A stretch of DNA of 64,000 nucleotides from positions 248,001-312,000 of the forward strand of contig NW_003314275.1 of the NCBI RefSeq assembly GCF_000143415.4, written 5' to 3'. This document shows positions 1-64,000 of the stretch, piece by piece. The notes below the pieces were generated by a model that worked only from the letters and a program-made list of their open reading frames with translations, made no database searches and was not told where the DNA came from. Numbering within the stretch: position 1 is the stretch's first letter; each line of letters opens with the position of its first letter. The position numbers were made by a program, and so were the translations under genes. Source of the stretch: Selaginella moellendorffii. Lineage: Eukaryota; Plantae; Lycopodiophyta.

Positions 1-73
1 CGGCAGGGTCCGTGACATAACTTCTGCACCAGGTGTCGAAATTGACCAAATAAAGGCACCCAGCGTGATGAAG

Positions 74-758
74 AAGAAGGAGTTCCCAGGTAGGGCAAGC
101 ACGTTCCCACCCAGAATGGGCGAGCTGGGCATTAGCCCAGCGAGCATGTTCTGGAGGGAACGTGCGAGCCCGTGCCTGAGAACGACCTTAACGGGCTGTG
201 GCGAGACCATTAACAGACACGTGAAAGAATGTTATTCGAGGATGAGAGGGTTCTCCAGAATTGGCAGCTGGTAGCCTGGTTCTCCAGAATGGCAGCTGGC
301 AGCTAAGTTCTGGAGAACTTGGCAGTTGTCAACCATGTTCTCGCAGAGAACTTGACTCGATCCGACGGCTGCCAACGGTTAGATCAAGTTAATGGGTGAG
401 CCACAGCCCATTAAGAAGGAGTTCCCGGGTAGGGCAAGCACGTTCCCGCCCAGAACGGGCGAGCCGGGCATTAGCCCGGTGAGCACGTTCTGGAGGGAAC
501 GTGCAAGCCCGTGCCTGGGAACGACCTTAACAAGCTGTGGCGAGACCATTAACAGACACGTGGAAGAATGTTATTCGAGGATGAGAGGGTTCTCCAGAAT
601 TGGCAGCTGGTAGGCTAGTTCTCCAGAACCTGGCAGCTGGCAGCTAGGTTCTGGAGAACCTGGCAGTTGTCAGCCATGTTCTTGCAGAGAGCTTGACTCG
701 ATCCGACGGCTGCCAATGGTTGGATCAAGTTAATAGGCGAGCCACAGCCTGTTAAGAA
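74..758. repeat. Two ~339-bp tandem units containing internal hairpins
   Basis: AAGAAGGAGTTCCC... starts at 74 and again at 413, and the units align along their length. Each unit has GTTCTCCAGAA...TTCTGGAGAAC inverted arms (e.g. 618-659). The near-identical ORFs 65-274 and 392-613 reflect the repeat. Confidence 0.9.
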
Positions 759-1146
759 TCACGTCGATGCACACTCGCAAAGAAAATCCAGCCACTTGCA
801 ACATGTGGTCGCCAAATTGAAGCAAAAGTATGAATAACCTCCCGAAAGCCGTTGGTTTGAGTGAGCAGAGTATACCTGCCATATCCTCACAGCAGCATAT
901 CCTCACGAATAAGGTCGCAAAAAGCACATAAACCATAAAAGGCTCCCCTGCTGCAGATGCCGCCTAAAAAAAGATGGCAACACAAAGGCTAAATCAGGAC
1001 GAATGATTATAGATGCTTTCCAGGTGAGGTCGAAAGAAATGAAAGTTTCATCATATCCGTGAGAAAAACGTGAGCCCATCCACTGCACGCAGATCCACAT
1101 AGGCAACACAATATCTCCTACATCCGATGTCGAAACTGACCAATTT
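755..1146 (-). repeat. Inverted copy of 9045-9320 (dispersed repeat fragment)
   Basis: The reverse complement aligns with 9045-9320 (e.g. MVYVLFATLFVRICCCE vs MVYVLFVTLFVRICCCE). About 110 bp extra is present in this copy. Confidence 0.85.
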
Positions 1147-1489
1147 TTGGCGATCTGAAAACACGACCTATAGAGTGATATTCACTGTCGGATGAAAAGT
1201 TGTGCCGCGAGATTGGCTCAAGGGCAAAGGCAGATTTGAGCTGTGGCAGCCTCCATGATGAAAAGGCACACAAACTTGAGCAGATCTAGAAAGACTGTAG
1301 TCTGCAAACCATGAAAAGCTGAACCATGATTCATTCCATCGACAGATCTCTTCAAAGCAGCCATCATCATCGAATAGCTCCTAATTGAGACAAGGAGGCT
1401 AGTAACTCCCGCCTTGAAACTCAAGAGCAGTTGCCCTTGAACAAGCAGTCTCTCAAACAATCACTCCATATCAGATTCACACAACACTA

Positions 1490-1866
1490 TCAAAACTTTC
1501 TAGAGGTATTGAGAATGTATATGTTGGTGAAGAAGCATTTTTTTGGCCTGGGATGAAGTTAGATGTTAAGAAGTATGTACATGGTTGTTTGACCTATCAA
1601 GTGGTTAAAGTTGATCATCAAAAGCTCACTAGACTTTATCATCCTTTATGTATACCTAAGAATAAGTGAAATAACATTTTGATGGACTTTATCGCTAGTT
1701 TGCTCAAAACCTTTCAAGGAAATGATGCTATTTGGGTTGTTGTGGATTGTTTGACGAAGATGGCTCACTTCTTCCTTGTGAAGACAATAATAAAAGTTTC
1801 TAAACTTGCTCAATTGTTTGTAAACCTATTATTCAATTTCTATGGTTTGCCAGGTAACATTGTGTC
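1490..1866 (+). mobile_element. Degenerate Ty3/gypsy (Tf2/chromovirus-like) integrase fragment
   Basis: FFWPGMKLDVKKYVHGCLTYQ...MDFIASL...GNDAIWVVVDCLTKMAHF...YGLPGNIVS motifs with an in-frame stop. This is a different family from the element at 21 kb. Confidence 0.8.
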
Positions 1867-4800
1867 TAGCTTTATTCCATTTTTCTTCTTTTGCTCTTTC
1901 CTTTTCATTCATTTTCATGGCAGATTAACAATCTCCTCCTCCTTTGACTCTAGAGCAGCAAGTTGATGCAATTACTTGATGCTATTTGATTGCAATTGAA
2001 CAACCAAATTTAACTGATGGCAGCATTCATGGCACATGGTATAGCTCCTCTTGCTCTTGGTGCTGATCCTCGTGTTTGGCCAGAGTTCTTTCGTGGGAAT
2101 CCTTTGGATGATGTGTATTATTAGTTTAATCACTTCACGGTGATTGCCACATATTATTCTTGGGATGATGCTCGAAGTTTCCCACGTGTCTCCAAGGGAC
2201 GGCGTTGTAGTGGTACAATGGTTTAAGCGCAACCACTCATGGGGATTGAAGTGTTCTCTCGGACGTTTTCAAATGTGCATTTGGACATGTCAACGATTGT
2301 GATGATGCCTTCCAACAATTGTATCGTCTTCGTCAAGGGCCATCTGAGTCGGTGATGCATTTGGTGTTCATTTTCGAAGCCTCTTGCTTCATGTAAAACC
2401 GAATATGTTGGAGCGGATCAAGCTAGGAATGTTGTGGCCAGCACTTCGTCAAGATCTTGTTGGATTTGTGCATGCACTTGCTCCAGCCACCCTTGACGAT
2501 GCTCTTTGCTTAGCATAACGTTATGAGATGTTATCTCTTCCACTTCTTGCTACATGTCCTTCCACTCCACTTCATGTGGGCGATAGTCCTGTTCCAATGG
2601 AGGTTGATGCTACTGCTGCTCAAGTCCAAGGACAAGGGCAAGGATGTGGTCATGGCCGTGACATTTGCTGCTAGGCATGTGATGAAGTTGGTCACACTTT
2701 TCCGGATTAGCGACTTTCATTTCCTAGGTGGAGATCTTGGCATCAGCAATGTCCTATTGGTGCTATTGCAATGGAAGGTCTGGACATCGTTGGTTCACCA
2801 AGCTAGATCTTGCTTCTGGGTACTGGCAAGTACTGATGGCCGAAGAAGATATTCCTAAGACTGCTTTTCATACTCCATTTGGTTTGTACGAGTTTTTGGT
2901 GATGCCGTTTGGTTTTAACAATGTTTCAGCAATTTTCTAGTGGATGATGGACGAGGTTCTTTGCGATATGCCGGAAGTGATTGTTGACTTTATTGATGAT
3001 GTATTGATCCACTCGGAGGGGATATGGGAAGAGCACATTCGTGATTTTTCTAAAGTGTTGGATCAGTTACCGGACATTGGTTTAAAGCTGAAGCGGTCGA
3101 AGTGCATGTTTGGGTCCAAGAACACTTGGGTACCGTATTTCTCGTAAGGGTTTGCAAGTTGATCATGACAAACTTGTGGTTGTTCTAAAGTTCCTTATGA
3201 ATGATGTGTAGCACTTCCTAGGCAAGGTGCAGTATCTTGGTCATGTTGTGGATCATCTTTTTGATTGCATTGCACCGTTGTGAGCGTTGCTGAAGTCATT
3301 AATGTCATCTTTCATTTAGTCTCCAGATTGTGAGCAGGTGTTCGTGGATCTCAAAGAAGTATTGACGACTCCTCCAGTTTTGGCATATCCTGACTACACT
3401 CGACCTTTTATTTTACGCGTGGATGCTTTTGATATTAGTCTTGGAGGTGTGTTGATGCAAGAGAGCCCTAGTGTGCTTGATCAGTGCCATCCCATTGCAT
3501 ATATAAGTTATACATTACAACTAGCAGAGGTGAACTACTCCATGACAAAGAAGAAGTGTTTAGTAGCAGTCTAGGGTTTCAAGAAACTTCATGCATATTA
3601 AATGGTTCTCAGACATTATTTAAAGGTGATCATATTGCCATTACTTTATTATTGAAGTGGAAGAACCTAGTTAATTGTACTTCTCGGTGGGTTTTGAAGT
3701 TTTAGATATATAATTTTGATGTTGTTCATCACCCAAGGAGTTTTATAGCTGATATTGATGCCCTTTCTTGAGTTCCTCTTCCTTCTCCACTCTCTTCTCA
3801 TGTTTCTGACAAGCCTGTTGTTCCGGCATCTATGGATTTTCTAGACGAGAATTCTATGCTGTTGGCGGTTGTTGTACTTGACGTTCAGTGTTCACAAAGT
3901 GCAGAGCAAGATCTACCTTCTTTTGATGAGGTTTGCGAGGCTCAAAAGCGTGAACCATAGATTCAAAAGCTTCAAGATGGGGTTGAGAATTTTGCATCAC
4001 TTGTTGATGACTTACTATTCCAGCATTTACATTTTTAATATCACTTTGAAGATGGCCTTTTTTATTTTGTGGGGACTGATCCTAATTATCCTTTACGACT
4101 GGTGGTGCCTTCCATCTTTATTCCACAGTTTCTCTATACTTACCATGATTCTTCTATTCTAGGCGGGCATATGGGACATCATCGTGTGACTGAGAAGTTG
4201 CACAAGTCTTTCTATTGGCCAGAAATATGACTTGATATTATCTGATATATGTATAGCTATGTTTGGTGCCAAGATCATAATACTCCCCTTCATGCCACGG
4301 AAAGACAATTAGAGTGAATTGCAATTTCCTGTCTATTTGAGTTGGTGGTATTTGATCTTATGAGACCTTTTCCACGATCGACTGCTGGCAATGAATATAT
4401 TATTATTTCTTCTGACTATTTGATTTGTTGGGTGGAAGTTGGTGCTCTTGCTAGTGCCTCTGCAACTACTATTGGATACTTCCTCCTCAATCGAGTGGTG
4501 TTCCAACATTTTTGTCAAGAGCGGATTCTTTCGGATAATGGTCCTACATTTATGGCTTATTTTGACGTCTCGGTTGGGGATACACCACACTTTCATAAGT
4601 GCTTATTATCCACAGTCAAACAGTTTGGTGGAATGGCTTGTTAAGACATTCAAAAGAATGATCGCAAAGTATGTGAAAGTCAATATTCGGATTGGGATGG
4701 TTATTTACGGTCTCTTCGGTATGCATATGTCACAAGGGTGTAGGGTTTTGTTGGTGCTTTACCATATAAACTTCTATATAGTCATGATCTAATATTACCA

Positions 4801-5465
4801 ACAGAGCTGGGTTTACCTTCGTAATTGCCATGAGTTGCTGATGCTATGTTGTGGGATTAGTATTTAATGAGCATTCCTTCACTTGTCCGAGCAGAATTTA
4901 CCAAACACTTAGGCCATGTACAAGTGGGATAACAACAGTGCTACAACTCCCATCATCGTCCACCTACGGAGTACAAAGTGGATGACTAATCCGTTTTCCC
5001 CATCTTATGGTACGTGGTTTATCTAGGGGGCTCCTTGCTTAGTGGAAAGGACTATATCGGGTGTTGCGGCAAGTTGGACCGCAAGTTTATGAAGTTTGGC
5101 ATAATGTCTAATAGGCCGATCCTCCAAAAATTGTGCATGTGCAGTGGTTGAAAAGCTTTATACAAAGGGATTAGGAACAATTGATACCACCTATAGATCC
5201 ATTAATGCCTCCTCCTGATGTTCCTCTAGATCCCGGCCCATCTACAATAGAACTTGATGGGCTTCCATTATTCCGAGAGGAGGGGATGATGTGAGGTCCA
5301 AGTGTACAATTACGATGTCATATATTAATATTAATATAGTGGGATTTTGGTAGCTGTCAGATTAATTTCAATCTAGACCACTCGCTCTTGTATATAAATT
5401 AGGGTTTTTGGGGTAATTGATATGCACATTTTCTGTATTCCCTTTCCATATTCCATGCCCTTATA
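1866..5465 (+). mobile_element. Decayed, 5'-truncated, internally deleted copy of the gypsy element at 21123-26123
   Basis: Collinear with ~21480-26123 but with many stops. A ~990-bp deletion at ~2786 joins the gag end to mid-RT. PPT at ~5275-5289 and 3' LTR at 5290-5465 are retained. Confidence 0.95.
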
Positions 5466-5589
5466 GAATTAGTCTAAAGTGGATATATATAATGGATTTA
5501 GTTAATGTATGTAATATTTTTGTCATTGAAAAAATTAGTAAGAGGTTATATAATCTATAGTTTTGTTGATGGATATGAAACCTAATGCT

Positions 5590-5652
5590 TATATATATAT
5601 ATACATAGACATATATATATATACATATATATATATACATATACATATACAT

Positions 5653-5683
<31 letters not shown>

Positions 5684-5698
5684 CATATACATATACAT

Positions 5699-5729
<31 letters not shown>

Positions 5730-5770
5730 CATATACATATACATATATACATATACATATGTATATATAC

Positions 5771-5807
<37 letters not shown>

Positions 5808-5864
5808 CATATATATATACATATATACATATATATACATATACATATATATATATACATATAC

Positions 5865-5927
<63 letters not shown>

Positions 5928-5974
5928 CATATACATATACATATACATATATATACATATACATATACATATAC

Positions 5975-6033
<59 letters not shown>

Positions 6034-6082
6034 CATACACATATATACATATATATACATATACATACACATATATACATAT

Positions 6083-6115
<33 letters not shown>

Positions 6116-6270
6116 CACATATATGTATATACATATACATATATATACATATACATATACATATATACATACATATATACATACATATACATATACATAT
6201 ATACATATACATACATATATATATGTACATATGTATATGTATATGTATATGTATATATATGTATGTATTC
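5590..6270. repeat. Compound (TA)n/(TATACA)n microsatellite, ~680 bp
   Basis: Directly visible. It produces the spurious YIYI/MYMY ORFs. The last ~45 bp switches to the inverted (TATATG) phase. Confidence 0.97.
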
Positions 6271-6271
6271 A

Positions 6272-7140
6272 ATTTTTTAGACTTATTAATGTATCTAAAT
6301 AAAAAGCTTCTATGATACTTTGGACTTCCATAATAATAAAAAAAAGCAAAATTTCATTCTATCTATATAGCCACAACATTTATGTAATTTTTATTTAAAA
6401 TATTTTTTTCATTCATTATTAAGTTTCTATACATATTTGTATATACATATTTATATATAATCTTTATAAGCATAAGCTCTGTTGTTTTATTAGCTTTCAC
6501 ATAATAATCTATTGATCCGACGGCTGTCATTGGTTGAACGGTGACGATTGTTTCAAAAGACCTAATGTAAGGGTTTTCACAGAGGGTTAAATTCAAGCTA
6601 TGGATGCCTCTTCATCTAGAAAGCGTGGGCAAGAGCCAGATGAAGAGGGAGAGCAGGAGGAGAAAAAGTGACTTAAAAGAGGTGAGCTTGCTCGTGTGAA
6701 ATGTTGTCTGGGGGCGGCAGTTGGGGAAATTGCAGAACTTGAATACCAATTGTGGGAAGCCGAGGAGGATGCTGAACTAAAGGAGCAGCTAGCCTCAGAG
6801 AAAGTGCGGGTGAGGGGACTCGAGGTGGATAAGTTGAAACTGGAACGCGAGCTCTCTGAAATCCTCCAGCTGCCACCTGAATCCTTGAAAAGAGTGGAGG
6901 GTCAACATGTCTCTGGATTCTACTGCAGACATGAGGAAACTAGAAGAGGATCAAAAGACATATGCACGTAGAATGTTTGGATGGGTTAAGAACACGGCAA
7001 TGTGCAAGTGTTTGGAGCCAAAGCTCAGTGTGAAAAAGAGTAAGTAAAACTTCATAGTTTGTTCTGTCCACAATCAATCTGAGAATTTTTCTGAGGCAAA
7101 GCAATGACTGCACCATCTCAATTCTTTGCCTACATTGCAG
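6272..7140 (+). pseudogene. Internally deleted copy of the NTPase-REase gene at 9702 (upstream region, 5' end and 3' end only)
   Basis: 6272-6902 aligns to ~9357-10004 (ATG at 6600; CGA>TGA stop at ~6669). 6900-7140 aligns to 12535-12731. About 2.53 kb is missing, and the junction has a GGT microhomology. Confidence 0.93.
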
Positions 7141-7203
7141 CTTTTGGTCACTTTGCACTTTTGACTGTTCTAGAACGTCCTTATGTGTGTGGCCAGAAGA
7201 GAG

Positions 7204-8999
7204 TGTAAGCGACTAATTTTTTCATTTCACTTTAGTCACTTAACCGCACCTCCGACCACTTGGAGGAGTCTCATTCACAACCTCCATAAGTCCCAGTTAG
7301 GACTTGGGGCTTGCTAGCCCCGAGAATGGCATCCATGCCACTCCACCTTTGCACTTGGTCTAAGTGCTCCACGTGTCCGATCCCATGACCGGCACTCCAA
7401 GGTACCACCAACATACTAGCCCGTTACGCTAGGCCATGCCCATTCGCCTTGGTCACACCGGTGGTCTAATGCCACCTGCATCATAATCCTGTCTCTCAAA
7501 GACTGGGCCATCTGTCCATGAGCGATCATCCTAGATCTACTCCTTAGCATCCATAGGATGCCCACAGACATGGGGAATAGTCTTCCCCGACAACTCTTTT
7601 CCAGTCCCCACCAAGTCCCTTTTAGTCTATGGCCGTGTTCGCCAACACTGCCACTGGATCAAGGCCCGTAGGCCTGACCACTAAGTCCCACTATCCTTTG
7701 GGACTTCCTCACCATGTGACCATATCCTTGGTCACTGCATTAGAGGCCTACTCCTCTTCCCTTTCACCGTTTGGGACTTTGGGACAACATTTCGGAACAC
7801 CGTGGCCTTACGCAAGCCTCATGGGTACTCTCCCCGCCTTTCGTCTTTAGGTGCTCTAGCCATGGGCTTAGAGCGAGGTTCCGTTGAGCCACGACAGGTA
7901 TCCAAGTAGGTAGTGCCACCCACACTCGGACTGGGAGCATCGGCCAATCGATCTCCCGGGGGAACTAGAGTTGGCTCTTGAACACTTTACCAAGTTACCC
8001 CGCTTGTCGGTCTGTGTTCACTCTAGTCTTGGACTTCCCAGTGGGCAGCTCATCACCCAACACTGGGTCCGGCCTTCCTAGGCCAAACTAGCCTTTCCTG
8101 GCCAAACTAGCTCTATTGCAGTCCTCCCCCTTACTATACTTTTGGAGCTCACCTAACCCCCCAGGGTCTAGGAGACGAATGCTTTGGGCTTTCACCCTCT
8201 CAGACTTGAACTCGGACTCGAACTCGGACTCGAACTCAGACTCGGGCTCGGGCTTGGTCTCGGCCTCGGCCTCAGTCTCGGTCTCGGTCTCGGTCTCGGT
8301 CCCGGTCTCGGTCTCGACTTCGGACTCCATCTCGGGTCCATCTCGAACTCCATCTCGGACTCCATCTCGGGTCCATCTCGGACTCCATCTCGTGTCCATC
8401 TCGGGTCCATCTCGGACTCCATCTCAGGTCCATCTCGGACTCCATCTCGGACTCCATATCGGACTCCATCTCGGGTCCATCTCGGACTCCATCTCGGATC
8501 CATCTCGGACTCCATCTCGGGTCCATCTCGGACTCCATCTCGGACTCCATTTCGGGTCCATCTCGGGTCCACCTTGGACTCCACCTTAGACTCCATCTCG
8601 GACTCCATCTCGGGTCCATCTCGGACTCCATCTCGGGTCCGTCTTGGACTCAATCTCGGATCCATCTCGGACTCCATCTCGGGTTCATCTCGGACTCCAC
8701 CTCGGACTCCATCTCGGGGTCCTTCTTGGACTCCACTTCGGACTCCAACTCGAGTCCATCTCGGACACTTCCACGTGTCATGTGTTGGTCCTTTTGGGTC
8801 CCTTTTTTGGAGCCTCGCTTATTACTCGCTTCGTGCTCGTTCCTCGAGCCCTTTGTTGGGAGTTCCACTCCCGCTCTCGACCTTTCAAGTCGGGGCTTTT
8901 TAATCCAAATGTGTTACGCTCGTTTGATTTTCGCTTTGGCCACCACCACATGGCACCCTTCCAGCTCCACTTTGGGGCCTAGGGATTTTGTGTCTCACA
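7204..8999. mobile_element. Solo LTR (~1.8 kb) with internal minisatellite
   Basis: Termini TGTAAG...CTCACA with an exact 5-bp flanking duplication GAGAG (7199-7203 and 9000-9004). No coding domains inside. Confidence 0.8.
8200..8770. repeat. GC-rich minisatellite: 6-bp (CTCGGN) units grading into 11/12-bp CTCGGACTCCAT/CTCGGGTCCAT units
   Basis: Directly visible. It generates the repetitive ORFs in all frames at 8088-8982. Confidence 0.95.
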
Positions 9000-9701
9000 G
9001 AGAGATGCTACAGTTTGAGAAAGCTGGTTCTTATGTACAGTTTGAAAATCGGTCAGTTTCGACATCAGATGTAGGAGATATTGCATTGCCTATGCGGATC
9101 TGCACGGGGCTCAAGGGAGCATCTGCATCTGAGCCTTTTATGGTTTATGTGCTTTTTGTGACCTTATTCGTGAGGATATGCTGCTGTGAGGTCTCTAGGT
9201 TTCATGTGTATACTCTGCTCACTCACACCAATGGCTTTCGGGAGGTTCTTCATACTTTTGCTTCACCACATGTTGTGAGTGGCCGGATTTTCTTTGCGCG
9301 TGTGCATCGACGTGATTCTTCTAAAGATATATTAACTTAATAAAAAATAAAACTGAGTTTTTTTAGATATATTAATGTATCGAAATAAATTAGCTTCTAT
9401 GATACTTTGGATTTCCACAATGATAATAATAAGCAAATTTCATTCTATCTATATAGCCACAACATTTATGTAATTTTTATTTAAAATATTTTTTTCATTC
9501 ATTAATAAGTTTCTATACATATTTTATATACATATTTATATAGAAATTTAACTCCATAATCTTTATAAGTTCTATTATTTTATTAGCATAATTTATTGAT
9601 CCGACGGCTGTCGTTGGTTGAACGGTGACGATTGTTTCAAAAGACCTAATGTTAGGGTTTTCTACGGCGGCGAGAGGTCTTTGTAGGGTTAAGTTCAAGC
9701 T

Positions 9702-12682
9702 ATGGACGCCTCTTCAGCTAGAAAGCGTGGGCGAGAGCCGAATGAAGAGGAAGAGCAGGAGGAGAAAAAGCGACTTAAAGTAGGTGAGATTGCTCGTGTG
9801 CAATTTCGTCTGCAGGAGGCACTTATGGAAATTGCACGCCTTAACTTGAAATCGTGGGAAGCCGGGGAGGATGCCGAACTAAAGGAGCAGATAGCCTCAG
9901 AGAGAGTGCGGGCGAGTCAACTCCAGGAGGATGAGTGGAGACTGGAACGCGAGCTCTCTGAAATCCTCCAGCCACCACCTGAATACTTGAAAAGAGTGGA
10001 GGGTATTGCCGAATCAGCATTTGCGCAGGAGTACCAAAGAGTTGGGGGATTAGACAACGTGGAGTTGTTGCGTGAGAAGCTGGAAGAAACAGGAGACATG
10101 TGGAAGGCGGAGAAACTCATGATAGCACCTGTTGTCACGTTAGTTCAGTCGAGTGGCTGGGGAAAGTCGAGGACTACCTGCGAGCTTGCGAATTTAGGTG
10201 TGTTCGTCATCTACTGCTCATTCGCTTCATCTGGCACCGCGTACCCTCCAAGGTCTGCCTTTGCGGACTTCTTCTACACAAACGCCGTCAAATTGCTCAG
10301 CTCGGGTCCTACGCTTTTGTCGCAGAGCAGGTTCATGCTCTTCTGCATTGACTACTTTGTGTCATGCATCGAGGCTCTTCTGCAGCTGACTTCCGGGGAG
10401 GACCCCATGGATGCCAAAAAGTTCTTGAACGATCTCATGGTTGGGGAGAACTTTTGGGGACTGGTACAGGCGAAGATGGAGATAGGAAACGAAGCCCGGG
10501 GGGAGTTTGCTAAGCGCCTTGACGTCGACCTGAAAAAGGGGCCTGGCGAGAACACCAATATCTGGGGCATCTGGGAAAGTAAGGTGTTTAAGAAGTACAA
10601 CACGCTTGAAGGTCTACTGTCGAATGTTCCAGCTCCTGCCAAAGGAAAACTGAAGGTCCTGTTTGCCATGGATGAAGCCCGATGGTTTACTTCGCATGAT
10701 GATCCGAGAACTGTTGCTGCATTTGTTCCTGCAAGGAGGGCTTCCAGGGTGTTGCCTGAAAATGGGAGTGTGTCGGTGATGTTCACCGACACAAACGGGA
10801 GGCTAAACACTTTTGCGCCGCCCAATAAGGCATCCGGTGTAAGGTTTAGTAGCGATCGAGTGGCTGCGGCGGGAAAGCTAGTTGCACATCCAGCGTACTG
10901 CTTTTTCTTGGCAGACTTGCCATCGGACGAACAAACAGGTGGCCTTCGGCTTGCTCAAGTTCAAGATCTGGGTCGTCTTTGCGGCTATGGTCGGCCACTG
11001 TGGCAAGCATTGGTGAAGGCTTCCGCAAGTGCAGGTGACGTGCTGCTTTTGGCTGTAGATAAGCTCCTGGGTGGCACTGGTTCGTTCAACAAGTTTTTGT
11101 TTGAAGGAGAAGGTCTATCACATGAGGCTTGTCTGGCTACACTGGGCTGCAGAGTATGCATCGACATCAATCCGCATGCCACAATTATCACTGATATGGT
11201 TGCAAGTCACCTACTTAGCGTGATGTCCATTTCTGATGACCAGACTCTTGTTTGGATGCATTGGGCTACGGAGCCACTGGTTGCAGCGGCTGCAGCACAG
11301 GTTTTGTGTGCACAAGGGAAGATTGGGAGGACAGGGTGGAAGGAGTGCTTGGAGGCACTTGTAACTGGGATGAAGCGTGGATGGGTTGATCGAGGTTACA
11401 GGGGCGAGTTGCTTGCACGGGTGCTGCTACTACTTGCAGTGGATAGTCTAGGCAGAAGTTCATGGAAGTGCTTTACTTTTGACGAGCTTTGCCATGGCTT
11501 AAGTGGGAAGTCGCTGTCCGATCTTATTAGAGAAGATGAGCAGAATTCAGCATCTCCGGCCCCCAAGGCTCCAGGTGGTGGAGAAGAAGCGCTGGTCGAA
11601 GTAAACATGCCGCCACCTCCGGCCTCGGCTTTGAAGCGCAGGGTTAAAGTAAACAAAAAATTTCCGGTGTCCCTGTCCAAAGCTCCAGGAGAAAAAGCGC
11701 AGGTCAAAGTAAACACGCCGCCACCTGAGGTGAAGTCGCCATCTCCAACGCTGACGGCCTCGAAAGCTCCAGGTGGAAGTACGCACAATGCTGAAGGGGA
11801 AGGGGAAACAAAACAAGCAGGTGGCTCTATAGATGGAAGTGGTAAAGAAGAAATCCACAGAAACATGGGTGACGCCAAGTTTTTTTGCCTGCTATTCAGG
11901 AAAACCGACTTCCAACTGCAGGACCTCACCGCAAAAGATTTGCTTGAATTTGGAAAGGCTGGCGTGGGAATCATTTGCCGTGAAAATGAATGGGGCATAG
12001 ACATCGTCATCGTTGGGTTCTTTGGTGACACGTTTAGCCTGGAGACGATGACACTCATTTTGGTGCAGGTGAAACACACAGAGAAACTTGATGTTGATTT
12101 AGCATGTGCTAAATGCTCTCTGGAGTTTTCTCAGATGTTGAGTAGCAGTGCAGGGCCTCAAGGTTGGACTGGGTTGAAGGTGCCATACGCCAGTCTGGTT
12201 TTGAATGTGGCCCATGTGCCTTCCAGCAGTGTTCATTACAGAACTAGAAAACTTGTCACAGAAGCATTGCTGAAGAAGACGCCTGCAAATCAGTCCATGG
12301 CAATGGCTCTCCATGACGCTCATCCGGAATGCAAAGGCCTTCAGGGATGGACAGAAGGCTATGATGGGGATAGATCACACCCAGTATTCAAGTCATGGGA
12401 ACGGTATTTTGCTTCAGATGATCGTCTCCAACACATTGTGGTCATTCAAGGTAATTTCATTTTCAATCAGTTGATGTTCTCTTTTGCTCTCCAGGTTTGG
12501 ATGCATTCTCATCCAAGGACGAAGTGAAAGACCTGGTCGACATCTCTCTGGATTCTACTGCAGACATGAGGAAACTAGAACAAGATCAGAAGCCATATGC
12601 ACATAGAATGTTTGGATGGGTTAAGAACACGGAAATGCGCAAGTGTTTGGAGCCAAAGCTCAGTGTGAAAAAGAGTAAGTAA
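9702..12682 (+). CDS. Crinkler/RHS-type (CR) P-loop NTPase + PD-(D/E)xK-like restriction-endonuclease-fold protein, ~978 aa
   Basis: 941-aa open frame with Walker A (VQSSGWGKS), Walker B (LFAMDEAR), YPPRS and YGRPLW motifs, G-x-RGELLARVLLLLAVD, and a C-terminal GIDIVIV...LVQVK nuclease motif. A GT-AG intron at 12451-12494 joins in frame to ORF 12497-12682. A further intron at 12675-12731 is possible. Confidence 0.8.
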
Positions 12683-13364
12683 AACTGAGAATTTTTTTGA
12701 GAAATAATCTGAAATTCTTTCTCCATTGCAGAGGTGCAGATGGAATTATCTTAGGTGGTGAGATTTAAGGACTTTGTAGATTCTAGAATCAAGAGCAAGT
12801 GCCATTATTAAAACTGAAAGATTCATTTTTTATTTTTTTGCATGTAGTATGTTGTATTATTCAGGTTTCTGATGGTTTATGTTATAATGGTAAAACAAAT
12901 AATGATAATTGATTACAATTTTAATTATAAAATATTAATTATATTTAAAAAGTTTTAAGCAAAGTTTTTGAAAGTATAGAATATCATTCCAACACTTAGA
13001 TATAAAATAGTAAAGGTAACATACTCACATTGTTAAAGAAAATTGGGTTTAAGAGTTAACTTTCAATATTACTAGTAATGAAAGCTATAAAGATATTGAA
13101 GTTGATACTAATACAAATAAATATTATTTAGATGAGTGATAAGCTATGTGTGGTGATGTGGTTGCCACTAAAGTATCATCAACTTTATCATTGCATCCAA
13201 TTAGAGTTGCTATTAATAATATATTATGGATTTAATTTATGTAATATTGTATTTTAATTGTAGCACTACTGAAATATAATTATTAAACAATAAGAAAAAC
13301 TTTTGTAACTATTATAAATTATAACTACAAGTGAAAATTTGAAAAAACTTTAGGATAAGCCATA

Positions 13365-13948
13365 TATAAACAACCAAAGAGAACGACTCAAGAAACGATT
13401 TATATGGGTTTAAATATAAAGGGAAAGGGCTTATGAATAAAAGTGCATTCCCTTTTTTAATTAGTTAAGGGTTTTAGAATATTTAAGGTTATGTGTCATT
13501 GGGTTTGAATAGTACTAGGTTGGGTGACCTCCCAAGAAGTCCAAACTCACAAGTTTACAATTTAGTATCAGAGTGATTTTGTGTTCGACTCTGTTGGTTG
13601 GCTAAGGGAATCATACCATATGTTGATTGACATCTGGCTAGTCTAATTTGCTCCGGCTGTGCTCGACCCGAGGGGTAAGGTGTCAAGAAAGCGGGGCTCT
13701 TGGGAAAGCTGTGGCTCTCAGCTTCCATTCACAAGGGCGTGAACTTGCAAAGAAGTATGGTAAATTGTAAGCAACCAAAGGGAACAACTTGTAATGGTTC
13801 AAATATAAAGGGAAAATGCCCATAAACAAAAATACACCCTCTTTTCCAATCGATTAAGTATTTTAGGATATTTAGGGTTAATTGTCATTGGGTTTGAATA
13901 TTACTGGGTTGGGTGATCTTCTGGGAAGTCCAAATTTAAGAGCTTACA
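13365..13948 (+). mobile_element. Cassandra-like TRIM (non-autonomous LTR element with 5S rRNA-derived LTR segment)
   Basis: Direct repeats at 13365-13559 and 13766-13948, TSD CCATA on both sides, degenerate tRNA-iMet PBS TAGTATCAGAGT at 13563-13574, and a 206-bp noncoding interior. The LTRs contain AGTACTAGGTTGGGTGACCTCCCAAGAAGTCC and TACTGGGTTGGGTGATCTTCTGGGAAGTCC, matching the 3' half of plant 5S rRNA. Confidence 0.88.
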
Positions 13949-14299
13949 CCATATTTTCAGCTGCTACTCATAAATTTCTTCTCACTACACTTCATGTTAG
14001 TTTTTGTTTTTATTAGGCATACAAAAAAGCCTATTTTTGTTAAAGTGAAACTATTTGCAGGTCTCACTTAGTATATTAATCATTTTCTTAATTATATTAT
14101 CTAAAACACATATACTTATCTAATTAATTAGGCTTAATTAAAGAATATTCAAGCTTGATTCCTATTATACAGCAAATAATTATTATAAAGTGAGAGTTGT
14201 TTACAAACAAAACCCACTCATGTGCAAAACAGTAGATATACCAAAGATATATTTATTAAAGTGCAAGTACATTACTATATTTTCACCTCTTATATCAAA

Positions 14300-16750
14300 A
14301 TTTCTAGCTAATAAAACCTTGTTTCTTAATAGTACATATCATCATGTAAGTGGTAGAACTTATTGATATATGGAAACATCTTTGGATACATCTTATAGAC
14401 TAACATCTTCAACTTGATTTCATATGATGTTTTTTCTATTATAGCATCCACAAAAGTGACTTTCTGTGCATCAGTATACATACCAATAAAGTTTAAATTG
14501 AAAGCCACAGATGTGTAAAAATGGTAAGTTCATTTAATTTTGTTGAAAGCGATCTCTGCCAAAAATTTAATCAGTTTCATATCTTGTGATCAAAGAGGTT
14601 TTGATAAGTAATAAAGTTGCCAATCCTTTGCCTCCAACTTCTTCTCAAAAAACTCATACGTGTAAAATTGTTAGAACATTAGATAATCCCCAATATGATC
14701 ACTCACATAAGATTTATATCAGAGAAGACATCTGTTACGCTTTATAAGTTTATTGAGTGTATCTGCTAGAGTACATAATTCACCAGTATCTAGTTTGTTG
14801 GGGTCAAATGTACAAGGATGCAAACATTCAAACTGTCTTAAACAGTAACATTTATTTGGTGTGTCATTTAGAATGAAAACTTCAAACTCACTGATGTCTA
14901 GATGAAGTTTCAACACCATTTCTTCCATCTTGAGCTTGAAATTTTTGAAAGATTTCTCTAGTATAATTTGACCAAGCTCATTGCAAATGTCTTCATCATG
15001 CATTTTATATCAAAATATGTTTGTTAGCACACCAAGCCTCCCCAAAGCATATTCAAGGTTAAAATCTCAAGAGCTTGTCCAAAGGGCCAATGTCATATCA
15101 TACTGATCTGACAAATTGTGCATATGCAATAGAAACTTTATTGCACCTGACTGGAGTAATAGCTTTTCTTTGTTCTTGTCCCTGAAGCTAATATAATGCT
15201 TAACTGTGAGGATGCTATATATCTCAAATAGAGAAAGATATTTTCGTGGACAATATTAGCCTATGACCTCACGCTAAGGGCAAAGACAAAAATGTTTACC
15301 TCAGAATCCAGTTGATTCACTTTGTTTGTCTTTTTCTTGGCAAGTTTCCTGAGTCTCTCCTAGTGGTGGCAACTATGTCCAAGCTTGTCATTGAGGCTAC
15401 TCTTGTGCTGGTTCTTTGCCTTCATGTGCGCAAGATTGGATATCTCAATGATGGTATCTTGTGGTGTTGATCCCTTCATGATTTAGAAGTATCACATTGA
15501 GAATTTTGCCTACATCTCCTTCGTGTATATTAGGTTAGAAGAGATCTCTTGCATTGCTTTTGTCGAGTGCTGCCCAGACATGATGATGAATTGTTTCCTT
15601 GCTTATCCTTTCAACAAATGTCCAAGCATCCTTGTCCATAGTGATTGGGATTGCATCACCTAGATCCACTGAGTTCTCCTGTACAATCATCAGCTCCTTG
15701 AGGGTTTTCACCCATCGTGGACAAAGAGTGTAGTGATTGTAGTTTGCATCAATGATGCACCGAGACACTAGGAGTTTGTAGAGATTATTGAAGTAGTAGT
15801 GATTGTACCTCAAGAAGAGTGTCCCGTCGATGCTAGTCCTTTTTTTCACCCCTATTGTTGTAATTGTGCTGTCATATTTCACCCTTTTGCTCCTCTCTTT
15901 GGAGCCTTCATTTCTATCATCTCTTGGTTTATTTATTGCATGACACTTTTTCTTCTTGCTTTGTATGGAGGTTTTTGTTGCCAGCTCATCCCTGCACTAT
16001 TGCTTGCAACCTTGCTCCAAAGTTCACATCTAACCCTCTTCTGTAATGGTTCATCATCATCATCTTTTTTTTATGATGAGAAGGACTCTTGTCTTGAATT
16101 TCATCACTACTCTTGTCACTTTCTGTCTTGCTATTATCCTCTTCATTATCATTGTGTTGTACCTTATCTTTCGCTTGGATGTCATCATCTCTTTTGTCTT
16201 CATTATCCTCACTGTCCTGATCATTAGATGTTGATGTTAATGAGGATGTATCGCTTAAGGTATGCTTATCGTCAACAACCTGATCTACCTTATGTCCATC
16301 ATTTGGATTGTAGTTGGAAATGTCAAGGAATGGATGCTCCGATTCTTATGTTTCTCTCTGATCAAAAAGTCTCTCAGTTAGAATCCTATTATTGACTGTC
16401 CACAACAACAATGCCCTTGACAAGGTTAGTCTATCTTTGAGGATTCCATAAGTAGTGAAGGTTGTATGGATTCCTTTCTCTACAAGATCTATTGTAGTTG
16501 ATGGAATAAACTCTAAGTCTTGAATGATATTCCTGATGAATGTCTTTTGAAGCTTTGTATAAATAACCCTCCTTCCCTATTCATGTCTTTGTCAAGAATC
16601 TCCTCTTCTTTGATGACAATCCCATAGACTATTAGATTTTTTGGGTTGGTAAGATCCACCAACACTAGATCATCTTATATCTCCAACGTGCACTTCTGTG
16701 GTAGTGTGGAGTTGCAGCCTCTTTTCACTTTGACGGACTCATGTAAAAGT
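14300..16750 (-). pseudogene. Decayed ORF of unknown function, probably a transposon accessory gene
   Basis: Broken protein-like minus-strand ORFs (14326-14508, 14719-15003, 15535-15882) and a D/E/K-rich stretch near 15.9-16.3 kb. Not recognised as any family. Confidence 0.35.
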
Positions 16751-16831
16751 GTTTTAGATTGCTGGGCCTAGAAACACGAAAGAATTTATTAGAATTACTT
16801 AAAATACTTTTGAAACGGGAGAGAATGGATC

Positions 16832-19800
16832 CTAGTGTGAAGCCTCATGCTAAGTGAAAGGGGTAATGGAAGTAATTATATAAGAGGTTAATAGCATGAG
16901 GGCTCAAGAATGGATGAAGGGGTAGTGGAGGTAATTTTATAGGAGGTTATTAGCATAAAGCCTCACATTTAAGAATGGATGGGTGTGTGGGGAGAAAAAT
17001 ACACATGTGGTATCAGAGTAAATAGTACGGGTTCAATTCTTTCAAATTCAAATTATGTATTTGGCAGGAACATATATATCTGCCTCACATAGAATAATTA
17101 ATTTATATAATGGAATTGCCCCTTTTGCTATTCCTTGAATTACATACCACATGGCAAACCTTTGGAAAGGTAGCATGTTTGAAATTGCATGTTACATGGC
17201 ATAATTTAGAACAAAGCTTGCCCATTTGTCTTATGGACAAATGTTCAAGCAAGATTACTGTCAAGAAACTAAACAAACCAAAATCCTATTAGCACTTTAG
17301 CATGAGGCTTCACGCTAATCCTTAAACATGAGTCCAGTCACAATGTGTTGATGAAGATTACTAGCACAAGGCCTCACTTAGGATTGCTTGTGATATTTTT
17401 CCTAGTTTCTTAGTGACAATCTTATTCACTTGTGCAATAAACATGCATGCAAAGGAGATTGCTGTTGAGAAACTAAGCTAGAGGAGGTGGGTGGGCTTTA
17501 TTTCTTGGCATGAGGCCTCACGCTAAGGTTTTTGTGTCATCCATTTGCAGATTGGATTAAGGTATTATGGAGGGATGAAGTCATTTTCTTGGCATGAGGC
17601 TTCATGCTATTCATTTATAGGCATTTGTTTCTTACTACTTTAGGTGTCTAGGTGAGTAATCTTACTCACCAATTCATCTTTGGGGTAAATGTTCAAACAA
17701 AATTGCTCTTGAAACACTTGCAAAACTGGGGAAACAATGGAATGTTGTACGTTTAGATGTTTGTTTAGCATAAGACTTCATGCTAAGTTTTTTACATGAG
17801 GTTGGACACCATACTTTTGTGGGTGGGCTTTAGGTGTGCTGATATGATGAAGGCTTTTCATGGCATGAGGCCTCACACTAAAGGCTTCACCAAAAGACTT
17901 AGTGCAAAGCCTTAAGTGAGGCCTTATGCTAAGGAAATTTTTTATTTTGTACTTTTGTTTTGGCTTTAGCCAGGCTTAGATTTTTCCCGACTATTAGTTT
18001 CAGGAAAGGTAACTGGCTTTAGTGCGAGGCCTCACACTAGATTTTTTCTGGCTATTATTTCAGTAAAGGTGACTGGCTTTAGCACAAGGCCTCACACTTA
18101 GACTTTTTCATGGCAATAGGAAAGGTGACTGGCTTTAGCACAAGGCCTCATGCTTAGACTTTTCCATGGCTATCGGTTTCAGGAGAAGTGATTGGCTTTG
18201 GTGTGAGGCCACACGCTTACATGTCCAAGATAATGGCCTTAGCGTGAAGTTGCACATTAAATTTTGGCTTGGTGCAGGAGCTATTAAATTAACGTGAGAC
18301 CTCATGCTAAACCTTTCAGTCTGGGTTGGAAAAGTCCCACACCAAGCTTGGCTTTCCATGTGAAATGGAAGTCAATGGTGAGGGTTAGGGTTCCTAAGAG
18401 AGGGAGAGGGGGAGAGGGAGAGGAGGAGAGGGAGAGGAGAAAAAACTCACAATTTTTTGCTCATGCTGCCTCGTTTGCTCCCATTGTTGAAACCCTAAAA
18501 AATGGTAAGTTTAGCATTGACACGTGTGGGAATATTCTGCACTTGAAAATTCTTAATGTGATGTCACACGCTAAAGCATTAGACATACCAAATGAAAATA
18601 TTTTTAGATTTATAATATAATATGCTTTTTAGATGTAAAATTTTTACAATGTTGCACAATATTTTTTAGTATAGAAAAAAGAGTAAAATTGCTATTTATA
18701 AAAGACATAAGAGAAAACTACAACAATGTTTTTTTGTGTTTATCCATTTTATCTCTTTTTCTTCCATTTTTCAGAAAAATATATCTTTTGAATTTTGCTC
18801 TTTGTACCACATTATTTGTGTTGTATGATTTGTCATAAAAGTATAACTTTTGGAGTTTCCTCCTTGTACTAAATTATTTCACTTATCAATATTGTACAAC
18901 TTTTGAATTTCCCTTCTTGTACCACATTATTTGTTTATTCTCACTTGTCAATATAGTATAACTTTTGAATTTTCCTTTTTAGGCCACATTAATTATTTTA
19001 ATTCAGTTGTCAAAATTGTACAATTTTTGAGTTTCCCTCACTTTATGCTCATTTAGAATTTTCCATTGTCTAGGGCAAGAGTTCAACAATGCATATTTCA
19101 AGTGGCAAGGCTTTGGTTGTGGATTTTGTAAGTGCAGGACATTAGCACATTTCCATATAACATTTATCAAAGTGGTGATTTATATGAGTTTGCATATTCA
19201 TTTTTGCTATTAGAGCTAAATGGACATTGGGCTTTAATTTAGGTTTTTTAAAAGTTTCCTAGTTTAACTTGAATATGATATTTCAGCCATGTCAACATAA
19301 TAGTAAGCCTCAATTAAATACTTTTGTTTTTTATTTCTTGGTATGTGGCCTCACACTTAGCTTAGCTCAATGTTTTTTTTCATGTTTACTTGCTTTGTTT
19401 TTTTAGTGTGTGGCCTCATGCCAAACTCTTTTTGGAGTTGTTTGATAAAACAATTTTTTCTTAATATGTGGCCTCACCCCAAGCTCATTGCTTTTACAAT
19501 TGTTATGGGCCGTGTGAGTTCCTCAATGTGAACTCACACGGCCCATTTTGCTTCATCAAGTGGATTGCTTTTACAATTGTTATGGTAAAATGTTTTTTGC
19601 TTAGTGAGTAACCTTGTGCTAAATTTTGTTGGAGTTAATCTCTGGAAATATTTTTTGCTTAGTGTGTGGCCTTAAATGTGAGAAAACATTTTTTGCTTAG
19701 CATATGGCCTTGTGCTAAGCTTTTTCTGGAGTCAATTTATGGAATCATTTTTTGCTTAGCATGAGACCTCATACTAAGCTTTTTTTAGGGTCAATCTGTA

Positions 19801-20016
19801 AAAATGTTTTTAGCACGTCTAAAAAACATCTTGCACTAAATTTGTTTTTAGATCAGTCTGTAAAATGTTTTTAACTTAGCGTGTGCCCTTGCACCAAGAT
19901 TTTTCTGGAATCATACTATGAAAATATTTTTTGCTAAGCATGTGGCATCATATTAAGCTTTTTCTAGAGTCATTTTGTGAAAATATCTTTTGCTAAATGT
20001 GTAGCCTTGTGCCAAG
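16832..20016. repeat. Array of ~30 degenerate 22-bp palindromes (consensus TTAGCGTGAGGCCTCACGCTAA) with ~59-60-bp tandem sub-arrays
   Basis: Copies at e.g. 16832, 17297, 17505, 17765, 18019, 18079, 18135, 18289, 19403 and 19756. Tandem ~60-bp units occur at ~17970-18250 and ~19590-20016. An unrelated ~60-bp tandem lies at ~18780-19050. Confidence 0.85.
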
Positions 20017-21520
20017 CTAACTTTTGAATTTTTTAAGCTTGTTTTGTAGTCATTATTTTTAAATTGCACAATCTTTATTTCTAATCTCTTTTATCCTTGT
20101 GATTAAGCTTGCTTTTTTGGCCTCATATCAAGGTCAAATTGTAATATGTATTTTACAAAATTTATTTTTATTTTTATTTTTTATATATGATTTTTTCCTC
20201 AGTATTTTTATATTATGCCATATTATTTGAACTAGTTCTATATATAATTTAAATTTGATCTTGATTTTTGTTTTTTATTTCAATTTCATGAAGGTAGTGT
20301 GGTCTATATGCAAAATACCACACAATCTCTAATAAATATCAGAAGAATTGAATTTCTTGATAAGAAACGTATTTATTATTATGTTTCTTTGGGATATAGA
20401 AATGTTTTGGTTTATATACTTTAAGTCTATAATAGTAATGTCACTAGGGGTGAGTTATTTATTAGAGTACTTTTTGTTTAAAGGTAATATCAATTTATGG
20501 AAGAAGATTATTCTTCTAGTTTTGATGAACATGGTGGATTTCCAGGTTTTACACAAAATGATACAATAAAAATAACCACACTTTTTGTTGTAAATATAAA
20601 TAATTAATCCACCTAGTCTGGTGCTGTTGTGAAGCTAATGGATAACAATCAAGTTATTATTGTTGATAAGCTAGTTACTATTATTGATTTTGAGGATTTT
20701 TTACACAATATAGCACTTGGTTGGGATCAACTTAGAATCTTAATATCTATTACCCTACCTTCCAGCAATATTCAACTGAGTTATCTTGTCCATTAGAGAT
20801 TGTCACATGTTATTTTTGAAAATATATTTATCCTTCTAGAACGATAACATCTTCAACTGGCTTAAGAAAAAAAAGGCAAAAATATACATTCATCAAAAGA
20901 TCCCAAAAAACACAAAAATAAGATTCAATGACATCTAATATAAAAAGTATTATAAATGCCATAATGGTTTCAACAATTGACTATTGTGGTTTAAGATGTT
21001 GTCAATAAGCTCATTGAGAAGTTGAGGAGGAAAACTAAAAACTTCTTTAAACATTTGACTAGAAACAAAAATGTAATTTTGTTTATGAGGTTTTATTGAT
21101 AGCCATCTTTTATTAGAACATCTGTGAGGGCCAAGTGTACAGCTACGATGCCGTATACTAATATTAGCGTAGTGGATTTTGGTAGCCGTCGGATTGGTTT
21201 CAATCCGGACCACTTGCTCCTGTATATAAGCTAGGGTTTTTGGGCTAATTGATATGCACATTTCTGTATTCCCTTTCCATATTCCAGGCACTCACATTGG
21301 TGGAGATGAGGGGCACCTTTGATTGTCCCTGAGGAGTGCTTGGATTTGGGATTTTGATTTAGATCTAGCTTTTGCATCGTCTAGATCTAGCTTTTTCCAT
21401 TTCCTTTCTTTTGTTCTTTCTTTTGGTTTAGATCTAGTTTTTTGCGTTGTCTAGATCTACCATTTCCTTCTAGCTTTTTGTCATCTCTCTTCTTTTGCTC
21501 TTTCTTTTTCGTTCATCTTC

Positions 21521-22453
21521 ATGGCAGATCTGCAATCTCCTCCTTTGACTCTAGAGCAGCAGTTGGTACAATTGCTTGATGCTATGTGCTTGCAATTGAA
21601 CAACCAAACTCAGTTGATGGCGGCATTCACGGCACGTGGTACAACTCCTCCTGCTCTTGGTGCTAATCCTCGCGTTCGGCCGGAGTTCTTTCGCGGGAAT
21701 CCTGGGGATGATGTGTACCATTGGTTCGATCACTTCACGGTGATTGCCACATATCATTCTTGGGATGATGCTCGACGTTTGCGTGAGTTTCCCACGTGTC
21801 TCCAAGGGACGGCGTTGCAGTGGTACAATGGTTTGAGCGCAGCCACTCGTGGGGATTGGAGTGTTCTCCCAGACGTCTTCAAACGCACCTTCGGACATGC
21901 CGATGATTGTGATGATGCTTTCCAACAATTGCATCGTCTTCGCCAAGGGCCATCTGAGTCAGTGATGCAATTTGGCGTTCGTTTCCGAAGTCTTTTGCTT
22001 CGTGCGGAGCCAAATATGTCGGAGCGGATCAAGCTAGAAATGTTGTGGCCAGCACTTCGTCAAGATCTTGTCGGACTTGTGCATGCACTTGCTCCTGCCA
22101 CCCTTGACGATGCTCTTCGCTTGGCACAACGTTATGAGACGTCACCTCTTCCACTTCTCGCTGCACGTCCTTCCGCTCCACTTCCTATGGGTGATGGTCC
22201 TGTTCCAATGGAGGTTGATGCTGCTGCTGCTCGAGTCCAAGGACAAGCGCGAGGACGTGGTCATGGCCGTGATGTTCGCTGCTGGGCGTGTGATGAAGTT
22301 GGTCATACTTATCGGCGTTGCTGTCGTTTTCCGGATTGGCGACCTCCATTTCCTGGGTGGAGACCTTGGCGTCAGCAACGTCCCGTGGGTGCTGCTACAG
22401 TGGAAGGTCTGGACACCGAGATGCATCCGGGAAACGAGGAGTCGCGCGAGTAA
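21521..22453 (+). CDS. gag: Gag (capsid + CCHC zinc knuckle)
   Basis: Retrotransposon gag motif LQGTALQWY, plus PVPMEVD and CWACDEVGHTYRRC. Confidence 0.95.
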   Translation: MADLQSPPLTLEQQLVQLLDAMCLQLNNQTQLMAAFTARGTTPPALGANPRVRPEFFRGNPGDDVYHWFDHFTVIATYHSWDDARRLREFPTCLQGTALQWYNGLSAATRGDWSVLPDVFKRTFGHADDCDDAFQQLHRLRQGPSESVMQFGVRFRSLLLRAEPNMSERIKLEMLWPALRQDLVGLVHALAPATLDDALRLAQRYETSPLPLLAARPSAPLPMGDGPVPMEVDAAAARVQGQARGRGHGRDVRCWACDEVGHTYRRCCRFPDWRPPFPGWRPWRQQRPVGAATVEGLDTEMHPGNEESRE

Positions 22454-22492
22454 TGGAGGGACCTTGCGCGAATAAATCAGTGACCCCTCCAT
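22429..22492 (+). promoter_or_regulatory. -1 programmed ribosomal frameshift signal (G GGA AAC + H-type pseudoknot)
   Basis: The slippery heptamer is in the correct gag register, followed by a 6-nt spacer. Stem 1 is 22442-22450/22463-22471 and stem 2 is 22453-22460/22485-22492. Confidence 0.88.
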
Positions 22493-25400
22493 CTTTCTTT
22501 CGGGAGTATCATCAAGGGGTTCACTCGGCACCGGTTCATCCCGTGTTTACTTTCCAAGCTCATTTTTATAACAAGAGGTCTCCTATTATTCTCTCCGTGT
22601 TGGTTGATACAGGTTCGAGTTTATCTTCTATTGCTCGACCTGTTACCACACGTTGTCGTTTACACTTGCGTCGTGCGGCGGAACCAGTTTTCATTCTTTA
22701 TGGCAACGGCCGTACACATGCATGTGCACGGGATGAGGTGGACCTGGTTGTGCGTGTGGGCGATCTCGAGCTTGAGTTGCAGTCGTTGCGGGTGGTGCCG
22801 AGTCAAGCTTTTGACCTCATTCTTGGTATGGATTGGTTGCAGGGCAATCATGCCAAGTGTGACTTTGAGGCTTCTCCCCCTTGTCTCATACTTCCTTATG
22901 TTTCATCCATTCCTCTCACTTCCATACCTCTTCGTCCCTCTACTTCTACCTCTGCTTCCATTACTTTTGTTCCCCCACTCTTTCCTTCTGGGTTTCCATC
23001 TTGTTCTGCTTTTCCCTTTTCCGATCCCTCCGACGATCTTTGTGTTGCAGAAGTTGACCGGCTCATGAAAGAGTATTCTGATCTCTTTGAATTTGACCTA
23101 TCGTCTGGGGCGAAGATTGCCACACGTCATCCGATTCCAACCGGGGATGCTCGTCCAATCAAGGTTCCTGTTCGTCGTCGGTCACCTAAGGAGATCAAGA
23201 TTTTACGAGCCAATGTCAAGGAAATGCTGGAGAAGGGTGTTATTCGGAAGTCGCGGAGTCCTTGGGCATGTGAACCTCATCTTGTGACGAAGCCTGATGG
23301 GAGTATTCGTTTCTGCATCGACTATCGCCCGTTAAACGAAGTGACGATCCCAGATGTGTATCCTCTTCCTCACACTGCTGATCTCTTAGATCGTCTGGGG
23401 CGAAGTCGTTGGTTCACCAAGCTAGATCTTGCTTCTGGGTATTGGCAAGTACCGATGGCCGAAGAAGATATTCCTAAGACTGCTTTTCGTACACCATTTG
23501 GTTTGTACGAGTTCTTGGTGATGCCGTTTGGTTTGAACAATGTTCCCGCAACTTTCCAGCGGATGATGGATGAGGTTCTTTGCGATATGCCGGAAGTGAC
23601 TGCTGACTTCATTGATGATGTCTTGATCCACTCGGAGGGGACATGGGAGGAGCACGTTCGTGATGTTTGTAAAGTGTTGGATCGGCTACGGGATGTTGGT
23701 TTAAAGCTGAAGCGGTCAAAGTGCGTGTTTGGATCCAAGGACACAACTTATCTTGGGTACCGTATTTCTCGTGAGGGTTTGCAAGTTGATCCTGACAAAC
23801 TTGTGGCTGTTCTAAAGTTCCCTACTCCGAAATGTGTGAATGATGTGCAACGCTTTTTGGGTAAGGTGCAGTATCTCGGTCGTTTTGTGGATCATCTTTC
23901 CGATCGCACTACACCATTGCGAGCGTTGCTGAAGTCATCAACGTCATCTTTCATCTGGTCTCCGGATTGTGAGCGGGCGTTCGTGGATCTCAAAGAGCTA
24001 TTGACGACTCCTCCGGTTTTGGCATATCCTGACTACACTCGACCTTTTATTTTGCGCGTGGATGCTTCTGACATTGGTCTTGGAGGTGTGTTGATGCAAG
24101 AGAGCTCGAGTGTGCCTGGTCAGCGCCATCCCATTGCATACATAAGCCGTACATTACAACCAGCGGAGATGAACTACTCCACGATGGAGAAGGAGTGTTT
24201 AGCAGCAGTCTGGGGTTTCGAGAAACTTCATGCATATCTACATGGTTCTCGGACGTTACTTGAAGGTGACCATGCTGCTGTTACTTCATTATTGAAGCGG
24301 AAGAACCTGGTTGGTCGTACGGCTCGATGGGCTTTGAAGCTTCAGATATATGATTTCGATGTTATTCATCGCCCAGGGAGTTCTATGGCTGATGCTGATG
24401 CCCTTTCTCGAGCTCCTCTTCCTTCTCCACTCACTTCTCATGTTTCTGACGAACCTGTTGTTCCAGCGTCTGTGGATTTTCTAGATGAGGATTCTGTGCC
24501 GTCGGCGGTTGCTGTCCTTGACGTTCAGTGTCCACAGGGCGCAGAGCAAGATCTACCTTCTCTTGATGAGGTTCGCGAGGCTCAAAAGATTGAGCCGTGG
24601 ATTCGAAGGCTTCGAAATGGGTTTGAGAATCCTGCATCACTTGCTGATGACTTGCCTTTCCGGCATTTACATTCTCAATATCGCCTTGAAGATGGCCTTC
24701 TTTATTTTGTGGGGACGGATCCTGATGATCATTTACGGTTGGTGGTGCCTTCGGTGTTTATTCCGCGGTTTCTCCATGCCTACCATGATTCTCCTGTTCT
24801 AGGTGGGCATATGGGACACCGTCGTGTCACCGAGAAGCTGCGCAGGTCTTTCTATTGGCCGGAGATGCGACGTGATATTATCCGGTATGTGCGTAGCTGC
24901 GTTTGGTGCCAAGCTCGTAATACTCCCCCTTGTGCTGCAGAAGGACGGTTGGAGTCAATTGCAATTTCCCGTCCGTTTGAGTTGGTGGCGTTTGATCTTA
25001 TGGGACCTTTTCCACGATCGACTGCTGGCAATGAGTATGTTATTATTGCTTCTGACTACTTGACTCGTTGGGTGGAAGTTGGTGCTCTTGCTAGCGCCTC
25101 TGCAACTGCTGTTGGATACTTCCTCCTCAATCGAGTGGTGTTCCAGCATTCTTGTCCAGAGCGGATTCTTTCGGATAATGGTCCTGCATTTATGGCTGAG
25201 GTATTTCATGTTTTGACATCTCGGTTGGGGATACGCCACACTTTTATGAGTGCTTATCATCCACAATCAGACGGTCTGGTGGAACGGCTCGTTCGGACAT
25301 TCAAAGGGATGATTGCGAAGTATGTGAACTTTCAACATTCGGATTGGGATGGTTATTTGCCGTCTCTTCGGTATGCCTATGTCACAGGGGTGCAGAGTTC

Positions 25401-25917
25401 TGTTGGTGCTTCACCATATAAACTTCTATATGGTCATGATCCAATTTTACCAACAGAGCTGGGTTTACCTTCGCGATTGCCACAAGCTCCTGATGCTAGG
25501 TCATGGGATCAATATTTGACAAGCATTCTTCCACTTGTCCGAGCAGAGTCTGCCGAACACTTAGGCCGCGTACAAGTGGGACAACAACGGCGCTACAACT
25601 CCCATCATCGTCCACCTGTGGAGTACAAAGTGGATGATTTGGTGTTAGTCCGTTTTCCCCATCTTACGGTACGTGGTTTATCTAAGGGGCTCCTTGCGCA
25701 GTGGAAAGGACCGTATCGAGTGTTGCGGCAAGTTGGACCACAAGTTTATGAGGTTCGGCATGACGTTCAGCAGGCCGATCCTCCGGAGATTGTGCATGTG
25801 CAGCGGTTAAAACGCTTCATACAAAGGGATCAGGAGCAGTTAATACTGTCTACAGATCCGCCGATGCCTCCTCCTGACGTTCCTCCAGATCCCGGCCCAT
25901 TTACAAGAGAACCCTGA
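22429..25917 (+). CDS. pol: Pol (protease-RT-RNase H-integrase), expressed by -1 frameshift from gag
   Basis: LVDTGS protease, FIDDVLI RT, VDASD RNase H, HHCC + DDE integrase (SDNGPAF) and WKGPYRV GPY/F motif. The frame is -1 relative to gag. Confidence 0.95.
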   Translation, partial: GKRGVARVMEGPCANKSVTPPSFFREYHQGVHSAPVHPVFTFQAHFYNKRSPIILSVLVDTGSSLSSIARPVTTRCRLHLRRAAEPVFILYGNGRTHACARDEVDLVVRVGDLELELQSLRVVPSQAFDLILGMDWLQGNHAKCDFEASPPCLILPYVSSIPLTSIPLRPSTSTSASITFVPPLFPSGFPSCSAFPFSDPSDDLCVAEVDRLMKEYSDLFEFDLSSGAKIATRHPIPTGDARPIKVPVRRRSPKEIKILRANVKEMLEKGVIRKSRSPWACEPHLVTKPDGSIRFCIDYRPLNEVTIPDVYPLPHTADLLDRLGRSRWFTKLDLASGYWQVPMAEEDIPKTAFRTPFGLYEFLVMPFGLNNVPATFQRMMDEVLCDMPEVTADFIDDVLIHSEGTWEEHVRDVCKVLDRLRDVGLKLKRSKCVFGSKDTTYLGYRISREGLQVDPDKLVAVLKFPTPKCVNDVQRFLGKVQYLGRFVDHLSDRTTPLRALLKSSTSSFIWSPDCERAFVDLKELLTTPPVLAYPDYTRPFILRVDASDIGLGGVLMQESSSVPGQRHPIAYISRTLQPAEMNYSTMEKECLAAVWGFEKLHAYLHGSRTLLEGDHAAVTSLLKRKNLVGRTARWALKLQIYDFDVIHRPGSSMADADALSRAPLPSPLTSHVSDEPVVPASVDFLDEDSVPSAVAVLDVQCPQGAEQDLPSLDEVREAQKIEPWIRRLRNGFENPASLADDLPFRHLHSQYRLEDGLLYFVGTDPDDHLRLVVPSVFIPRFLHAYHDSPVLGGHMGHRRVTEKLRRSFYWPEMRRDIIRYVRSCVWCQARNTPPCAAEGRLESIAISRPFELVAFDLMGPFPRSTAGNEYVIIASDYLTRWVEVGALASASATAVGYFLLNRVVFQHSCPERILSDNGPAFMAEVFHVLTSRLGIRHTFMSAYHPQSDGLVERLVRTFKGMIAKYVNFQHSDWDGYLPSLRYAYVTGVQSSVGASPYKLLYGHDPILPTELGLPSRLPQAPDARSWDQYLTSILPLVRAESAEHLGRVQVGQQRRYNSHHRPPVEYKVDDLVLVRFPHLTVRGLSKGLLAQWKGPYRVLRQVGPQVYEVRHDVQQADPPEIVHVQRLKRFIQRDQEQLILSTDPPMPPPDVPPDPGPFTREP

Positions 25918-28569
25918 CGGCCTTCCATTATTCCGAGAGGAGGGGATGATGTGAGGGCCAAGTGTACGGCTACGATGCCGTATACTAATATTAGCGTAGT
26001 GGATTTTGGTAGCCGTCGGATTGGTTTCAATCCGGACCACTCGCTCCTGTATATAAGCTAGGGTTTTTGGGCTAATTGATATGCACATTTCTGTATTCCC
26101 TTTCCATATTCCAGGCACTCACACATCCAAATTTTTCATTAGTTTTCAAAAGAGGAACTGTATTTGAGAAAAGTTGGTACACTATTCATGGCATCTCAAG
26201 GGCAACATTTTTTAGGAGGAAAGTAAAATGGAGGAATGATTACTGCGATGCAATCCATGAAAATGAAGGAAATTATAAAACATGTAAAAATATCATTTTT
26301 GCTGAAGTATTATTTAGAAGATTTATAAAGACATATAGTGAGAAAATGCCACACAAGACTAGAATGCTTGTTAATAGGATTAAAGATGCACAATATGTTT
26401 TTTCAACAATGTACACTCAAGATACAATTTTGATGAAGATTAATGTAGAGTTAAAGCAACAGAAGTAAAAACCCATTAGTCCTTCAACATTTAGCATATT
26501 ATAGTATATATTTCAAAATATTATAGTTTTTAAAAATGTGACAAGTGCACAATTATTAAAATGGGACTCTCAAAGAACACATGCACAAAGGAGGAAAGAG
26601 ATAAACTTCATGTAACAAGATCAAAACATAATATGGAGTAGAAGAGTTGCCACATCACATATTATAGTAACCTGAGTCATGTCAATCAAGCATTCAAAAG
26701 AGTACCTTAGCATCATTCATGACAAAATGGATAAAAAATATATATATGTTTTCTGATTGAATCCTGTACTTCAAAGGTTTTTTAATTACAATCAAGAGAC
26801 ATGCCTCTAGCCTACACCTGGATCAGTGAAGTGGCACTCCTGCCACCTAGGATCATGTCATAGAGAGCGTATACCTCAACATTGCCTCCACTAACAATGG
26901 TGAGAAAGCTAGAGCAAATGCAGTTCATTCGTCAAGGCGAGGATTGGCAGATCTCCAGCACATAGAAAATTGGCTGCAAAGTCGCAAAGCTGTTCCAGCC
27001 TGCAGGAGGAGTGTCCTGATCCTTATACCAAGCTTCCGGCGAAGTCACAATGTCGGGAGGAGGCCAGTGCCTGGGACTCGTACTGGCACCCTCCTCTGTA
27101 GCATCATGGAGCGCTTTGTTGAAGACTGCTATGTAGTCTCCGGCCTGACTTTGGTTTCTTTCCATGACGAGTTTAACGTAGAGTAGAACCCATGTTCAAT
27201 TTGGCGGAAGGCATTCCGGTGTAGTGGCTGAGGTCGAAGCTAATCGAAAATCTGGAAGGGAACACAGTAACATGCTACATCTCGAGCAACGTCGAAAACG
27301 AAGTAGCTTGCCATTGCGCGATTGGTCTCGACAGAAGCTTCCAGCCAAGTATCAACGGGGCAAGAGCTCTCTTGTTCTTGGTTGATGAAGGCTCGCCTCT
27401 AAGCCGGATGCGCAGCAAGCTCCATTTGCTGGTGGAATCTAGGGACCTCTGTGCTGCTGTTGGTATTTTCAAGGCGATCTCAACAGGAGGCCGCCACCAG
27501 AAGAGTTGGTACTGCTGCTTCAGCTACACAGATTGGATGGCGACAAGATCAGCAGCTGGATAGTTTATTGATCACTGGGAAAAGCGACTTCCCTGCTCTA
27601 CGCTGGAGCATCTTCTTCTTAAGACACCTCTGCTACTGGTTTGCCATTACTGCCACACACAAACCTGGCCACTTGGCAAGAGATTCGTGGTACAAGAATA
27701 AGGGAAGGATAAAAGATCTGGAACTGATCGTTGTCCACGCAAGCTTTTGATGGCTCGATAGCTTGCGATGGCAAGCTTATGATGCTGCCAACCTTCTCTT
27801 CCAGCATCCACAACAATTTTATAAATCTTCGCGAATTGGTGCTGTCTAGAAGTTTCCCTAGGCATGATTGGCGCTAAGGAGCAGTCGCCAGCATAGTTCT
27901 CCAGACCGTCCGGATGAACTTGACGGGTGTGGAGTGACTTGTTTTTTTGCAAAGACAAATACCAGCCTTTGAGATCACGCTCTTGTCCACCATTGTTCAC
28001 AAAACAAAGTCGCTCTTTAAGAAAGTGATCGTCCTTTTTGTTATTCATCCATAAGGACAGCTGTTTTTGCAACGCGTACGTTACTTGTCTAGATTGCTTG
28101 TCTCGATTGTTTGGTTAATAGCATATCTCTATTGGCGGATTTCAGTGAAGGATGCTTGACATGACGATCACATAGAGTTAGAAGTGTTGATTTTTAAAGA
28201 GCCAAGTATTCTCATTTCAAAAGGCGCAAAGATACTAAGTTCGAATGGAATCGACGAAGCTTAGCTCGAATCCACAGCCAGAGTTGTTTTGAGTAAAGTA
28301 ATCTTTTAACCTACTCCGGCCACTGCAGTAAAATCTCAACATTGCGATTGCAATTCACCGATCAAAAAGATGCTTTGATGCCTTAAAACTTTAAAAAAGA
28401 TGCGTAGATACCTTTTATGCTTTTTGGTCTGTCCAGTGGCATCCCGGCACGTGGCAGAAATCTATTGAGTATAAACATGAACTCACGGCCAAGATTGAGT
28501 TCCATTGATTGTGCTCTCCTTTTTTGCCGGATGCGCCGCCGCCGCCGCCATCGCTGCGATCAGGCAACC

Positions 28570-30436
28570 ATGTTGCAGCTTCTCCCACTCATTTCCTTGG
28601 TCTTGCTCCTCCTGCCATCGCCACCAGGTAAGAAAGAATCCGTATCTCTCTCTCCTCTGGCTAGCCTAGGTCACCAAGAAGATTGCTCTCGCAGTGCGTG
28701 GTCAGTGGCTGGATCCAGAGAGCAAATACAGCGGGGATCAGACCGAGTACACTCGTCCCAACGCCGATCTCGACTTGCGGCTGGATGAGCCCGACATCGC
28801 CCCCAATCCGCTGGGTGGCCCCGAGCAAGTTTTCATCAGCCAGGCCGATCACACCGGCACCGCCTTCACTATCAGCTGGTCCAGCAACCGGACCATGGGA
28901 TCTCGTGTGTTCTACTCGAATCAGCCCAGCTCCTACGACTTGTCCGCCACTGGCGGGTCTTCCACGTACTCTTACGCGGATTACACGTCTGGGAATCTCC
29001 ATCACGTCACCATTTCCAATCTCACGGTAAGTTCTGGATGATCTTGGCGTGGTCTTTGTTTCCTCCTCGGATGATTATCATCGTCTCTTTTTGCAGTATA
29101 GCACTCGATATTACTATCGGATAGGAGAGGGAGGTAGCGATGACCGCCATCTTGTCTTCGCGAGCGAGTTTGTCACTCCGCCTCCTCCAGGACCAGACTC
29201 GTCGATCAAGTTCGCCATCGTGGGTGAGTCTCGAAGATTTGCTTTTGATACTTTTTTTTCGTCTGAAAAATATGTTTGTTTTGTTTTGTAAGGTGATCTT
29301 GGGCAGACTTACTCTTCGAATGTGACACTGAGCCACATCGAGCAGTCTGGCGCTCAGTATCTGCTAAACGTGGGTGATTTCTCCTACGCGGATGGCTATC
29401 AGCCGAGATGGGATACCTGGGGGCGTTTCATGACGAGATACACGAGCAAAGTTCCAATGGTTTTCGCCTACGGCAACCATGAAATAGAATTCGACAACGC
29501 TGTTGTAAGTGATCTTTCAAGGGAATACTATTTCTCAAGGGTTTTAACTTTGATCACCAGGACGCTGTCAAGCCACACGACGGTTTTCTGTCTCCAAATA
29601 CACGATTCTCGGCACCCTGGCAATCTTGTGGTGCTGTCGCAGCTATTTACTACTCTCTCAACGTTGGGCCGGTTCACATCATCTCACTCAATTCCTACGT
29701 TGGGATAACAAAGTACACGCCCCAGTATAACTGGCTTCTGGTTTGTATAGCTTTGGTTTCAGAGTTTTCTTCGCGCAGTCCTGATGTTTGCTTGATATAA
29801 TCAGTCCGACTTGGAGCATGTTGATCGATCTGTAACGCCATGGGTGATCATAATCACACACGTCCCTTGGTACAACACTTACAACGCGCACTACATGGAA
29901 GGTGAAGTTGTCAGATCAGCAGTGGAATATTTTGCCAGAAAGTACAGAGTGGATGCGATATTTTCTGGCCACGTCCACGCTTACGAACGATTTGTAAGTA
30001 GCATTCCACTCGTTACTTGTACCGCTTAACTGACTGGATCTTTTTGTCCTCGTAGAAACGTTTATACCTTTACGAGGAGGACGAGTGTGCTCCCGTCTAC
30101 ATTACAATTGGCGATGGAGGCAACCGTGAAGGGCCTGCTGAAAGGTAAGTCTCACATAATTTGAGCTACACTAGACTAGTTTTCTTGTTTTGAAGGTTTC
30201 AAGTGATTCCCAAGCCAGAGACGTCCGTTTACCGAGAGCCGAGTTTCGGATACGGAAGCTTGGAGATCATCAACAGTTCATTGGCACGGTGGCAATGGCA
30301 CCGGAACCAAGACAAGGGCGATGTGATCGCCGACTCTGTGTTGATCGAGAGCCTGGCAGGCATGAATTCGTGCCCGCTACCACCGCAACCATCTCAGCCG
30401 AGATACGACGAACACGAGCTTCTCCAGAGCTACTAA
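28570..30436 (+). CDS. Secreted purple acid phosphatase (multi-exon)
   Basis: Signal peptide MLQLLPLISLVLLLLP, N-terminal PEQVFIS motif, and GDLG, GDFSYAD, GNHE, HVPWY, GHVHAYER, IGDGGNREG and YREPSFG motifs across GT-AG introns. Confidence 0.93.
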
Positions 30437-31318
30437 AGTGGCTCTAGCGCGAAGAACACACGGCTTGGAAGTTTGTATCTTTCATTGACGATAAAACATT
30501 GATATTCTTTCTGGAGATCGCAGTGGTGGAGCGTGATATGATCATGGTCTCCGTGTCTTCCACTGCTGCAGCCATCTCAGCTAAATCAATCTCCAACAAT
30601 TTTTAAGCTTGATCGCCACAGACTGTTAATTTTTGTATAGCATTCCTGTCATAGAGGGCGTGTTTGCTCGCGAAGCAGCCATCTCATCATAGACTTTAGC
30701 GGGCCAGCCATGGCTCTTTGGCAAAAAAGAAATACCATGCCAAAAAAATTCTTGATGGTTCCATGGACCTCTCGTGAGATTCTTCTCTTTTAGTCCTAGG
30801 TGTTCGCGGCATATGCCCTTATTGTCACTCACATGGCTGGTAATTTGTCGTTTGCGTCGGGGTAAGTTTTGGCCACCCCGTACGGCTAGAGGAGGTATCG
30901 TTTTGGGGGCAAGTTTTGGACACGGCCCATCTCTCCGGGCGCCAAACCCGTACGGCTAGAGAAAGAGCAAGCAAGCGAAGGAAAAAATCTCTCCTCTTCA
31001 TGGCGCTTCCCTGCCAACCCTTGGAAGCGTGGGGATTGGGAGATTGGAGCGCGGAGCTCTAATGGCGCATCGCGGCGAGTGGCTACAATGGAGGGTTTGT
31101 GCGCGGCCATAACGAGGTAGAAATTCCTAGAGCTTTTCCTTCACAGATTTCTCCTCACGCTGGCTTGTGAATTTCATCCATCCGTCCAAAATCGGGAATG
31201 GTTTTCTCTTGATCTCGTGGAACTGTACAGGGGAGATTGATCCATCCATCCAAGCTCTGGAAAAATTCCACGCGATTTGCTCTACCAAGCTACCGACGAT
31301 TGGATCCAATCTCTCGCA

Positions 31319-33929
31319 ATGCAGCCAGCGACACTGGTGGCTCTCGCCGCCACCGTCGTCAACATGCTCCAAGGATGGGACACTGGAGCCATTGGAGGTA
31401 GCAAGAAAAAAAAACTTCTTTGTGATCTATGTGATCTATGTGATCTAACCATGACCGGTTGGTACTTCTTTTCCTCTCTCGCAGGAGCTCTCTTGTATTT
31501 CAAGCCCGAGCTCCATTTGAGCGCTACCATGGAAGGCCTGGTGGTGGCCGCCAGCCTCGCGGGAGCATGGTGTAGCACACTTTGTGCTGGAGCAGCAGCC
31601 GATAGATATGGCAGGCAGAAAATTCTCTTCATCTCCTCCATCATCTTCGTGACGAGCTCGTGTATCATGGCCTGGACTCCAAACATCTACGTGCTCCTCC
31701 TGGCCAGGCTGCTGCTCGGTGCCGGGGTCGGACTGATCACCACCATCGCTCCCATGTACATTGCGGAGATTGCTCCCACCGAGAACCGTGGCCAGCTTCT
31801 CACGTTCCCGCAGCTCATGGGATCAACCGGCCAGTTCCTTTGCTACGTTCTCGTCTTCCTCATGTCGCTAAGTCACCACCCGATGTGGAGATACATGCTG
31901 GGAATGCTCTTTGTCCCGGCTATGGTGAATTTCACTCTCGCGCTCTTCTACATACCCGAGTCTCCGAGATGGCTCGTGAGTAAAGGGCGGATGGTGGAAG
32001 CTAAGAAAGTGCTACAGAGGCTGCGGAACACGAAAGACGTCACAGGTAGAAGATATCGGTGTTGTTTTGTGATGGTTGATTGATTTGTTTCTTGTCTTGC
32101 TGTCAGCCGAGCTTGCGCTTCTAGTAGAAGGTTTGAACATCGGTGAGACAACGCTGGAAGAATGGCAACTCAAGCCGGTGGAGCTCGGGGGGTCCACAGC
32201 GTCGTTGAAGCTTGGGAGCTTCCGGGGTAACTCCAAGATGATGCAGGAAGGGAACGTTTCGTGGATAGCTACGTCTGCAACCGGGGGTGGTGGTGGATTC
32301 CTCTCGCGGCGAGCGAGCATGGTTTCGTCGCTCAGGGATCCGGTGGTGACGCTGTTTGGAAGCATGCACAACAGCACGCACGACCACCTCCCTGTTGTTC
32401 CGGCGGTCTTTGGAACGTTTCGGAGCACTCACGACCACCTCCCCGAGCCACAGACCGAGCTCATGCACGACAACTGGGACCAAGACGAGGGACCGAAGAC
32501 ACCACAGGGGAATGGCTACCAGTCGGACGATGGAATGGTCGGAAACCTGGACGAGAACCTGAGCACGCCGCTCTTGAACCCAGCCAGGAGCGGGAAGTTT
32601 GATGCGTCGCCGTGGTCCATCGCAGGAACTCCTCGTGATCAGAGGCCGAGCCAGGGGAGTTTCGCGGACCACCACTATCACGACAACACGAGCAGGCAAA
32701 ACATAAACTTCCCGAGAGGCAGCAAGGACGCGAACGAGTCAAGCATGTATGGAAGGCAGAGTGCGTACAGCATAGCCGCGAGCGTCCCGGAATCCATAGC
32801 TAGTGTAGGCATTGGCGGGGGGTGGCAACTTGCATGGCAGTGGACGGGAACCGAAGGCCAGGAAAACAATCCAGACGATCACGGACAGTTCAAGAGGGTG
32901 TTTTTGCTCCAACACCAAGCCGATCAACACCAACAGCAGCAGCATCCGCAGGGATTTTCGTCGATATCTTTGCCTCACGGAGAGGAAATAGAAGCTATCC
33001 AAGCGGCAGCACTGGTCACGCAGGCATCGCAATACTCGAAACACATGGAGGACGAGCATCCGGTCGGTCCAGCAATGGTCCATCCCGCCGAGACCGCCGT
33101 CCAAGGCGTTGCATGGTCCGACTTGCTCGAGATTGGCGTCCGGAGAGCTCTCACTGTCGGCATTCTCTTGCAAGTCCTACAACAGGTACGTAAGAACTCT
33201 TTGTTTCGATCCATCGCTGACGAGCGGGTTTCCTTTTCTTCCATTTCCAGTTCAGTGGCATCAACGCGGTTCAGGCTTTCGTACCACAGATCTTGTCACA
33301 GTCTGGTGCCTCGGCGTTACTTACCAGCCTCGGCCTCGGCACAAATTCGGCCTCCATTCTCGCCAGCACTTTCAGCTCGCTCTTGACGCTACCTTGTATC
33401 ATCTTCGCGATGAAGATCATGGATCGAGCAGGACGCAGGTAGCATAAAGCTATTACATGCTTTGTTCTAGCTGATACGAACTCTCTTTCTCTTGTACAGG
33501 CAATTGTTACTGGTGACTCTGCCAATTCTTTTCGTGGCTCTCATCACCATCGCCACCTCCAACTTGCTGCTGTCGCAAGGCGTCGTCCAGGCCGCGGGAT
33601 CCTTCGGTGGCGTGCTCATCTACATCTGCACATTCGTGATGGGCTTCGGAGCCATCCCAAACATTATCTGCTCCGAGATCTTCCCGACCCGAGTCCGCGG
33701 CGTTTGCATCGGGTTGTGCCAGACGGCGTTTTGGACGTGCAACATCCTCATCACTAACTTGTTCCCCACGCTGCTCCAGGCCATCGGCGTGGGCGGTATC
33801 TTCGGCCTCTTCTCGCTCGTGGTGCTTTGCTCCTGGGTTTTTGTCTACCTTAAAGTCCCAGAGACCAAAGGCATGCCTCTCGAAGTTATATCCGAGTTCT
33901 TCGCCATGGCTTCCGTCAAGCAAGCTTAG
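31319..33929 (+). CDS. TMT: Tonoplast monosaccharide/sugar transporter (TMT/TST, MSSP family), multi-exon
   Basis: NMLQGWD, PESPRWLVSKGR, a long central loop with SVGIGGGWQLAWQW and PVGPAMVHP, and KVPETKGMPLEVISEFF. Confidence 0.95.
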
Positions 33930-34465
33930 TTTCAGAATTCTGAAAAATTAAAGTACTGGATTTCTTATTTCTCCATCCTCTCTTGCCTTTGAAATGAGAA
34001 CGCAAAGCTCCTGTTTTATCAGCTCGAGGTATGGTTATGGCGATAAGTGTCCTTGCAGCCTACTCTAGTTCAAACACACACTAGGAACACTAAGCACTCA
34101 TGTGTGCTGCAGTAGAGAGGATGATTCCAGATTTCTTCACCCGAAACCCAAGAGAAATCTCATAAAAGCTTTTGAAAGGCTAAGGGAATTATATCCGAGT
34201 TCTTCGCCATGGCTTCCGTCAAGCAAGCTTAGTTTCAGAATGAAAATCAAAGTATCCGGCTTTCTTATCGCTCCATCCTCTTGCCTTTGAAAATGCGAAA
34301 GCAAAGCTCCTATTTTATCAGTTCAAGGTATGGCTATGGCGATAAGTGGCCTGCATTTTCGAGCAGTGGCAGTGGCAGCACACTCTAGTTCAAACACTAG
34401 CAACACTTGCAACTCGAGAAGCACTCGTGTTTGCTGCAGTAGAGAGGATGATTCCAGATTTCTTC
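33888..34465 (+). repeat. ~300-bp tandem duplication spanning the TMT 3' end and FKBP 5' end
   Basis: TATCCGAGTTCTTCGCCATGGCTTCCGTCAAGCAAGCTTAG at 33888 and 34191; GCAGTAGAGAGGATGATTCCAGATTTCTTC at ~34108 and ~34436. Confidence 0.9.
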
Positions 34466-35228
34466 GAAGAGAAGCAGCAGCAAGGGTGGTGCTTGCTACC
34501 ATTTTCTGCAATTCAGCACCCTCGTTTTTGAGTTCTTGGGCTGTAGCTGCGGAGGAGGAGCCAAAGCTGACGGTTTTGGATTCAGGGCTTGGATTCTGTG
34601 ACACAAGAGTTGGAGTGGGAAATCCTGGTGTCAATGGCAGCTATGTCAAGGTTGGTGTTCTTCTTCGTTCTTTCTTTCATTTTCTTGAGTAGTGAGCGCA
34701 GGTTCACTACACAGGCAAGCGTGAGGATGGAACTCAGTTTGAGAGCAGCTACACATTCAACAGGCCGCTTGAATTCAGACTTGGAGTTGGAGAGGTTCGA
34801 TTCTACTGCTCCTTCCTTTTGAGAAAACTTCCTTTCTAGCTTTGACAACTTCAGGTGATTGATGGATGGGATCGAGGAATTCTTGGAGGAAATGGCATAC
34901 CTCCCATGCAACCAGGTGGAACACTCTCTCTCGAGTTTTTCCTGAGATCGTACGTTTCCCTGTGACTTGTTTAGGTGGTAGGAGATTGTTGCAGATTCCA
35001 GCGAGCATGGCGTTCGGCGAGGAAGGCGTGGGGTGCAAGAAAGGAAAGCCGCTCCTGACGCTGCTGAAGAGCTACTTCAACCCCGGCAAGAGCTCCAATC
35101 CACCAGCAAAGCCCACTGCCCCAAGTTGCTTCATCGCTCCAAACGCAACTCTGTTTTTCGATGTGGAGCTGCTCGAGGCCTTCGAGCTCCCCAAGAGCAG
35201 CAAGGACGTGAAGAAGAAAAGGCGCTAA
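34330..35228 (+). CDS. Thylakoid-lumen FKBP-type peptidyl-prolyl isomerase (FKBP13-like), 4 exons
   Basis: Transit peptide with an RR...AVA Tat signal, then SGLGFCD, VHYTG, VIDGWDRGILGG, GGRRLLQIP and IAPNATLFFDVEL. Confidence 0.88.
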
Positions 35229-35281
35229 AAACGAAAAGGTCTTGCTTTTCTTCTTCGTATTCTTGCCGAGCACGAGGCAGG

Positions 35282-36694
35282 CTACGCGTCATTTGTTTGC
35301 TCGTGCCTTGCCACATCGTACTTTTGCCGGAGCTGCTTTGTTGGAATGTAGTCACCAGCGGAATCCATTCCAAAGAACAGGAAATAGATGTATGGATGAT
35401 CCAAAGCTTCCTGAGAACCATATGTGAAAAAAAACATATAAAAAAGGAGTTTTTCTTACCAAGTCGGGTTCAGCAGGAGCTTCCAAGCTGTCCTCCGCAA
35501 CTGCATCAAGTTTTACTTGTCAAACTTTAGAAAAAACAAAAACAGGAACCACACCATATGCTGCTTCCTGCTGAGGTTCGCTCTCAACATCGACAAGCAC
35601 CTGTTGATCCGACATTCATAAGCTCATTTACTCGAGGCCTTGGAGGAGTGAAGTAGATTAACCTGGTAAAAGGGCTGGTTCTTGCGCTGATCGTAGACTC
35701 GGGCCCTGTCGCACCATTTCTCCGACTCACAGCACACTGGATCCATTCCGCAAATAACTCCTCTATAACCTGTGCTTAACGATCTCTCTCAGCCAAAACC
35801 AGAAAAAATCAACAAAGACTCACCAAACAGCTTGTGCCGGACCTTCTGGCCAAGACGAAATGCGTACTTCACATTCTGGTAAGCCAGAGCTCTTACGGAT
35901 GCTGCTAGCGATTCTGACTGAACATGGAAGAATAGAAACGAAAACAAACAACTGAATCCATCTCAAATACCTCGAGTTTGGAGATCTTATCTTTCAGCTG
36001 CCTGGCACCTTCGTAGTCCTCTCTCTCTATGGAAGCGGCAAGCTCGCTCCTGCACGTCCCAAACAAGTTAGCAAAGAGCCTCCTTTACGACACTAAGTTA
36101 TATCACCTGAAACGAAGCAGCGCGATCTCTTTGTCTTGAGCTTCGTTCTTGGCTGAAACCGCGCCGGCTTTCTTCTCGCGTAGTTTGGAAACCTCTTTCT
36201 CGACCTGTGAATCTAGTAGCTTTTTACCATCTAGAGCTTCCACGTAACAAACGGAGAACATCACCTGGCTGATCTTCTCACGAATGGCTTGAGCGGCATC
36301 ATAGTGGTCTTGATTCAAGGCACGCTGCGAACAAGAGAAAGAACCAACCAAGAATCCACCGCTTTGAAAACTTTCCAAGTGTTTGATTTTTGTTTACCTG
36401 GAGTCGCGTCGCCAAGTCGAGCTGGAACAAGAAATAGAGGAGCTCCTCGTTCACGCTCTCGCTATACTCGTCTTTGGGCGATAGGCTTGTCGATGAGGAT
36501 GAGCTACTGGCAGAGCTCTTGTCGTCTCCTCCTCGTGGTTGAGCGGCAGCAACCACGAATTTTGGGGACGAAAATCTCACCGAAGCCCTCGTAAAAAGAA
36601 TGCTGGGCGCCGCAAACAGCTGCTTGGGGATTGGCAATCGCGACGAGGAGAGGACGCCACCGTTTGGAGGAAGCGCGCAATTCGCTCGAGCCAT
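35282..36694 (-). CDS. CLPF: Chloroplast Clp protease adaptor ClpF (UVR + YccV/HspQ-like domains), multi-exon
   Basis: NEELLYFLFQLDLATRLQ, EREDYEGARQLKDKI, FRLGQKVRHKLFGYRGVICGMDPVCCES, NQPFYQVLVD and DHPYIYFLFFGMDSAGDYIP. Confidence 0.9.
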
Positions 36695-37143
36695 GAGATT
36701 GCCGGAATCAATCCATGCCTCGAGCATACTCCTTCAATCAGAGACCCAGCAGCTGGAAATTCGATCGAAAACCGGCCGAAGCTTACCTCGCCTCCAAGAA
36801 CCCTAGTCAGCAATGGAGAGGAGAATATGCCCGTGAGATCCCACACCCATTTAATCAACGCCACGATTTTGACCAGAATTTGAAAATACGCATATTCTGG
36901 GAATCGTCGACGGCACGCAAAGTCTTTTAAACCGCGTTAAGGACACCTGTGCATTTAGACCCAAAAAAAGAGGGCTTTCATTCTTTTCTTTGATTTGTGG
37001 CTATGGCGGCGAGCGACCAGGTTAGAGCAAACTGTGGGCAGTCGCGGGATCGCCATTGCGTCGATTTTGATCTCCTCCCTATAGGCTAGAGCGTAATTGT
37101 TGGTAGCTAGAGAAGAATCACAATCGCCCACGGCCCAGAATCC

Positions 37144-38701
37144 ATGGTAGAGGTGGTCTACGTCCACAATGCTCAAGCGCTATCACCGACGGGATCTGAT
37201 AACAAGCGGCGTGCCATGAATTCGCCCTCGTCCTCCAGCTCCATGATCCTGCCGAGCCAGCAGCAGAATGGCCAGCAATTGCAACCGGACGCCGCCCTCT
37301 CCAGCGCTGCTCCTCCCCCATTCCTCACCAAAACGTATGATATGATCGACGATCCGGACTCGGATGCCATCGTCTCGTGGACGGGCAAAGGCAACAGCTT
37401 CGTGGTGTGGAACCCGCTGGATTTCTCGCGGGATTTGCTGCCCAAGTACTTCAAGCACAACAACTTCTCCAGCTTCGTCCGGCAGCTCAACACCTATGTG
37501 AGTTCTCTCTCCTCTCCCCTGCGCAATTCTTCCATTTTTCCAGCTTTGATTTGATCTGACTTTACCAGCGCACTGTGCTCTACAGGGATTTCGCAAGGTG
37601 GATCCCGACCGCTGCGAGTTCGCCAACGAAGGATTTCGTCGAGGTGAGAGGCATCTCCTCAAGAACATCCACAGGAAGAAGCCGACGAGCCAAGGCCACT
37701 CGCAACACCAGCCGGGGCAATCCACCGAGGTTGGAAAGCTGGGACTGGAAGGCGAAGTTGACAGGCTCAACCGCGACAAGAATGTGCTCATGCTGGAGCT
37801 AGTCCGATTGAGGCAGCAGCAGCAGCAAACCGAGCGGGAGCTCCAGGTGATGGGACAAAGGCTCCACGGAACCGAGCAAAGGCAGCAACACATGATCTCC
37901 TTCATGGCCAAGGCGATCCAAAACCCCGGATTCCTCTCCAGCCTCGTCCACCAACACGCCAGCGTCGAAGGTGGCAGCGGCGGCGGCGCGTATCTACCAG
38001 GCAAACGGAGAAAGTTGGAGCTGTGCGATCACGACCGGGACGACGTCGAGCTCGATGGACAGCTCGTGCGCTACGATCCCTCCAACGAATCCACTCGCGC
38101 CCGGCTGGTCGAGTTCTTCAGCAAGCCCGACCTGGCGTCCAAGCTCGAGGTCGTCCCGCTCGAGGTCCTGGTCCGCGAGCTTCTTCCCGAGGACGAGGAG
38201 ACGGAGAGGCAGACGCGAGCAACGCTGACGGAGATGCAGGCATTGCCAATCTCTCTCGAGGAGCGGCTGTCCATGGGAGCTACAGTGGTGACGGACGTGA
38301 GCGATCGATCTCCGATCGACGTTCCAGCAACACCGCCGCTGGATCTGTCCTTGGAAGCCAAGGATCTTGACAATGGCATGGCCGCTACGTCACTCGACGT
38401 CGAGGGTGGCGGGGGTGGTGGTGGTGGCGCCGATCGGGATCATGCGACGAGCTCGCTAGCAACCAGCGGGAGCTCCGACAATGTTGGAGGGACGAGCGCG
38501 TTCAAGCTGCTGGGAGAGGTGAATGCCAGCGTCGACAGTGGTGCCGTGGGTGTTGGCATGAACAATGGCTTCTGGGAACAGTTTCTCGGCCCCGCCGCGA
38601 GCAGCGCTCCTCCCCGGCACGAGACGAGGAGTAGCTCCGGGATTCCGTGGTGGGCGACCGGCGCCAAGATCCACGACAAGCCCGACCAACACGACTTGTA
38701 A
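37144..38701 (+). CDS. Class A heat-shock transcription factor (HsfA1-like), 2 exons
   Basis: [14 protein letters not shown]...[14 protein letters not shown]|GFRKVDPD with the canonical DBD intron, HR-A/B with class A insert, KRRK NLS and AHA motif NGFWEQFL. The start codon could be a later Met. Confidence 0.93.
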
Positions 38702-39421
38702 AAACGAAAGGTTTGTTCAAACATAAGTTTGATCGATCGCTCACAACATCATCGCTTTCCACACCACAGATGTTCTTTATTTGTTTCAAGGAGTGGGACT
38801 ACTAGCACTGAGCGGCTCATGGATCTCGCAAGTTTGTCCCACAATTCCTGGACAGGTACCCGTAGCTATCGCGAAAACGCTAACAAAATCTACTCTTGCT
38901 TGATTCCTCAGGAGGAAGGCATGGATGCGATCAGCAATGAGATCACGGTGGTGTACAGTGAGCGAGAAGTAGAAGATACCACCACATTTTGTACTCGACT
39001 TGTATAGACATCTCTCGATCAATCGATTGAGTTGAGTGAAATCTTTGCAGCTATAGATCTCATGGTGGTGTGACAAAAAAAAAAAAAAGGAATTATCCCA
39101 CACAGAGATAAAACGCAACCGTGGGTCAAAAAGCTCTAGAAGCGTGAGGGAGTTGGTTGTTTCGCCTCGCTTTTTTTTCTCCTTGTAGCTTTTTGTTTTG
39201 CCCACCCAACACCAACTAACAACAAAAACAGCCTTTGACTTTCAAGCTTGTTTAATGGTGGTTGGTTGGTTGTTTGTTTACACCTTCCAGTCAACCGACT
39301 CTATTCCGCCCAGTCAAACACTCCCGTGCGATCGCGATTTTTCCATGGGCGATAACTTCGTTTTATTCCAATTTGTAAAATTCCAGTCCTAGAGAAGAGG
39401 AGCGGAGGAATCTTGCTGTGA

Positions 39422-40123
39422 TCAGTAGCGTCCGCGCTTGCGAATATTCCTGTGCCTCTTTGCCGCCGGCTTCTTCTTCGCGGCTTTGTTGCGCTTTCGC
39501 CCCAGCGCTGGTCGCGACTTTGACCTTGACTTTGACCGTGACATCGCCCTCGCCCTCGACCTGGACCGACTGCTCCTCTTTGTTTTCCTCGTCTTGGGTT
39601 TCTTCTTGTTTGATTTTTTCACTGGTGAGATCTTTCTAGTCGATTGTGATCGTCGCGGTCTCTTTGTGTTTCTGGGCTTCTTCTGGCCGCAAGATCTTGT
39701 CCTCTTCTTCTGGCTTGATGGCGCTCTGGTTCTTGCCCGGCGACGTCTAGATGGCTGCGGCTCCTCGGTCTGCTTGACGAGGGATGCTTGGGGATTCTTC
39801 TTGAACCAGGGCGTGCATCGGAACTTGGACTGGTCCTTGACGATCCGGCCGGAGCGGACGAGCTTGCGGAGCTGGAGCGTGAGCATCTTGCGGAAGTTGT
39901 CGGGGAGCTGGCCCTTGTGCTTGCTCTGGATCGCCTTGGCAATGTTCAGCGCACTCGCCCCCTTGCGCTGCTTGGTAGAGACGATGGCGTCGCGGATCAT
40001 GACCGCGTACTTTGGGTGCTGGGAATTGGGCGAATTGCTCAGGTTGAGCGTGGCTGAAGACGATGCCCCCTTTTTCCCCATCTGATCGTCTCGAAGCCGC
40101 TGCTGCTGCTGGAGTGCCTCCAT
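39422..40123 (-). CDS. Linker-histone H1 domain protein with Arg/Lys/Ser-rich tail (protamine-like candidate)
   Basis: H15 globular domain HPKYAVMIRDAI...GAS..IAKAI...LPDNFRKMLTLQLRKLVRSGRIVK followed by a very basic R-rich C-terminus. Intronless. Confidence 0.85.
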   Translation of the reverse strand: MEALQQQQRLRDDQMGKKGASSSATLNLSNSPNSQHPKYAVMIRDAIVSTKQRKGASALNIAKAIQSKHKGQLPDNFRKMLTLQLRKLVRSGRIVKDQSKFRCTPWFKKNPQASLVKQTEEPQPSRRRRARTRAPSSQKKRTRSCGQKKPRNTKRPRRSQSTRKISPVKKSNKKKPKTRKTKRSSRSRSRARAMSRSKSRSKSRPALGRKRNKAAKKKPAAKRHRNIRKRGRY

Positions 40124-40297
40124 TGGAGTGAAATGGGCGCGAATCCAAGAGAAAATGGAGCCCAACAAAGGCTCGAACAAGATAGCAAGAGCAGCCAGAA
40201 TGGATTCAACAGGTGCTTTCTTGCGCCAGTTACCCAGATTTGAAATTCAAAATGGCCCCCCGCGCCCGCAAATCTCGCGCGCAAGGAATATGCGCCG

Positions 40298-42226
40298 ATG
40301 CGTTTCACCCTTGCTGGATTCGAACCTGGCCGTTTTCAAATCAAGCTAGGGTTCTGGGTACCGGGCATTTTCGTTCGTCCCGGCGGTGGCGCTGGCGCTG
40401 GCGATGGCGATGGCGATCGCGGTGGAGAGAAATGGAGGAGCCGCCGTCGCCCTGTGAGTGATTCATGCTGCTTGGAAGTAGGGCAGCTCGGGATCGAGAT
40501 GGAATACCGCAGGCGCAGCCTCAGCATGCACGGCCTGCGTCCTTCCAGGTCGCTCTTCAAGCGAAATTGCGACATGGCGACGCTGGAGAGATTGGACAAG
40601 CGCATGATTAAGCTCATCACGGTGGATGTTGTGAGGGATATTGTGAGCCAGCGAATGGGACTGAAAGCCATTGACGATGATTGGCGAAACGATCATGTGG
40701 TGAAGCGAAACTATACGGTTCGATCGACACCCAAGAACCGGGAGGTGGAGGACTACGCCAGGAGAGTCGCGGCTGGGACGCCCGCGAGTAAGGCAAGCAG
40801 TAATCTTCAGAAGGGTCCTACGACGTTTTCCATGGGCTGTGGTGCTAGTACTAGTGATGGAGTTGGTTCTAGTAGTTCGTCCCAGATTCCAAAATGGCTG
40901 GAGATTTACAATGGCACGAAGTCAAGTCCAGCAGAACAAATTGATCGGGAGGCGACACTCACGGCGAACAAGCTCAAAGAACTTCACGTCACAAAAGGGA
41001 AGTTGTGGGAGGAGTCAGACAAGAAGAAGCGTCAACTTCTCAAGAAACAGCAGAAGCCCGACGTGGTAAGCTTGATTGGTCTTCTAGTTTTATATTCTAG
41101 CGATTTCATATCGGGGTGATTGCAGAGTGATGCCTTCACGAGGCTGTCGGATGAAGAAGAGAGGGCAGTCGAAAGTGCGCTTTACAGTAAAAGCAGGTGC
41201 GAGTCACGTTAGTTTTTCTATTTCTTAAATGCATTAATCTCTCTGTGCATCAGGCAAAAGGTCCTCGTGATGCATGAGCAATCAAATATTGAAATCACTG
41301 GAGCTGTCATGGAGTGTTTGCGCCCTGGCACCTGGCTCAATGACGAGGTAATGTTGCTACTTTTTAGTTTTCTTCAGCACTGTTTACAAGTTGCTTTAAT
41401 AACAGGTGATCAATTTGTACATGGAATTGCTGAAGGAGAGGGAGATTCGAGAGCCCAAAAAATTTTTGCGGTGTCATTTCTTCAATACTTTCTTCTACAA
41501 CAAAGTAAGCCTGTCTTGGAAAAGAAAGAAACTTACATTTGGTTTACTCGTTAAGCTCTTCAAAGACAAGGACAAATATGACTATAAGGCAGTTAGACGT
41601 TGGACAACACAGAAGAAACTAGGATACAGCCTACTTGATTGCGATAAGGTGTGGCTTTTATTCCCTTTATTTATGTGTTTGCTTATTTGCCTCTTGCAGA
41701 TTTTTGTTCCCATTCACAAAGATATTCACTGGTGCCTGGCCATTATCAACATTCGGGACCAGAAGTTTGAGTATCTCGATTCTCTCAGTGGGATTGACGA
41801 AGATGTGTTGGAGGTGTTGGTAAGTACCCATGCCCGTCTTTCACGTTCTAAAGCGTTTCTTTATAGAGCAATTACATTGCGGATGAAGCGAAAGATAAGC
41901 TTGGAAAATCTATAGATGTCAGTGGGTGGGGGAAAGAGTATCCGGAGGACATACCCGGTCAGGAAAACGGGTATGCAAGCTTCACCACTCTCAAATCGTT
42001 TCTCTCAAATCGTTTGTTTATGTTTCTGCTCCTGCAGGTGTGATTGCGGCATGTTCATGATCAAGTATGCGGACTTCTACAGTCGTGGGAGCTCTCTCCC
42101 TTTCACGCAGGTACTTTCGATATGGATTTTGATTGTCCTTGTGTATAAACTGGATACAAACAGGGGGACATGGAATACTTTAGAAGGAGAACGGTCTGGG
42201 AAATACTCCGTCTCAAGGCAACTTGA
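40298..42226 (+). CDS. ULP1: ULP1/ESD4-type SUMO protease (peptidase C48), multi-exon
   Basis: CLRPGTWLNDEVINLYM, CHFFNTFFY, IFVPIHKDIHWCLA, Q-E-N-G-C-D-C-G-M-F and MEYFRRRT. The 5' end is uncertain. Confidence 0.92.
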
Positions 42227-42383
42227 GCTTTACAAGTAAACCCTGATCTTTTCTGCTCTCTTTCCTGGTCTGATACTATACTATCCCAGCAGTTCATTCG
42301 AGCGAGAGCAATAAACCAGAAATGACATTTTTTTGATCCGTCGTTTGTACATGCCAAGAAGTTGGCAGGCGGCTGGTTAAGAA

Positions 42384-43949
42384 CTATGAGCTGTTGTTCG
42401 AGTAGAGCTGGTGCCAAAGATCGGTGAACACCCGGATAATGAGATCGTGAAACTTCTCGTTATTGAGCATCAAGTACGTTCGGAGCAGCTCCTCAAGGTC
42501 CCGGTAGTGGAAGAGATCCTTTTTGAGGATCATCTCCACCATGGATTCTCTGAAGTCCCTGTAAGGGTTAACCGACGCTTTCTCGACAGCAAAGCTCTCC
42601 ATTACTCTGCTGGTAAATGCTTGACTTCGCTCCGTTCTTTTAAGCCTGTTGGTGTCATGTTCTTCAATGCTCAGGTGGATTGGTGGACTCTCAAGCTCAG
42701 TGTGGTAATGTGCCTGGACGCCTTGTTCACCTGCCTCTTCATCAGCGGATAGACAAAACCGGGACCTTTCCCACGACTTAGATAAAGCTTCCGGATCGTT
42801 GTGAAAAGCTTGGTGGTCATCGAATTGACCCGGTGCCAGTGGTGGTGATACTGACCAATGGAACCGGGACTGCCTTCGCTCACTACCAGGGGACACTAGT
42901 TTGAAGACGCCGCTACCACTGCTACTGCCGCTGCTGTTACTGCCGAGGCACCTCGAGGACATAAGAGTTTTCCTGTGCTGCGGAGAGACACAAATCCTGT
43001 TGCCAGTGGACCTGTTGAGATTGTTGGGAGAGTCGAATGAGTTGAAGATGCTACTCTCGCTTGCAAACGGCGACAGATCCTTTTCCCAGGCGTAAGAGGT
43101 GTCGTTCTCCATGCTCTGGTCGGGAGACGTGGTCATCAGTTTGTACATGGCTTCTTCTGTTCCGGGCTTGAAGTTTGCTATGGGACTTTCGGCCAGTGTT
43201 GCAAAACCGGCGTCACTCATCATCATCTTCTTCAACTTGGATTCCTGCTGCTGCGGCTGCTGCTGCTGCTGCTTGAGCGACGACGAGACGGATAGCTTCT
43301 TCTGGAGGACAACCTGTCTCTGAACTACTTTGTTCTCAGATCTGGCCACCACCTTCCAGCGCATCTCCGGCTGCCAGTCTTCTCGGTTGTGCACTGCTGC
43401 TGGAGAGGAAGAAGAGGCTGGGAATCGAGCTTCGTCGGCAACAGGTGAACAAGTAACAGGCGTGACAGAAGACGACGAGGTGCCGAGCTTCGATCGATGC
43501 TTTCGCCTTCTTTGCCGCACCCGGCTACCAGCATTGTCATACAGTTCCGGACGGTGGATAGCAGCAACCGAAAGCTTGTAATCTTCGTGCATCAGGCTCG
43601 TGTGCTGCTTGCAAGGATCACAGCCGAGTGTGAGCCACTTCTTTGGAAGAGGAGTAACGGGAACAGAGGCTCCAGGCCGGGCAGGGAATGTGATGTCCGC
43701 GGCTTTCCTGTTGACGGGGGACTGGGGCAGCTTGTGCTGCTCGTCGGTACTGGTGGGAAGTACCTTTGGTGGCTTGCCTTGGAGGAATCCGCAGCGAATG
43801 TAAGGAATTCGAGGAAGGCCTTGATCTTGCTGCTGCTGCCGCTGCTGGGAGGGAGGAGAAGAAGCACGGCTGGCTGCCATCTTACCGTGCAGCTTGGTGC
43901 TCTTGCTGTGACGCTGCGACGACGACAGCTTGAAGCGGAGCTTCGCCAT
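42384..43949 (-). CDS. OFP: OVATE family protein
   Basis: C-terminal OVATE domain ESFAVEKASVNPYRDFRESMVEMI...DLEELLRTYLMLN..FHDLIIRVFTDLW. The likely start is MAKLRFKLS. Confidence 0.9.
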   Translation of the reverse strand: MAKLRFKLSSSQRHSKSTKLHGKMAASRASSPPSQQRQQQQDQGLPRIPYIRCGFLQGKPPKVLPTSTDEQHKLPQSPVNRKAADITFPARPGASVPVTPLPKKWLTLGCDPCKQHTSLMHEDYKLSVAAIHRPELYDNAGSRVRQRRRKHRSKLGTSSSSVTPVTCSPVADEARFPASSSSPAAVHNREDWQPEMRWKVVARSENKVVQRQVVLQKKLSVSSSLKQQQQQPQQQESKLKKMMMSDAGFATLAESPIANFKPGTEEAMYKLMTTSPDQSMENDTSYAWEKDLSPFASESSIFNSFDSPNNLNRSTGNRICVSPQHRKTLMSSRCLGSNSSGSSSGSGVFKLVSPGSERRQSRFHWSVSPPLAPGQFDDHQAFHNDPEALSKSWERSRFCLSADEEAGEQGVQAHYHTELESPPIHLSIEEHDTNRLKRTERSQAFTSRVMESFAVEKASVNPYRDFRESMVEMILKKDLFHYRDLEELLRTYLMLNNEKFHDLIIRVFTDLWHQLYSNNSS

Positions 43950-46540
43950 TGAGCGGCGAGCTGGTGTCGTGCTGAAAGCTCTCGAGATCGCTGCTGCCTT
44001 TTTTGCTTTTCGGGGGCTCGAAATTTTGCGGAGATCCGAGCAGTAGGAGAAAGAGAAGAACTTTTGCGCCGCGCCTAGAGCGCTTACCTGCGACAGCTGT
44101 GCTCGCTCATCTTCCCAAGAATGCAAAGTCACAAGAGGTGCTCTCCTGGGGGCACATTTTCATGTCTCCTCCCACCCTTCCAAACAAGTTTTTAGTTCTC
44201 CTCCTCGGCCTCCACTCGGGGTTGACATGGCTAAAAGCTGAAGAATATTGGATTAAAATAAAACTATCTTTTTTCTTCTTTCTTTTCTCTCAAGAAAGGT
44301 AGAGCAAAAGCTTGCAGTGGCCGTGAGCCACCAAACATACACACACATCAAATGCCCCTATCATTGCACGTGAAGAGAGGAAGCAATGCAAATCAATCAA
44401 GCCATCAATCAGTGAAGAACTACCTTGTGCTATGGGCTAAACTCAAGACTTTGGTTTGGTATTTTGTGGAGCTGTTCCATCCTTTGCTGTTGCATGCAAG
44501 CATCAATTGTGTGTTTGTGCACCCATAGCCTTCATAGACCAGCCAAGCTCTCGCAAGGACAAGAGGGTCTATCGCCACTTTTGCTGCGAATGCTGAGATG
44601 ATTGTAACTGGGACAATGGATGAAGTTGGGGAAAGGTTTTTTCTTTCACTTTCAGCTTTGCTTGCTTATCTTTCCCTTGAGAAATCAACTCCACTCCATG
44701 TGGTTGAGTGTTGGATCATGGAGGTTAAGACAAAGCCACATTTGCAGACAGCTTTCAAAATTTGCAATGAGCATGATGTCTCCCACATATGAGCAGTGAA
44801 GATCAGTGAGGTGAGGGATTCCCTGACCCTGCATGCATCTCTCAGCCCAGATGTTGCTGCTGCACAACAATATATCAAACATCAAGCTGCAGCTTTGGTT
44901 TGTTTGTATTGATTATTATTTGTAAACTTAAGTTAGTAGGCTTCAAAGGGCCAAGCAAAGCCACCAGAAAGCATCCCCAAAGTTACATTGCATTGTATAT
45001 GGAGACAAGAAATTTAGTTTGCAAACAAACAAAGTGTACAGCTTCCTCTGTACAGACAATTATTCCCCCCCTTTTTTCCCCTCTTTCTTCCTTTTATCTT
45101 TCTATTTCCTTGCATGGCAGCTCATTGCCTTGGCGCCTCTCTCTTCAATTTGGAAGCCCCTATACTGTAGAGTAGACATATAGGATCCCAGGGCGAAGAA
45201 CAGCGATCTTATACCGTGAAATATGTATCGACTTGATATGGCAGAGATTGCATCCAATTCCCTGTAAGCTGTGGTTGATGTGTCTTACATTGGAGCATCC
45301 ACATCAGCACCAGATGCACAGAGACAGACAGTGGCAACAGTCTTTTTGTGTGAAGGTGCAGCAGCGCCCTGTGCCTGTCTGCTGCTGCTGCTGCTCCTCT
45401 GATGAATAAGAGGGAGAAATTGCTTGCACCAACTACAAGAACAAAGAAACAAGAAAAACCACTCAAAGGCCAAATCTACAGCAGTTTTCTTTTCTTCACT
45501 ATTTATCTATCTTTGCTCCCAAAGTATTTAGGAGCCACTACTGTCCTTTAGTGAAGTTGCAGGGTCTTGATTGACTTGGAGAATAAGGTGAGATCACACC
45601 AAAGAAAAAACTCTGAACGAGCACCACATACGAACAAAAATGGGTTTCGCTTTCTAGTGCTATGTGCGGCCAAAGCGCATATCATATTATACTAATCAAA
45701 ACACTTTACATGTCTTCCTGGTATTCCTGGTAGACAAAGCAGCATTGTTGTGACCATGAAAACCGACACAAGCAGCATAAACTAATCCTTGTCGTCACCT
45801 TTATACATGGCTCGTCTCAAGCAATCTTTCCGTCACGTTCGCTCTATTGTGTGCTGGTGGACTTTGAGCAGGAAATTTAAGCTCCTCGCTAACAGCATCT
45901 CTAGAAACTTATACCTTATAGAACTTTGGGATGGGATGGCCTGGGATCTTCGTCTTCTTCTTCTTCTTCTTATTCTCCTTGGTTAGAGTAGCGGAGAAAA
46001 GTCCGCCGGGTCAAGAAAGTTACAGGCATCGCAGGATATTGATATTTTCCCAGACGTACGTATTGCATGCAAGCAATGGCCGACAAACCAGCTCTACGTA
46101 TTTAGAAAATGCACGTGGAATTTGAGGAGAAGAACAGTTTCCCCATTTAACTACTAGATGCCAATGTGTACTACTTTTCATCAATAAAAGTATATGTTTG
46201 CAACTCGCCAACTTTTGTTTTCGCTGCTAGGAATTTGGATTGGATAGGATTTCCTTGACGCAATCAAAAAGTCTGAGGAGTTTAAATTCTAAGTTTTATA
46301 AACACTTTGTATGATCTCTCTCTCTCTTCTTCCATGCACACCGACAGCCAGATTAGCTCCCATGGCAAGAAAGCCTCACTTCTCCTTGCACAAGCAAGAA
46401 AGGGAGGCTCTTCACACGCAGCTTGTGACCCCTTCCACGCCAAGAACATGTGCCACCAAATAAACAAATTCTTCATAGCACACAAAATGTATAGCTTTGA
46501 TTCGCAATCCATCCTCCAAGGACGATGATTTAAGCTTCCC

Positions 46541-47822
46541 CTCAGAGTCATGCGGGATTCCTGAGCGCCGTTACCACTGCCTTGACTTGCGTGTAGTTGT
46601 GGAGGACGTACTCGCCCTTCTCTCGTCCTTGCCCGCTCATCTTTGGACTTGATCCGCACGGATCCCAGTTGGCCGTGTCGATGTCCTTTGTGAAGGCACC
46701 GCACACCTCGGCCAAGACATACTTGGTGTTGTTCGTTCTCTCCGTGGCTTCTTGCACGGTCCTGCGATCAACGGAGCGCCAGAGTTTTAGACTTCTAGTT
46801 TGTAAAGTTACAACGTGCATACCTGAATTTTGTTACGAACTGGTCCAAAGATCTCGTCTCTTGATATCGCCCTGTTGGCCCACGCAACATCATGAATGGA
46901 AGAGCGTCTAGCCAATAAGCAGAGGCTCACCTTCACATCACTGAAACTTGATATACTATCCTTTGTTTCCGGGGCGGCAGCAGTGCTTCCTCTTGTCTTT
47001 AGCTCAGGTGATAGAAAAAGGAAGTTTAAGAAACAGACCTGAGGTTCCTGCTGTTCGATGGATTTCCAACAAGGCACGAGCCTTCGCTTTCTTAATGTAC
47101 TCGTCAACATGCTCTCAAGGAACAAACGCTCTTGATCTTGATCCCGCACAGCAACATTGTCCCCGAGTTGAGACTTGGAGCTATACTTATTTCAGATGTT
47201 AGGCAGAAAGCTTAGCTGATTGGACGAAGCAAAGCGAGAGACCTCCACCGCATGGTCAGTATTCATCATGATGGAAGGAAACTGTCCTTCAGGTTGCTTC
47301 AGGCTGCTGCTTGCAAATTACCAGTCTGCCAGTTTCAGTGAGCAACCTTCACGGGAGAAAAACAAACTTATAACGTAGTTGTCAAGCTTTAAAAGCTCTT
47401 ACCTTGTCTGTATCCACGCTGCAGACGGCGGTAAGAACTTCAGGTGGTAAAACAGCCTTTCTTCAAACAATAGCCATCCAAACAGAAATCCTCATTGCAA
47501 GTAGACAGGCAACAATTCGGCGGTTTTGAGGACGATGGTAAGCACTTTTCAGGCAAACGTCATGTGTCAGCCCGTCCTGTAAGTTATTACCATCAAGCAT
47601 TCATTCATTCAGATAGCTGCATAGTAGCGAAAGACACAATGAACTTTCCACCGTCTATTGCAAGTATTTCTCAGTAAGATCTTCGATCTTTCCTACGAGG
47701 TCAGGAACGAAAAACTTACATAAGCTGTGTTCAGGGACCTTGATCGAAATCTATTAACAGATTGAAAGAGTCTCACATGCACGAAAATGGTTACCTGATC
47801 TGGACGAAGCGGCCCAGCGGGA
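46541..47822 (-). pseudogene. Degenerate tandem copy of ALDH2B
   Basis: Aligns piecewise with 49766-51905, including intron sequence (e.g. [24 protein letters not shown]). It has many deletions and frameshifts. Confidence 0.9.
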
Positions 47823-48144
47823 AGCTGCTACTAATTCCTAGAACAGTCATATAGTAAAACTCACGTGTACCTGTGAAACGTTAGAAATTGAAAAAACACG
47901 AACCTTGTTCAGCTCAACAGGTTTCTGCGCTTTCCAATGAGCCTGTCTTCTGATTCATCCGAGTTTGTCATCCCCATTGGACAGACACAGACTTCGTCCG
48001 CCTGAAATCGAAATACTTTCGATGCTTTTCTGACTGAATATTTTCTTTCTGCTCACCTCCAGTCTCGTTCGCTTGCCATGCTTGGATGATTTCCTGTAAA
48101 GATTTTGAATCAGACAAGCAACTCGTGAGTAACTTCGAATTCTC

Positions 48145-49249
48145 TTACTTGTAGCTCCAGCTAAAGCAAAAGTGGGGAGAATCCGCTTGTCCATCTGAAA
48201 GCCTCTTGATGCTGTAGCAGATGAAAGCAGGCTTCTCGTTCAGTGATACTTCTCCCTTTGTCCACTTCACCGTTTTCATGTCTGAAATTCGGTCCCGGGG
48301 CCAGAAGGACAGAGAATCCACGTCGATCTTGAAGGAGCTATGATTGATGAGACCAAACACTACGCGCCACGATGGTGCTCCTTGTTCTCGGCACATCCTT
48401 GCCGTCATGGTCATCTCAACATCCAGAAGTTCCTCAGCCTCGTCGCTTGAGTTTGTTGCGGGAATTGCTCCTCTCTCAAAGAGAAGTGGTACAGTTTCTT
48501 CTCGTTCCTCCGCTGCTGGTGATGGTTCAACCTTGACGAGATTTTTTTGGGGAGGATTTGCATCCAGAGTCACAGAACTTGCATCCGATTCGGGCATGGA
48601 AAAGGTGATGGGGTGCAGGCACTCTTTGATATCAGCCATCAAGAGGTCTCGATCGAGGGACTGTAGATGCGCGTCATCCTTCCTAGAGATCCAAATCAGT
48701 CACAGAGAAAGCTCGAAGTTCACTTTGTTACCAGCTGCTGGCTATGTGCTGCATCAAAACGTTGTCGAGATCGTTTTCCACCTTGATCAGATGTGCTTCA
48801 TCTAGGAAGAAGAAAAAAAAAGCATATGAAAAACCATGGGAAGGTTTTTGCTTACCACGACCAGAAGTTCTGAGAAGATTGCAAAGAGTCCTCCTCAGAT
48901 CGATGAGCATCAACGCATCTGATTGTACGCACGATTCCTGGTCAGGAACGCTCTTGACGGCCTTGAGACCCCATATTACCCTGCCAAAATCTCTGCGATC
49001 GGTAAAATCTCCACCAGATCGAAGAGAAAGAAAGAGCAGACCTATCGCTGCATCTTGGGAAAGGATTCCTGTATGGCGCCGACCAGATGAGCTCCTGGAT
49101 GCTGGACAACAGCACGCGCCGATCAATCAGTGAGAACGCAATGGCGAGAAGACTTACAAGGAGAATTCTTGAGTGAGCGCTCCTTCCTTGGCGATGTTGA
49201 TCCCCGGCGTAGCACGGACAGAGCTCGGGCTGTCTTCCTCGAGCGCCAT
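48145..49249 (-). CDS. Hypothetical spliced gene of unknown function
   Basis: ATG at 49249 and GC-rich open exons separated by GT-AG short introns (~49170, ~48850, ~48720). No recognisable domain. Confidence 0.4.
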
Positions 49250-49766
49250 ATGACCCTTTTAGGGCAACTTCCCGCCATTTTCCTGTTAAATGTAAGTGTT
49301 TTGTTTGGATTTAAACTTTAAATTTTAAAATAGTATTTATTTTTAAACAATAATTTTAATAAATATAAAAATAATCCAGAAAAATAATAACAAAAATAAA
49401 AAATTTAGTATTTAGCATTAACTACGATAAAAACACAAAATCTTTAAATATAACAATTAATTTTCTAATAAATAAGATTAAAATTTATTAATTCCATTGT
49501 AAGTTTTTGCTATTAAATAGATAATTAATATTAAATAAAAACCAAAATTTAAATTTTTAGATATTATGGTAATTTATTTCATTAAAATTTTGAAACTACA
49601 TATTTTAGTCTTTTAAAAGTTTATAAATGGAAAAAAAAAACTTATCCTATTGTTTTTAAGTACCATAATCATTCCTTGATTATATTAATAGTGTCATTTC
49701 TAAATTAAACTAACTACTGCTTGATGCTCCGAATATTTTTTGTTCTAACGATCGATATTTCAAGCT

Positions 49767-51951
49767 TCAGAGCCATGCGGGATTCTTGAGCGGCGTTACC
49801 ACTGCCTTGACTTGCGTGTAGTTGTGCAGCACGTACTCGCCCTTCTCTCGTCCTTGCCCGCTCATCTTATAGCCGCCAAAGGGAATCGCCGCATCAAACA
49901 CGTCGTAGCAATTGATCCACACAGATCCCACTCGCAGTGCACGGCTGAACGTGTTGGCCGTGTCGATGTCCTTTGTGAACACTCCCGCGGCCAAGCCATA
50001 CGGCGAGTTGTTCGCTCTCTCGATGGCTTCTTGCACGGTCCTGAAGCGCCCGACTTTTAGTTCGTGAAGCTACACTACTTCCTACGTTCATACCTGAACT
50101 TTGTCACGGCCTGGACGGGGCCAAAGATCTCGTCTCTCGATATCGCCATGTCGTCCTGATGATCATGGATGAGGGAGCGTCTAGCCAAGGACAGAAAATA
50201 AGCAGAGGCTCACCTTCACATCACTGAAGATTGTTGGCTGGATGTAGTATCCTTTGTTTCCGATACGAGCGCCGCCAGTGACCAGATTTGCTCCCTCATG
50301 TCTTCCTACGTCAATGTAGCTCAGGATCTTCTCAAACTGAGCTTTGTCAACCTGATAAAGAAGATACAAGCGAAAGTTAGAACTCGCTATCGAAACCAAA
50401 CAGACCTGAGGCCCTTGCTCCACCCCGCTCTTGAATGGATCGCCAACAACGCGCTTCAATGCACGAGCTTTCGCCTTCTCAATGTACTCGTCATAAATGC
50501 TCTCGTGAACGAACGTTCTTGATCCCGCACAGCAGCATTGTCCCTGAGTTGAAACTTGGAGCTAAAGCCTGTTTCGTATCAAGCAGAGGAAACTTACCTG
50601 GTTGAAGAACAAAGCAAAGTGAGAGAGCTCCACAGCTTGGTCAATATCCGCATCCGGCATGATGATGAAAGGAGACTTTCCGCCCAATTCCAAAGTAACT
50701 GGCTTCAAGTTGCTTCTAGCGGCTGCTTGCATTACGAGCTTGCCGGTCTCAGTAGAACCAGTGAAAGCAACCTTCACGCAAGAAAAACAGATTACTACGT
50801 ACCCTTCAAGCTTAACCAGCTCTCACCTTGTCTATGTCCATGTGGCTCGAGATTGCGGCACCTGCAGTTTCCCCAAAGCCCGAAACGACGTTAAGAACTC
50901 CCGGTGGTAAGCCAGCCTTTCAAGGAACAGCCATTGATATGAAGAAACAAAAAGAAGAGAATCTCCAAGAGCTCATGACGAGTACCTCGACTGCAAGTTT
51001 TGCTGCGAGACAGGCCGAGAGCGGTGTCTGTTCGGCGGTCTTGAGGACGATGGTATTGCCACAGGCGAGAGCAGGAGCCACTTTCCAGGCAAACATCACC
51101 ATGGGAAAGTTCCACGGAATGATCTGGCCGACTACACCGATTGGCTCGTGAAATGTAAGCACCTGATGTGGTCCGTCAGCCGGCAGTGTTTTACCATGGA
51201 TTTTATCCGCCCATCCTGTCAAGATCGAGAGTTTTAACCACCAAGCATTCATCGGGAAAAGCTTTCTCTACCTGCATAGTAGCGAAAGAGCCTCGTCACA
51301 AAGTGAGGAATCTCAACTCCTTGCGACTGCGAGTAAAGCTTTCCACTGTCCAAAGAATCCAGCGTTGCAAGCTCATCGTTGTGCTTCTCAAGGAGGTCGG
51401 CATACTTCAGCAAGATCTTCGATCTTTCCTACGATACGATGTCATAGTAAGGGAAAAAAGGTTCAAAGCCAACCATTCTCTGCAAACAAGGGAACGAGGA
51501 ACTTACATAAGCCGTCATTCTTGGCCAGGGACCGTGATCAAAAGCCTTGCGAGCAGCTTTCACAGCCCGATTGATATCTTCCACGTCCGCCTTGGCAACA
51601 TCGGCAAGGACTTCCTCGGTTCGAGGATCCACAGTCGGGAATGTCTCGCCTGGACAAGCTCCGATTGAGTCTCTTTGCAGAAAAGAAAAACAGAGAGGAA
51701 GACTTACCAGAGGCAGCGTCCACAAACTCCCCATCGATAAAGAGTTTAGAATGCTGGACTTCATACGATGGCTTCACGGGTGCTTCCACCGCAGCTACGG
51801 CAAAGCTCCGGATCGCGCCTCCTCGACCCAAATTCACATGCACAAAAGCTCTTTCCTCTAGGTTCCTCGAGTTACCTGATCTCGACGAGAGACGGCCGAG
51901 CGGGATGGATCCAAGGCGAGTGAAGCTGGAGACGATAGCGCGAGACGCCAT
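49767..51951 (-). CDS. ALDH2B: Mitochondrial aldehyde dehydrogenase family 2B, multi-exon
   Basis: Mitochondrial-type presequence, [51 protein letters not shown] and PFGGYKMSG. Confidence 0.96.
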
Positions 51952-52293
51952 AGCTGCCGAGGATGGGCTGCTAATAACCCCTACTCGCTACTGGATGGGA
52001 TAAACATACTTCATACGGGTCCAAAAATGCGGCCTTTATTATGGGCCGTTGGATGGCCTCGCCGTTCACGAGGGTGGACCACAGTTAGAATAAGACCGTG
52101 ATTTTGGGATCAAAGATCATTCAATTATAAATAGCTCAAACTATTAGATATTACATAGCAAGAAATAATCATCAAAGCTTAGTTGCATGTACTCCAAAAG
52201 GGCCATGGTACTTTGAGAATCGTCCGCCATCCTTACGTGGAAAGGTAACGCCGTGTATATAAGGGCAATGTTGGGGAAGGGTAAACCCTGGCA

Positions 52294-53356
52294 ATGGAGC
52301 TGAGGTTGAGGCCTGAGCAGCGGGAATGGTGCCGCCAAGCGTGTGTCCCTCTCAAGAACAAGGCAGCCCAGCAAGCCAAGAACGAATACCGTAAGCCTTT
52401 GGATTATAATGAGAACTCTTATCGATCGTTCTTCCTTTCCAGAGCGGCTCGTCACCGCCCATGCTAATGAAATGCTCCATGTTTCCACGAGTGATCACCC
52501 ATATTGCCGCAGCGCCACCAGGGTGGTGCTGCAAGGCAGCTCCGAGTTTGTCAACGCGAATTTCATCACTCCGAATGCCATCTGCGGGGGAGAACCAGAT
52601 TCACCCCTCCATTTCTGGGAGATGGTCGTGCAGTGCAAATGCCGAGCAGTCGTCAAGCTCACACAGGCACGTCCCAGTTTCATATCGTATAGTTTAAACT
52701 GAGAACTTTGCGCAGGACATGGCTAGCGAATACTTCCCACTGAGAACAGGAGAATCGCAGGTGTATGGTAGAATCACAGTAACGAACCGGGGCTTCTCGC
52801 GCAGCAGCAACGAAGTCACGAAACGAATCCTCGAAGTGGAATGCCAAGGCTATCAGCCTTTCACGCTTGAGCATTTCCAATACTCGTGGTCAGACTTTGG
52901 CGTCCCCAAAAGGATAGAACCGATTCAAGAGATGTTTGCTGCTCTCTACAGGCTCCCTTCAGACTGCTCCTTCTTTGTCCATTGCAGGTTGGACTTCTTC
53001 CTTCCTTTTGCTTTTTTCCTTTTTCTTACAAGAGTGACTTTTTGACAGGGCTGGGATTGGCCGTGCTGGAACCTTTATCACAATCGATCACGTACTGAGA
53101 TGCATTCTTGGTGGAAATCTTAGCGTGGTGAATATTTCCGAGACTGTGGCTCGTCTAAGAGAACAGCGGCGTGGATTGGTCGAGACACATGTAAGTTTGA
53201 CTTTGCTTTAGCAGCTCTTGTTTAAATTTCATGCTGGTGCAGGACCAATACTGGTTTTGTTTCAAAGCAGTCATCAAGGAACTCGAACTATTGATGTTCT
53301 CGGCGCAGCCCAAAAATCAAGAGTTTCATGCCAGCGCCAGGAAACTCGAAGTTTAG
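52294..53356 (+). CDS. Divergent classical protein tyrosine phosphatase (PTP1-like), multi-exon
   Basis: PTP1-like N-terminus, TRVVL..FVNANFI, FWEMVVQ, WSDFGVP, FVHCR|AGIGRAGT and QRRGLVET..QYWFCF. Confidence 0.82.
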
Positions 53357-53557
53357 CTATGAGAAAATCGTGTCTGGTTGGAGGCCAAAGAGTTTTCGGA
53401 TAACTTCGCGTTCTCGAGCATCTAGCTTTGTCTCCAGAAGACGATCCAATTCTTCTCGAGAATCATCAAAATGAGAACTTTTGTTAAGAACAGCTTGAAA
53501 GTAAGTTAAGCTTGCATCCCTTTCGAGCTAAATAAAGAGAGAGAAAGCAAAGTTGCA

Positions 53558-54811
53558 TCAGACCCATGCTTCAACCATGCTCCTGGTTTGGATTTTAAGC
53601 TCGCCGTCTCCAAACGCAGCACTTGGATCCCACCTCCAACTCTTAGAGCTTAATTCATAGCTCATCAGCAGCTTAGATACCCACACCGTATTAACCCCGT
53701 CGGTGCAGCATAGAAACCAGCCATCGCGATCGGCACGCTGTTGCTCCTGCATAGATAGCATCTCACTCTCGAGCACCAAGTCAACCTCCAGCGTCTCACT
53801 ATCCTGCACCACAGATCTGTGCCTGATCCCGCACACTTGCGTCCCCGCCCCGGATTTCCTCGTTCACAATCAGCAGCTGCCCTCCGCAGTGCACTGGCTT
53901 GGCTGTCTGCGAAGAAGCGGCGCCGCCATTAAGCCACCAGTACGACCACGAGTCCTCTTCGCACGCGGTAGCTGCTCAGTCGAACGAATACGACACGCCC
54001 CCGCCACCTTTCTCCCACGCAAAATATCGATCTACGCAGAGTTGAGGGATGCAGCTGCTTCTCGCGGCCCACGAGTCCTCTTCGCACGCGGTAGCTGCTC
54101 AGTCGAACGAATACGACACGCCCCCGCCACCTTTCTCCCACGCAAAATATCGATCTACGCAGAGTTGAGGGATGCAGCTGCTTCTCGCGGCCCACGAGTC
54201 GGTTGTGGAATCATAGATCCAGGCGGTGAGCTGAAGCAACCAGAGTGCAAGGAAAACCAAGCTTGAAAGCTTGGTTTTGAAATCATTTACGCAGGTTTCG
54301 ATGAGAGCATGGACTTGGGTGTAGCGACCCGACAGTGGATTGGCAACCAGGTAGCGTGAGCTGCAGCAGCCATACGAGAAGCAGAACAAGATCGGTCCAG
54401 GACGTGGAGCAACACAATACTCGAGGTTGTAGTCTTGCGGGCAGCAGCCATGGAGCGGGAGCAGCGAGAACTTGGTGCTCATGGGAGGCCCGTGCGCGAT
54501 CGCCAGCGGGGGCGTTCGGAGCTGATTAGAGGAGTCGCAGAGACAAATGCCAGAGTGGTGGTGACATGGTCGCGGTGCCTAGCGAGAAGCTCCGGGCTGC
54601 TCAGCCTGGCATTCCAGGCCCTCGACACCATCCTGGCGTTCATGAGCGAGGGCGCGGGCAGCCGGAGAAGAATGTCGTCCTCGAGGAAGGCCGGGAGGAG
54701 GCCATGAAACAGTAATGCCAGATGGAGCTCATCTTCCTCATGGTGGTGATCTCGGCTGTCGTCTCCATGGGGTGCTTGCAAGGAGGCAGCTCCTCCAGTG
54801 TTTGATCCCAT
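53558..54811 (-). pseudogene. F-box protein, disrupted
   Basis: F-box motif LPAFLEDDILLRLPAPSLMNARMVSRAWN and FBA/kelch-like YLVANPLSG and WIYDSTTDSW. The frame is broken at ~54480 and has in-frame stops. Confidence 0.75.
53946..54200. repeat. Perfect 123-bp tandem duplication
   Basis: The unit starts CCACGAGTC at 53946 and 54069, with a third CCACGAGTC at 54192. Confidence 0.95.
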
Positions 54812-54949
54812 ACCTGTTGCTCGCCCGCCACATCACATGACCACGCGCGCGCCTGCTCAAAGCTGCTGTCGCCCCGCTTCTTGGCCTCCTCCTCCTTCCC
54901 AATTCCTCAGCCATGGCACAAAATCGGATAGCCGATCGCATTGACTTGA

Positions 54950-56215
54950 CCTGTTTGTAATGGCTTGGTCTACCATCTGGATACCGAACGAGCACCAAGG
55001 CATAGCCCTTGGGGCTGAGCAGTCCTCGCTTATCTTGTCGCCGCTTCTATGGATCACTCTGGAATGCAGCAGCACAAACTTGCCATTGGCCAGCTCCACA
55101 ACTGCTTTGTGCCGTGGAAGGTCTTCTCCTCGGATGACCGCTGCGCCGCCACCAAAGGTGGATCAAATTGACACCATACTTTGGACCTTTGTTGGGATGC
55201 CTGAAAAAACAGATTGTTTTTTCTTGAAGTTTCTCTTTTCGTCAACTTACGGGTGGATTGAGATACGTAGTTGGAGGGGAACCACTCTACCATTGCCGAG
55301 TATGCGCGGTTCCTCTGGATCATCAAAAAGCCAACTTTGCTGCATAGCTTCTTCTTTGCAGACTTCGTTGGCAGCGCCTTGCAAGGCTCGTGCTCGTACA
55401 AATCCTCCAACATAAATCTGGAGAAGCCACGATAGAGATTCCGTGTCTCTAGATCCTCTTTGATGTCTCTTGTGATAGACGACACATCGCTTCCAAACAA
55501 GCACATGAGAGCTCTCCGGGCAGTCTCCGCATTCGAAGTTAGCAACGTTTTGACTGGATGCTCCAAATTGTGTTTGAAGATTGACAACTTTTCAACCATG
55601 TCGAAAAGTCATCCAGTCGATAGAAACTGATCAAGCCTGGATACAAATTATGTGCCATCTCTCGGAACATCTCTCCATAGGTGTCAACGGTTGCATCAGA
55701 GCCAACTACATCAAATAGCTGACAACTCCAAAAACCAAGTTGTACAAGGAATTGCATTTGAGAAAATCTTTCCCAGGTCGGAGAAGACATGACCGTCGGA
55801 AACTATGTTGTAGTGCACGCCCGGAGGATACACAGCCTCAACATGCTCCGCAATGATCTTCATGGAATGTATGGCTAGTTCTTCCGCTTTGTCCGGGAAC
55901 TTTCCTAGAGTTTTGTCCAGGTTGCACGACTTGACAGGGAAAGCTGCCAGGATGAACTCGAGAGAAATGTCACAGGAGATGTGGTACTCGACTTGATCTG
56001 AAAACTTTCCGAACCACTGGTCGTGTTTTGGAAAGTTGATGTAGTTTCGTTTGATGATTCCAACAACTTTGTTAGATCCTCCACCTCTTGACGAGTGTAC
56101 CTCATGAAAGGTTCCACAAGACAATCTCTTGTCTTTATGCTCTTGTCCAAGATAATTTATTTCGCCTCCCAAGCTGCTAGGACTCTTCCATTTTTGATAA
56201 ATTTCTTGTAAATGG
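54950..56215 (-). pseudogene. Isocyanide synthase (PvcA/Dit1, PF05141 family) homolog with introns, frameshifted
   Basis: FILAAFPVKS.N..KTLGKFPDKAEELA, YPPG...IVSDGHVFSDL, LYRGFSRFMLEDL, MIQRNRAYS, LRISIHPH...PKYGVNL and DGRPSHY. Introns at 55706-55772 (donor GA instead of GT) and 55201-55250. At least three frameshifts. Confidence 0.85.
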
Positions 56216-57029
56216 AGGAGTTTAATTCCGTCCCTTAGTTTAGTGTATAATTCTGAGAGTTTATTATAGTGTATAATACGGTCAAGTAAAATTTAATTTG
56301 GAATTTTCACTATACTTTACAAATTAAAATATATATTATAATTATTTTTTTGGAATTACCTCAAATTTCCCCTTTTCTTCCCTCCCTTGAGAGTGTTCTT
56401 TTTTCTTCAGCTTGATAAAAGAAGAAAAAAAAGAAAAAGTTGAATCATAAAGACATTCATTCTTTGTTGTTATGATTAGAATACTTTATATCAACTTAGC
56501 AAAAATACGAGAACTATTAATTAAATTACACATTGATCACTAAACAATAAATTGCTACGTGTTGCATGTAGCAACACTTGGTTTGCTTAATACTAGTGTT
56601 ATTATGACATATTAATCCAATTGATCAAATAAAGTTTATAATTATAAGCATGTTTGTAATTTATATATACAAGATTAATTTTATTGCATATCAAGATGGT
56701 AGAATAAAAAAGAATATACTAGAAAAGGTTTAAGGAAGTTTATAAATTATAAATACAAGATTAATCTAAATGAATAACAACCGTTAGATGGTAGAATATC
56801 CTAGAATATTCAAGTATATTCTAGGTATATCCACTACCATCCCAGTCCCCTATAGGTTTGCTTAAGCAAACCAAAAATAACAATTATATTTATAAATTAC
56901 CAATAGATAAATAAACATATAAATTTTATTCTAAGTATATTCTTAACTATTCAAAGAAGCTCTCACTTTGCTCCTCGGCAACTCTTTGCTTGCTGGTATA
57001 ATTCCACACCGGATTCATGTTCCTCTATT

Positions 57030-57490
57030 GTGGATTTTTGGATGGTGCCCCTATCCCGGCAATAGTCGGCACTTACTGTGTCTCGCCTTTTGGAAGTCTG
57101 AGCGACCACATTCCATCGCGCTTCACTGTTCGCCCAACTTCAAGCGGCCGAAACCATTCTTCTCTTTGAATCGCCTCAAAATCTGAGGTAATCCAAACGA
57201 ACATGAAACATAGAAGAGAAAAAGGAGCCCGTGATCAATCAATTTACCTTCAGTGCGAGATCACACTCGTTTTGGCGTTCCAATTCCTTGAAAACTTCCA
57301 AAGAACTTGCTTGAGCAATCGACCACCTGCTTAGCCTACCTGCGCTGGCACCCTCCTTGCTCAGAGGGCTCGTCACTGTCTCTCGCACAAGTGACTTCCT
57401 GCATCCCGAGCAATCAGCATATCCCTCCTTGTATCGTCCATCGCCCCGCAGCGCCACAGGCGACGAGGGCAACCGAACACAGCTAGAACC
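57030..57490 (-). pseudogene. Degenerate partial copy of the THA8-like gene
   Basis: LPSSPVALRGDG, RKSLVRETVTSPLSKEG and EVFKELERQNECDLALK match 59.5-60.05 kb, with deletions. Confidence 0.85.
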
Positions 57491-58180
57491 GTAAACCAAT
57501 GAATAAAAGTTGAAACTACAAACCATCGAGTCCAAGGGAAAGAATGGCAGTAGAGAGCATGCAAGAAGCACCAAAATCTTCATCCAAAATCACGATTCCT
57601 GAGCTCAACCCACTTTGATTTTGGATCTATGCATCTTGTAATGGTGCAGGCAATTCGAACAGGCATTTCCAGAGCAAATGTGTGTAACCAAGCTCAGGGT
57701 GAAGGCAGGTGAGGTCGTTTTTCTTCTTTCCCCCCTCTAGTTCCCACATTGGCAATGCATGCACTTGGATATAGCTGGAGAGTCAGTTGGAGGTGTATAA
57801 GTATCCAGAGAGGAGGAAGAAGATGTCTTCACACTCAAGACGTCTCTGATATTTGGAGCACGATTGATGAAATTTGAGTGATGCTAGGGCCTTTCAAAGA
57901 CTTCTCTCGCTTCTCTCAAATGCCGTTAGCATTGCGGTCCAAACAACGTTTAGTTTGAGCTTGCATTCTTACTCAAATCTTTTTATCTTTCCACGTAAAA
58001 TCAGGGATCAGCTTTCTTAAATTTCCAGTGTTTTGAGAGATCGGTTGTGCGCTACAACCAATGGTGGCGCTGGGTGACCACGGCAAGGTGTAATTAATTG
58101 CTTTCGTGATCAGAATAAACTTTCCCTTAAAAGGGAGCGAGAGTATTTATTTACTCTCCACTTAAGAATCTTAGGGTATT

Positions 58181-58663
58181 ATGAAAGGCTCGGGTTCTGG
58201 CAACGCTGGCTGCCAAGCTCCGCACACATGCTCGCTGGAGAAGCTTTGCAAATCAGGATTTATCAGCGTGAAGGCTAGGATGGGAGAAAAGATTGTCCGC
58301 TTCAGCGTGCATCACAGCAGTCTCAACTATGGTCTCCTCAGGACGGAGGTGAGCAGCAGGCTCCGCATGGCCAACTTCACCATCAGCTACTGCGACAAGG
58401 ATCAGGACTGGGTGAGTCTGACTAGAGACTCCGAATTGTGGGACTGCCTCTGTGTGGCAGATAAAAACTCCACTTGTGTTAAGTTGCGGATCGAGAATCC
58501 ACTGGTGCCGCCTGATGTAATACATGCAGCGCAACTCTTTGGGACTGGGGTCCTGCTTTGCGGCGGGCTTGCAGCAGCGGTGTGCTGCATATTTGAGCAC
58601 CCCATAACTGCTCTTCCTCTGTGTTGTTTGGGGGCGATTCTGTTAGGCTTTACTGAACCATAG
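58181..58663 (+). CDS. Small PB1-domain protein with C-terminal hydrophobic segments
   Basis: ISVKARMGEKIVRF...ISYCDKDQDWVSLTRDSELWDC (PB1 with K and OPCA motif), followed by two hydrophobic stretches. Confidence 0.72.
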   Translation: MKGSGSGNAGCQAPHTCSLEKLCKSGFISVKARMGEKIVRFSVHHSSLNYGLLRTEVSSRLRMANFTISYCDKDQDWVSLTRDSELWDCLCVADKNSTCVKLRIENPLVPPDVIHAAQLFGTGVLLCGGLAAAVCCIFEHPITALPLCCLGAILLGFTEP

Positions 58664-58980
58664 GTTTTTGGATTCTTATCGTTCTCTTTATTAAATTTAA
58701 TGGATATATTTATCTTTTACATGGCGACCACAACACCTTCAGTATCTTGCTGCTTCCAGCAGCTCCAATTGGTTTGCTCGGCCTTCTTCTCATATTCCAG
58801 GTCCGTGTTAGTTCTTTCTCTTAGCATTGCACTCAAGTAATTGAGCACGCCTCGGTCGGGGTAAGCGTGCAAGTAGCTACCTGGTAAGTACAGGATCGCG
58901 AGTGCTACCAAGATCTCCAGCTTTATCCCCATGATTGGGGCGATTTTTCCCAGATCGGCGCCTCCACCAAATAACCTGTT

Positions 58981-58984
<4 letters not shown>

Positions 58985-59016
<32 letters not shown>
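58985..59016. repeat. (TG)n microsatellite
   Basis: Directly visible. Confidence 0.95.
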
Positions 59017-59019
<3 letters not shown>

Positions 59020-59254
59020 TGTTTTTCTTTTTTCTCCTTTTTTTTTTGAGCTTGGTAATTCACCTGTAAAGAGGCTGAGGAGTTGGTCATTGCTGATGGT
59101 ACCCGGGAAAGATCACCACCTTTTGTGAGTATGTGCTCTAGATTGGAGCAATTAGAAAAGTTGCATTTAGTTGGCATGTGGCTGGATAAGAGCTTCTTGA
59201 ATACCTCTCAAACCATCAGTAGTAGTATTCATAAATTTTTTTAAGACAAGCAAT

Positions 59255-60043
59255 TTAAGTTCTACAAATCTTTGGGAAGGCTTGACCAAGATCTTCTTCC
59301 ACAGCAGCAGCAAGCTCAATCTTCCCACAACCTTGGAGCTCTCGAATGACGAGCCCGTATGTTTTCTCGTTGAGCTGCAACTTCATCCCCTTTGCTTGCT
59401 CGTACAGCTCCATGGCTGCCACCGGATTGCCGTGCTTGAGGTGAGCCACCATCAGTTCCCTGTGGAGAAAGAAATCCGGCTCCATTCCATCGCGCTTCAC
59501 TTGCTCGTAAACGTAGACCATGTCGTCCACTCGGTTGTTCTCCCACATCACTCCAAACATCCGGCGGTAGAGCCGAAAGTCGGGCTTGAACCATTCTTCT
59601 CTTCGAATCGCCTCGAAAATCTGTGCGGTGACCCATGAAACACCGAAGAGAATAAAAAAAGAGCGCGATCACTTTACCTTCAATGCGAGATCACACTCGT
59701 TTTGGCGCTCTAGTTCCTTCAAAACTTCCAAAAGATCTCGCTTGAGCAATCGACACACCTGTGTAGCGAAAACTCTCCGCAGCTCCTCCTGATCGTTCTT
59801 GGCGCCCTTGAGCGCTTGCACGACGGTAATGCCCTCCTTGCTCAGAGGGCTCCCGCTCGTCACCGTCTCTCGCACAAGTGACTTCCTGCCTCCCCGAGCA
59901 ATCAGCAAATCCCCCCTTTGGGCGATCTCAATTGCCACAAATGCAGACGACCGGAACCTCACCCCTATCGCGCAGCACTGCTCCGGCAGCTTTCCATCTC
60001 CTCGCAGCGCCACAGGCGACGAGGGCAATCCAACGCTTCCCAT
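59255..60043 (-). CDS. THA8/THA8-like short PPR protein, 2 exons
   Basis: LSKEGITVVQALK, RLLKRDLLEVLKELERQNECDLALK|IFEAIRREEWFKPD, followed by PPR-like repeats. Confidence 0.88.
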
Positions 60044-60314
60044 GAGCTAGAACCCTAGCGAATGTAAAATCGCATATCCTTTCAACGGTCTATCATTGAC
60101 GATTGTCAACGGTCAACACTTACTTTTGAGTCAAACACGTTGACCTTTGGAGGCGTCAAACCATCTAAAGCGAACGAATGGCAGCTAGAAACACTAGAAA
60201 AATCTCATTTTTATTAGATGGAGAGTAGAGAGCATGCAAGAAGCACCAAAATCCTCATGCAACATCGTCAGTTCCTCAAGCTCACCATTCTGGTTGTGGA
60301 TCTATAGCGATCGA

Positions 60315-61466
60315 TCAGTACTTGTAATCCTTGACGTGCAAGCTCTCCGACGCCCCCTCGGCGCTCTCGGTCTCGCCCGAGTACTTGCCCAGCGTCGCGT
60401 CCGAGTTGGCCTTGGCACGAACCAGGAAAACCTTCTGCGCCGCCTCCACATTCTCCTTCTTGCCACCCCACGTCTTGAGCGTGCTCTGCTGGAGCGCCCG
60501 CCCGAACGAGAAGGACAGCGTCCACGGCTTGAGGATGTCCAGCTTGTTCATCGCGTCCAGATTCTTGGTCGCCTCCACCTCGCTCTGGCCGCCGGACAAG
60601 AACATGATCCCGGGCACCGCCGCCGGGACCGTCCTCCGGAGCGCCAGCACCGTCGCCTCGGCAATCTCCTGCGCGCTCACCTTGGGCGCCTCGGATCCGT
60701 GCGTCACCATGTTGGGCTTGAGCAGCGTCCCCTCGAGCAGGACGTGGTGGTCGCTCAGCGCCTTGTACACCGCGGCCAGCACCACCTCCGTCACCTTGGC
60801 ACACGTCTTGAGGTCGTGGGGTCCGTCCACCAGGATCTCGGGCTCCACGATGGGGACGAGGCCGTTCTCCTGGCAGATCATGGCGTAGCGCGCCAGCCCC
60901 TGCGCGTTCTCCTGGATCCCCAGCTCCGACGGCTGCGAGGGTCCGATGTTTAGCACCGCCCTCCACTTGGCGAACCGGGCACCGGCCTTGTAGTACTCGG
61001 CGCAGCGTCCCGCGAGGCCGTCCAGCCCCTGGGTCGTGGTCTCACCATTGGTACCGGCGATGGGCACCGTCCCCTTGTCCACCTTGATGCCCGGGAGGAC
61101 GCCGTTCTCCAGCAGCACGTCCACGAACGGCTTGCCCGCCGCGGTCTTCTGGTAGAGCGTCTCCTCGAAGAGGATGACGCCGCTCAGGTACTGGAGAGCG
61201 CCCGGGGCGGTGAAGAGGAGCTCGCGCAGCGCCTGCCGGTTGGATTCCACATTCTCGACCTTGATGCTGGCCAGGCGCTTGCCGATTGTGCCCGTGCTCT
61301 CGTCCGCCGCGAGGATGCCCTTGCCCGGGGTCGCAATGTACTTGGCATTCTTGATGAGCTCGTCTGTGGGGAACCCAAATCGAGAGAGGGAGAGCTCAGA
61401 TCCACAGGCTTAACACTCGCGCTAGCTATGGCGCTTACCTGCGTACTTGCCGACGACGGCCGCCAT
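60315..61466 (-). CDS. FBA: Cytosolic class I fructose-bisphosphate aldolase, 2 exons
   Basis: GKYA|[54 protein letters not shown] and [10 protein letters not shown]. Intron at ~61366-61438. Confidence 0.97.
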
Positions 61467-61709
61467 AGCCTCGCGCTCGCCTTTTTGCCGGAGATAGTAA
61501 AATCCCTAGGCCTTATCCCCACAAAAAAGACAATGCATGAAAATCCAGGGTGCCAGCGCAGCCCTAAATAGGGCTTTCATGGAGTCCACGCTGGCAGAAG
61601 CGATGGTTAGTATTGATTTGGGGCTATTTCGATGACCAGTCCATGTGCATGGAATTAATTTACGCTTTTACATTGACAGGTAGAAGTGGACGTGTGGTTA
61701 AGCGACGTT

Positions 61710-62310
61710 TGAACTGTTTCTGTTTGATAGGGCACCAGCAAAATCCTTCGTCCTTCGTTTGTTTGTCACGCACCAGATGCCCATTGTCGGCATTTGGAGC
61801 AAACATATAATTCGCCACCATTTTGATGGCCTAAACCCTGTTATGAAGTGCTTTGCTGACTTAAAGATCATTCTCACTAATTAATTCGAGGAAGCCTATC
61901 TTCCAGAAGGCAATGGCCTCGCACCTTCCATCTTATACACTCGATAAACTGCGCTTTTAAAAAGGATAGGGTTTGTCGTTTCTTAATGGCTTTTGCTTTC
62001 ATCATCGACGTATGAACTGTTTCTTCATAGGTCACCGGCAAAATCCTTCGTTTTTTTGTCAGCATTTGGAGCAAACATATAATTCGCCACCCATTTTGAG
62101 CTTGATGACGGCCCAAAGAAGTATTGCTGACAGTTCTTTGCTGACTTAAGCTCGGTTTCACTAATTAATTCGACGAAGTTTATCTTCAAGAAGGCAAGGG
62201 CCGCGCACCTTCCACCCGATGAAACTGCACTTTTAAAAAGGATAGAGTTCGTCGTTTCTTGGGCCATGGATCATGCGATCACGCCCAGAGGCTTTGCTTT
62301 CTTCATCGTT
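61710..62310. repeat. Diverged ~300-bp tandem duplication upstream of aldolase
   Basis: Shared blocks GCAAAATCCTTCG, GCATTTGGAGCAAACATATAATTCGCCACC, CACTAATTAATTCGA and TTTTAAAAAGGATAG recur ~300 bp apart. Confidence 0.85.
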
Positions 62311-64000
62311 TCGCGGGAAAACAAAGTTAAGCCCCATCTTCCAGAAGGGTTTAGTGGACAGACTTGCAGCCCCTAGATGCCCAAACAGTGCAACTCTAAA
62401 TGCTACAATTCATAGCGCGCAATCGTTTACCACGGAGCTGTTCGAATCGGAATTTGCGGTGAGGTCCCCAAAGAACAAAACCATGATCATACCACTGAGG
62501 GAAACACGGCATCACTCGGTGAGCACTCCGTGGAGGCCCTCCTGATTTGTGCCATGAGGAAAAGAGGATCGAAAGAGAGGAAGAAAGTAACAAAAACGTG
62601 CTCGGCACTGCAATTTGACGAGAGCCTTTCGAGCGAGTGGTGGGCACAAAGCTGATCTTTACGGCGCGCCAAGAGGGGGTTCTAGCGCATCGACGATGCA
62701 CAGATCCAAAAACCTCGGGTTGCTGTCATCTCAGCAATTGGAGAGCCTGCAAGAGAGAGCGAAACAAATAATTTGGCTTGACTGCTACAGCGCGCAAAGA
62801 GTTGCGAGTCCGGCAGAGGAGACAAAGCTCCAAACAGTGGGGTCAACACAAGGCGCTAAAAAGCATCCCGATCAACAGATCACGGGCGACCGGACACGTC
62901 TGGCCACACACTGTAGAGCGAAGCGACCCGGCTCTGGCGCGCTTCGCAGAAGAGGATTAGTTTTTGTACGGTTTCCGAGAGGAGCTTCTTGTCTGGATAT
63001 GTGTTTCGGGCCTGATCATGGTGTGTCTGATTCGATGAGATTGGGATTCGAATTGGATCCTTATGACGAGCGCTCCAAACAAAGCCCACAAAAGAGATGG
63101 ATCCATCCAGCCATGGACAACGCACAATTGTGATCTCGCACTGCTCCTTGCGCGTCCCGCCACTCGCGGTGGAGGACAAAGCGAAAAAAAAAAAAAGGAG
63201 CGCCAAATCAGGACACGAATCGATCATGTTTGCTAGCCAAAGACCGAATTCGCGAGCTTTGTTCCGGGTTTCCAGACACTGGAAATCATAGCGCCCAGCA
63301 AAATAATTCACACACCCAGAAGAGATTTGGCCGAGTCAAATGATCCCACAACATGATACACCGGGCCCCCCCATTGTCCGCCAACTTGACGCGGGGAATA
63401 TCCCCTGCAAGCCGGAGGAGAATATGCTCCACAGTGCCACGAATATTCGCCTCGAGATTCCCCCCTCGTTGGTCGGTGTTTTCCAATAAGGGAGGAAGAG
63501 ATCTCTCCTCTCCCGGTATTTAAATCCACGCGCTGGAGCGTTGGGATTTAGGTATCGCTCGCCCTTTGGTCTTCGCTACTTTCTTCTTCCCCGTGAAAGA
63601 TTTTCTTCGTTCGCTCGCTGGACTTCTTCTCCCATTTTCTCTACCCGTTTTGACAGATTGGAATCCAGAAGGCTGCAAGGCCGTGTTTTTCCGCGTCTCC
63701 GCTGCTCCATCCTCATAGACAACGTGTGAATCGCGCGGCTTCTCGCGCCCTTCCTCAAGCGCATTCGCCGCCCTTCCTCCCCAATTTCCTCCCTGCCGAG
63801 CTCGTCGCGCCACCAGACTCGGTCACGATCTAGTTGCTTGCTCGCATCCTTAAAAACCAGCGCTCCTCTTTCCTTCTCTCCACTCGCAGAGAGGAAATTT
63901 GGGCCGCGAAGAGCGCGAGCGAGGGGTCTATCACACACCGTTAGAGATCGAACGACTTCCAAACGATCGAAGTTTCTTAGATCGGTCGACGTGATTCGCC

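What the first reader, a model, noticed from the sequence alone, without database searches (positions are those of the whole stretch)
54950..56215. Isocyanide synthase (PvcA/Dit1) homolog with plant-sized spliceosomal introns
Seen: a full run of ICS family motifs (AFPxKS, PDxAEELA, SDGHVFSDL, YRGF..F..EDL, RISIHPH, GRPSHY) with 50- and 67-nt introns, located among ordinary plant genes. Known: this family makes isonitriles from amino acids in bacteria (PvcA, IsnA) and fungi (Dit1, XanB, CrmA) and is not a standard land-plant enzyme. Inference: this is a horizontally acquired, intron-bearing gene family. This copy is dead, but an intact paralog would imply isocyanide natural-product chemistry in an early-diverging vascular plant.
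Basis: partly seen in the sequence, partly recalled or inferred. Interest (0 to 1): 0.8.

Follow-up and report, generated by a model that had tools for sequence, protein, structure and literature searches.

The report
Dead fungal-type isocyanide synthase gene, Selaginella
This is a decayed, non-functional copy of a fungal Dit1-type isocyanide synthase gene in the spikemoss Selaginella moellendorffii; the family is already on record in that plant, and this copy matters mainly because it still keeps two intron positions shared with chytrid fungal genes, which points to a fungal donor.

Summary
On the minus strand at about 54948-56234 lies a PF05141 (DIT1/PvcA) homolog.

The window is 100% identical to S. 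moellendorffii scaffold GL377579.1. The locus is already annotated there as SELMODRAFT_410977 and listed in Table S1 of Lim et al. 2018.

The copy is an unprocessed pseudogene:
- About 70 N-terminal codons are missing.
- It has one in-frame stop and six frame-breaking deletions; one of 13 nt removes the TPWH motif.
- The donor of the first intron is mutated (GT to GA) and the normal stop is lost.

The colinear second-haplotype copy shares three of the frameshifts. It differs from the window equally at all three codon positions, which indicates neutral decay.

Intact paralogs exist (six protein clusters, named DIT1 by NCBI). Four are intronless and two keep one intron.

Both inserts in the window sit at the exact position and phase of introns in chytrid DIT1 genes. 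The family forms one clade (100/100), and its nearest named relatives are fungi. No other plant appeared among the named hits.

The scan had already noted a dead copy with two fungal intron positions on other DNA of this genome.

The parts
54948..56234 (-). Body of the Dit1-type isocyanide synthase pseudogene. It is homologous to residues ~71-517 of the intact paralogs.
   Evidence: Pfam PF05141 on three pieces; frameshift-aware alignment to P0003; N-terminal tblastn
56246..56870 (.). AT-rich (25% GC) repeat standing where the first ~70 codons and the start codon should be. This is the 5' truncation.
   Evidence: No N-terminal homology upstream; GC content; very high contig depth at 56487-56700; internal repeats
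56157..56159 (-). In-frame stop codon in the N-terminal extension, between AAWEAK and IILDKSIKTRDC
   Evidence: also present in the allele L002
56069..56076 (-). Frame-breaking deletion (net 4 nt) between QEVEDLT and VVGIIKRNY. Shared with the second haplotype.
55706..55772 (-). Intron 1: 67 nt, phase 1, in the codon after SDGHVFSDL. The donor here reads GA instead of GT.
   Evidence: Same site carries GT..AG introns in paralogs P0159 and P0160, the allele, three chytrids and Colletotrichum. The 2024 runs read GT at 55771.
55567..55568 (-). 1-nt deletion causing a frameshift (SSNT / LEHPV). Private to this haplotype.
   Evidence: The allele and the contigs of runs X1, X2 and X4 carry an extra base here; one X3 contig is identical to the window.
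55275..55275 (-). 1-nt deletion in a C run (VEW-FP/QLRISIHP), next to a lost Leu codon. Shared with the second haplotype.
55201..55250 (-). Intron 2: 50 nt, phase 2, inside the Pro codon of RISIHP|H, with GTAAGT...TTTTTTCAG ends
   Evidence: Same site and phase in Phlyctochytrium and Powellomyces genes. Absent from six intact plant paralogs.
55157..55157 (-). 4-nt deletion causing a frameshift (NLIH / LVAAQ). Shared with the second haplotype.
55113..55113 (-). 13-nt deletion that removes the (I/T)PTPW part of the conserved TPWH motif and shifts the frame. Private to this haplotype.
   Evidence: The allele still reads FHTPTPWHNAVVE. TPWH is present in 166 of 209 fetched homologs.
55018..55024 (-). 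Frameshift with loss of several codons, just before the C-terminal GRPSHYKQV block
   Evidence: No contig covered 55029-55109, so this lesion is not independently checked.
54948..54974 (-). C-terminal GRPSHYKQV block. The stop that follows within three codons in the intact paralog is missing, and the frame runs on.

Best explanation
This is an unprocessed pseudogene, retaining its introns, of the Dit1-type isocyanide synthase family of Selaginella moellendorffii. It makes no enzyme. It was a working gene for most of its history, as shown by a strong excess of third-codon-position differences against its paralogs. It then lost its 5' end and picked up frameshifts. Since the two haplotypes split it has drifted neutrally, and each haplotype has added lesions of its own.

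The family as a whole was most likely taken up as genomic DNA from a chytrid-like fungus. This lineage keeps two of the four chytrid intron positions. Other plant paralogs keep one or none.

Intact family members would be expected to convert the amino group of tyrosine (or tryptophan) into an isonitrile or N-formyl group, as PvcA, IsnA and yeast Dit1 are described to do. That chemistry is inferred from the family and was not tested.
For: Identity of the locus: the window is 100% identical to GL377579.1 of GCA_000143415.2 over 17.9 kb.

Family membership: PF05141 hits on three pieces.

Lesions: six frameshifts, one stop, the 5' truncation and the lost stop codon were mapped against intact paralog P0003.

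Neutral decay: the colinear copy on GL377602.1 shares three frameshifts and has private ones. Substitutions between the two copies are 12/344, 11/343 and 12/344 at codon positions 1, 2 and 3, and 16/397 outside codons.

Earlier constraint: against the intact paralogs the differences are about 0.20, 0.11 and 0.50 at positions 1, 2 and 3.

Intact paralogs: P0003, P0156-P0160, named DIT1 by NCBI. Their gene structures were read from the loci.

Introns: intron positions and phases match those of Phlyctochytrium, Powellomyces, Geranomyces and Colletotrichum genes.

Tree: the Selaginella sequences plus both window pieces form a clade at 100/100. They fall on the chytrid side of a 99/99 split from the Ascomycota.

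Distribution: all named hits outside S. moellendorffii are fungal.
Against: No RNA data could be laid on the locus, so silence is not shown.

Only contigs were available, not raw reads. The lesion near 55024 and the GT-to-GA donor change have no independent support. The 2024 runs carry an extra base at 55567/55568 and GT at the donor, so two lesions are polymorphic or private to the reference haplotype.

The sister group of the plant clade is unresolved, and the tree root rests on one very long outgroup branch.

Absence from other plants rests on named hits only.
Confidence: 0.9

Rival explanations
1. The locus is a working gene with unusual splicing, as the public models SELMODRAFT_410977 (555 aa) and SELMODRAFT_418146 (536 aa) imply.
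For: Both models exist in GenBank and UniProt and carry PF05141 hits.
Against: The models skip or mistranslate large parts of the domain. P0161 keeps profile positions 1-75 plus one fragment, and both models run on into the neighbouring F-box gene. Substitutions between the two haplotype copies show no codon-position bias. The two copies carry different frame-breaking lesions. Lim et al. dropped this entry for having more than 50% gaps.
Confidence: 0.03
2. The sequence is fungal contamination or a misassembly, not plant DNA.
For: The closest relatives outside the species are fungi.
Against: The locus lies inside a 2.76-Mb scaffold. A second 1.7-Mb scaffold carries it in the same gene order: aldolase, PPR, ICS, phosphatase, two ALDH genes. 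Contigs from a separate 2024 study match parts of it at 98% or more. At least six further paralog clusters sit on other large scaffolds.
Confidence: 0.01
3. The family is an ancient eukaryotic gene inherited vertically and lost from nearly all other plants, rather than a transfer from a fungus.
For: Introns shared with fungi are also what common descent would leave. The sister group of the plant clade is unresolved.
Against: No other plant or alga appears among the named hits of two very large searches. Lim et al. report the family in eukaryotes as fungi plus sporadic oomycetes, one amoebozoan and 'one species of moss'. Vertical descent would need very many independent losses.
Confidence: 0.07
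4. The family came from a bacterium (PvcA/IsnA type) and acquired its introns inside the plant.
For: PF05141 is common in bacteria. The solved relatives are bacterial: 3E59 PvcA and the 9DH4/9DHM isonitrile synthases.
Against: The plant proteins are about 500-520 aa and carry the long N-terminal extension of fungal Dit1; solved bacterial forms are 315-330 aa. Both introns fall on fungal intron sites in the same phase. The one clearly short-form sequence sits on a very long branch away from the plant clade.
Confidence: 0.02

Closest known systems
Intact S. moellendorffii paralogs annotated 'spore wall maturation protein DIT1' (e.g. XP_002967756.2 = P0003; also P0156-P0160)
   Same: Same family and same clade (100/100). 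Amino-acid identity is 68-75% over aligned codons. The N-terminal extension and all domain motifs match. Intron 1 is at the same site as in P0159 and P0160.
   Different: The window copy is truncated and frameshifted and lacks TPWH. It also keeps a second intron that none of the six intact clusters has.
Chytrid DIT1 homologs (Phlyctochytrium KAI9105237.1, Powellomyces hirtus, Geranomyces spp.)
   Same: They are the best-scoring named relatives outside the species. Both window introns match chytrid intron sites in position and phase.
   Different: Amino-acid identity is only 40-53% on the pieces. The chytrid genes have two further introns that are absent here. They have OPT-transporter or AMP-binding/NRPS-like genes as neighbours rather than plant genes.
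Yeast Dit1 and the fungal ICSs IcsA, XanB and CrmA (Lim et al. 2018, PMC5974471)
   Same: Same PF05141 domain, and a single-domain architecture like Dit1 and IcsA. Dit1 is described as converting tyrosine towards N-formyl tyrosine, with an isocyanide intermediate proposed.
   Different: No Dit2-type P450 lies beside this locus. The Ascomycota sequences form a separate 99/99 clade. This copy is dead.
Bacterial PvcA (PDB 3E59) and Tyr/Trp isonitrile synthases (9DH4, 9DHM, 9DHN)
   Same: Homologous catalytic domain; P0003 matches them at E 2e-29 to 3e-24.
   Different: The bacterial proteins are 315-330 aa without the N-terminal extension, and bacterial genes have no spliceosomal introns.

Membership tests
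PF05141 DIT1_PvcA (isocyanide synthase family) | Significant match to the family profile | tested here: met
   89.9 and 71 bits on two pieces against a cut-off of 26.4 bits; a third piece at E 0.008. Together they cover profile positions 1-215.
PF05141 DIT1_PvcA (isocyanide synthase family) | Uninterrupted open reading frame across the domain (a functional member) | tested here: not met
   Six frameshifts, one stop, a 5' truncation and a lost stop codon.
PF05141 DIT1_PvcA (isocyanide synthase family) | Conserved TPWH motif in the C-terminal part | tested here: not met
   A 13-nt deletion at 55113 removes it. The allele keeps it. It is present in 166 of 209 fetched homologs.
PF05141 DIT1_PvcA (isocyanide synthase family) | Isonitrile-forming activity on an amino acid with ribulose-5-phosphate | not testable with these tools
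   Needs enzyme assays on an intact paralog. This copy cannot encode the enzyme.
Fungal Dit1-type long form | N-terminal extension of about 150-180 aa before the PF05141 domain | tested here: met
   Homology to the extension of the plant paralogs from about residue 71 onward. The first ~70 codons are missing.
Fungal dit1/dit2 gene cluster | Adjacent Dit2-type cytochrome P450 | tested here: not met
   Called neighbours are NUDIX, aldolase, PPR, phosphatase and ALDH genes, with no P450.
Unprocessed (intron-retaining) pseudogene | Retains introns at ancestral sites, so it is not a retrocopy | tested here: met
   Two inserts lie at conserved intron sites with an intron-like GT/GA start and AG end.
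Unprocessed (intron-retaining) pseudogene | Neutral substitution pattern | tested here: met
   Equal substitution rates at the three codon positions between the two haplotype copies.

The most novel reading that the evidence does not exclude
This dead locus may be the surviving relic of the earliest gene structure of the fungus-to-spikemoss transfer. Among the gene structures examined here it is the only S. moellendorffii lineage, as two colinear copies, still carrying both chytrid-type introns. That would show the gene arrived as genomic DNA from a Phlyctochytrium/Powellomyces-like chytrid. It would also give an ordered series of intron loss (2, then 1, then 0) during the family's expansion in the plant.
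Probability: 0.35. Interest if true: 0.5.

Novelty: already known. Interest (0 to 1): 0.3.

Why it matters
This copy does nothing for the plant's chemistry. Its value is as evidence of the family's history. Two intron sites shared in exact position and phase with fungal genes argue that a eukaryotic, fungal donor supplied genomic DNA. They argue against a bacterial origin and against contamination.

The wider point stands: a spikemoss holds a sizeable family of intact Dit1-type isocyanide synthases with unknown products. That point is already visible in RefSeq names and in a 2018 supplementary table, and this scan has reported it several times on other pieces of this genome.

Tried and rejected
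- The word-indexed protein search with the 193-aa piece found only one distant 299-aa protein. The tool's length limit hid the ~520-aa relatives. The exhaustive search then found them.
- I first placed the middle frameshift near 55605 by eye. The frameshift-aware alignment moved it to 55567/55568.
- I looked for the missing N-terminal codons upstream to 58500 and across the whole window. Nothing credible turned up.
- I looked for a second copy in the window and found none.
- The sequences I picked as a short-form (PvcA-length) outgroup mostly fell inside the Ascomycota, so they are probably fragments. Only P0001 served as an outgroup, on a very long branch, so the root is weak.
- Paper searches pairing Selaginella with isocyanide synthase, Dit1, isocyanide or dityrosine gave nothing relevant. 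A broad search with min_terms 1 was wasted.
- Reads: only Logan contigs were available. They are short, and many come from the other haplotype or from paralogs, so they check only some of the lesions.
- ORFs on both sides of the locus showed an F-box domain downstream (Pfam) and, by eye on the translations, PPR-like and what looks like a PB1-type sequence upstream, with no P450.

Full report
**Observation.** The feature is real and lies on the minus strand. A regular-expression pass gave their coordinates:
- AFPVKS 55927-55944
- PDKAEELA 55873-55896
- SDGHVFSDL 55774-55800
- YRGFSRFMLEDL 55399-55434
- RISIHP 55250-55267
- GRPSHY 54957-54974

The motifs are spread over three frames. Pfam PF05141 (DIT1_PvcA) matches three stop-free pieces, in order along the profile: positions 1-75 at 89.9 bits, 77-110 at E 0.008, and 117-215 at 71 bits, against a cut-off of 26.4 bits. 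There is only one copy in the window.

**Whose DNA it is.** The exhaustive protein search with the first piece gave 804 hits. The best three are Selaginella moellendorffii entries. The public model P0161 (SELMODRAFT_410977) led to scaffold GL377579.1 of GCA_000143415.2. That scaffold is 100% identical to window 46099-64000 over 17,902 bases. Called neighbours there are ubiquitin, NUDIX, aldolase, PPR, the ICS model, a tyrosine phosphatase and aldehyde dehydrogenases. An F-box domain lies directly downstream at 54479-54811.

A second scaffold, GL377602.1, carries a colinear copy (model SELMODRAFT_418146, P0002). It is 94-98.5% identical in the flanks and 92% identical across the gene. I take it to be the other haplotype of the two-haplotype reference assembly. 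That is inference from colinearity; a recent segmental duplicate would look the same.

**Lesion map.** I aligned the intact paralog P0003 (XP_002967756.2, 520 aa) to the minus strand with a frameshift-aware dynamic programme. Homology runs from P0003 residue 123 at 56156 to residue 517 at 54948. Weaker similarity to the paralogs' residues ~71-82 reaches 56219-56234. The lesions are:
- an in-frame stop at 56157-56159;
- frame-breaking deletions at 56069, 55567/8 (1 nt), 55275 (1 nt in a C run), 55157 (4 nt), 55113 (13 nt) and about 55024;
- several in-frame deletions;
- no stop codon after HYKQV, where the paralog ends three codons later.

The 13-nt deletion removes the (I/T)PTPW part of the TPWH motif, which 166 of 209 fetched homologs carry. 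The first ~70 codons and any start codon are absent. In their place stands a 25% GC repeat at 56246-56870, which has very high contig depth in public runs.

**The second copy and the test for neutrality.** The same alignment on the GL377602.1 copy shows the frameshifts at the sites matching 56069, 55275 and 55157, and the stop. These lesions therefore predate the split of the two copies. That copy lacks the 55567/8 and 55113 deletions, so it still reads FHTPTPWHNAVVE, and it has private frameshifts of its own.

Substitutions between the two copies are 12/344, 11/343 and 12/344 at codon positions 1, 2 and 3, and 16/397 outside aligned codons. This shows no coding constraint. Against the intact paralogs, by contrast, the differences are about 0.20, 0.11 and 0.50 at positions 1, 2 and 3. 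That is close to what intact pairs show against each other (0.14-0.20, 0.11-0.14, 0.39-0.42). So the lineage is an old paralog that was under purifying selection for most of its history and died late.

**Reads.** No RNA run was listed as holding the stretch. Only Logan contigs could be laid.
- One 611-nt contig of run X3 is identical to 55103-55713. It covers the lesions at 55567/8, 55275 and 55157, intron 2 and, close to its end, 55113. It may come from the same source as the assembly.
- Contigs from a 2024 study (X1, X2, X4) match 55569-55821 with four substitutions and no gaps. They read GT rather than GA at the intron 1 donor (place 55771).
- The same contigs carry an extra base at 55567/55568.
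- The donor mutation and that 1-nt deletion are therefore private to the reference haplotype, or polymorphic.
- Nothing covered 55029-55109.

**Introns.** Removing the 67-nt stretch 55706-55772 joins ...GAC CTG G to TT GGC..., which reads SDL-V-G. Removing the 50-nt stretch 55201-55250 (GTAAGT...TTTTTTCAG) joins ...CAC CC to G CAT..., which reads IHP-H.

Among the intact paralogs, P0003, P0156, P0157 and P0158 are intronless: gene span equals coding length. P0159 and P0160 each have one GT..AG intron, of 57 and 55 nt, at exactly the first site and in phase 1. The allele has GT..AG introns at both sites, 67 and 65 nt long.

I mapped the introns of four fungal homologs onto their own loci:
- Phlyctochytrium and Powellomyces have four introns of 60-72 nt. 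The second is in phase 1 in the codon after SDGHVFSDL. The fourth is in phase 2 inside the Pro codon of SIHP|H.
- Geranomyces keeps the first site.
- The ascomycete Colletotrichum truncatum also has the SDL-site intron, plus the chytrids' third intron.

Both window inserts are therefore introns inherited from a fungal-type gene, not plant novelties. If introns landed uniformly, two exact coincidences with four sites in about 1.5 kb would have a chance of order 1e-5. That figure is my estimate.

**Phylogeny and distribution.** A search with P0003 returned six intact S. moellendorffii clusters, which NCBI mostly names 'spore wall maturation protein DIT1', and four broken models. After those come chytrids (Blyttiomyces, Zopfochytrium, Powellomyces, Geranomyces) and many Ascomycota. 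No other plant appears among the named hits.

In a careful IQ-TREE analysis of 47 rows, the seven plant proteins and the two window pieces form one clade at 100/100. The pieces were entered separately and never joined. The Ascomycota form another clade at 99/99. The chytrids lie on the plant side of that split, but the sister group is unresolved, and the root depends on one very long branch. Within the plant clade the window pieces fall outside the intronless group (98/99).

**What is known.** Lim et al. 2018 (PMC5974471) state that ICS proteins in eukaryotes occur in fungi and sporadically in oomycetes, one amoebozoan and 'one species of moss'. Their supplementary table lists S. moellendorffii entries, including SELMODRAFT_410977, which is this locus. 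[quoted passage not shown] Solved relatives of the intact paralog are bacterial isonitrile synthases (9DH4, 9DHM, 9DHN) and PvcA (3E59). Searches of the held literature found no paper on the function of the plant genes.

Earlier notes of this scan describe the family on other pieces of this genome. One of them (s1-351358) describes a dead copy with two fungal intron positions, possibly the GL377602.1 copy. I reached the same points from my own tool results.

**Mechanism.**
- Shown: this locus cannot encode an isocyanide synthase.
- Inferred from the family: intact paralogs would condense the amino group of tyrosine or tryptophan with a sugar-phosphate carbon to give an isonitrile. Where that is hydrated the product is an N-formyl amino acid, as proposed for yeast Dit1 in spore-wall dityrosine synthesis.
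- Not known: whether the plant uses this in spore walls, metal binding or defence.

All searches used single pieces by reference.

**Verdict.** The locus and the family are already on public record, so this is a pseudogene of modest interest. Its retained fungal introns are its one notable property.

Noticed in passing
window 54099-54811 (-) and public models P0161 / P0002: An F-box gene (PF00646, E 9.5e-5) lies directly downstream of the pseudogene. Both public gene models fuse the ICS remnants with it, so the database entries SELMODRAFT_410977 and SELMODRAFT_418146 are chimeric mis-annotations.
   Followed up: partly
window 53870-54200: A tandem duplication of about 120 nt. The same ~40-aa stretch (RGPRVLFARGSCSVERIRHAPATFLPRKISIYAELRDAAAS) appears twice in one ORF, and mirrored ORFs lie on the other strand.
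   Followed up: no
window 56246-56870: An AT-rich (25% GC) element with internal direct and inverted repeats. Contig depth in public runs is 1e4-1e5 at 56487-56700, so it is a high-copy repeat, possibly a non-autonomous transposon. A 326-nt part (56548-56873) is missing from the other haplotype.
   Followed up: partly
L001:4187-5133, next to intact paralog P0003 at L001:6001-7563: The intact DIT1 paralog on GL377574.1 sits beside a FabA/ApeI-like dehydratase gene, a BAHD-type transferase and a DUF455 gene. This looked to me like an unusual neighbourhood for a plant and could be a small metabolic cluster.
   Followed up: no
L006:324-2143 (-) and L006:3001-4497 (+); L007 and L008: Intact paralogs occur as local duplicates. 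There is a divergent pair on GL377587.1, and two identical 521-aa genes 14 kb apart on GL377593.1.
   Followed up: no
L011 and L012 (chytrid loci): In both Powellomyces and Geranomyces the DIT1 homolog lies next to an OPT oligopeptide transporter gene. In Geranomyces and Phlyctochytrium an AMP-binding or NRPS-like gene is nearby. This suggests a conserved chytrid gene cluster.
   Followed up: no
window 46099-49400 and 49404-51900: Two aldehyde dehydrogenase genes lie in tandem downstream of a tyrosine-phosphatase gene. The order is conserved on both haplotype scaffolds.
   Followed up: no
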